Shown here: positions 1 to 40,966 of the stretch, one piece after another
Numbering within the stretch: the first letter of the stretch is position 1
Layout of the letters: every line of letters starts with the position of its first letter
From: Bacillota bacterium
Lineage (GTDB): Bacteria > Bacillota > Clostridia > Peptostreptococcales > Anaerovoracaceae
Length of the DNA stretch: 40,966 nucleotides
Assembly (NCBI GenBank): GCA_030526925.1
Contig: JAUNBU010000001.1
Span: 1-40,966, forward strand
Reading direction: 5' to 3'
The notes under the pieces: model-generated
Told to the model about the DNA's origin: nothing
Database searches by the model: none
What the model saw: the letters and a program-made list of their open reading frames with translations, nothing else
Made by a program: the position numbers and the translations under genes

Positions 1-1
1 C

Positions 2-490
2 CATTTCCCGGAATATTTTCTGGACTAAAGGAAAATGCTCGATCCGGCGATTCGTTGGACAGATCGTTTGCAGTCAAGTTCCGGTGAATGGTCCGGCAAC
101 ATTTGTGATTTTTACTTTAGAGTCTATAATAAGGTCATTAAAGACATCAAGATCCCGTTCAAAACAAAAGGCGGTGTTCCGAACATATTTCACGTATGGG
201 AAGATGAAGGCTGGATAGAACCGGTTATTGAGGAACAGTTTGACCCGGATCGAATGATTCTAACTCTTGAATTCAGGAAAAAAGCGACAGAAAAAACCCA
301 GAAACAGATGGATATGATTCTTGACCATATGAATACAGATACTTGGTATAAGGCTGAAGAATTTATCGATTTGCTTGGAGTGAAGCTAACGCAAACGAAA
401 GAGTTGTTGAGAATGCTTGTCAGGATGGAAGCCCTGGAGATAAATAGGCAGACAAAAGGAAAACGATATAGAAAACGAAACGATATTTAG
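2..490 (+). pseudogene. Disrupted 3' part of an AlbA_2/HATPase_c_4 (RecG C-terminal-like) transcriptional regulator with C-terminal wHTH
   Basis: The frame from base 2 reads HFPEYFLD*RKMLDPAIRWTDR, with an in-frame TAA at 26-28. IPFKTKGG runs directly into VPNIF..W..EGW..P, so the REALxN...GERAGSG block I recall from homologs is missing. Confidence 0.65.
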
Positions 491-502
491 ATTTTTTTTG
501 CC

Positions 503-575
503 GGGGCGGGTCATGGTTCCGGCGCAAACAGTCCGGAAGCATCCGCCCCGATAATGATTCAGCAGTAGATCATAG
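503..575 (-). pseudogene. Decayed copy of the 5' end of the HI0933-family gene at 2309-3499
   Basis: 503-575 aligns with 3428-3501 at 65/74 identical columns (manual alignment). It reads MIYC*IIIGADASGLF, then frameshifts, versus MIYDCIIIGAGASGLFC in the intact gene. Confidence 0.85.
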
Positions 576-578
576 ACC

Positions 579-2177
579 TCAATCTAGCAACTTCTCCAAG
601 TCTTTTTCCGGGGTGGAAATCGGTGCGATGTTGAATTTTTCTACCAGGAAGTTGAGTACGTTAGGCGAAACGAAAGCCGGCAGGCTTGGGCCCAGAAGGA
701 TATCCTTGATGCCCAGATGGAGCAGGGTAAGCAAAATGCATACGGCCTTTTGTTCGTACCAGGAGAGGACCATGGAAAGGGGCAGGTCGTTTACACTGCA
801 ATCAAAGGCTTCCGCCAGGGCAATCGCAACTTTTATAGCGCTGTAGGCGTCATTGCACTGTCCCATGTCCATGATTCGCGGCAAGCCGCCTATGGTTCCC
901 AGATCCAGATCATTGAACCGATATTTACCGCAGGCCAGTGTCAGGACGATGCTGTCGTCAGGTGTCTGCTTTACGAAATCAGTGTAGTAATTCCTGCCGG
1001 TCCTCGCGCCATCGCAGCCGCCTACCAGAAAGAAATGGCGGATGTCGCCTTTTTTTACAGCTTCCACAACATGGTCTGCAACGGACAGAACCGTGCCATG
1101 GGAAAAGCCGGTGGTGACTTTTTTGCCGCCGTTGATACCCGTAAACTCCTGAGATTCCCCGTAGCCACCCAGCTCAAGTGCCTTTTCTATGACCGGCGTG
1201 AAATCCTTGTCGGCTCCGATATGGACCATGTCCGGGTAGGACACCATCTCCGTTGTGAATACCCGGTCGGCGTAGCTGGCTTTCGGTGGCATCAGGCAAT
1301 TGGTGGTAAAGAGGATCGGCGCTGGGAGATTTGCAAATTCTTTTTGTTGGTTCTGCCAGGCGGTCCCAAAGTTTCCTTTCAGGTGCGGGTACTTCTTCAG
1401 TTCCGGATAGGCGTGAGCCGGCAGCATTTCGCTGTGGGTATAAACGTTGATGCCTTTGCCGTCGGTTTGCTCAAGAAGCAGCTTCAGATCGTGAAGGTCA
1501 TGACCTGAAATGACGATGAACGGTCCCTTTTCGACAGCCATCGAAACTTCCGTCGGCGTTGGCGTTCCATAGGTTTCTGTATTCGCTTTGTCCAGCAAAG
1601 CCATACACTTCAAATTGATTTCTCCCACTTCTAAAACGATTGGCAGCAATTCATCCATTCCCCAATCCATGCCGACTGCGAACAAGGCTTTGTAAAAGAA
1701 GCGGTTGACTTCCTGATCCCGGTAGCCCAGGACTGCCGCATGATAAGCGTATGCCGCAACACCACGGATTCCGAAGAGGATCAGCGATTTTAAAGAACGA
1801 ATGTCTTCGTCAGCTTCCCATAAAGTTTTCATATTGTAATCGTTGTTTCGACCGCAGACCGTGTCGCATTGGGAACACATTGGCACGAGACGTTCTTTTT
1901 CCTGATGGCTCTTACGGATCTGCTCTTTCAGCGTAGCATCGTTAAAATTCACATTGGTCACCGTGGAAAAAAGTCCGTTGATCACAAGCTGATCCGTATC
2001 GGGCGTTACCATATGATCATTTCCTTCCGTAGAGCGGGCAAGACCGATCAGGGCGCCTGTCAGCTCATCCTGTAGGTTTGATGTAGCTGCATTTTTGCCA
2101 CAGACTCCGGCGCCGCCTGTACAGCCGGTGCAGCCTGCAGTTTGTTCACATTGAAAACAAAACATTTTACTAGTCAT
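579..2177 (-). CDS. hcp: Hybrid cluster protein (hydroxylamine reductase)
   Basis: N-terminal MFCFQCEQT..C..C..GVCGK cubane motif; GHDL, HSEMLPAH, TTNC, GGCDG, LACGKYR, GQCND and LSWYEQKA motifs; SD AAGGAG. Confidence 0.97.
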   Translation of the reverse strand: MTSKMFCFQCEQTAGCTGCTGGAGVCGKNAATSNLQDELTGALIGLARSTEGNDHMVTPDTDQLVINGLFSTVTNVNFNDATLKEQIRKSHQEKERLVPMCSQCDTVCGRNNDYNMKTLWEADEDIRSLKSLILFGIRGVAAYAYHAAVLGYRDQEVNRFFYKALFAVGMDWGMDELLPIVLEVGEINLKCMALLDKANTETYGTPTPTEVSMAVEKGPFIVISGHDLHDLKLLLEQTDGKGINVYTHSEMLPAHAYPELKKYPHLKGNFGTAWQNQQKEFANLPAPILFTTNCLMPPKASYADRVFTTEMVSYPDMVHIGADKDFTPVIEKALELGGYGESQEFTGINGGKKVTTGFSHGTVLSVADHVVEAVKKGDIRHFFLVGGCDGARTGRNYYTDFVKQTPDDSIVLTLACGKYRFNDLDLGTIGGLPRIMDMGQCNDAYSAIKVAIALAEAFDCSVNDLPLSMVLSWYEQKAVCILLTLLHLGIKDILLGPSLPAFVSPNVLNFLVEKFNIAPISTPEKDLEKLLD

Positions 2178-2239
2178 AGTTTGATCTCCTTTTTATTTAT
2201 TCAACAGTACTTGACTTTGTAGGTCCATCATAATATGAC

Positions 2240-2283
2240 AAAAACAACATAGCTGTTGCAAAAGCAACAAAAATGTTGTTTTT
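2240..2283. promoter_or_regulatory. Nested palindrome upstream of hcp; probable HcpR (Crp/Fnr-family) operator
   Basis: AAAAACAACAT-agc-TGTTGC-aaaa-GCAACA-aaa-ATGTTGTTTTT. The core resembles the HcpR site TGTCGC-N4-GCGACA described for Bacteroidetes hcp. Confidence 0.65.
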
Positions 2284-2308
2284 ATAAAAGAATAATTTTT
2301 AATATTTA

Positions 2309-3499
2309 TCAAGTCAAGGTATCAAAAATCCCATCTCCGGCTGCTTTGGCGGAGGAGTAGGCAAATTGCAGGTTGTATCCTCCGGTCACCCCGTCGATGT
2401 CGCAGGCTTCGCCGATGGCAAAAAGGCCGGGGTGATTTCTAAATGCCATGGTTTTCGTGTCCAGCTCGTCAAGGGCGATGCCGCCGCAGGTGACCATGGC
2501 TTTTTCAAAGCCTGACACGGATGATATGGAAAAGTCCTCGCCGGTCAAGGCGGTCGCAAGGGCCTTCAGAGAAGAGCCGTAGCGCCTGGTCAAGATTTGG
2601 CAAAAGCGCTTCGGCAGTTGAAATTCTGCCGTCATGATGTTAGCCAGCTCTCCCTTCGTTCCCTGCACAGCATGTTTTAGCCGTTGGAATGCTTCCTCAA
2701 AGGAAAGGGGATAGAGGTAATTGATTTTTAAGGTGTCACCCGGTTCAGCGAACTTGGAAATATTCAAAATCGCCGGCCCTGAAAGATCGCTGTGGGTCAG
2801 AAGCAGTGCGTCTGCATTTTGCACCAGCCTCTTTCCTGCGCGCCAAATGGAGCATTGCGCCTGCTCAAAGGAAATGCCGGAAAGCGCCGCATAAGGGTAA
2901 TCACCCACCTGTAAAGAGGAAAGCGCTGGTCTCGGCGGTATGATGCTTATGTCCAAATCCCGGGCAAGCACGTCAAACATGGAGCCGTCGGAGCCGGTTT
3001 TGGGATAGGAACAGCCGCCGGTGGCGACGACCACCGTTCTGGCGAAGTAACTATCGTTGCCAGCCTGAAGCCTCCAGCCCTCAGCAGCTTTTTCCATATG
3101 GCTGACAGGGCGCCCGTATTCTATGGAAAATCCGTTCTGCTGAGACTTTTGCAAGAGCATTTGCAAAACGTCCCTTGCGTCCATGGACGCGGGAAAGACC
3201 TTTCCATCAGAGCGCGTCGCTGTTGCTACACCGTTCTTTTCCAGGAAGTTCATGAGGGAAAGGTTGTTGTATTTGTAAAGGCAGCTTCTGATTTTTTTGC
3301 CGTTGTCGCCATAACAGCGAGGGAAATCCTTGATGGAACCGCCGTGGGTGATATTGCACTGACCGTTGCCGCTCATCAAAAGCTTGCGGCCCGCACGGTC
3401 CGTCTTTTCCAAAATCAGCCCTTTGAGGGGGCGGTTCATGGTTCCGGCGCAAAACAGCCCGGAAGCACCGGCCCCGATGATGATGCAGTCGTAGATCAT
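2309..3499 (-). CDS. HI0933/YhiN-family NAD(P)/FAD-dependent oxidoreductase
   Basis: IIGAGASG, GRKLLMSGNGQCNIT, ATGGCSYPKTGSDG, AMVTCGG and GEACDIDGVTGGYNLQFA motifs. Confidence 0.93.
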   Translation of the reverse strand: MIYDCIIIGAGASGLFCAGTMNRPLKGLILEKTDRAGRKLLMSGNGQCNITHGGSIKDFPRCYGDNGKKIRSCLYKYNNLSLMNFLEKNGVATATRSDGKVFPASMDARDVLQMLLQKSQQNGFSIEYGRPVSHMEKAAEGWRLQAGNDSYFARTVVVATGGCSYPKTGSDGSMFDVLARDLDISIIPPRPALSSLQVGDYPYAALSGISFEQAQCSIWRAGKRLVQNADALLLTHSDLSGPAILNISKFAEPGDTLKINYLYPLSFEEAFQRLKHAVQGTKGELANIMTAEFQLPKRFCQILTRRYGSSLKALATALTGEDFSISSVSGFEKAMVTCGGIALDELDTKTMAFRNHPGLFAIGEACDIDGVTGGYNLQFAYSSAKAAGDGIFDTLT

Positions 3500-3531
3500 A
3501 GCTACCCTCTCTTCGCAGTATTTGTAAGGAT

Positions 3532-3592
3532 ATTATAAGGGCAGGAGGGAAGGAGCGTCAAGGTTGGATGCCCGGCTTTTAAATGATATAAT
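3532..3592. promoter_or_regulatory. Back-to-back SigA promoters for the HI0933 gene (-) and ridA (+)
   Basis: Minus strand: TTGACG (3561-3556)-18-TATAAT (3537-3532). Plus strand: TTGGAT (3564)-17-TATAAT (3587) with extended TG. Confidence 0.65.
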
Positions 3593-3622
3593 AGGTGTAA
3601 AGAAAACCAAGGAGGAACCACA

Positions 3623-4003
3623 ATGAGAAAAATCGTATCGACAAGCAAAGCACCTGCGGCTATCGGTCCTTATTCCCAGGCGAATATCGTGGGCGACCTG
3701 GTCTTTACATCGGGACAAATCCCTATCTGCCCGGAAACCGGAAAGCTGGTAGATGGAGGAATCGAAGCTCAGACAAAACAGGTTTTTCAGAACATCAAGG
3801 CGATTCTGGAAGAGGCAGGCTCAGGGCTGGACAAGGTGATCAAGACCACTTGCTTTCTGGCGGACATGGACGATTTCGCCACGATGAATCAAATCTACGG
3901 GAGCTATTTTGCAGAAGGGGCATACCCATCGCGGTCGGCTTTTCAGGTGGCGAAGCTGCCGATGGGTGCGCTGATTGAAATTGAAGTGATTGCAGAGAAA
4001 TAA
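3623..4003 (+). CDS. ridA: RidA/YjgF-family reactive intermediate deaminase
   Basis: APAAIGPYSQA, SGQIP, PSRS and LIEIEVIA motifs; SD AAGGAGG. Confidence 0.93.
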   Translation: MRKIVSTSKAPAAIGPYSQANIVGDLVFTSGQIPICPETGKLVDGGIEAQTKQVFQNIKAILEEAGSGLDKVIKTTCFLADMDDFATMNQIYGSYFAEGAYPSRSAFQVAKLPMGALIEIEVIAEK

Positions 4004-4012
4004 AAATTCCTC

Positions 4013-4044
4013 TTGACTTTCCCCTTAACCGGAACGTGTATAGT
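4013..4044 (+). promoter_or_regulatory. MerR-type long-spacer promoter
   Basis: TTGACT-20 bp-TATAGT with the dyad TTCC-N8-GGAA in the spacer. Confidence 0.55.
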
Positions 4045-4081
4045 CAAGTAAAGCTGAATCGACGAATTGAATGGGACATGG

Positions 4082-4116
4082 AAAGGCTGCCGCCGCATAT
4101 GCGGTGGTGGTTTTTT
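4082..4116 (+). terminator. Rho-independent terminator
   Basis: GGCTGCCGCCGC-ATAT-GCGGTGGTGGTT stem with several G:U pairs, followed by a T run. Confidence 0.8.
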
Positions 4117-4365
4117 GTATGGAACCCCCACGGTAGATGCGGGGTTCAGTTTGTGAAAAGCGGGCTTGGCGTAGAAAATAGGACGGATGTGATAAAGAGA
4201 GAGTGGTATGTCTGTACGAAGAATACCGGTAATCGTTGACGTGGCGCGGTATTTAGGGTATGATAAGCTTGTATCGGCAAGATAATTTGAATATTCGATT
4301 AAAATGTCGAAATTTTGCCGATAATAATTTTGACACCATCTCTTGGAATCAAAAGGAGGTTAGTC

Positions 4366-5259
4366 TTGAAATACTTATCAGTAGCAGAAGTGGCTAAGCT
4401 GTGGAATATAGCGGAACGAACCGTGAGGAATTATTGTGCGCAAGGCAAGATAGAAGGCGCTTTTTTGACAGGGAAGACATGGAATATTCCGGCAACCGCA
4501 AAGCGTCCTGAAAGAATTAACAAACGCCCTAATCCATCACCTACGCTGTTAGAAATTTTGAAGGCTGAGAAACGTGATAAAATACCGGGGCGTATCTATC
4601 ATAAAATGCAAATCGACTTCACCTATAACTCCAATCATATGGAGGGCAGTCAGCTGACCCACGATCAGACCCGCTACATCTACGAAACGAATACCATTGG
4701 GCTTGAAAACCAGGCAATAAACGTGGACGATATTGTAGAAACTGTCAATCATTTTAGATGTGTTGATTTCGTAATTAATCATGCATCCCGCATGCTCACG
4801 GAAAAAATGATCAAAGAAATCCATGGGATATTAAAAAACGGAACGAGTGACAGCCGTAAAGAATGGTTTGCCGTAGGAGGCTACAAAAAACTTCCCAACG
4901 AGGTGGGCGGAAACGAAACGACACCACCGGAGCGTGTAGCCGCAGAGGTTAAGGGCTTGCTGGACAGCTATAACATTGAGCGACAAAAAAATCTGGAAGA
5001 CATTCTGGACTTTCATGTAAAATTCGAACGCATCCATCCTTTTCAGGACGGGAATGGACGCGTCGGTCGATTGATTTTATTGAAAGAATGCCTTCGCAAC
5101 AATATCATTCCGTTTATTATCGACGAAAACCTGAAACTGTTCTATTACAGAGGGATACAGCAATGGGGCGAAGAGAAAGGCTTTCTGATAGACACCTGCC
5201 TGACCGCCCAAGATCGCTTTAAAGAATGGTTAGACCACTTTGAGTACGACCAGAAATAG
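4366..5259 (+). CDS. Fic-domain protein with N-terminal excisionase-like HTH
   Basis: Fic motif HPFQDGNGRVGR; inhibitory-type motif SNHMEG; N-terminal YLSVAEVAKLWNIAERTVRNYC. TTG start at 4366 follows SD AAGGAGG. Confidence 0.9.
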   Translation: MKYLSVAEVAKLWNIAERTVRNYCAQGKIEGAFLTGKTWNIPATAKRPERINKRPNPSPTLLEILKAEKRDKIPGRIYHKMQIDFTYNSNHMEGSQLTHDQTRYIYETNTIGLENQAINVDDIVETVNHFRCVDFVINHASRMLTEKMIKEIHGILKNGTSDSRKEWFAVGGYKKLPNEVGGNETTPPERVAAEVKGLLDSYNIERQKNLEDILDFHVKFERIHPFQDGNGRVGRLILLKECLRNNIIPFIIDENLKLFYYRGIQQWGEEKGFLIDTCLTAQDRFKEWLDHFEYDQK

Positions 5260-5300
5260 CACATCTGAAGTAATAGGTTTTTAAAAGAAAGAATCTGCCT

Positions 5301-5334
5301 ATCATATTGAAAAATTTCAATATGATGATATAAT
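5301..5334 (+). promoter_or_regulatory. ArsR/SmtB-type 12-2-12 operator overlapping a SigA promoter
   Basis: Perfect ATCATATTGAAA-aa-TTTCAATATGAT (5301-5326); TTGAAA-16-TATAAT. Confidence 0.85.
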
Positions 5335-5352
5335 ACCACCTAGGAGGTGCTT

Positions 5353-5775
5353 ATGAAATCAAACAAAACTTCGGACTACATGAAAGTTTTCAAGGCGTTC
5401 ACCGATGAAAGCAGGGTGAGAGTGCTGGAGATCTTGTGCGCAGGCGAGGAATGTGCCTGCGTGCTTTTGGATGACCTGAAAATCTCCCAGCCCACCTTGT
5501 CTCACCACATGAAAATCCTCTGCGAATCGGGAATCGTCAAGGGCCGCAAGGTTGGCAAGTGGAACTACTATTCCATCAACGAATCGGGCTGCCGGTACGC
5601 CAGCCGGTTGCTCCAGAGCGTCATGGAAAAGCGCATGAAGGACATCATCAAATTTCAGGCGAGATTTTTCCGCAGACTGCGACCAATCAAACGGGCGCTG
5701 GGAATGTACCGAACCCCGGAGGAGACCGCTTTGCAAAAGGAATGCAGCAGCTGCTGCACCTGCCGCGAGCAGTAA
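5353..5775 (+). CDS. ArsR/SmtB-family metalloregulator with Cys-rich tail
   Basis: FKAFTDESRVRVL, EECAC (alpha3 metal site), SQPTLSHHMKIL, and C-terminal CSSCCTC. ATG at 5353 follows AGGAGG. Confidence 0.9.
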   Translation: MKSNKTSDYMKVFKAFTDESRVRVLEILCAGEECACVLLDDLKISQPTLSHHMKILCESGIVKGRKVGKWNYYSINESGCRYASRLLQSVMEKRMKDIIKFQARFFRRLRPIKRALGMYRTPEETALQKECSSCCTCREQ

Positions 5776-5828
5776 AAGACAGAAAATATTCGAAACAGTA
5801 AACCCAACACCGAAAGGAAGAGCAAACC

Positions 5829-6839
5829 ATGAATCGGGAAATCATCAAGATCTTCGAGAAAGCCTATAGCGGCGAAAGCCTTTCCAAAGCAGAATGCATC
5901 AGTCTTTTGTCACTGGACGAAACCTCATCGGAGGCGTGGCTCATGCGCAGCATCGCATCGGACATCGTCCGCAAACGAAACGACAACACGGGATCCATCT
6001 TCGGACAGATCGGGCTGGAGTGCTCCCCATGCGAGGGAAATTGCAGCTTTTGCTCCTTTGCCAAGGACTACACGGGTATGCCGGACATCAAGCTGGACGA
6101 AGCAACCATAGCCGAAAGCACCAAAGCCTTTACACAGGGCGACGATCTGTACGGCCTTTACCTGATGACCATGGCGGAGTACGATCTGGAGAACTACCTG
6201 CGGGGCGTGGAGACCGTCAAAAAGCACAAGATCGGCTCGACTAAACTTTACACCAACGTAGGCGATACATCCTACGAAGCCTTTGTGGAAATGAAGGCGG
6301 CCGGCATCGACGGGGTGTATCATTGCTGGCGTCTGGGCGAGGGAAAGGACACGGCTATCGCTCCGGAAACGCGAAAGGCTACCATTGCCAACGCCAGAAA
6401 AGCCGGGCTCGAAACACTGGATGCGTTGGAGCCGATTGGCTATGAGCATACGCCGGAAGAAATGGCGGAGCACATCTTTTTCAGCATCGAAATGGGGACT
6501 ACTCAGTGCGGCGTCATGAAGCGGATATCCGTTCCGGGGACGCCTTTCGAAAACACCCCGCAGATCAGCGACTTTGCCCTTTCCAAATTCATGGCGGCTA
6601 TGACGCTGACTATGGCGGGAATGCCGAAGATGCCGTGGCTTGCCGTTCACGAGCCGAAAATGCAGGGCTATATGTCCGGCGCCAATATGGTCTGTGCAGA
6701 GACGGGCGTCAATCCGCGAGATACGGTGGAGGACACGCTGCAGAATCGAGGTCTGGACGTTTCCGACTGCCGGCAGATCCTGAAGGAAGCGGGCTTTACA
6801 TACGTTGCCAGGGGCGACGGCAGTAAGGATATCTTGTAG
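5829..6839 (+). CDS. Radical SAM protein, BioB/HydE-like fold, function unknown
   Basis: CEGNCSFC (CxxxCxxC), PGTPF and GAN motifs. It has YHCWRLGEG where BioB has YNHNL. Confidence 0.8.
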   Translation: MNREIIKIFEKAYSGESLSKAECISLLSLDETSSEAWLMRSIASDIVRKRNDNTGSIFGQIGLECSPCEGNCSFCSFAKDYTGMPDIKLDEATIAESTKAFTQGDDLYGLYLMTMAEYDLENYLRGVETVKKHKIGSTKLYTNVGDTSYEAFVEMKAAGIDGVYHCWRLGEGKDTAIAPETRKATIANARKAGLETLDALEPIGYEHTPEEMAEHIFFSIEMGTTQCGVMKRISVPGTPFENTPQISDFALSKFMAAMTLTMAGMPKMPWLAVHEPKMQGYMSGANMVCAETGVNPRDTVEDTLQNRGLDVSDCRQILKEAGFTYVARGDGSKDIL

Positions 6840-6887
6840 GCTTATGTAAAGGCAAGGGCATGGCAATCGACTTGGAATCCACAAGGC

Positions 6888-6914
6888 ACAAAATCAAATC
6901 TCCTTTCATAGTAT
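6888..6914 (+). promoter_or_regulatory. Probable mother-cell (SigK-type) promoter of cotJABC
   Basis: AC (6888)-N17-CATAGTAT matches the AC-N16/17-CATAnnnT consensus. Confidence 0.55.
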
Positions 6915-6946
6915 GGAATATACTAATGTGAAAGGAGATTTTTGAT

Positions 6947-7204
6947 TTGAGTTGTAATAAAACCCCCGAAACGGGGAACATGATATATGTGGCCGGTGCG
7001 GCTTGCCCCATTTGTCCGGAAGAGCAGGCGTGCGGGAAGACAGGGACCATCGATGTGGAAACTGCCTTTGACAGCTGGCCGGTGGCGATGACCTACGTGC
7101 CGAGACAGCCGTGGGAAACACCTTATGATCTGGCGTCAGGGCTTGCTGCGGGGACGATTTTCCCGAGCCTGAACCTGCCGTTCCAAGGAGGTGGCTGCCG
7201 ATGA
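6947..7204 (+). CDS. cotJA: Spore coat-associated protein CotJA
   Basis: PVAMTYVPRQPW..YD...L.AGTIFPSLNLPF; TTG start after AAAGGAG; first gene of the cotJ trio. Confidence 0.88.
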   Translation: MSCNKTPETGNMIYVAGAACPICPEEQACGKTGTIDVETAFDSWPVAMTYVPRQPWETPYDLASGLAAGTIFPSLNLPFQGGGCR

Positions 7205-7455
7205 CTTGCAGAACAGAATTGCTGAGAAAGATACAGCAGCTTAACTTTACCATGATAGAGCTGGGGCTCTATCTCAATAACCAGCCTGACTGCTGTGAAG
7301 CACAGGCGCTTTTTGATAAGACGAGAGACCAATATCAGGCGGCGAGGGCAGAGTATGAGGACTGTTATGGCCCGCTGACCTATAGCGGTGTGGACACATG
7401 CGAAGACGGCTGGTCGTGGATCAATGGCCCGTGGCCATGGGAAGGAGAGGATTAG
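7201..7455 (+). CDS. cotJB: Spore coat protein CotJB
   Basis: F...EL.LYLNNQP, YGPLT and WSWINGPWPWE motifs; ATGA overlap with cotJA. Confidence 0.92.
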   Translation: MTCRTELLRKIQQLNFTMIELGLYLNNQPDCCEAQALFDKTRDQYQAARAEYEDCYGPLTYSGVDTCEDGWSWINGPWPWEGED

Positions 7456-7458
7456 ATT

Positions 7459-8067
7459 ATGTGGACCTATGAAAAAAGACTGGAATATCCGGTGAACATC
7501 AAGAATCCGAATCCTGCCATGGCAAAGTTTATCATCAGCCAGGTGGGGGGACCGGATGGCGAGCTGGCAGCGTCCCAGCGGTATTTGTCCCAGCGTTATT
7601 CCATGCCTTATGATACGGCGATTGCAACGCTGACGGACATCGGCACGGAAGAACTGGCGCATTTAGAGATGGTGAGCGCCATCGTTCATCAGCTGACTCG
7701 TGACATGACCATCGAGCAGGTGAAGGAAGCCGGATTTGAAACCTATTTCGTGGATCATACCGCAGGGGTGTATCCGCAGGCGGCGGCAGGATTCCCATTC
7801 GATGCGCTGTCATTTGCATCTAAGGGAGACGCTATTACGGATCTGGCCGAAAATATGGCTGCCGAACAAAAAGCGAGAACGACCTATGACAATATTTTGC
7901 GCATGGTGGACGATCCGGATGTGATCGACCCGATCAAGTATCTGCGGGAGCGGGAAGTGGTGCATTTTCAGAGATTCGGGGAAGCGTTGAGAAATGTACA
8001 GGATAATCTGCATTGCAAGAATTTCTACGCCATCAACCCATCGTTTGACATGACGCCAGCTAAGTAA
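7459..8067 (+). CDS. cotJC: Manganese catalase-family spore coat protein CotJC
   Basis: MWTYEKRLEYPV, GGPDGEL, DIGTEELAHLEM, AAEQKAR and REREVVHFQRFGE motifs. Confidence 0.95.
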   Translation: MWTYEKRLEYPVNIKNPNPAMAKFIISQVGGPDGELAASQRYLSQRYSMPYDTAIATLTDIGTEELAHLEMVSAIVHQLTRDMTIEQVKEAGFETYFVDHTAGVYPQAAAGFPFDALSFASKGDAITDLAENMAAEQKARTTYDNILRMVDDPDVIDPIKYLREREVVHFQRFGEALRNVQDNLHCKNFYAINPSFDMTPAK

Positions 8068-8100
8068 GCGGAAAGGGAAATAAGAACCGAATAATAATTC

Positions 8101-8150
8101 ACGGCAGGCATTGGGCCTCTTAGGATTTCCCGAAGCCTGCCGTATTTTTA
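8101..8150 (+). terminator. Terminator-like hairpin after cotJC
   Basis: ACGGCAGGC...GCCTGCCGT followed by ATTTTT. Confidence 0.6.
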
Positions 8151-8161
8151 TGCTTTTATGC

Positions 8162-8184
8162 AGTACAGTACTGTATACGGTACT
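8162..8184. promoter_or_regulatory. Overlapping palindromes upstream of the WYL gene; candidate operator
   Basis: AGTACAGTACTGTATACGGTACT contains the perfect palindrome TACAGTACTGTA and the one-mismatch dyad AGTACTGTA/TACGGTACT. Confidence 0.45.
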
Positions 8185-8246
8185 CACTTTTTTGTATGAT
8201 TATGCTCCAAGCAGCCAGCAAAAGTGGGAAGAAGGAGGGATACCGT

Positions 8247-8275
8247 TTGCATTTGCCGGAGGATTACTCTACAAT
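8247..8275 (+). promoter_or_regulatory. SigA promoter of the WYL gene
   Basis: TTGCAT-17-TACAAT. Confidence 0.6.
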
Positions 8276-8309
8276 GGAGGCAGAAATAAAAGCAGAAAGG
8301 GGCGCGCCA

Positions 8310-9296
8310 ATGGCAAAGAGCAGCAACCAAAAACTGAAGGTTTTACATCTCGTGCGGATATTTCTGGAAAAGACCGACGAAGAGCACAGGATCTCTATCA
8401 AAGAACTGATCGACGGGCTGGCGCGGTACGGTATCGCCGCAGAGCGAAAGAGCCTTTACGACGACATCGAAGCCCTGAAGCTGTGGGGAATGGATATCCT
8501 TTACAGTAAGGAAAAGCCTGCCGGCTTCTATCTGGACAGATGGGATTTCGAAATGCCGGAGCTGAAGCTGCTGGTAGACGCTGTCCAGTCCTCCAAATTC
8601 ATTACCGAGAAAAAATCCTTCCAACTGATCAAAAAGCTGGAGAGTCTTGCCAGCAATCACGAGGCAAAGCAGCTGCAGCGGCAGGTTTACGTGACCAACC
8701 GCATCAAGACCATGAACGAGAGCATTTATTACAACGTGGACAAAATCCACGAAGCTATTTCTGCCAATGTGCAGATCAAATATCAGTATTTCGAGTGGAC
8801 CGTGGACAAGCAGATGCGCGCCCGGAAGAACGGCGAGCCTTATATCATCAGTCCTTGGGCCCTCACCTGGGATGATGAGAATTACTATATGATCGGCTTT
8901 GACGAAGATGCCGAGCTGGTGAAGCACTACCGGGTGGATAAAATGCAGAAGATCCAGCTGCTTGAAGCAGAACGAGCCGGGAAGGAAGCCTTTGAGGATT
9001 TCGATGTTGCCAGATTTGCAAAGCGCACTTTTGGCATGTTCGGCGGGCAGATTCGGCAGGTCACTTTGGAATGTGATAACGGGCTGGTAGGAACGATTCT
9101 GGACCGCTTCGGAAGTGACGTTATCTTGCAAAAGGTTGACAGTGGACATTTTCGCATCAGCCAGGAGGTCACCGTCAGCGGACAGTTTTACGGCTGGCTG
9201 GTTGGACTGGGCAGCGGCATCAAAATCATAGATCCGGACGACATAGCAGAAGAGTTCCAACAGAGACTGGCAGAAATCATGAAAGGGTACCGGTAA
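8310..9296 (+). CDS. wHTH-WYL-WCX transcriptional regulator
   Basis: N-terminal HTH (ERKSLYDDIEAL); WYL core SPWALTWDDENYYMIG...HYRVDKM; FYGWLVGLG..IKIIDP tail. ATG at 8310 follows GAAAGGGG. Confidence 0.9.
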   Translation: MAKSSNQKLKVLHLVRIFLEKTDEEHRISIKELIDGLARYGIAAERKSLYDDIEALKLWGMDILYSKEKPAGFYLDRWDFEMPELKLLVDAVQSSKFITEKKSFQLIKKLESLASNHEAKQLQRQVYVTNRIKTMNESIYYNVDKIHEAISANVQIKYQYFEWTVDKQMRARKNGEPYIISPWALTWDDENYYMIGFDEDAELVKHYRVDKMQKIQLLEAERAGKEAFEDFDVARFAKRTFGMFGGQIRQVTLECDNGLVGTILDRFGSDVILQKVDSGHFRISQEVTVSGQFYGWLVGLGSGIKIIDPDDIAEEFQQRLAEIMKGYR

Positions 9297-9336
9297 AGGT
9301 AGACAGTAAATTGGCAAAGAAAATATTACACAAATG

Positions 9337-9366
9337 TTGCGAACGTATGTTTGTATATGATATAAT
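9337..9366 (+). promoter_or_regulatory. SigA promoter with a LexA (SOS/Cheo) box overlapping the -35
   Basis: CGAACGTATGTTTG (9340-9353) fits the Firmicutes CGAAC-N4-GTTYG consensus; TTGCGA-18-TATAAT with extended TG. Confidence 0.8.
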
Positions 9367-9412
9367 AGTCTTGTAAGTCGGAGGGGTACAGTAGTATTGG
9401 AGGAACGAGATT

Positions 9413-10252
9413 ATGGGAAACAGTAATCACATTCAAAGATTTGGGGATTCTTGGACAGAAGTAAAGCTGAAAGCATTGGATAATTATTTGGAAGCTTATT
9501 GTAAAATCATGAAAAACCAAAATTTCAAGACATATTACATTGATGCTTTCGCAGGGAGTGGGGAAATTTTGCTGAAGCAAGGGAGAGAGATTAAAGGCTC
9601 TGCCGCTATTGCAACAAAGTACGACTTTGATTATTATATTTTTGTGGAGGAAAACGAAGCATTTATTAACATGCTTGAAAAAAATTTGATGGCTTCACCC
9701 AAGTATTCCAGAATGTTATTTGTGAATAAAGACTGTAATGATTTTTTAGAAAGACTAGATCAAATAAACTGGATAGGAGAACAAAAACGTGGTGTGATAT
9801 TTTTGGATCCATACGCCATGCAACTTAGTTGGAGTACTCTCGAAAAAATAGCCAAAACAAAGGCGTTAGATGTCTGGTACCTATTTCCGCTTATGGCGTC
9901 TAATCGTACTTTATTTAAAGATAAAGTAAAAATAAAAGAAAGTACAAAAAAGCAATTAACTCGGCTTTTTGGAACAACTGAATGGGAAGAAGAGATTTAT
10001 AGAGCACCAGAGCAGATAAGCCTGTTTGACGGACCGGATAATAAAGAAAAAGTAACTACGGAAGAACTGAAAAAGTTTATATTAAAAAGGCTGAACACAA
10101 TATTTCCTGCAGTATCAAATAATGCGGTTGTGTTGAAAAACAGCAGAAATGCACCAATGTTTTTGCTTTGTTTTGCAGTGGGCAATCCAAGCAATAAAGC
10201 GAAAGCAGTTGCAATGAGAGTTGCAGATTACTTACTGAAACATATGGAATAG
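9413..10252 (+). CDS. tcmP: Three-Cys-motif partner protein TcmP (SAM-dependent methyltransferase-like fold)
   Basis: WTEVKLKAL..YL..Y, YIDAFAGSG, GSA..A, FVE and FLDPYAMQLSW motifs; adjacent to DUF5131; SD GGAGG; AT-rich. Confidence 0.85.
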   Translation: MGNSNHIQRFGDSWTEVKLKALDNYLEAYCKIMKNQNFKTYYIDAFAGSGEILLKQGREIKGSAAIATKYDFDYYIFVEENEAFINMLEKNLMASPKYSRMLFVNKDCNDFLERLDQINWIGEQKRGVIFLDPYAMQLSWSTLEKIAKTKALDVWYLFPLMASNRTLFKDKVKIKESTKKQLTRLFGTTEWEEEIYRAPEQISLFDGPDNKEKVTTEELKKFILKRLNTIFPAVSNNAVVLKNSRNAPMFLLCFAVGNPSNKAKAVAMRVADYLLKHME

Positions 10253-10264
10253 TTGGGAGGAAAC

Positions 10265-11014
10265 ATGGCACAGAAATCAAAAATTGAATGGACTGAGAAC
10301 ACATGGAATCCAGTTACAGGATGTAGCAAAATTTCTGAGGGTTGCGTGAATTGTTACGCTGAAAGGATGGCTAACAGACTTTGCAAAATGGGGTTGAACA
10401 AATACGAAAATGCGTTTGATGTTGCTATCCATGAAGAATGTTTGGGCGAGCCCTACACATGGAAAAACCCGAGAAGAATTTTCGTCAATTCCATGTCAGA
10501 TTTATATCATGATGGAGTCCCTTTAGAGTTTGTCAAGAGAATTTTTGAAGTCATGAATGAAACGCCACAACACACATACCAGTTACTTACGAAACGTGCA
10601 GAAAAAATGTTCGAATTGTCCGATGAGTTTGCCTGGACAGATAATATTTGGCAAGGAGTGACTGTTGAGAGTAAGAAACATGTTGATAGAATCGATTTCC
10701 TAAGAAATATGCCGGCACATATTAAGTTCATTTCTTTTGAGCCTTTGCTGGAAGACTTTGGGGAAATAGACCTGACCAATATTGATTGGGTGATAGTAGG
10801 TGGAGAAAGCGGCTGGCATGCCAGACCGATGAAAGAAGAGTGGGTTCTTAATATCAAACAACAGTGTGAAGAGCAAAGCGTGCTGTTTTATTTCAAACAG
10901 TGGGGAGGAACGAACAAGAAAAAGACAGGTCGTATGTTGCTTGATCAGACTTGGGATGCGATGCCGGAATTACAAATTGCAGAAGTTTCCCAAAAAGTAA
11001 TCGTAGATCGTTAG
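10265..11014 (+). CDS. DUF5131 / phage Gp37-Gp68-family radical-SAM-like protein
   Basis: SKIEWTENTWNPVTGCSKISEGCVNCYAE (Cx6Cx2C), FVNSMSDLYH, LLTKR, SFEPLL, WVIVGGESG and FKQWGG motifs. ATG at 10265 follows GGGAGG. Confidence 0.92.
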   Translation: MAQKSKIEWTENTWNPVTGCSKISEGCVNCYAERMANRLCKMGLNKYENAFDVAIHEECLGEPYTWKNPRRIFVNSMSDLYHDGVPLEFVKRIFEVMNETPQHTYQLLTKRAEKMFELSDEFAWTDNIWQGVTVESKKHVDRIDFLRNMPAHIKFISFEPLLEDFGEIDLTNIDWVIVGGESGWHARPMKEEWVLNIKQQCEEQSVLFYFKQWGGTNKKKTGRMLLDQTWDAMPELQIAEVSQKVIVDR

Positions 11015-11030
11015 GGGGAATACTATCTGA

Positions 11031-11837
11031 ATGAACCAATCCAAAGACGACAAGATCCTCCTGGCTAATGCGGAGGACAAATTTCAACAGTGCATCCGGC
11101 AGTACCGGATCACCTACACTAATTTTTTGGATTTGCGGCAGCGATCCCTGGTGAGCAGTTTATGTAAAGAGCTGGCTCGCGGCAATCGGGAGGTTCGCTG
11201 CGCATTTTTTGGTGGCTACGAAGATGCCGAACGAACGCTGGCGGTCTTTTTCCCCGACTATGTCGAGCCGTGGCAGTTCAATGAAAAAGGACTCTTGTCC
11301 GATGCGCCGGAAGACTGCCCCCTATCCATCATTCGCATCAAGGCGCCTGCCGGTGGCCGCAAGCTGACCCATCGTGATTACCTGGGTTCCCTGACCGGCC
11401 TTGGGCTGAAGCGGGAGATGATAGGCGACATTCTGACGACCGAAAACGGTGCCGACGTCATAATCATGGACGAAATCAAAGGCTTTCTTCTGCTCAACTA
11501 CAGCAAGGCAGGCCGGGCCAATCTGCTGCTGGAAGCAGTCAACCTAATGGAGCTTTCCATACCTGAGACGAAGACTGCCCTTGTAAAAGACACGGTGGCA
11601 TCCCTGCGCCTGGACAATCTGGTAGCGTCCGCCTTTTCCATGTCACGTGCCAAGGCCGCAGAGGCTATCCGCACAGGGATAGTATTTATCGACAGCGCCC
11701 AGGCGGAGAAGCCGGATATGCAGGTGGCAGAAGGCGCCAAGCTGGTCCTTCGTGGAAAGGGCAAGGCGTACCTACGCCAGGTGGGCGGCAGAACGCGCAA
11801 AGACCGGATCGCCATCACCATCGAACGGTATCTATAA
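11031..11837 (+). CDS. ylmH: YlmH/Sll1252-family S4-domain RNA-binding protein
   Basis: TNFLD, GGYEDAER, LTHRDYLGSL, GDI, VASLRLD and RGKGK motifs. Confidence 0.9.
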   Translation: MNQSKDDKILLANAEDKFQQCIRQYRITYTNFLDLRQRSLVSSLCKELARGNREVRCAFFGGYEDAERTLAVFFPDYVEPWQFNEKGLLSDAPEDCPLSIIRIKAPAGGRKLTHRDYLGSLTGLGLKREMIGDILTTENGADVIIMDEIKGFLLLNYSKAGRANLLLEAVNLMELSIPETKTALVKDTVASLRLDNLVASAFSMSRAKAAEAIRTGIVFIDSAQAEKPDMQVAEGAKLVLRGKGKAYLRQVGGRTRKDRIAITIERYL

Positions 11838-11877
11838 ACATTTCAAAATCATATATTTAATAATTTCCAAAACCCTC

Positions 11878-11908
11878 TTGACCCTGACGTAACGTCATGC
11901 TTTATACT
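11878..11908 (+). promoter_or_regulatory. Mta/TipA-type autoregulated promoter
   Basis: TTGACC-19-TATACT with the dyad TGACGT-A-ACGTCA (11885-11897) in the spacer. Confidence 0.9.
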
Positions 11909-11936
11909 CTTAGTATGCGGAAAGGAGAAGAGCGGC

Positions 11937-12686
11937 ATGAGAACAGCAAAAACGGTAAAAGAAGTCAGCAACCTGACGGGGGTGAGTATACGCACCCTCC
12001 ATCATTACGACAGCATCGGGCTGCTGAAACCTACGGAAATGACGGAAGCAGGCTACAGACTCTATGACGATGGGGCGCTGGAACGGCTGCAGATGATTTT
12101 GCTGTTTCGAGAGCTGCAGTTCCCTTTGAAAGAGATCAAAACGATTCTGGACAGTCCCGGGTTTGACTGCGGCAAAGCGCTGGAGCAGCAGATCAAGCTG
12201 CTGCAGATGCGCCGGGAGCATCTGAATGATCTGATCGATCTCGCCCGCAGAATAAAACAAGAAGGAGATGGAGACATGGATTTTGAACCATTCAATACGG
12301 AAAAAATAAAGGAGTACGAAGCCGAAGCCAGGAAGTCCTGGGGGCACACGGCAAGCTATAGAGAGTACGAAAAAAAGGCGAAGGGGCGTACCATGGAGGA
12401 ACAGGGAAAACTCAATCAAGAGCTGATGGGGATTTTCAAAGAGTTTGGCGATCTACATGCAGCGAAGCCTGAGCTGCAGCCCGGTGATGAAGCGGTGCAG
12501 CGGTTGATCGCCAAACTGCAGCAGTTCATTACGGAAAAGTTCTACACCTGCACGCCGGATATTTTTCGTTCCCTCGGGCAGATGTATGCTGCAGAGGGCA
12601 GTATGAAGGAAAATATAGACAAAGCCGGCGGTCTCGGCACGGCAGACTTCGCAGCACAGGCCATTGAAGTTTTTTGCAGCAAATAG
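11937..12686 (+). CDS. MerR-family regulator with TipAS domain (Mta/TipA-like)
   Basis: GVSIRTLHHYDSIGLL.P..T.AGYRLY; YEAEARKSWG.T; LGQMY and G.GTADF TipAS features. Confidence 0.92.
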   Translation: MRTAKTVKEVSNLTGVSIRTLHHYDSIGLLKPTEMTEAGYRLYDDGALERLQMILLFRELQFPLKEIKTILDSPGFDCGKALEQQIKLLQMRREHLNDLIDLARRIKQEGDGDMDFEPFNTEKIKEYEAEARKSWGHTASYREYEKKAKGRTMEEQGKLNQELMGIFKEFGDLHAAKPELQPGDEAVQRLIAKLQQFITEKFYTCTPDIFRSLGQMYAAEGSMKENIDKAGGLGTADFAAQAIEVFCSK

Positions 12687-12736
12687 AGCACGCCACAAAA
12701 TACAGCATCGAAGCCGGAACTGAGGCCGGCCAATAG

Positions 12737-12768
12737 AAAAACGCTGAAAGTACGAATCAGCGTTTTTT
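12737..12768 (+). terminator. Rho-independent terminator (possibly bidirectional)
   Basis: AAAAACGCTGA-N9-TCAGCGTTTTTT. Confidence 0.75.
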
Positions 12769-12879
12769 ATTTTTGTGTTTTTCTTCATTTTCTGCCTCTA
12801 CATTACCACAAAATCGTTGAAATTTCAAGTCTTGTAATTACTTCGTGCAGGGTGTATTAAGTATGCGGAGGTAATGATT

Positions 12880-13926
12880 ATGAATGAGAAAAAACGAGAA
12901 ATCAATGGCAGCACTAAGGAAAAGAACATGACGGCGTTGGTAAGCTGTTTTGCTCGCGCCTATCACTACGAGCAGAACGAAACCAGGATTTTCAGCGACA
13001 GCTATGCAGGCAAGCTGCTCAGTAGTCAGGAGAGGCAGGCGATAGCAGAGAACATGAGCCGGGGGATACAGTTTTTCGATCTCGGATTTGAAGGAACCGC
13101 TGAGGAAGCGCTGCGGTGGATCGTCGATCACCAGCTTTCTCCGTCGGTGCTGGGCAGGAGTGCTTTCTGCGAGGAAGAACTGGAAAAGGCACGCCAGCAG
13201 GGTTGCAGTCAGTATTTGATCTTTGCGTCGGGGTACGATACTTTTGCTTGCCGCAGCATGTGTAGCAGCCTTAAAATCTTCGAACTGGATCGTCAGGAGA
13301 TGGTCCAAGACAAGAAACGGCGGCTGGAGGGGGCAGCGAAGCTGGACGAAAACGATGAAGACAGCACGTCGGGGCGGGCGCAGAGAGTCTCAGATGACGT
13401 ATGCGAAATGGCAGGCAATAAACCCGCAGATATCGACGTCAAACCTATTTCTGCGGGCGGGATTCCCGCCAGTGGCGAAGCCATTTACATCCCCTGCGAC
13501 CTGGCAAAAGACGGTTGGGATGCCAAGCTCATAAACAGCGGCTACCAAAAAGAGCGGTTGAGCTTTTACGGTCTGCTGGGGATCAGCTACTACCTGACCG
13601 GGGAAGAGTTTGGCAGCCTGCTCAAGACCATTTCCCGCATTATATGCGGGGGCAGCCAAATCTGCTTCGATTATCCCACCATAGAAACGGGCGATGAAAG
13701 CCGGAAAAACCGTCAGCTGGCAGAGGCGGCGCAGGAGCAGATGAAAGCGAAATATTCATATCAGGAGATGGCACAGCTGCTACAGGCTAACGGCTTCGCT
13801 CTCCGAAAACATCTGAATGATGAACAGATGACAGCACAGTATTTCACCGAGTATAACCGGGCTAATCCACAGCATCAAATGCAGGCACCTGAAGGCGTCA
13901 GCTACTGCCTGGCAGAAAAATGCTGA
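12880..13926 (+). CDS. Class I SAM-dependent methyltransferase, leucine carboxyl methyltransferase (LCM)-like family
   Basis: TALVSCFARAYH, IFSD.YA, R.AFCE, QYLIFASGYDTFA.R, FELD, CDL, LG.SYYL and FDY motifs. ATG at 12880 is 8 nt after GGAGG. Confidence 0.85.
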   Translation: MNEKKREINGSTKEKNMTALVSCFARAYHYEQNETRIFSDSYAGKLLSSQERQAIAENMSRGIQFFDLGFEGTAEEALRWIVDHQLSPSVLGRSAFCEEELEKARQQGCSQYLIFASGYDTFACRSMCSSLKIFELDRQEMVQDKKRRLEGAAKLDENDEDSTSGRAQRVSDDVCEMAGNKPADIDVKPISAGGIPASGEAIYIPCDLAKDGWDAKLINSGYQKERLSFYGLLGISYYLTGEEFGSLLKTISRIICGGSQICFDYPTIETGDESRKNRQLAEAAQEQMKAKYSYQEMAQLLQANGFALRKHLNDEQMTAQYFTEYNRANPQHQMQAPEGVSYCLAEKC

Positions 13927-13940
13927 CCAACATCATGCCC

Positions 13941-14010
13941 AAGCAGTCGCCTACGTTAATGTAAGCAGTCGCCTACGTCAATGGCAGATAAGCAGTCACC
14001 TACGTTAATG
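13941..14010 (+). repeat. Three direct repeats of 21 bp
   Basis: AAGCAGTCRCCTACGTYAATG at 13941, 13963 and 13990, separated by 1 and 6 nt. Confidence 0.9.
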
Positions 14011-14113
14011 ACGTTTTTCATTTTTTGTGCGTCCATGTTATAATAGCCGCTGCTATGGATCGAGATTTGTAGTATAATAGATGTCAAAGAACGATATAGG
14101 AAGGGACATTAAA

Positions 14114-16894
14114 ATGGGCAAAACCATTGAAAATAAGCCAACAAAGCGAATATGCGCCGGTCTGCTCGCCCACGTTGACGCAGGGAAGACGACCTTATCG
14201 GAAGGGCTGCTCTACAAAGCGGGAGCCATCAAAACCCAGGGACGGGTGGACCATCAAAACGCCTTTCTGGACACGGACGCTCAGGAAAAAGCGCGGGGCA
14301 TCACCATCTTTTCCAAGCAGGCAGAGCTGACCTGGGGAGACTTGCGGATCATGCTGCTGGACACACCGGGTCACGTGGACTTTTCCGCGGAAATGGAACG
14401 GACGCTGCAGGTGCTGGATTACGCCATTTTAGTAATAGGCGGCAAAGACGGCGTTCAGGGCCACACGCTGACTCTGTGGAACCTGCTGGAAAGGCACGAA
14501 ATTCCGGTGTTTATTTTTGTCAACAAGATGGATCTGGAGGGTGCCGACCGGGACGGGATCCTGGAAGAATTGCGATTGCGCCTGGACAGCCGATGCGTGG
14601 ATTTTTCCGGGGCGCTTTCTCATGGAAAGGAGCACGTCTGGCTGGAGCAGATCGCCATGTGCGATGAGTCTCTGTTAGAGGAATTTCTGGAAAAGAACAC
14701 CCTCGCAGACGCCAGCATTACCGGTGGGATCAGCAAACGCCATATCTTTCCATGTTACTTTGGATCCGCTCTCAAGGTGGAAGGGATCGAAGGGCTATTG
14801 GACGGCATTACACGGTTCAGCCGTGAACCGCAATACGCTGAGGAGTTCGGTGCCAGAGTCTACAAAATCACCAGGGATCCCCAGGGGAACCGGCTGACTC
14901 ATATGAAGGTCACGGGCGGGCGGCTCCGTGTCAAGGATGTGTTGGAGACGGGAGGCGGGACCGCGTCCATCTCTGCTGAGGCCCAGCATGCGACGTCAAC
15001 ATCACAGGCGGTAAACAGCTCACATGGCGAAGCGGCAGACAGCTTGCATAGCGAAAAGCTCCGGGAAAAGGCAGAACAGATACGCATCTACTCCGGTGCT
15101 AAATTTCGCACGGTGGATGAAGCGGCGGCAGGCGACATCTGCGCCGTTACAGGATTGAAGCATACCTTTGCAGGACAAGGTCTTGGAGCGGAGCAACAAG
15201 CTACGGAGCCGGTGCTGGAGTCGGTCCTGTCCTACCAGGTGATCCTGCCGCCGCAGCAGGACGTCCATGAAGCTTTGCAGAAGCTGAGGCAACTGGAGGA
15301 AGAAGACCCGCAGCTTCACATCATTTGGAATGAGCAGCTACAGGAAATCCAATTACAGCTGATGGGTGAAGTCCAGCTGGAGATACTGAAGACCATCGGG
15401 AAAGAACGGTTCAATATGGACTTGGACTTCGGGCAGGGAAATATCACCTACAGAGAAACCATAGCAGGCGCTGTGACAGGGGCAGGGCATTTCGAACCGC
15501 TGCGCCACTATGCGGAGGTGCATCTGCTGCTGGAACCGGCGGAGCAGGGGAGCGGCTTGACCTTTGATTCTGATTGCAGTGAAGACGTACTGGACAGGAA
15601 CTGGCAGCGGCTTATACTGACACATCTGGCAGAGAAAGAGCATGTGGGCGTTCTGACAGGATCGCCTATTACCGATGTGAAGATCACGCTGCTGACGGGC
15701 AAAGCCCATCTAAAGCATACGGAGGGCGGAGATTTTCGGCAAGCCACATACAGGGCATTACGCCAGGGACTGCGAAAGGCGGAGTCCATTTTGCTGGAGC
15801 CCTGGTATGAATTTCGTCTGGAGGTCCCCGGCGAAAACATCGGCAGAGCCATGTCCGACGTCCAGAAGATGGGCGGGGCCATCAATGAGCCGGAACCATC
15901 GGGAACCTACACGACATTGACCGGCAAAGCGCCGGTATCGGAAATGAAGGACTACGGGCTTGCGGTAGCATCCTATACCAAGGGATTGGGACGGCTGTCT
16001 CTTTCCTTGAGCGGCTACGAGCCGTGCCACGATCAACAGCAGGTAGTTGAAGAAATCGGCTACGATCCGGATCGGGATTTGGAAAATACGGCGGATTCGG
16101 TATTTTGTCAGCATGGGGCAGGCTTTACGGTGAAATGGGATCAGGTTGAAGACTATCTTCATCTGCAAAGCGGCTGGCCGCCTGCATCTCTTACCGAAAA
16201 AACGGAAGGCTCGGCGGTAAGCGATGCGGAGGCAGCAGGCTCGGGAGCGCCCGGCTCATCATACGCTTACTACGGAACGAAAGAAGAAGACGAGGAATTG
16301 GAACGTATCTTTGAACGTACCTACGGGAAGCGAAAGCCACATAGACGCATACCGCCAAAGACCATCACACCGAAGAAGGAACAGCAGAAGACAAAGCCGG
16401 CAGAGATTTTGGAAGAATATCTGCTGGTGGATGGATACAACATAATCTTCGCATGGGAGCAGCTGAAAGAGCTTTCCAAGATCAACATGGATTCGGCGCG
16501 GGAAGCCCTCATCGAAATACTCGCCAACTATCAGGGATACCGCAGGTGCAGGATCATCGTGGTGTTCGACGCCTACAAGGTAAAGGGCGGCGAGCGGCGA
16601 TACGAGAAGCACGAAAACGTGGACGTGGTCTATACCCAGGAGGCGGAGACGGCGGACATGTATATCGAGAGGACTGCTTACGAGAAAAAGGGCAAGTACC
16701 ACATCAGAGTTGCCACCTCCGACAGGCTGGAGCAGATGATCATCCTCGGCAACGATGCCTTTAAGGTGAGCGCCGATGAATTTAAATTGGAGATTCAACA
16801 GGCGGAAGCGGAGATCACAGCCTTTATCGAGAAACATAATATGAGAAACAGGCAGCGGCATAGAAATGGGATCAAAATTCCGGGAGAAAAATAG
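14114..16894 (+). CDS. TetM/EF-G-like translational GTPase fused to a C-terminal NYN (YacP/Rae1-like) ribonuclease domain
   Basis: AHVDAGKTT, RGITI, DTPGHVDF, NKMD, GSAL, EEDP and LLEP motifs; C-terminal LLVDGYNII, VVFDA, ETADMYIE and VATSD motifs. The start could alternatively be 14081. Confidence 0.92.
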   Translation: MGKTIENKPTKRICAGLLAHVDAGKTTLSEGLLYKAGAIKTQGRVDHQNAFLDTDAQEKARGITIFSKQAELTWGDLRIMLLDTPGHVDFSAEMERTLQVLDYAILVIGGKDGVQGHTLTLWNLLERHEIPVFIFVNKMDLEGADRDGILEELRLRLDSRCVDFSGALSHGKEHVWLEQIAMCDESLLEEFLEKNTLADASITGGISKRHIFPCYFGSALKVEGIEGLLDGITRFSREPQYAEEFGARVYKITRDPQGNRLTHMKVTGGRLRVKDVLETGGGTASISAEAQHATSTSQAVNSSHGEAADSLHSEKLREKAEQIRIYSGAKFRTVDEAAAGDICAVTGLKHTFAGQGLGAEQQATEPVLESVLSYQVILPPQQDVHEALQKLRQLEEEDPQLHIIWNEQLQEIQLQLMGEVQLEILKTIGKERFNMDLDFGQGNITYRETIAGAVTGAGHFEPLRHYAEVHLLLEPAEQGSGLTFDSDCSEDVLDRNWQRLILTHLAEKEHVGVLTGSPITDVKITLLTGKAHLKHTEGGDFRQATYRALRQGLRKAESILLEPWYEFRLEVPGENIGRAMSDVQKMGGAINEPEPSGTYTTLTGKAPVSEMKDYGLAVASYTKGLGRLSLSLSGYEPCHDQQQVVEEIGYDPDRDLENTADSVFCQHGAGFTVKWDQVEDYLHLQSGWPPASLTEKTEGSAVSDAEAAGSGAPGSSYAYYGTKEEDEELERIFERTYGKRKPHRRIPPKTITPKKEQQKTKPAEILEEYLLVDGYNIIFAWEQLKELSKINMDSAREALIEILANYQGYRRCRIIVVFDAYKVKGGERRYEKHENVDVVYTQEAETADMYIERTAYEKKGKYHIRVATSDRLEQMIILGNDAFKVSADEFKLEIQQAEAEITAFIEKHNMRNRQRHRNGIKIPGEK

Positions 16895-16927
16895 CAATAG
16901 TGTGATGCCAGAACGGCAACAAGATGT

Positions 16928-16984
16928 TTGATGCGCCATAAAAAACGTGCTACAATAAGGATGATGTAACAAACGTGTAACAAA
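16928..16984 (+). promoter_or_regulatory. SigA promoter followed by a tandem TGTAACAAA repeat
   Basis: TTGATG-17-TACAAT with extended TG; TGTAACAAA at 16965 and 16976. Confidence 0.55.
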
Positions 16985-17027
16985 AATACAATAAAAGAAG
17001 TAATAGATATGGAAAGGAGTTTTTGCA

Positions 17028-17450
17028 ATGAAAAAAAGTGGTTCCAATTATACGGCAGTTCGCTTTCACGGCAACTGCGTTCCGCTGATCATCTTCAGCG
17101 TTTTTGTTTTGCTCTTCGTCGTTGTGGCGGCAATGGGGATCAAGCTTCCACTGGATGCCCAGTCGTTTGAAGCGACAACGCTGATCAAGGTTCTCTCCGT
17201 TGTGGCGGGAGTTCTGGGGATCCTTGCCGGATTCATAGGTCTTCGTGCTGCCAACGAAAAGAGCGACGGCAAGCTGCGCCTTTGTGGCGTGATGGGGCTT
17301 ATAATCATAGTTATCATGTGTACCCTGATGATTTTGTCGGATGGGTATACCAATCCTCACGTATGGCTGCTGCTGGGTACCATAGCCATCATACCCAGCT
17401 ACTTCACGGGTAATGCGCTGCGTTTGATCCGGTTCGGATGGGACGACTAA
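17028..17450 (+). CDS. Hypothetical membrane protein (about 4 TM helices)
   Basis: Four hydrophobic segments; SD GAAAGGAG; own promoter. Confidence 0.75.
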   Translation: MKKSGSNYTAVRFHGNCVPLIIFSVFVLLFVVVAAMGIKLPLDAQSFEATTLIKVLSVVAGVLGILAGFIGLRAANEKSDGKLRLCGVMGLIIIVIMCTLMILSDGYTNPHVWLLLGTIAIIPSYFTGNALRLIRFGWDD

Positions 17451-17469
17451 AGCTCCGCAAGGGAGCGCC

Positions 17470-18618
17470 TTACTCCCTGATGCGCCAGATGGTCAGGAGC
17501 ATGAGGATGCCGCTGCCCATGGCGATGAAGTAAGGCAGATGGGGGATATGAAATCCGCCCAGCAGCCAGGTGATGGCTGACACTATGAGGGGCGTTAGAA
17601 ATTGAGCTAAATACAGGGCTGCGGAGATCAACGGCATGACGGTCACCGCAGCCATTTTTCCTTCTTTTTTGGATGCCGCCGACATGATGTATGGAACGCC
17701 GGCGCCGTTGGCGAAGCCAATGATGGCAGACCCCAGGATATTTCCAAACCAGCCGCCGGAGAGAGCCATGAACCCGTATCCCACGAGGAAAAGCACGGGA
17801 GCCGTGTATTTTGCCTTTTCCTTAAAGACTCTATTGATGTGCACGAAAGCCAAACCGCCGAAAAAGGCGATCAGATCCATGCCTGCCATGATAATCGCCA
17901 CCAGGCTGAGAGGGATGGTCCCGTCTTTCATGGTTTCCATAGCGTAGTTTGTTGGATAGATGAAGAAGGTCACCATCAGCAGGAATATGGCCAGGATGAA
18001 TAGAAAATTCTTCTTGAAAGCATTCCCCGACACTTTCGTTTTCTCGGAATGGAGCCTTTCGTTGGGGATGAACAGCAGACAGAGAATCAGGCTGAACAGT
18101 CCCATCAGATATACCAGAAAGCTGGTGCGCCAGCTGATGTGAGCGAGGAGCCCTGCCAGCAGCGTTGCGATGACGCCGCCCATCTGGTTCATCGCCGAGG
18201 AATAGCCCATCAGCTTTTCCTGTTTATCGTGGTGAAAGTGATAGGAGAGTAGTCCTGTGGACAGGGGCATGATGATGCCCACGCCGATACCCACCAGAGC
18301 TCTGGAAATCAGGACGAAGAAAATATTGTCCACCAGACCGGCTACGCATCCGCCGAAGGTGTACAGCACCAGACCGATGGAAACCAGCGCCTTGGTCTTT
18401 ATTTTTTGGCAAAAGAGAGGGAACGCCAGATTCGTCACAACGATGAACAGAGCGGGAACGCTGACGATCATCTGGATGAACAGAGGGTCTACCGTGGAAA
18501 AGTGCCCGCTTATAACATTCAGGGCGGGAGCTACGGCTGCGCCGGCCATTACCGTAAGCAGGGAAAGGGACAGGATGGCGCATACTAATTGATTGTTGTT
18601 GGTTTTCTTTTCAGACAT
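17470..18618 (-). CDS. MFS transporter
   Basis: About 12 hydrophobic segments; SRALVGIGVG and GG.IATLLAG.LA.ISWR motifs typical of DHA1-like MFS. Confidence 0.9.
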   Translation of the reverse strand: MSEKKTNNNQLVCAILSLSLLTVMAGAAVAPALNVISGHFSTVDPLFIQMIVSVPALFIVVTNLAFPLFCQKIKTKALVSIGLVLYTFGGCVAGLVDNIFFVLISRALVGIGVGIIMPLSTGLLSYHFHHDKQEKLMGYSSAMNQMGGVIATLLAGLLAHISWRTSFLVYLMGLFSLILCLLFIPNERLHSEKTKVSGNAFKKNFLFILAIFLLMVTFFIYPTNYAMETMKDGTIPLSLVAIIMAGMDLIAFFGGLAFVHINRVFKEKAKYTAPVLFLVGYGFMALSGGWFGNILGSAIIGFANGAGVPYIMSAASKKEGKMAAVTVMPLISAALYLAQFLTPLIVSAITWLLGGFHIPHLPYFIAMGSGILMLLTIWRIRE

Positions 18619-18681
18619 GATGATATACCTACCTTCTAAAATTTGATTTGGACCGATGTCACGGAACCAATCTGAAACACG

Positions 18682-18761
18682 AAAAAGCGTAAGCCCTGTC
18701 TGGACTTACGCTTTCGCCACTCAACGATGATATTTTAGCACTTCAAAACGAATAATTGCAA
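18682..18761 (-). promoter_or_regulatory. MFS promoter with an intrinsic terminator in the 5' leader
   Basis: TTGCAA-18-TAAAAT with extended TG, then AAAGCGTAAGTCC-AGACA-GGGCTTACGCTTT followed by TT, about 65 nt before the ATG. Confidence 0.7.
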
Positions 18762-18908
18762 GGATTTTTTTGCAGAATCGTTATAAAAATCGTTACGAAA
18801 CCATGAAACCGTTGTAAAGTCCTTCGGCGCAAAAAAACTGGAAAAGCCACAGACCATACGCTATAATTGAGAAGGAAAATAACGGTAAGATGACACAAGG
18901 AGAAGGAA

Positions 18909-20759
18909 ATGAAGCCGATATCGCAGGAGGCATACGAGCGTATGCAGCAGGAAGACTGGCAATGGGCGAAAGCATTGATACAATGCCAGATAGATGATAA
19001 ACGACCGGGAGTCCGCCACTTGACCAACAGACCGATCATAAACATCAAACAGATGCTGGAGTCCAGCGCTGAGCTATACGGAGAAGGAATCGCCTTTTAC
19101 ACTAAATTCGAGAAAGGTCCATATACCACCATTACCTACAGACAGGTGTTGGATGATGTCAACGGCATGGGAACGGCGCTCATCGCCCACGGAATGAAGG
19201 ACAAGCGCATAGCCGTAATAGGCGAGACCACTTATATGTGGGGGATAGGATACCTGGGGACCCTGTGCGGAACGGGCATCGTAGTACCGCTGGACAAGGA
19301 GCTGCCATACGAAGAACTGAAGAATCTGATCAACGAGGCGGAGTGTTCCGCCGTTATTTTCGATTCGAAAAGGGAAGACATCTTCGTCAAAATGATGGAA
19401 GGGGGAGACACAGGGCTGGAGCTGCTGATCGCTCAGGACAGGCGAAAAGGGGTATCCGAAGGCCCGGAAGGCTCAAAGAAAGAAATCCCGGAGATACTTT
19501 CCCAATGGGAGCTGATAGCAGAAGGCAAAGCACGTATTGCAGAAGGAGACAGAAGCTTTCTCAATGCGCAGATCGACAGCCGGGGGATGAGCATAATCAT
19601 CTTTACATCAGGAACGACGGGGCTTTCCAAGGGAATCATGCTTTCCCACAGGAACATTGCGGCTGACCTTATGGTATCGCCAACGCTGGTGGATTTCCTG
19701 CCGAGCGACATTTTCTTTTCGGTGCTGCCGATCCATCATACATTCGAGTGTACCTGCAACTTCATCATGCCACTGTACAAAGGCGGAGCCATCGCCCACT
19801 GCGAGGGGTTGAAGCATATCGTGAAAAACATACAGGAAGTACATCCCACCTTCCTGCTGGCGGTGCCTGCCATCTTCGAGGCGCTGCATAAAGCTATCTG
19901 GAGGGGGATCCGTACCAAGGGCAAGGAAAAGACAGTGCGAAAAGCCATGAAAGTCTGCAATGCGGCGAAAAAGGTGGGCGTCGATCTGACGAATGTTTTC
20001 TTCAAGGAGATAAAGGAGACGCTGGGTGGTTCCATGCGGATGATGATCTGCGGTGGAGCCGCAATCAATCCGGAAATCCTGGAAGATCTGCAAAGCTTCG
20101 GCATTATGGCGCTTCAGGGCTACGGGCTTTCGGAAGCGGCGCCGATGGGCGCACTCAATCCTGAGAACAAGCCCAAGAGCAATTCCTGCGGGATTGCCTT
20201 CCCGGGATTCGACGCCAAAATATATGACCCGGATGAGGAAGGCGTAGGAGAGATATGCCTCAAGGGAGAAAACATCATGCTGGGATACTACAAGGATCCG
20301 GAAGCTACGGCAGAAGTCATCAAGGACGGATGGTTCCATACGGGTGATCTGGGATACATCGATCAAGAAGGATATATAGTAATTACCGGCAGGAAAAAGA
20401 ACGTCATCATAACCAAGAACGGCAAGAACGTATTCCCCGAAGAACTGGAGTACCAGCTGTCATTTTTCGATGAGATCGAGGAATCCATGGTGTTCCAGGA
20501 GGCAGCTTCCGGCAAGGATGATACTATCATAGTTGCCGGCATCTATCCCGACTGGGCGATGATTCGGGAAAAGCTGGGAGATAAGGCTGACGATGATAAA
20601 CAGGTAGAGGATTATCTGTGGAAGCTGGTGGACCAGGTCAACGGGAAAAATCCTGTCTACAAGATGATAAAGAAGATACACTTGCGCCATACGGAGTTTG
20701 ACAAAAACACTTCGCGAAAGATAAGGAGATTCGTGGAGGACAATAAAAAAGCAATGTAA
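18909..20759 (+). CDS. Long-chain fatty acid-CoA ligase (AMP-binding family)
   Basis: IIFTSGTTGLSKG, LPIHHTFE, QGYGLSE, GWFHTGDLG, ITGRKKNVI and GKNVFPEELE motifs. Confidence 0.92.
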   Translation: MKPISQEAYERMQQEDWQWAKALIQCQIDDKRPGVRHLTNRPIINIKQMLESSAELYGEGIAFYTKFEKGPYTTITYRQVLDDVNGMGTALIAHGMKDKRIAVIGETTYMWGIGYLGTLCGTGIVVPLDKELPYEELKNLINEAECSAVIFDSKREDIFVKMMEGGDTGLELLIAQDRRKGVSEGPEGSKKEIPEILSQWELIAEGKARIAEGDRSFLNAQIDSRGMSIIIFTSGTTGLSKGIMLSHRNIAADLMVSPTLVDFLPSDIFFSVLPIHHTFECTCNFIMPLYKGGAIAHCEGLKHIVKNIQEVHPTFLLAVPAIFEALHKAIWRGIRTKGKEKTVRKAMKVCNAAKKVGVDLTNVFFKEIKETLGGSMRMMICGGAAINPEILEDLQSFGIMALQGYGLSEAAPMGALNPENKPKSNSCGIAFPGFDAKIYDPDEEGVGEICLKGENIMLGYYKDPEATAEVIKDGWFHTGDLGYIDQEGYIVITGRKKNVIITKNGKNVFPEELEYQLSFFDEIEESMVFQEAASGKDDTIIVAGIYPDWAMIREKLGDKADDDKQVEDYLWKLVDQVNGKNPVYKMIKKIHLRHTEFDKNTSRKIRRFVEDNKKAM

Positions 20760-20810
20760 CAGCGTAACCTTAGGAAGCTGTAAAAATAGCGGGATTGAGG
20801 GCTCGCCGCA

Positions 20811-20839
20811 TTGCTATCACCGAGCTATTATGTTAGAAT
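20811..20839 (+). promoter_or_regulatory. SigA promoter
   Basis: TTGCTA-17-TAGAAT with extended TG. Confidence 0.6.
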
Positions 20840-20944
20840 TAAAAAATGTTATGGCGTTATGACGATAGTAAAGCAGCGGCAAGTTAAGCGGCAATAGCCG
20901 GCAATAGAGCAACAGTCGGGAAAGAGTTTTGTTCAGAGGGGAAA

Positions 20945-22900
20945 ATGAGGAAAAAGTTACAGGCAGCCATGATCGTGATGATGTTTGTTGCAGTGTGTAT
21001 GCTATCGGGCTGCGGCTCCGATTCCGGTAAGACGGTGGTCACCATTCAGCATTCGGAGAAGCTGGAGAACGTAGAAAAATTTGTGGAGGAGCAGCTGCCG
21101 GATATAGATTTACAATGGGAGAGAGTAGTTGCAGGGGATTTTAACGATAATATGGTCAGACAGATCAAAGCCGGAAAGGGTCCCGATCTTGTAGTGTCCA
21201 CCCAGCCGGCTTACGAGGAAAGCAAGAGTCATGTGCTTCCTCTGGGAGGGTATTCATTCAGCTCACAGTATGAAAGTACCTCAATCAATAATTTGTCGCT
21301 GGATGGAATGGTCTATTATCTGCCGTTGCCGGGGCAGTACTACGGATATGTTGTAAATAAAACCCTGTTTGATGAGGCAGATATGGAGCTGCCAACCACC
21401 AACGAGGAGCTGATCGAAGACCTTAAGTGGTTCAAGGAAGAAGGAATCGGCGTAACAGATACGGGCCATGTGTTCGGATTTGGCACTAAAGAGGAGACCG
21501 ATACGGGAAATTACCTGGTAGAGTGTATGGTCCCGGATTTTCTTTCTACGGCGGAAGGGATCCACTGGCTTGCGGAATTTGAAGAAAAGAACGCTACCAT
21601 GGCAGGTACCTGGGAGCCGGCATTCGACCTGCTCAACACCATCGTAGAAAACGATCTTATGAGCGTAACCACCTACACCAAGGAAGGGAATGCTCCTGAC
21701 AATCATATTTTCTTAAGCGAGGGGGATATTGTGGCGGTTTACGGTTCTTCATCCTATGCCCAGCGATGTATGGAGCTTAACAGTGAGGCGGTAGCTGCAG
21801 GGACTGCTGAAGAGTACGAATACGTTATGCTTCCGTTCATGGGAGAAGGGGATACTGCCAATTGGACCATTTCCATGCCCGCATCCTATATAGGAATCAA
21901 CATCGGGCTGCAGGATGACGAAGAAAAGCTGGATGCCTGCTGCCGCGTTTTGGAGCAGTTGTCCACGCAGGGAGGGCAGGAAGCTTTGATGCAGGATACC
22001 GCCACGGAGAATTCCTATCTGAAGGGATTTGAAAATAAAGAAGCGTCTGTGGCCGGTCTGGAAGAAACCATAGTCGGCGGCTATGTCTATAATGTAAAAT
22101 TCCCGGGAAAGGTCATCGAGTATCTGGGGATCCAGGGCGAAGATTTTCTGGCAGGAAAGAAGACCGTTGAAGAATGTTTGATAGCGGTAGATGATTATTA
22201 CATCAGCGGTTCTGCGGAAGCAGCAGAGGATATGGAAGTGGTCGGAAGCGTTGCCGAGGATATGATTTTCAAGGACTATAATACCAGATTAGGAGAAACG
22301 ACAATCGGGAATCTTGTGGCAGACAGCGTGGCGGCTCTTTCCGGTGCGGATATCGCCGTAGTCAACGGAGGAGGGATACGCGCCAGTCTCTACGAAGGAG
22401 AGGTCAAAAATCTGGACTTAGAGGCGGTATGCCCATTTGACAATCAGATCGTGGTGGTGGAAATGAGCGGCAAGGTACTTCGCCAGATGCTGAGAAACGG
22501 CGTTTCCGGGCTTGCAGCCAGCGAGGATATACCGGAAGGGAGATTTTTGCAGGTGTCCGGCATCTACTATACATTCGACAGCAGTAAATCCAAGAATAAA
22601 CGGCTGGTGGATGTCACCCTTGCTGACGGAACTGCCATCAAGAACGATAAAACCTACAAAGTAGCCATCAACAATTACATGGCAGGCAAAAACGGATACA
22701 TGGAAGGAAACGGGGACGGATACACCATGCTCAACCTGTACAGCGATGAGATCGCCAAGGCAGAAGGCGTGAAGCTGGTAGAAGAAAACATGGGGACTTA
22801 TAAGGACGCACTGCGTCATTATTTCAAAGAGCACGAAGGCTCTGCGGTAAAGACAGAGTTAGAAGGACGTATTACCGATGTTGCAAAGGACAAAGATTAG
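20945..22900 (+). CDS. Lipoprotein: family-1 extracellular solute-binding domain fused to a 5'-nucleotidase C-terminal domain
   Basis: Lipobox LSGC; SBP features GPDL, DG.VYYLP and NK.LF; C-terminal ETTIGNLVADS, NGGGIR, PFDN, FLQVSG and GDGY motifs; no metallophosphatase motifs. Confidence 0.85.
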   Translation: MRKKLQAAMIVMMFVAVCMLSGCGSDSGKTVVTIQHSEKLENVEKFVEEQLPDIDLQWERVVAGDFNDNMVRQIKAGKGPDLVVSTQPAYEESKSHVLPLGGYSFSSQYESTSINNLSLDGMVYYLPLPGQYYGYVVNKTLFDEADMELPTTNEELIEDLKWFKEEGIGVTDTGHVFGFGTKEETDTGNYLVECMVPDFLSTAEGIHWLAEFEEKNATMAGTWEPAFDLLNTIVENDLMSVTTYTKEGNAPDNHIFLSEGDIVAVYGSSSYAQRCMELNSEAVAAGTAEEYEYVMLPFMGEGDTANWTISMPASYIGINIGLQDDEEKLDACCRVLEQLSTQGGQEALMQDTATENSYLKGFENKEASVAGLEETIVGGYVYNVKFPGKVIEYLGIQGEDFLAGKKTVEECLIAVDDYYISGSAEAAEDMEVVGSVAEDMIFKDYNTRLGETTIGNLVADSVAALSGADIAVVNGGGIRASLYEGEVKNLDLEAVCPFDNQIVVVEMSGKVLRQMLRNGVSGLAASEDIPEGRFLQVSGIYYTFDSSKSKNKRLVDVTLADGTAIKNDKTYKVAINNYMAGKNGYMEGNGDGYTMLNLYSDEIAKAEGVKLVEENMGTYKDALRHYFKEHEGSAVKTELEGRITDVAKDKD

Positions 22901-22914
22901 GAAAAGCGTAGGGA

Positions 22915-25497
22915 ATGGATAAATTAAAGGAAAGGCTTCACCATGACAGGCAATTTGGGATCATAGCGGTGTGTATCATTGCACTGATCATCTGCGTTCT
23001 CGTACTGGGAACGATGATTTTGTCATACCGTTATAAGACGGACAAGACCATCAGCCAAATCAGCCAGATCTATCTCAGCGAGCTTACCAGCCAGATGATC
23101 GGTCATTTTGACACCAGCCTAGAGAGCCAGTTTGCTCAGATCGCAACGGTTCTGGAATCCATTGACGGTGAGAATCTCGCCGATGAGGAAGCGTTGCAGA
23201 ATTTCCTGGGGAGGCAGAAAGTCAATAACGACTTTGCATATATGGCGGTTCTGACAGACGATGGCATGTGCTATACGGAGGATGACAGCTATCCCGCCGC
23301 ATCCAAGATAAATTCCCTTTCCCAGCTGCTCAGCGGAGAAGAGAGGGTGATTTCAGTCAATGAAACCATATTGGGAGACGATATGATCCTCTTGGGGTTG
23401 CCGTCTGAAGGGCTCAGCTTCGAAGGGAAGGATATCGCAGCTGCGCTGGTAGGACTTGACACCAGAGTGCTGACAGAGAAGATCATGCCGAGGGATGCGG
23501 ACAGTAACGCCTATGCCAATGTTCTCACGGAGCAGGGTGCGTTCGTCATGCGCTCTCCTACGGAGATGTCCCAGCAGGCTGGAACTAACTTGTTTACGAG
23601 CCTGCAAGTCAATGCTGCCTTTGATGAGGGGTATTCTCTGGAAGAAATCCGGACCGATGTTCAAGCGGGGCGAGAAGGGATGTCTGCCTTTACCATGTTC
23701 GACCAGCATGAATACATATACTATTCTTCTATCGATGGGACCGACTGGATCATGTGCGTTGCCATGCCGTATGGCAGCCTGGATACCCAGGTCCAGTCTC
23801 TGAGCAGGTTTATGACCGTTATCGCTGTTTTGGCAGCGCTGCTGATCACATTGGTTTTGATCGGTCTTGCCATGTGGTACATACGGGCGATCCAGCAGAA
23901 CGCAGAGCTGCTCGAAAAGGAGAAGGAACGGGCGGAGAATGCCAATCTGGCAAAGAGCGAATTTCTCTCCAGAATGTCCCACGAAATCAGGACTCCGATG
24001 AACGGGATCATCGGCATGACGCTGATCGCCGTACAGAACATCGGAAAACAAGAAAAGGTAGCCGATTGTCTTAAGAAGGTCACCGTTTCATCCAAGCATC
24101 TTCTGGCGCTCATCAACGATGTGCTGGATATGTCCAAGATAGAGAGCGGCAAAATCGAACTCAAGAACGAAAAGTTTGATTTCAGAGGATTCATAAAATC
24201 GCTTTCGACCATATATTATTCTCAGGCGGACGCCAAGGGTATCGATTTTGATACGGTTTTGGTGGGCGCTGTCCACGAGAACCTGATTGGAGATTCTTTG
24301 AGGCTCAACCAAATAATAACCAATCTGCTTTCAAACGCCATTAAGTTCACACCGGTAGGGGGTAAGATCATCCTCAGGGTCACCGCAATAAAGGAAGAAG
24401 AAAACCGCACATGGATGCGCTTTGAAGTCATCGACACAGGCAAGGGTATCGCCCCGGAAAATATGGATAAGATATTCAATGCCTTTGAGCAGGAGGATGC
24501 CGGCGTTGCCAATATCCATGGCGGAACGGGTCTGGGACTTTCCATATCCCACAGGTTTTCGGAACTCATGGGAGGGAGACTGACCGTTACAAGTGAAGTG
24601 GGCGAGGGCAGCACTTTTACGGCTGAGATACCATTTGAATTGATGCAACAGGATGAAACCAGAAAAGAGAAAATCAAGTATGCGGATATCAAGGCGCTGG
24701 TGGTGGACGACGAACCGGAAACCTGTGAGCACGCCACTGTACTTCTGGAGTCTCTGGGAGTTACGGCTCACTGGACGGACAATGGGATGGATGCCGTCGA
24801 GAAGGTGAAGCAGGCTCATGAGACCCATGAGGATTACAACGTATGCTTCGTCGACTGGAGAATGCCGGTGATGGATGGAATAGAGACGGCAAGACGGATC
24901 AGAGAGGTTGCCGGCAATGATGATCTTGCCATCGTGCTCATCACCGCATACGATATCATGGAAGTAGAAGAGAGTGCGCTGAAGGCAGGAGCCTGGGGCG
25001 TCATCGGCAAACCGCTCTTCGAGTCTACACTTGTAGAAGCATTCGAGATGATTCTGGATGAAGATACAGGTGAGGATGTGAAGATAAATCGCAATGCGGA
25101 TTATGATTTTGCCGGTAAACGCGTCATGATCGTTGAAGACAATCAAATCAATCTGGAGATCGCTGCCGAACTGGTGGGGGTTTCGGGTGCTGATATCGTC
25201 ATGGCCACCAACGGCAAGGAGGCTGTAGAGATTTTCAGCAGATCCGGGGAAGGATATTTCGATCTCATACTCATGGATGTACAGATGCCGGTCATGAATG
25301 GGCATGAGGCGACGAAGCTTATCAGGAGTATGGATAGAGCCGATGCTAAAACGGTGAAGATCATGGCAATGACGGCCAATGCCTTCGCAGAAGACGTGAG
25401 GCTGAGCATCGAAAGCGGCATGGACGACCATATAGGCAAGCCTGTAGAGCCGGAAGTTCTTTACTTGAAGATGAGCCAATTGTTAGGAGATGAATAA
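22915..25497 (+). CDS. Membrane hybrid histidine kinase (Cache-like sensor, HisKA, HATPase, two REC domains)
   Basis: Two TM segments; [29 protein letters not shown] and GTGLGL motifs; REC motifs VDWRMP and MDVQMP. Confidence 0.93.
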
Positions 25498-26382
25498 ATG
25501 GAACTTCGTGTCTTGAATTACTTTTTAACGGTTGCAAGGGAAGAGAACATCACCAGGGCGGCACAGTTCCTTCATGTGACACAGCCTACCCTCTCTCGCC
25601 AGCTGATGCAGCTGGAGGAAGAACTGGGCGTCAAACTGTTCAACAGGAGCAATCACAGCATCGTCTTGACCGAGGAAGGGATGCTGCTGAAGCGGCGGGC
25701 TCAAGAGTTGCTGTCTTTGGCAGACAAAACCAAGAAGGAATTAAAACAGGAAAAAGAGCTGAGCGGAGAGATTTTCATCGGCAGCGGTGAGTTCCGCAGC
25801 TTTTCCATGTTTGCCACTTTTTTGGCGTCCTTCATGGAAAGGCACCCCAGGGTCCGGTTCGATCTCTACAGCGGCAATGCGGACAACATCAAGGAGCGGA
25901 TCGAGCGGGGGCTGATCGATGTAGGGTTGGTTTCAGCGCCTGTAGACATCAGCAAGTACGAATTTCTTCGTCTCCCAGAAAGGGAGCACTGGGGGTTTCT
26001 GGTACATGAGGATTCTCCACTGGCAGAGAAGGAAATTATCGTGCCGGAGGATCTGGCAGGACAAAAGCTGATGGCATCTCCGCGGACGTTGATACAGGAG
26101 GAGCTGGAAAATTGGATGGGCGATGTGGCTGACCGGGTGGAGGTTATCGGCACTTTTAATTTGCTCTACAATGCAGCCATGCTGGTCCAGCAGAAGATGG
26201 GCATAGCCCTGTGTATCGACCTGGATGCAGAATACAGCAACCTGAAGTTCGTGCCTCTGTCGCCTCAGATGGACGGCGGGTCCGTGTTGATCTGGAAGAA
26301 AAACCAGGTTTCATCTCCGACCGTTGAGGCATTGCTGGAACATACCAAACAATGCGTCAAAGGCATAACTGAAAATACGTGA
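25498..26382 (+). CDS. LysR-family transcriptional regulator
   Basis: MELRVLNYFL.VAREENIT.AA..LHVTQPTLSRQL..LEEELG..LF.R. Confidence 0.95.
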   Translation: MELRVLNYFLTVAREENITRAAQFLHVTQPTLSRQLMQLEEELGVKLFNRSNHSIVLTEEGMLLKRRAQELLSLADKTKKELKQEKELSGEIFIGSGEFRSFSMFATFLASFMERHPRVRFDLYSGNADNIKERIERGLIDVGLVSAPVDISKYEFLRLPEREHWGFLVHEDSPLAEKEIIVPEDLAGQKLMASPRTLIQEELENWMGDVADRVEVIGTFNLLYNAAMLVQQKMGIALCIDLDAEYSNLKFVPLSPQMDGGSVLIWKKNQVSSPTVEALLEHTKQCVKGITENT

Positions 26383-26418
26383 TAAGTATTAGACATTCCT
26401 GAACAAGCAAATTACAAT
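26352..26418 (+). promoter_or_regulatory. LysR-type box plus promoter (copy 1)
   Basis: ATGC-N7-GCAT (26352-26366), AAGTAT, TAGACA-17-TACAAT; same geometry as 30607-30673. Confidence 0.7.
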
Positions 26419-26420
26419 GT

Positions 26421-26448
26421 AGGTATCCCGAAAGGGGTACCTATTTTT
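26421..26448 (+). terminator. Terminator-like hairpin after lysR
   Basis: AGGTATCCC-GAAA-GGGGTACCT followed by ATTTTT. Confidence 0.55.
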
Positions 26449-26467
26449 TAGAGAAGGGAGTGATACT

Positions 26468-26836
26468 ATGACCATCGAGGAAGCCAGCCGCAAATACAAC
26501 ATCCCCGTGGAAATATTGCGAGAGTACGAGAGCTGGGGATTGTGCGGCACGGTAAAGGAAGTGATGGGTGCATGGCAGTATGACGATGAAGACCTGGAGC
26601 GTCTCAGCACCATCATGACGCTGCACGATATCGGATTTACCAACGAAGAAGTAAGAAGCTATATGCGGCTTCTTTTAGAGGGAGAATCCACGGAGAAAGA
26701 GCGGATCGCAATGCTCAACAACAGGCGAAGCTGCGCGCTGGATGAGCTTCATTTCAAACAGAAACAATTGGATCGACTGGATTATCTCCGGTACAAGATC
26801 CGCAAAGATAAAGGAGGAAACGAAAATGAAATTTGA
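26468..26836 (+). CDS. Small MerR-family regulator
   Basis: MTIEEAS..Y.IP.E.LREYE.WGL, YDDEDLERL..I..L..IGF, and a coiled-coil tail. Confidence 0.85.
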   Translation: MTIEEASRKYNIPVEILREYESWGLCGTVKEVMGAWQYDDEDLERLSTIMTLHDIGFTNEEVRSYMRLLLEGESTEKERIAMLNNRRSCALDELHFKQKQLDRLDYLRYKIRKDKGGNENEI

Positions 26837-27989
26837 TTTTACTTATGAAAACCCGACCAGGATACATTTCGGAAAGAAGGCCATTGAAAATCTCAAACCG
26901 GAATTGGAGCATTATGGAGATACCATCCTGCTGGCATATGGCAAGGGCTCCATCAAGCAAATAGGTCTGTATGACCAGCTTATGGAGATATTTAAGGATT
27001 GCGGCAAGAAGGTGGTGGAGCTTTCCGGCATCATGCCAAATCCCACCTATGAAAAGGTTCTGGAGGGCTGCCGTCTTGTACGGGAGAACGACGTGGACTT
27101 GATATTGGCAGTGGGCGGCGGCTCGGTCATCGACTGCGCCAAGGCTATTTCCCTGTCGGCATACTGCGAGGGAGATGCCTGGACCAGGTACTGGATCAAC
27201 GTGGAACCCCTTACCAATGAGGTGGTCCCGGTGGCATCCATTCTCACTATGGCTGGAACCGGCTCGGAAATGAACAGCGGGACGGTCATCACCAACGAAG
27301 AGCAAAAGATCAAGATGGGAAGGATCTACCCGGCCATGGTCAACCCGCGCTTTTCCATACTCAACCCGGAATACACCTACTCCGTTTCCAAGTACCAGAT
27401 GGTCAGCGGTATCTTCGACATGATGTCCCATCTGATGGAGGCTTATTTCGCAGGCGATGACGATGGTACGTCCAACTATATCATCGAGGGCTTGCTGCGG
27501 TCCATAATCAACAGCGCCGGGATTGCCGTTGAAAATCCGGAGGACTACGAAGCAAGAAGCAATCTGATGTGGTGTTCATCCCTAGCCATGCATCCGCTGG
27601 TAGGATTGGGAAAAGCCCAGGATTGGGAAGTCCACATGATAGAGCATCAGTTGGGCGCTTACACAGACTGCGCTCACGGGATGGGGTTGGCTGCCATTTC
27701 CATGCCGTATTACCGATACGTGATGCAGTTTTATCCTGAGAAGTTCGCTCGCTTTGCCAAGGAAGTATGGCGTATAGAAGAAGCAGGCAAGACGACAGAA
27801 CAGCTGGCAGCAGCAGGCATCGACGCTCTGGAGCAGTTTGCAAAGGACTGCGGTATGGTGCTGAAGCTGCGCGATTTAAATACCACAGAAGAAATGCTGC
27901 CGCTTATTGCCAATTCTACGGTTTTGGGCGGCGGATATAAGCAGATGACACCGGAAGAGATACTGAATGTTTTGAAGGAAGCGTTTTAG
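26826..27989 (+). CDS. Iron-containing alcohol dehydrogenase (BdhA/YqhD-like)
   Basis: NPT, AVGGGSVIDCAK, GTGSEMN, D..SH..E and H.IEH...AHG.GLA motifs. ATG at 26826 follows AAGGAGG. Confidence 0.93.
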   Translation: MKFDFTYENPTRIHFGKKAIENLKPELEHYGDTILLAYGKGSIKQIGLYDQLMEIFKDCGKKVVELSGIMPNPTYEKVLEGCRLVRENDVDLILAVGGGSVIDCAKAISLSAYCEGDAWTRYWINVEPLTNEVVPVASILTMAGTGSEMNSGTVITNEEQKIKMGRIYPAMVNPRFSILNPEYTYSVSKYQMVSGIFDMMSHLMEAYFAGDDDGTSNYIIEGLLRSIINSAGIAVENPEDYEARSNLMWCSSLAMHPLVGLGKAQDWEVHMIEHQLGAYTDCAHGMGLAAISMPYYRYVMQFYPEKFARFAKEVWRIEEAGKTTEQLAAAGIDALEQFAKDCGMVLKLRDLNTTEEMLPLIANSTVLGGGYKQMTPEEILNVLKEAF

Positions 27990-28060
27990 AAGGATAAAAC
28001 CTTTAGGAGGCGCCCTGGAATCAGGGGCATTCTATAAATGCAGTGAAAGGAAATCGATAA

Positions 28061-28672
28061 ATGAGAAAATATAAAAAGATGATTTTTGCAATGATAGCTG
28101 CTTTCCTGCTGGTGTTTGCGCTGGCAGCTTGCGGCAGTTCTCAGGAAGATGAGGCGGAGTCGACAGAAGCGGCATCGGCAGGAACAACCGATGGCAACGG
28201 ACTGGTGGTCTATTTTTCCTGGTCCGGCAACACGGAATCGGTGGCACAGGAGATCCAGAGCCAGACAGGAGCGGATATTTTTCGCATAGAACCGGCTGAG
28301 GCTTATACCGACGATTACGATGAACTGCTGGATGTGGCGCAGGAGGAGCAGAGCAGCGATGCTCGCCCGGAAATTGCAGATACCATCGACAACTTCGATG
28401 ACTATGAGGTGATCTATCTGGGCTACCCCAACTGGTGGGGCGATATGCCGCAGATCATCTACTCATTCTTGGACGACTACGACCTGTCCGGCAAGACCTT
28501 GATACCGTTCTGCACCAGCGGCGGCAGCGGATTCTCAGGCAGTCTGGATACCATCGCAGACATGGAGCCGGATGCAGTGATGCTGGAAGGACTGCATATC
28601 GGCGGATCTTCTGCAGATGATGCAGCCGGCGATGTGACCCAGTGGCTGCAGGAAATCGGCATTGCGCAGTAG
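28061..28672 (+). CDS. Flavodoxin with lipoprotein signal peptide
   Basis: Lipobox LAAC, acidic linker, VYFSWSGNT, GYPNWWG and PFCTSGGSG motifs. Confidence 0.9.
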   Translation: MRKYKKMIFAMIAAFLLVFALAACGSSQEDEAESTEAASAGTTDGNGLVVYFSWSGNTESVAQEIQSQTGADIFRIEPAEAYTDDYDELLDVAQEEQSSDARPEIADTIDNFDDYEVIYLGYPNWWGDMPQIIYSFLDDYDLSGKTLIPFCTSGGSGFSGSLDTIADMEPDAVMLEGLHIGGSSADDAAGDVTQWLQEIGIAQ

Positions 28673-28717
28673 GGGCAGGAACTTACGACAAAACTGACGA
28701 TCATGAAGGAGGAAACG

Positions 28718-29842
28718 ATGAGCTATTTAGGAGAAGACATTCGAAAATTAGGATTCGGGTTGATGCGATTGCCCCAGAATGGTGACAAGATCGATGTGGA
28801 ACAGGTAAAGGAAATGGTAGACCTGTTCATGGACGCAGGATTCACATACTTTGATACGGCGTGGGCTTATGCGGGAAGCGAGGATGCCATCCGCCAGGCG
28901 CTGGTGGAGCGGTATCCTAGAGAAAGCTTCCAGCTGGCGACCAAGAATGCAGCATGGATCAACTGCAAGACCAGGGAAGAGGCAATAAATCAGTTTGAAA
29001 CTTCCCTGAAGCAGACAGGGGCAGGATACTTTGACTACTATCTGCTCCACAACCTGGGAGAGGGTCGTACCAAATATTTTGACGACTTTGATATGTGGAC
29101 CTGGGTTCAGGAAAAGAAAAAAGAAGGCAAGATCAAGCACGTAGGCTTTTCCTTCCACTCTACCGCCGACGAACTGGAGCCGATTTTGCAGCAGCATCCG
29201 GAAATGGAATTCGTGCAGCTGCAGATCAACTATGCCGATTGGGACAGCCCATCCGTCCAGTCCAGAGCATGCTATGAGGTGGCGCGAAAATATGACAAAC
29301 CGGTCATTGTTATGGAGCCGGTCAAAGGCGGTATGCTGGCAACACCGCCGCAGTCGGTGGTGGATGTTTTAAAGGCAGCCGAGCCTGAATCCTCCGTTGC
29401 CTCCTGGGGTGTGCGTTTTGCAGCCGATCTGGAAGGAATCATTACGGTGCTGTCCGGTATGAGCAACGTGGAACAGATGAAGGACAATCTTTCCTATATG
29501 AAGGACTTTACGCATTTGAATGAGGATCAAAAGAAGACGCTGGAGAAAGCTCAGGAGGAGCTGGCGAAGATTCCGCTGATCCCGTGCACTACCTGCGATT
29601 ATTGTGCCAAGGTATGTCCGCTGGACATCGGTATCTCCGGTTCATTTACAGCCATGAATCTTCTGACTCTTTATGGAGATAAAGCTGCTGCAAAGGGTCA
29701 AGAGGAATGGCTGGTAGGAGGCCATGGAAAGAAGTCTGCCACCGAGTGCATCAAGTGCGGTAAATGCGAGGAAGCCTGTCCGCAGCATATTGCCATTCGC
29801 GAAAATCTGGATACAGTGGTCAGCCAGCTGATTGAGAAATAA
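28718..29842 (+). CDS. Aldo/keto reductase with C-terminal 4Fe-4S dicluster
   Basis: LGFGLMRLP, YFDTAWAY, GFSFH and MEPVKGG motifs; CTTCDYC...CP and CIKCGKCEEACPQ. ATG at 28718 follows AAGGAGG. Confidence 0.93.
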   Translation: MSYLGEDIRKLGFGLMRLPQNGDKIDVEQVKEMVDLFMDAGFTYFDTAWAYAGSEDAIRQALVERYPRESFQLATKNAAWINCKTREEAINQFETSLKQTGAGYFDYYLLHNLGEGRTKYFDDFDMWTWVQEKKKEGKIKHVGFSFHSTADELEPILQQHPEMEFVQLQINYADWDSPSVQSRACYEVARKYDKPVIVMEPVKGGMLATPPQSVVDVLKAAEPESSVASWGVRFAADLEGIITVLSGMSNVEQMKDNLSYMKDFTHLNEDQKKTLEKAQEELAKIPLIPCTTCDYCAKVCPLDIGISGSFTAMNLLTLYGDKAAAKGQEEWLVGGHGKKSATECIKCGKCEEACPQHIAIRENLDTVVSQLIEK

Positions 29843-30570
29843 TGAAACTGAAACAAAAGAAAAAGATAAAAATTTTGATTGACATCCTTATGATGGCAGG
29901 ATTGTTGTTTCTGTCCGGCTATCAATTCTGGGGTCAGGCTGCCCACGAATGGGCGGGAGCAGCCATGCTGGTGTTGTTTATTCTTCACAACATCCTAAAC
30001 AAACACTGGTACCGTGGCTTGTTTAAAGGGCGGTACCATCCGGTGCGGGTATTTCAATTATGCGTGATCGGCTTGGTCCTCGTCGCCATGGCGATCCAGA
30101 TGTACAGCGGTATCCGCATGTCGAGAGAAGTGTTTGATTTTCTTCCATTGGATGGAAACCTTTCAACCATCAGGCTTTTGCATATCCTTGGTGCTTACTG
30201 GGGATTTGTTCTCATGTGCCTGCATCTCGGTATGCACGGTGGTATGATGTCAAAGGTGGTGAAAAAGCGCCCGCTGAGCGAATCCTCTGAAGGGCAGGTG
30301 GCATCTGTCGGTGCGGAGGCCCGCATTTCCGGCAAAGCCCCCTTTTTTGCAGGACTGCTGATCGCCTCATACGGCATTTTCGTATTCTTCAAACGGGATT
30401 TTCCGACCTATATGTTCCTGCAGTCAGAGTTCGTCTTTATGGACTACAGCGAACCGCCAGCCCTGTTTTACCTGGACTACCTGGCGCTGGTGCTGCTGTG
30501 GGCATTTGCAGGACATTACAGCACGAAACTGTTGAAAATAAAATTACCCGAAAATAGAAAGCGCAGATAA
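29842..30570 (+). CDS. DUF4405-type membrane protein with intramembrane histidines
   Basis: HEWAG, H..LN..W and LH...AYWGFVLM.LHLG.H motifs. Confidence 0.75.
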   Translation: MKLKQKKKIKILIDILMMAGLLFLSGYQFWGQAAHEWAGAAMLVLFILHNILNKHWYRGLFKGRYHPVRVFQLCVIGLVLVAMAIQMYSGIRMSREVFDFLPLDGNLSTIRLLHILGAYWGFVLMCLHLGMHGGMMSKVVKKRPLSESSEGQVASVGAEARISGKAPFFAGLLIASYGIFVFFKRDFPTYMFLQSEFVFMDYSEPPALFYLDYLALVLLWAFAGHYSTKLLKIKLPENRKRR

Positions 30571-30606
30571 CCGCTTAAAACTACTTTGGTAATTAAGAAC
30601 CCAACC

Positions 30607-30673
30607 ATGCCTTTCAAGCATGATAATCGATAAAAAACAGGTATTGGACACTTTTTCGGCAGCGATTTACAAT
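30607..30673 (+). promoter_or_regulatory. LysR-type box plus promoter (copy 2)
   Basis: ATGC-N7-GCAT (30607-30621), AGGTAT, TGGACA-17-TACAAT. Confidence 0.7.
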
Positions 30674-30693
30674 AAAAGCAAGGAGGAAATACC

Positions 30694-31836
30694 ATGCAAT
30701 ATAAAACATTCAAAGGCTTGAAGCTGTCAGCTCTGGGAATGGGCGCCATGCGCCTGCCTACCGTAGATGAAACATATGCCAACATAGATGAGAAGGTGAC
30801 ACGGCAGATGGTGGATTACGCCATGGAGCAGGGCGTCAACTATTTCGATACTGCCTGGGGCTATCACGACGGCAATTCGGAAGTCGTCATGGGAAAGGCG
30901 CTGAGCGGCTATCCCCGCGATAGCTACTATCTGGCTGACAAATTCCCCGGCTATGACCTTTCCAATATGGATAAGGTTGGAGAGATCTTTGAGGAACAGT
31001 TAAAGCGCTGCGGTGTGGATTACTTCGATTTTTATCTGCTTCACAACGTCTGTGAGATGAACATCGATGCTTACCTGGACGAAAAATACGGCATTATGGA
31101 CTACCTGAGAAAACAAAGAGATGCAGGGCGTATCAAGCATCTGGGTTTTTCTGTACACGGCGGTAACGATGTGTTGAAGCGTTTTTTAGAAGCCTACGGT
31201 TCGGAAATGGAGTTCTGCCAGGTGCAGCTCAACTATATGGACTGGACCTTCCAGGATGCAAAGGGCAAGGTGGACATTCTGAAAGGGTATGATATTCCTG
31301 TCTGGGTCATGGAGCCGTTGAGGGGCGGTAAGCTGGCACAGCTGTCAGAAGAAGATGCGGCAAAGCTGAAAGCTTTGCGCCCGGAAGAGACTGTAACGTC
31401 ATGGGCATTTCGCTTCCTTCAGTCGTTGCCGGAGGTTGTGGTGACCCTTTCCGGCATGTCTAACTTCCGGCAGACGCAGGAAAATATCAAGACATATGAG
31501 ACGGACGCACCATTGACCGATGAAGAAATGAAAGTGCTTTTGCAGGTTGCAGAGGATATGGTGGGCAGAACTGCATTGCCTTGTACGTCATGCCGTTATT
31601 GCGAGAGTCACTGTCCACAGGAGCTGGAAATATCAAGATTGCTGTTCTTGTATAACGAGCATACGGTGACGGGAGGCGGATTCATGGCGCCTATGGCTTT
31701 ATCGGCGGTACCGGAGGAGAGACAGCCTTCTGCTTGTGTAGGCTGCAGAAGCTGTGAAGCTGTCTGTCCGCAGCAAATCAAGATTTCGGAAGCTTTGGCA
31801 GATTTCACGGAAAAGCTGAAGCAGCCACCGCAGTAG
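30694..31836 (+). CDS. Aldo/keto reductase with C-terminal 4Fe-4S dicluster
   Basis: LGMGAMRLP, YFDTAWGY and MEPLRGG motifs; CTSCRYC..HCP and CVGCRSCEAVCPQ. Confidence 0.93.
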   Translation: MQYKTFKGLKLSALGMGAMRLPTVDETYANIDEKVTRQMVDYAMEQGVNYFDTAWGYHDGNSEVVMGKALSGYPRDSYYLADKFPGYDLSNMDKVGEIFEEQLKRCGVDYFDFYLLHNVCEMNIDAYLDEKYGIMDYLRKQRDAGRIKHLGFSVHGGNDVLKRFLEAYGSEMEFCQVQLNYMDWTFQDAKGKVDILKGYDIPVWVMEPLRGGKLAQLSEEDAAKLKALRPEETVTSWAFRFLQSLPEVVVTLSGMSNFRQTQENIKTYETDAPLTDEEMKVLLQVAEDMVGRTALPCTSCRYCESHCPQELEISRLLFLYNEHTVTGGGFMAPMALSAVPEERQPSACVGCRSCEAVCPQQIKISEALADFTEKLKQPPQ

Positions 31837-31900
31837 AGCCTGCTTTGCAGCAAACAGCAAGCAAATGAGCATATTATGACTTTCTGGAATGACCGGAACA

Positions 31901-31955
31901 AGCCGAAACTATCGGGAAATTCTCACGAGAAATCCCCGCAGGTTTCGGCTTCTTT
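31901..31955 (+). terminator. Long hairpin, probable terminator
   Basis: AGCCGAAAC...GTTTCGGCT outer stem, inner TTCTC/GAGAA stem, followed by a T-rich tail. Confidence 0.65.
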
Positions 31956-32022
31956 GTTTTAGTTGAGTGAACTGTCGAAATATGGTATAATTGGGATACA
32001 TGAGTGTGGGAGGGAAGAGAAT

Positions 32023-33318
32023 ATGAAAAATAAAACACGATGGCTGGTGATTGCTCTGCTTATTTTTTGCACAGGATTACTGGCAGGCTGTTCCGAGGAC
32101 AACGAGAGCATCGTTCAGGACAGCGAACAGGAAAAAGCTGAAGCAGAGGTCCAATTGTCTGTATTCGGCTTCAAGTACGAAGCCCTCAACGTGAAAGCCA
32201 TCGAGGATACGCTTCACGATTATATGGAAGAACATCCGGAGGTCTTTATTTCCTACGACGGAATCAAGGGCCCGGAGTATTTTGATGTATTGGAAAAGAG
32301 AATAGCCTCCGGCAACGGGGACGATATATTTATGGTGGACCATGAACGGGTCTTAAAATTGAGCGCAGAAGGAAAGCTGGCAGATCTCTCGGATCTTTCC
32401 ACGCTGGGAGACTTCAGCAAGCTGGCAAAGAGCCAGATGAACGCCACGGGAACAGTTTGGTACGTGCCGACTTCCATTTCAGCCTTCGGGCTTTACTGTA
32501 ATGAAGACCTGCTGAAGGAACACGGTCAGGACATACCGGAAAACCTGAAGGAATTTACAGAGGTTTGCGACTACTTCGTATCAGAGGGCATCACACCTAT
32601 CGTCGCCAACAACGATATTTCCCTGAAAACCATTGCCATAGCCAAAGGCATGCTGCCGGTATATCAGTCGGACGATCCTGCCGCCAGGATCCAAGCCATG
32701 AATACAGGGGAAGAAGACCTGGCGGAAACACTGAGACCGGGATTCGAGCTGGTAGAGAAGATGATCAACCGTAAATGGGTAAATGCAGAAGAAGCGTTGA
32801 CGGTGGAAAAGACCAAGGACGATCTGACCATCTTTGCAGAGGGGAAGCAGCCATTCATGCTGACGGGAGCCTGGGCAACGCCTCGTGTAAAGGCTTTGGA
32901 TCCGGACTTTTCCTTTGTAGTACAGCCATATCCTATCCTTAAGAAAAACAGCGTTCTGGTGATCAATGTAGATACACGCATCAGCATCAATGCGGAAAGT
33001 CCTGATGTAGAAGAAGCGAAGGAATTTCTCGAATATTTGACCCGGAAAGATGTAATCTGGGATTTTGCCAACAGCCAGAGCTCCTTTAGCCCTATGAAAG
33101 ACAACAGGCTGGCGGAGGATGAATCTATCCAGGCCATAGGACCTTATCTTAACAACGGATACAGCGTATTGGGTTCAGACGACACACTGCAATATCCTAT
33201 CTGGGACCAAACGAAGCAGTGTATCCAGGGAATGCTGGAAGGCGACGACAGTGATGCTGCCGTGGAGCGTATGCGTCAGTTGATCCTCGAGTGGAGGGAA
33301 GCTGAACAGAAGGAGTAG
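32023..33318 (+). CDS. Family-1 solute-binding lipoprotein
   Basis: Lipobox LAGC; GDDIFM, G.LADLS, YVPT...FGLYCN.DLL and AKEFLEYL motifs. Promoter TTGAGT-17-TATAAT at 31963-31991 places the start at 32023. Confidence 0.88.
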   Translation: MKNKTRWLVIALLIFCTGLLAGCSEDNESIVQDSEQEKAEAEVQLSVFGFKYEALNVKAIEDTLHDYMEEHPEVFISYDGIKGPEYFDVLEKRIASGNGDDIFMVDHERVLKLSAEGKLADLSDLSTLGDFSKLAKSQMNATGTVWYVPTSISAFGLYCNEDLLKEHGQDIPENLKEFTEVCDYFVSEGITPIVANNDISLKTIAIAKGMLPVYQSDDPAARIQAMNTGEEDLAETLRPGFELVEKMINRKWVNAEEALTVEKTKDDLTIFAEGKQPFMLTGAWATPRVKALDPDFSFVVQPYPILKKNSVLVINVDTRISINAESPDVEEAKEFLEYLTRKDVIWDFANSQSSFSPMKDNRLAEDESIQAIGPYLNNGYSVLGSDDTLQYPIWDQTKQCIQGMLEGDDSDAAVERMRQLILEWREAEQKE

Positions 33319-33324
33319 GAAACA

Positions 33325-35478
33325 ATGAACAGAAAGAGGCTTTTTATCGGCATGAGCGTTCTTCTGATCGGAACCCTTCTGGCAGGAGGACTCTATTACA
33401 TCGGAAGCGTCAGAGATGCGCTGTGGAACAAAGCGGTTCTGGACGTGTTGGAGGTGACCGCTCAGGGACGCCATGCACTGGACATTTATGTAGAGAAGGA
33501 AGAAGAACTGCTGACGTTGCTGGCGGATGAATTGGAAACAAAAAACAGCACCGATACGGCAGATATCGAGGAGACGATCCACTTGTCGGGGGAATCGGGC
33601 GCCACCTATTCCTGCGTGGATCTGGGCAGCGGCAAACTGTATACTACGGAGGAAACGGGTGAAGAGTATTTGAGCGCAGAGCGTCTTGATTCGCTTAGTT
33701 CCTTGGGAGAAATAGGTTTTCAGGAGCCGTTTCTCGATGATGCCACCGGAATATGGAACACAGGAGGGTATCTGCGGTTTTCATTTGCCGACGGCGTAGA
33801 GGGGATCGCACAGAAAACCACGACGGTATCCGAGATGGCGCAGCGGTTTTCTCTGTTTTTTTATGATAACACGGGCTTTTCCTATGTGGTGGATTCAGAC
33901 GGCGAGATCCTCATGCGCTCCGAGCACCGCAACAGCAACAGGACATTCCAGAACCTGTTTGACGTTATAGATCTACAGGACAACGATCCTCAGGAGCTGG
34001 AGGCATTCCAGCAGGCGCTTCAAGAAGATAAACAGGGCGTTTCCTGTTTCCGTTACAAGGAAGAGGAATACGTCTTTTGCTATGTTCCCATGGAGAGCGT
34101 GGAAGGCTGGTATGTAGTGTCCATCATTCCTAACGATGTGATCATGAAACAGGCAAACCAGATCTTAAAGCATTCTCAGATAATGCTGATAATGATACTG
34201 CTCATACTGCTTATTCTGGCAGCGTTCTTCCTGGTATACTGGAACTCCATGCGTCGGATATTCCAGGCAGAGGAAAGGGCAAGGCGCGCTGCGGAAAGCG
34301 CCAACGTGGTCAAGAGCCGGTTCTTTTCCAGTATGTCTCACGATATCAGGACTCCTATCAACGCCATTTTGGGCATGACGGAGCTGGCGTCCAATCATTT
34401 GGACGAGCCGGATCGGATGGAAGAATATCTTAAAAAAATCAAGCATTCGGGGCGGCTGCTGACCGGATTGATCAATGATGTCCTTGATATGTCCAAAATA
34501 GAAAACGGGAAGCTGCTGCTTCACGAGGAGAATAATTCTCTGATCAAAATGCTGCAGGAGTCGTCAGACTTGGTCCAGGTGTTGGCTTCACAGAAGCGGC
34601 AACATTTCTCCGTAAGGCTGCACCAGATGGAACACGATATCCTATATTTCGACAGCTTGCGGCTCAACCAGGTGCTGATGAATATCCTCTCCAATGCGGT
34701 GAAATTCACGCCGGAGGGTGGAACCGTCAGTTTTGATGTGACGGAAGAACCTTCTAAAAAGGAAGGCTGCGCCCGATTTGTTTTCCGTATTGCCGATAAC
34801 GGTATAGGCATGAGTCCGGATTTCATCAAGGATATCTTTACCTTCTTTTCCAGGGAGAAGGACAGCAGAGTTGACCGCACGGAAGGAAGTGGTCTGGGGC
34901 TGGCAATCACTAAAACCATCGTCGATATGATGGAGGGTAACATCCAGGTAGAAAGCGAACGGGGAGAAGGGTCCGTGTTTACGGTCACATTGGATTTACC
35001 GTTGGCAGAGGAACAGGAAGAAAGTCCTCACATCCCATCGGAGATACGCATTCTGCCGGAAGACGAAGAAGAGAAGCCGACCATAGATTTGACCGGGAAG
35101 CGGATATTGGTAGTAGAAGATAATAGGCTGAATCAGGAGATCGTTGCGGAGGTTTTGACGGGAGCCGGTGCACAGATAGTTCTCGCAGGGACCGGTATGG
35201 ATGGTATCAAGCGCTTCGAAGAAGCGGAAGAAGGATTCTTCGATTTGATACTGATGGACATCAACATGCCTGGCATGAACGGCTACGATGCCACCAAAGC
35301 CATCAGAGCAATGAAAAGGGCAGATGCCGGCAGGATTCCGATCTTTGCCATGACTGCAGATGCTTTCGCAGAGGATATCGCAGAGGCTAAAAAGGCGGGG
35401 ATGAGTTGTCATTTGTCAAAGCCTCTTGATATACAGGGAATGCTGGAGCAAATCAAAAAGTACGTGTTGGAATCATAG
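33325..35478 (+). CDS. Membrane hybrid histidine kinase (Cache-like sensor, HisKA, HATPase, REC)
   Basis: Two TM segments; SSMSHDIRTPIN, NILSNAVKFT, DNGIG, GSGLGL and MDINMP motifs. Confidence 0.93.
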   Translation: MNRKRLFIGMSVLLIGTLLAGGLYYIGSVRDALWNKAVLDVLEVTAQGRHALDIYVEKEEELLTLLADELETKNSTDTADIEETIHLSGESGATYSCVDLGSGKLYTTEETGEEYLSAERLDSLSSLGEIGFQEPFLDDATGIWNTGGYLRFSFADGVEGIAQKTTTVSEMAQRFSLFFYDNTGFSYVVDSDGEILMRSEHRNSNRTFQNLFDVIDLQDNDPQELEAFQQALQEDKQGVSCFRYKEEEYVFCYVPMESVEGWYVVSIIPNDVIMKQANQILKHSQIMLIMILLILLILAAFFLVYWNSMRRIFQAEERARRAAESANVVKSRFFSSMSHDIRTPINAILGMTELASNHLDEPDRMEEYLKKIKHSGRLLTGLINDVLDMSKIENGKLLLHEENNSLIKMLQESSDLVQVLASQKRQHFSVRLHQMEHDILYFDSLRLNQVLMNILSNAVKFTPEGGTVSFDVTEEPSKKEGCARFVFRIADNGIGMSPDFIKDIFTFFSREKDSRVDRTEGSGLGLAITKTIVDMMEGNIQVESERGEGSVFTVTLDLPLAEEQEESPHIPSEIRILPEDEEEKPTIDLTGKRILVVEDNRLNQEIVAEVLTGAGAQIVLAGTGMDGIKRFEEAEEGFFDLILMDINMPGMNGYDATKAIRAMKRADAGRIPIFAMTADAFAEDIAEAKKAGMSCHLSKPLDIQGMLEQIKKYVLES

Positions 35479-35518
35479 GGCAGTGGGATGCTGAAGGGCG
35501 AAGGAAGGAAACCGTAAT

Positions 35519-38500
35519 ATGAAACAGAGCCGATTTGAACCGGATCAAAATTTCATAGATTTTTATAAAAGGTCTTTCGAGGATGCGCCTTATGCCATGG
35601 TGCTGATCCAAATGATCTTTGAAGGTGAGAAGGCTGTGGATTACCTGTACATCTACGCCAATCCTGCATGTGCGGATGTGCTGGATCTGCCGTGCCGGGA
35701 CTTCATCGGCATGAAATACAGTGAGTGTTTCCCGGGATCAACGGATCAGAACATCGAGCTTTACAGCAGAGCCGTTAAAGAAAATGAATCGGGGAAGCGT
35801 TCTGTTTTCAGCCTGGAGATAGACAGGTACATAGACATTGCATACTCTAAAGTGGGAGAAGATATGTGCATGGTTATGGCATATCAGTCAGTTTACGGCG
35901 CCAGTGATGCCGAACAGACTCTGGCAGCTTCCATGAGCGCTTTTGATATGATCATTTCAGTCAATCTGACTAAGAACCAGTATCACATGATAAATTACCA
36001 CAACTTTCATAATACGAAGGCGAGGGAATACGGCAACTTCGACGAACTGATAAGGGTCGGATTGAGCACAGTTCCGGATAAGTGGAAAGGTCCTTTTAAC
36101 GATGCTTTCGCACGGGACAACCAGCTGGAAGCCTTCGCTAAAGGCGTCAAAACTATCGTGCTGGATCACCAGCAGTACTCCAATGACGGATCGCTGCACT
36201 GGGTACGTACCCAGGTGATTCGGATCGAGGATACATTGGGAAATGATGTTCTTCAGGTTACCACCGCCAAACTGATCGATGACCTGAAGGATGTGGAGCA
36301 ACAGCTTTTGCGTGAACGAAGGGCGGTTTACGACACGATTCCCGGCAGCGTGACCAGGTGCAGGATAGGTAATGAAAAGCTGTTCTTCCTGGAATGGGAC
36401 AATCAGCTGGAGGACATCATGGGGCTCACTTCAGAGGGGGAAAAGTCGCCTATGGATTCCGTTCTTGATGAGGATGTAGAGCACATCAGGTCGCTTATCC
36501 TGGAGAAGGGCAAAGCAGGACTTCCGATCAGCTTCCGTCACCGGATGATAGATAAGGAAGGTGACATCAGGTGGATACACAGCGAAGGACGCAAAGTCAG
36601 TGAAACCGATGGTATGTCGGACTATATTTTCGTCAGCTTCGACATTACAGGAGAAAAGGAAGCGACGGAGCAGCTTGACACGGAACGAAAGAGATACAAG
36701 GAGCTGCTGGATTCTATCAGCTGCGGCTATCTGGAGTATTATACCAACGATGACAATACCCTGACTTACAGGGAGTTTAATCAGGAGGCCTGTGTCATCA
36801 CAGGAAAACCGAAAGAACTTCTGTATCAGGAGAAGATCCCACGGGAGCTGTCGGAAATCGAAGAGGATTCCGTATACTGGAAGAGTATTTTGAAGCAGGC
36901 GGAAGAAAACCTCGGTAAACGTATCGACTATATCTGTAGGATCAGAAACGGGGTAAGCGGCGCCAAATATATATGGGTCGCAGGGTATGTAACGTGTTTG
37001 AGAGATGAAGACGGCAGGCTTTATATTCAGGACGTGTTCATGAATGTGGATGCCCAGAGAAAATATGAGATGGAGCTGGTCGTTAAAAATGAGGCATTGC
37101 GTATCGCCCTGTCAAAAATGGAAACCACATATTTCTATTACTATCCTAAGGAAGACAGGCTTCTAATGGGCGATAATTCCTATGAAATCGAAGGAATATG
37201 GGAATCGGGCCATGAAAGACCTGAGGAATGGGTGGATACCTTCGTTGCGGAGGAGTTTCGCCCTAAGGCAAAGGAAGCCTTCGAAAGGGTCAAGACCGGG
37301 GAAGAAAACCTGAGCTTTGATTTTCGTCTGGCTGACAGGGACAGATGGGTCAAAACCGATATGGCAGTGATCGAGTGGGATGAATTGGGTATGCCTTCCC
37401 TTGTCATCGGTTTTTCCGATGACATTACGGAGGAGAAAAACAGAGATGCGGAGACTCAGGAAACGCTGGCGGGAATCAGCAACAGCTTTGATTATATCCA
37501 CCGTGTGCATATTCCGTCCATGACGGTCACGGCGATCAAGCAGACCAGAAGCCTGGAAGAGACTATGAACAGGCAGGGAACCATAGGAAGCGTGGTGAAA
37601 AAAATCGTCACTACCTACATTCCTGAGGAAGACAAGGAAATCTATCAAAACTTTATGAATTACAAGCGTATCGCCAAGGCGCTCAACTGGGATCATACCA
37701 CGGAGACCCTCGACATCAAGATGATGATACAGGGAGAGGAGCGTTGGGTGCGCATCAATGTGATTCTGGCATCCATGAAGAATCAAGAGGTCGAATCTTA
37801 TATAGTGGCGCTGAGGGATATCACAGAAGAAAAGGAAGCGGAATTTGCGGCACAGCAGACTACAAGAGAGCGAAATCAGCTGATCTACGCCATCAGCGTT
37901 ATCTTCCAGTCCATGTTTATCATAGATTTGAAGAATGGGCAGTACCGGACCATCAAGAAATTCAATACCCAGGAGGACGCCATTGGCATGGAAGGGGCAT
38001 TTATAGATATAATAAATGCCTATTCCCTGTATATGGAGGAGGAGCATGCCGACCTCTTCAAGGATACATTCCGGCTGGATCACATCGTAGAAAGCGTCTC
38101 CGAGGACAAACCGATACTGGCGATCGAGCTCCCTCTGGAATTCGAAGGGAGGCAGTACTGGCTCAGGTACAATGCCGTGCTGACATCTACCGAAGATGGG
38201 CAGTCCAAGACCATAGCTTTCACCACGCTGAACGTTACGCCGGAGAGGGAGAAGGAAGCGCGCCATCAGGAAGCGCTGCAGATAGCCTTTGAGGCAGCGC
38301 AGAAAGCCAATAACGCCAAGAGCGAATTTCTTTCCAGGGTCAGCCATGATATACGCACACCGATGAATGTGATCATGGGAATGACGGCCATCGCCAAGGG
38401 ACAGACAGGTGATGAGGAACGGATCGCCGATTGTCTGGAAAAAATCGATTTATCCTCCAGACACTTGCTGGAATTGATAAACGAGATACTGGATATGTCC

Positions 38501-39487
38501 AGGATCGAAGCCGGACATCTGAAGCCGACGGACGAGTCCTTTGACCTTTCCGATACCATCGGAGAGATCCTTACCATGTTCAGACCACTGACATCCAACA
38601 AAGGACAGACCCTGAATGTGGAGATAGGTGCATTAAAGCATAGCGCCGTCACAGGGGACGAGAAGCTTGTAAAGCAGGCGCTGATAAACTTTATGAGCAA
38701 TGCGGTCAAATATACGCCACAGGAAGGCAATATACGGTTCGCAGTATCGGAGAAATCATCGGATCGTTTGGGGTTCTCACGGTATGAATTCGTATTCGAA
38801 GATGATGGGCTTGGTATGAGACCGGAGTTTGTGGAGCACATTTTTGAGCCGTTTTCAAGGGAAGAGGACAGCAGAACCAGCAAGATACAGGGCACAGGTC
38901 TGGGTATGACCATAGCCTACAACATCATTAAGATGATGGACGGGAATATCGAGGTGGAAAGTGCTCCGGGCAAGGGCTCTAAATTTACCGTGACCTTCTA
39001 TCTGGCAAGACAGGAAGAAGGCGGCGCAGCAACGGATACCCAGGGTAAAAGCTACGATAGGGATCTTGAAAACAAGGTGGCGGATCTTAGGGAGGACAAT
39101 TACGGAGGCAAGAAATTCCTCCTTGCGGAAGACAATCTCCTCAACAGGGAGATCATCAGCGAACTTCTGTCAGCCACGGGCGCTCAGGTCGATACGGTCG
39201 AAAACGGTCAGGATGCCCTGGAGCTGTTTAAGGAGATGGGAGAAGGATATTACGATCTGGTTGTCCTGGATATCCAGATGCCGGTCATGGATGGATACAA
39301 AGCAGCTGCTGCTATCAGAAGCCTTGAAGGCAGAGGTGATGCGGCAACCGTTCCTATTTTCGCCATGACAGCCAACGCCTTTGCCGATGATATCAAGCAG
39401 GCAAAAGAGGCAGGTATGAACGAACATATCGCTAAACCACTGGACATCAAGAGAATGCGTGACGCCATGCGAAAATGGCTGAAATAA
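35519..39487 (+). CDS. Cytoplasmic multi-PAS hybrid histidine kinase
   Basis: No evident TM segment; repeated PAS/PAC-like ends (HWVR, RWIH..G...DITG, RWVK...DDITE, RWVR...RDITE); SRVSHDIRTPMN, GTGLG and LDIQMP motifs. Confidence 0.9.
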   Translation: MKQSRFEPDQNFIDFYKRSFEDAPYAMVLIQMIFEGEKAVDYLYIYANPACADVLDLPCRDFIGMKYSECFPGSTDQNIELYSRAVKENESGKRSVFSLEIDRYIDIAYSKVGEDMCMVMAYQSVYGASDAEQTLAASMSAFDMIISVNLTKNQYHMINYHNFHNTKAREYGNFDELIRVGLSTVPDKWKGPFNDAFARDNQLEAFAKGVKTIVLDHQQYSNDGSLHWVRTQVIRIEDTLGNDVLQVTTAKLIDDLKDVEQQLLRERRAVYDTIPGSVTRCRIGNEKLFFLEWDNQLEDIMGLTSEGEKSPMDSVLDEDVEHIRSLILEKGKAGLPISFRHRMIDKEGDIRWIHSEGRKVSETDGMSDYIFVSFDITGEKEATEQLDTERKRYKELLDSISCGYLEYYTNDDNTLTYREFNQEACVITGKPKELLYQEKIPRELSEIEEDSVYWKSILKQAEENLGKRIDYICRIRNGVSGAKYIWVAGYVTCLRDEDGRLYIQDVFMNVDAQRKYEMELVVKNEALRIALSKMETTYFYYYPKEDRLLMGDNSYEIEGIWESGHERPEEWVDTFVAEEFRPKAKEAFERVKTGEENLSFDFRLADRDRWVKTDMAVIEWDELGMPSLVIGFSDDITEEKNRDAETQETLAGISNSFDYIHRVHIPSMTVTAIKQTRSLEETMNRQGTIGSVVKKIVTTYIPEEDKEIYQNFMNYKRIAKALNWDHTTETLDIKMMIQGEERWVRINVILASMKNQEVESYIVALRDITEEKEAEFAAQQTTRERNQLIYAISVIFQSMFIIDLKNGQYRTIKKFNTQEDAIGMEGAFIDIINAYSLYMEEEHADLFKDTFRLDHIVESVSEDKPILAIELPLEFEGRQYWLRYNAVLTSTEDGQSKTIAFTTLNVTPEREKEARHQEALQIAFEAAQKANNAKSEFLSRVSHDIRTPMNVIMGMTAIAKGQTGDEERIADCLEKIDLSSRHLLELINEILDMSRIEAGHLKPTDESFDLSDTIGEILTMFRPLTSNKGQTLNVEIGALKHSAVTGDEKLVKQALINFMSNAVKYTPQEGNIRFAVSEKSSDRLGFSRYEFVFEDDGLGMRPEFVEHIFEPFSREEDSRTSKIQGTGLGMTIAYNIIKMMDGNIEVESAPGKGSKFTVTFYLARQEEGGAATDTQGKSYDRDLENKVADLREDNYGGKKFLLAEDNLLNREIISELLSATGAQVDTVENGQDALELFKEMGEGYYDLVVLDIQMPVMDGYKAAAAIRSLEGRGDAATVPIFAMTANAFADDIKQAKEAGMNEHIAKPLDIKRMRDAMRKWLK

Positions 39488-39543
39488 AGGAGCGGCTAAG
39501 GACCGAAGCAGCGAAACCAAGTGAGGTCTGATGAAATCAAGAT

Positions 39544-39595
39544 AAAAAGCGTATAGCTGAATGGCTTTAAGAAGTCAAAAGGCTATGCGCTTTTT
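39544..39595 (+). terminator. Rho-independent terminator
   Basis: AAAAAGCGTATAGC...GCTATGCGCTTTTT. Confidence 0.7.
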
Positions 39596-39620
39596 AAGTG
39601 CCTTTGCGAGGAAAATTAAG

Positions 39621-39719
39621 AATATTGAAGGCAAATATCAATAAAATCAATAAAAATATTAAAAATATTAATTTATATATTGACAATATTGATGTCGTGG
39701 TTTATATTAATAACATCAA
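39621..39719 (+). promoter_or_regulatory. SigA promoter embedded in AT-rich repeated AATATTRA/TCAAT units
   Basis: TTGACA (39680)-17-TATATT (39703); several AATATTRA units; TTGATGT...ACATCAA flanks the -10. Confidence 0.65.
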
Positions 39720-39764
39720 GGCTGCGAAATCGTATCGTAAGGGTACGGGAAAGGAAGTGCCAAT

Positions 39765-40130
39765 ATGAAAAAAGTCATCAGTCAATGTCCTGTTTGCGGC
39801 GGAGCATTGAAAGTAACCAGGCTGAAATGCGAGGAATGTGATACGGTCATCGAAAACGATTTCGTTCTCAGCAAGTTCGACTATCTATCGGCAGAGGAGC
39901 TTTTCTTTACGGAGACTTTCATCCGATGCCGAGGCAATATCAAGGAAGTGGAAAAGGAACTGAAGATTTCCTATCCGACCGTTCGGTCGAAGCTGGACGT
40001 GGTCATCAAGAAGCTGGGTTACGAGGACGAGGCTAAGAAGGACGAGGAAATGATAAAGCGGGAGACGGTACTGAAGGCGCTGGAGCAGGGCGAAATCACC
40101 GCAGAGGAAGCCATACAGCAGTTAAAGTAG
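39765..40130 (+). CDS. DUF2089-family protein (Zn ribbon + HTH + SHOCT-like tail)
   Basis: CPVCG..L.VTRLKC..C.T.IE and F..FIRCRGNIKEVEKEL.ISYPTVR.KLD motifs. Confidence 0.9.
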   Translation: MKKVISQCPVCGGALKVTRLKCEECDTVIENDFVLSKFDYLSAEELFFTETFIRCRGNIKEVEKELKISYPTVRSKLDVVIKKLGYEDEAKKDEEMIKRETVLKALEQGEITAEEAIQQLK

Positions 40131-40217
40131 CAGTAAAAGTATTGATGCGAATCGCATAAAAAGTCCGGTGCTCCGGACAGAAATCAAGTTAGATGAGAAA
40201 AGAGAGGAGAAACAACA

Positions 40218-40604
40218 ATGGAAGAGAAGATGAGGATCCTGAAGATGATAGAGGAAGGGACCATTACGGCAGAAGAAGCAGCGGAGCTGATGAAAACCAT
40301 GGGGGTTGACGAAGAGGGACAGAAAGCTCTCAGCATCAGAAACGGTTATGATAAAAAGATGTTTCGCGTCATCGTGGACAGCGTGGAAGGTGATAAGGTC
40401 AACGTGCAGTTTCCTGTAGGAGCCATCAAGAAGATTTTGAAAGTAACGGGCAAGCTGCCGATCCCGGAAAAGGATCTGGAAGGCGTAGATCTGACGGAAA
40501 TGATGGACGCCATCGCAGAGTGTCTGGACGAAGAAATCGAAGGCGACTTCGTAAATGTTGAAGCAGCCGACGGGACTACGGTTCGTGTCTTTGTAGGTCA
40601 GTAG
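40218..40604 (+). CDS. DUF2089-associated protein with N-terminal SHOCT-like (YvlB/LiaX-N-like) segment
   Basis: EEKMRILKMIEEG.ITAEEA.EL; KVNVQFP; C-terminal V.VE..DG..V.V; SD GAGGAG. Confidence 0.8.
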   Translation: MEEKMRILKMIEEGTITAEEAAELMKTMGVDEEGQKALSIRNGYDKKMFRVIVDSVEGDKVNVQFPVGAIKKILKVTGKLPIPEKDLEGVDLTEMMDAIAECLDEEIEGDFVNVEAADGTTVRVFVGQ

Positions 40605-40633
40605 CTTTACGGCTGGAAATGAGGCGATAGACG

Positions 40634-40897
40634 ATGAAAATCAAAATCAGGACAAAGGGGTTCAGGCTTTCTATGCCGGTGCCCCTCAGGATGGCAGGCA
40701 TGATGGTCCGCATGATCCCCGACAAGCAGTTTGAGCAGATGCGGGAGGAAACGCCACCGCCCTATGATGCGCTCATGACCAAAGAGGTTTTCGTCATGCT
40801 GTGTCAGGAATGTCTGGATGTGCTGAGGGAATACAAAGGGCTGGAGATGGTTCACGTAGAAGCCAGCGACGGCACCTTCGTATCCATAAAGCTGTAG
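40634..40897 (+). CDS. Hypothetical protein resembling the C-terminal domain of the preceding gene
   Basis: SD GAGG; ends GLEMVHVEASDGTFVSIKL, similar to GDFVNVEAADGTTVRVFVG in the upstream protein. Confidence 0.75.
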   Translation: MKIKIRTKGFRLSMPVPLRMAGMMVRMIPDKQFEQMREETPPPYDALMTKEVFVMLCQECLDVLREYKGLEMVHVEASDGTFVSIKL

Positions 40898-40966
40898 TGT
40901 GGTTATCAATAAGGCATATACGGTAAAAGAAAACGATTTGCAGGGCTACTGCAAATCGTTTATTAA

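What the first reader, a model, noticed from the sequence alone, without database searches (positions are those of the whole stretch)
9337..11014. LexA-boxed, AT-rich TcmP + DUF5131 islet: candidate damage-inducible DNA modification, repair or defence system
Seen: a consensus Firmicutes SOS box overlapping the -35, two tightly spaced genes visibly more AT-rich than the flanks, a methyltransferase-like protein (IDAFAGSG, FLDPY) and a Cx6Cx2C radical-SAM-like protein. Known: the two families co-occur widely, DUF5131 also occurs in phages, and I know of no established biochemical function for the pair. From recall, to be verified: the M. tuberculosis pair Rv2734/Rv2735c lies beside recX-recA and is damage-inducible. 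Inference: a horizontally acquired two-enzyme SAM-dependent module that acts on nucleic acid during SOS or phage infection, here next to a WYL sensor.
Basis: partly seen in the sequence, partly recalled or inferred. Interest (0 to 1): 0.82.

Follow-up and report, generated by a model that had tools for sequence, protein, structure and literature searches.

The report
SOS-switched methylase plus radical-SAM cassette
Two AT-rich, likely imported genes, a methyltransferase-shaped protein and a radical-SAM-type enzyme shaped like a DNA-repair lyase, sit behind a sequence matching the host's own DNA-damage operators; the pair is already catalogued as an untested anti-phage candidate and likely alters DNA bases, with the methyltransferase-shaped protein as the exchangeable part.

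Summary
tcmP (9413-10252, TIGR04474) and DUF5131 (10265-11014, PF07505) form a low-GC pair (37.7% against 50% for the genome) that matches PADLOC candidate PDC-M41. A LexA-type box covers the -35; a matrix built from this genome's lexA, recA, uvrB and ruvC boxes ranks it 5th in 2.06 Mb. Such boxes precede 19 of 26 close Bacillota homologues against 9 of 215 control genes, but only 4 of 17 in an unbiased Clostridia draw, so SOS wiring is a subclade trait. TcmP is an RlmJ/Trm1-like amino-methyltransferase fold that keeps the catalytic Lys and Asp. The DUF5131 model is nearest to spore photoproduct lyase. In three Gordonia phages DUF5131 is 96-98% identical while the adjacent TcmPs are 21-23% identical, as in conflict systems. 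The WYL link looks incidental. Best reading (0.4): a damage-induced, two-step DNA base-modification module used against mobile DNA; no chemistry is shown. I found no functional study in print. This scan has reported the pair many times on other DNA, including the SOS and RlmJ leads. Verdict: a new member of a known, uncharacterised kind.

The parts
9337..9366 (+). Sigma-70-type promoter: -35 TTGCGA, 18-nt spacer, extended -10 TG-n-TATAAT
   Evidence: 10 of 12 matches; a consensus match only
9340..9353 (.). LexA-type operator CGAAC-GTAT-GTTTG over the -35 and spacer
   Evidence: same motif before 19 of 26 close homologues
9413..10252 (+). tcmP, 279 aa; RlmJ/Trm1-like class I amino-methyltransferase fold; K18, D44-x-x-x-G48-x-G50, D132-P133-Y134, R165
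   Evidence: TIGR04474 E 6.5e-52; PDC-M41A E 9e-83; model and fold searches; profile match to RlmJ; conservation
10265..11014 (+). DUF5131 (Gp37/Gp68), 249 aa; radical-SAM fold with Cx6Cx2C (C20, C27, C30) and GGESG; nearest solved fold is spore photoproduct lyase
   Evidence: PF07505 E 1.7e-97; PDC-M41B E 2e-118
8310..9296 (+). WYL-WCX regulator; neighbour with host-like composition, probably not part of the module
11031..11837 (+). ylmH-like S4 RNA-binding gene; host gene starting 16 nt after the DUF5131 stop (right flank)

Best explanation
This is a likely horizontally acquired two-gene operon behind a LexA-type operator, likely switched on by DNA damage, in which TcmP likely methylates a base amino group in DNA and the SPL-like radical-SAM enzyme is predicted to carry out radical chemistry at that marked base, probably as defence against phage or other mobile DNA. 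Shown: the genes, their folds (as models), the conserved catalytic residues, the operator match, the patchy distribution and the exchange of TcmP. Inferred, step by step: (1) RecA-triggered LexA cleavage opens the promoter, which would also happen during phage or prophage replication. (2) TcmP binds SAM, flips a base and N-methylates it (adenine N6 by RlmJ kinship; guanine N2 by Trm1 kinship is open); different TcmP variants would pick different sites. (3) DUF5131 binds a [4Fe-4S] cluster through Cx6Cx2C, forms a 5'-deoxyadenosyl radical and abstracts H from the new N-methyl or a neighbouring base, giving a bulkier or cross-linked base. It would read the chemical mark, not the sequence, which explains why one enzyme sits beside very different TcmPs.
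For: Folds: TcmP model (pLDDT 93) hits RlmJ first in Foldseek (E 6e-8); Trm1 Z 14.8 (rmsd 4.0, 216 aligned) and RlmJ Z 14.2 (rmsd 3.6, 204 aligned) are tied. Profile match to RlmJ: probability 95%, against at most 1.3% for 20 shuffled targets; D132 aligns with D164 and, in low-confidence columns, K18 with K18; both residues are essential in RlmJ (PMC3814359, passages). K18 is kept in 61, D132 in 62 and P133 in 63 of 63 TcmPs. DUF5131 model (pLDDT 83): SPL Z 14.2 (rmsd 3.0, 196 aligned), next viperin 12.1. DNA rather than RNA: one of five long TcmPs scanned has a weak C-terminal winged-helix match (PF22560 E 3e-5, under the cut-off), plus SOS control and RM neighbours. Conflict signature: in three Gordonia phages DUF5131 is 96-98% identical while the TcmPs are 21-23% identical, all pass TIGR04474 and all abut the immunity repressor gene; RM, toxin-antitoxin or Abi-type genes lie within about 5 kb in 10 of 22 loci (no background control); PDC systems were picked by embedding in RM, BREX or DISARM. 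Coupling: 47 of 56 TcmP loci have a radical-SAM neighbour, 40 DUF5131 and 7 of other SPL-like types. Predicted complex: weak support, 0.43 against best control 0.03; runs share at least 36% of contacts, partner pLDDT at least 80; the mark was reached by 116 of 157 solved and 2 of 215 mismatched pairs, but at 0.60 or under by only 18 solved ones and both mismatches.
Against: No activity, substrate, induction or phage phenotype is shown here or in the papers found. RlmJ and Trm1 act on RNA, and RlmJ did not methylate single-stranded DNA. The catalytic motif is D-P-Y, one residue short of DPPY, so catalysis may differ or be absent. The Foldseek match of DUF5131 to SPL is weak (E 1.9e-3, RlmN nearly equal). 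This copy lies among housekeeping genes, as do 6 of 22 relatives, and has no nuclease. The box is missing in 13 of 17 unbiased Clostridia genomes, and only 2 of 24 non-Bacillota loci matched a recalled phylum motif. The phage TcmP swap could be dragged along by exchange of the repressor module. DUF5131 occurs far more often than TcmP (74 of 400 against 18 of 401 genomes), so it can act alone.
Confidence: 0.4

Rival explanations
1. Writer-eraser pair, like DarTG in logic (recalled): TcmP puts a pairing-blocking (for example N,N-dimethyl) mark on DNA, and the SOS-induced radical-SAM enzyme removes it from host DNA; solo phage DUF5131 genes would be counter-defence.
For: TcmP is rarely without a radical-SAM gene (47 of 56) while DUF5131 is often alone. 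In L083 and L088 the box stands before the radical-SAM gene only. An altered first proline of motif IV goes with dimethylation in KsgA/ErmC'.
Against: Intact TcmP genes without an adjacent radical-SAM gene exist (L066, L091, L093), and the L093 genome has its DUF5131 broken elsewhere. Here both genes share one LexA-type promoter. TcmP's motif change is a deletion, not the KsgA substitution.
Confidence: 0.2
2. An accessory DNA-repair enzyme: DUF5131 reverses a photoproduct- or cross-link-type lesion as SPL does, and TcmP is its DNA-binding, base-flipping subunit or primes the lesion.
For: SPL is the nearest fold and the model aligns only from SPL residue 70 on; DUF5131 is acidic (net -8) and TcmP basic (+6); weak complex score; strong LexA signal in the subclade; SplB-like radical-SAM genes are known SOS neighbours (PMC3765255, passages).
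Against: A repair subunit would not be expected to be replaced by 21%-identical variants beside a 96%-identical enzyme. The pair is rare and patchy and often sits in RM operons or prophage immunity regions. Solo chromosomal DUF5131 genes have no box (0 of 22).
Confidence: 0.2
3. The target is RNA: TcmP and the radical-SAM enzyme modify rRNA, tRNA or phage mRNA to slow translation (dormancy or abortive infection) after damage.
For: All nearest TcmP folds are RNA methyltransferases (RlmJ, Trm1, RsmD); RlmN ranks second for DUF5131 in Foldseek.
Against: RlmJ's active site is itself DNA-methylase-like; only the three cluster cysteines are conserved across 31 diverse DUF5131 partners, so an RlmN-type mechanism lacks its extra cysteines (RlmN mechanism recalled); a fixed rRNA or tRNA site would not favour hypervariable TcmPs.
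Confidence: 0.15
4. A three-gene unit in which the upstream WYL protein senses damage or phage and controls the pair.
For: WYL and the pair both lie in the slot between cotJC and ylmH, which is empty in one same-genus genome; L020 has a WYL gene just downstream of the pair.
Against: 1 of 22 related loci has a WYL neighbour; the WYL gene has host-like GC3 (0.66); its orthologues occur without the pair; the pair has its own promoter and operator.
Confidence: 0.04

Closest known systems
TcmP (NCBIfam TIGR04474) + DUF5131/Gp37-Gp68 (Pfam PF07505) = PADLOC candidates PDC-M41 (short TcmP) and PDC-M30 (long TcmP); Payne et al., bioRxiv 10.1101/2024.01.29.577857
   Same: Both proteins pass the family cut-offs or match the PADLOC models; same adjacent two-gene layout.
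   Different: Nothing structural. This copy stands among housekeeping genes with its own LexA-boxed promoter. The main text of the preprint does not name PDC-M41, and the PDCs are put forward as predictions; its supplements could not be read.
RlmJ (23S rRNA m6A2030 methyltransferase, PF04378) and Trm1 (tRNA G26 N2-dimethyltransferase)
   Same: Class I fold, N-terminal Lys, D-x-x-A-G-x-G then an insert then G-S-x, catalytic Asp after strand 4.
   Different: About 14% identity; D-P-Y instead of DPPY; a short hairpin in place of RlmJ's helical insert; no Pfam RsmJ match; mobile and tied to a radical-SAM gene.
Spore photoproduct lyase and SplB-like SOS radical-SAM enzymes (TIGR04070, NF038135, NF033668; RadicalSAM.org Megacluster 5)
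   Same: Nearest solved fold; DUF5131 is Megacluster-5-2 beside SPL 5-3 (PMC9477430); SplB-like enzymes replace DUF5131 as TcmP partner in many Clostridia.
   Different: Cx6Cx2C in place of Cx3Cx2C; about 100 residues shorter, no counterpart of SPL's first 69 residues; 12% identity; no TIGR04070 match.

Membership tests
TcmP (TIGR04474) | HMM score above the curated cut-off of 53 bits | tested here: met
   177 bits
DUF5131 (PF07505) | HMM score above the gathering cut-off, full length | tested here: met
   326 bits, profile 1-243 of 243
PADLOC PDC-M41 | Adjacent genes matching PDC-M41A and PDC-M41B | tested here: met
   E 9e-83 and 2e-118, 12 nt apart; PADLOC's own rule file was not run
PADLOC PDC-M41 | Anti-phage activity | not testable with these tools
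   candidate by embedding only
Radical SAM superfamily | Three conserved cysteines on a partial TIM barrel | tested here: met
   C20, C27, C30 invariant in 120 homologues; radical-SAM folds fill the top 23 rows
Radical SAM superfamily | Canonical Cx3Cx2C spacing | tested here: not met
   spacing is Cx6Cx2C
Radical SAM superfamily | [4Fe-4S] binding and reductive SAM cleavage | not testable with these tools
   needs anaerobic biochemistry
Spore photoproduct lyase | TIGR04070/PF20903 match and full-length architecture | tested here: not met
   no match; the model aligns only to SPL residues 70-341
RlmJ family | PF04378 match and DPPY motif IV | tested here: not met
   no PF04378 hit; motif is DPY/DPF
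Amino-methyltransferases (works-like) | Motif I D-x-x-x-G-x-G, motif IV Asp-Pro-aromatic, motif X Lys | tested here: met
   the Lys equivalence rests on low-confidence columns
Amino-methyltransferases (works-like) | Methyl transfer to a base amino group | not testable with these tools
   no assay
LexA regulon | Host-type operator overlapping the promoter, lexA and recA in the genome | tested here: met
LexA regulon | LexA binding and damage induction | not testable with these tools
   needs a gel shift or expression data

The most novel reading that the evidence does not exclude
TcmP-radical-SAM cassettes are a radical-chemistry counterpart of restriction-modification: an exchangeable RlmJ-derived DNA methylase marks sites, and an SPL-derived enzyme, switched on by SOS, turns the mark into a cross-link or an undescribed hypermodified base that stops phage or prophage DNA, with solo phage DUF5131 genes as the counter-move.
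Probability: 0.2. Interest if true: 0.88.

Novelty: new member of a known kind. Interest (0 to 1): 0.5.

Why it matters
DUF5131 is a large radical-SAM branch for which I found no functional study, and TcmP is its uncharacterised partner. The LexA operator says when to look (DNA damage, prophage induction), the RlmJ alignment names the residues to mutate (K18, D132), and the Gordonia phage set offers natural variants with one near-identical enzyme and three different TcmPs in a harmless, tractable host. A positive result would give a new DNA base chemistry and either a new defence or a new repair route. This copy adds one more example and no new architecture.

Tried and rejected
Sequence searches of the PDB gave only a weak RsmD-like hit for TcmP (E 0.009) and nothing for DUF5131. 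No sequencing run was listed for the locus; that is no evidence on expression. No flanking direct repeat longer than 7 nt was found around the islet. Paper searches: DUF5131 gave 1 paper, a table entry; TcmP and related terms gave two annotation mentions among 40 listed of 639 mostly unrelated hits; PDC-M41/PDC-M30/Gp37Gp68 gave 5 listings, none with PDC-M41, not opened; radical SAM + SPL + SOS + LexA gave 1; radical SAM + methyltransferase + defence gave 3, one opened (Ophion, a different system); Trm1 + DPFG gave 0, so that motif stays recalled; GMT-wHTH terms gave nothing relevant, so reading 'GMT' as guanine methyltransferase is recalled only; TcmP + radical SAM gave 1 general SAM review, not opened. 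A forced global alignment to a single RlmJ sequence failed (first run). Pairwise distances of 31 TcmP-DUF5131 pairs correlate only moderately (Spearman 0.47; pairs are not independent), so no co-evolution claim is made. The idea that solo phage DUF5131 genes stand directly beside DNA methylases was not borne out in the four solo records opened: methylases lay 0.9 and 2.3 kb away in two, and none was annotated in the other two. A strict toxin-antitoxin reading and a WYL three-gene system were lowered as given above. The family identity of Rv2734/Rv2735c could not be tested; two papers call Rv2735c hypothetical, 330 aa. The Fisher test printed used a miscount (18 of 26) and is replaced.

Full report
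Observation. The window holds two tightly spaced genes on the + strand, 9413-10252 (279 aa) and 10265-11014 (249 aa), between a WYL-WCX gene and a ylmH-like gene. The first passes TIGR04474 TcmP (177 bits, cut-off 53), the second PF07505 DUF5131 over its whole profile. PADLOC models PDC-M41A and PDC-M41B match at E 9e-83 and 2e-118. The islet has 37.7% GC against 50.0% for the genome, in the lowest 1% of 3386 windows; GC3 is 0.33 and 0.41 against 0.60-0.67 for three flanking genes.

The operator. CGAAC-GTAT-GTTTG (9340-9353) overlaps a -35 TTGCGA, 18 nt before TATAAT. The genome (84% complete) has lexA and recA. Boxes of the form RAAC-N4-GTTY stand before lexA, recA and genes read by eye as uvrB and ruvC; the ruvC box differs by one base and is also followed by TATGAT. 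A matrix from those four sites alone ranks the islet box fifth in 2.06 Mb, behind three training sites and one site at a contig end. Among 56 related loci I took the 25 Bacillota loci whose TcmP start was matched, plus L004; five Bacillota loci without a matched start were left out. Of these 26, 19 carry the box within 220 bp, mostly just before the ribosome-binding site, against 9 of 215 other ORFs in the same loci, two of which are the same boxes seen from a divergent ORF. After collapsing near-duplicates it is 15 of 22; kin are not independent, so the P values overstate. Against a universal rule: in an even draw of 400 Clostridia genomes, 17 besides this one had TcmP over the cut-off, and only 4 had a box at the pair, in two cases before the radical-SAM gene only; many of the others lie inside longer operons, and several loci are cut short upstream. 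One of 7 further non-Bacillota tandem loci had the box, and 2 of 24 non-Bacillota loci matched a recalled phylum motif. None of 22 solo DUF5131 genes examined (of 73 other genomes with a hit) had a box. SOS wiring is therefore a feature of this subclade and of some other pairs.

Mobility. TcmP was found in 1 of 76 other genomes of the genus (a long variant with another partner) and 3 of 150 of the family. The window protein stands alone in its 90% cluster; its nearest relatives are about 50% identical. One same-genus genome has cotJC 151 bp before ylmH, with neither WYL nor the pair; the other 13 of 14 ylmH loci have other neighbours. None of 8 same-genus WYL orthologue loci shows the pair (two cut at the 3' side), and 1 of 22 related loci has a WYL neighbour. 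In those 22 loci (four near-duplicates left out), 10 have RM, toxin-antitoxin or Abi-type genes within about 5 kb, 3 only insertion sequences, 6 only housekeeping genes, and 3 are unclear; no background rate was measured. TcmP also matched 12 plasmid records.

TcmP. The model (pLDDT 93) is a class I methyltransferase fold. Foldseek ranks RlmJ first (E 6e-8); the wide search ties Trm1 (Z 14.8) and RlmJ (Z 14.2) above a dense field at 12-13.8; the ESM Atlas names RlmJ clusters as the nearest with a family, at 0.80-0.82, a lead only. A profile of 63 TcmPs aligns to four RlmJ sequences at 95% probability, against at most 1.3% for 20 column-shuffled controls. YIDAFAGSG pairs with YLDTHAGAG, GSA with GSP after the insert, and RGVIFLDP-Y with RGLILIDPPY. 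K18 aligns with RlmJ K18 only when the threshold is relaxed. RlmJ needs K18 and D164, and its site resembles DNA m6A methylases (PMC3814359; abstract and passages). In 63 TcmPs, two of them N-terminally cut, K18 and G50 are kept in 61, D44 in 60, D132 in 62, P133 in 63, Y/F134 in 59 and R165 in 57. This argues for an active amino-methyltransferase site; base and polymer are not determined.

DUF5131. The model (pLDDT 83, C-terminal 35 residues poor) is nearest to spore photoproduct lyase (Z 14.2, rmsd 3.0, 196 aligned to residues 70-341; Foldseek E 1.9e-3 with RlmN close behind). RadicalSAM.org lists DUF5131 as Megacluster-5-2 beside SPL (PMC9477430, one passage). Only the three motif cysteines are conserved across 31 diverse partners.

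How the two relate. Of 56 TcmP loci, 40 have DUF5131 and 7 another SPL-like radical-SAM gene next door; of the other 9, two end at a contig edge, five have a broken TcmP, one has an aberrant C-terminus and one is intact and alone. In the Clostridia draw the partner is DUF5131 in 5, a Cx3Cx3C SplB-like enzyme in 8, another type in 1, none in 2 and unknown in 1 of 17. Two loci have two TcmP genes and one radical-SAM gene (L084/L109, L050). DUF5131 is far commoner than TcmP: 74 of 400 against 18 of 401 genomes and 178 against 5 phage records, though the TcmP query misses divergent members. In Gordonia phages PantheRoc, Fairfaxidum and Bosnia, DUF5131 is 96-98% identical while the convergent TcmPs are 21-23% identical; all pass TIGR04474, DNA similarity stops at the 3' end of DUF5131, and each tcmP directly follows the immunity repressor gene. 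The repressors differ too, so the swap may ride on the immunity module. A predicted complex of the window's two proteins got weak support (0.43, best control 0.03; runs share at least 36% of contacts; partner pLDDT at least 80; at this level the mark is more often wrong than right unless likely beforehand).

Mechanism. A constant radical enzyme with an exchangeable methyltransferase, a patchy distribution, RM and prophage-immunity addresses and SOS control fit best a module that alters DNA bases in conflict with mobile DNA: TcmP would choose and methylate a site, and DUF5131 would react at the mark (0.4). Writer-eraser (0.2), accessory repair (0.2), an RNA target (0.15) and a WYL-run trio (0.04) remain. 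All chemical steps are inference.

What is known. Payne et al. (bioRxiv 10.1101/2024.01.29.577857; passages) put forward 145 predicted candidates found embedded in RM, BREX or DISARM; PDC-M41 is not named in the main text, and the supplements, which are closed, may bear on it. In S. meliloti a tcmP gene is up-regulated with hna (PMC12445080, table passage). In M. tuberculosis Rv2735c is co-transcribed with recA-recX (PMC3062782, passages), and Rv2734, Rv2735c, recX and recA form a mitomycin C-responsive cluster (PMC5057432, passage); their family identity is recalled, not tested. Ten paper searches found no functional study in the open library, which lacks most subscription papers. The scan's own notes hold 13 findings with the SOS reading and 38 with the RlmJ reading; one is marked as in print without naming the paper, which I could not resolve beyond the PADLOC listing.

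Verdict. Real feature, likely a real operator, known but uncharacterised family: a new member of a known kind, interest 0.5.

Noticed in passing
window 11015-11030 and 10665-10692: ylmH starts 16 nt after the DUF5131 stop with no terminator-like site between, so it may be read from the LexA-boxed promoter or from a promoter-like site inside DUF5131.
   Followed up: partly
window 4315-5259: A second lower-GC gene (0.43): HTH_17 + Fic protein, probably another acquired gene.
   Followed up: no
G000 C73:9147-9160: The gene read as ruvC has an almost identical box and -10 layout to the tcmP promoter.
   Followed up: yes
G000 C51:8495: A perfect GAAC-N4-GTTC lies 81 nt before an AT-rich 620-aa gene that looks by eye like an ASCH/PIN/acetyltransferase-type defence protein; possibly a second SOS-controlled acquired gene.
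   Followed up: no
L084/L109 (G452 C198) and L050: Two different TcmP genes share one radical-SAM gene; in L084 a gene that looks like a type III methylase follows.
   Followed up: partly
L118 (Gordonia phage BaxterFox): An intact DUF5131 frame on the opposite strand is not annotated; two short antisense ORFs are annotated in its place.
   Followed up: yes
L028 and L046, upstream of tcmP: Two Chloroflexota loci share a conserved upstream stretch around the -10 (TGCCAATAAT..TCACAGG..GTATAATCC..AACAAGATT) without a GAAC-N4-GTTC box; possibly another operator.
   Followed up: no
L127-L148: A separate, common clade of solo DUF5131 genes (WNPWHGC type) lies in varied chromosomal places in Clostridia, without TcmP or LexA box.
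   Followed up: partly
L036:8004-10837: TcmP + SplB-like radical SAM is followed by a YunG-uracil-DNA-glycosylase fusion, a repair-type neighbourhood.
   Followed up: no
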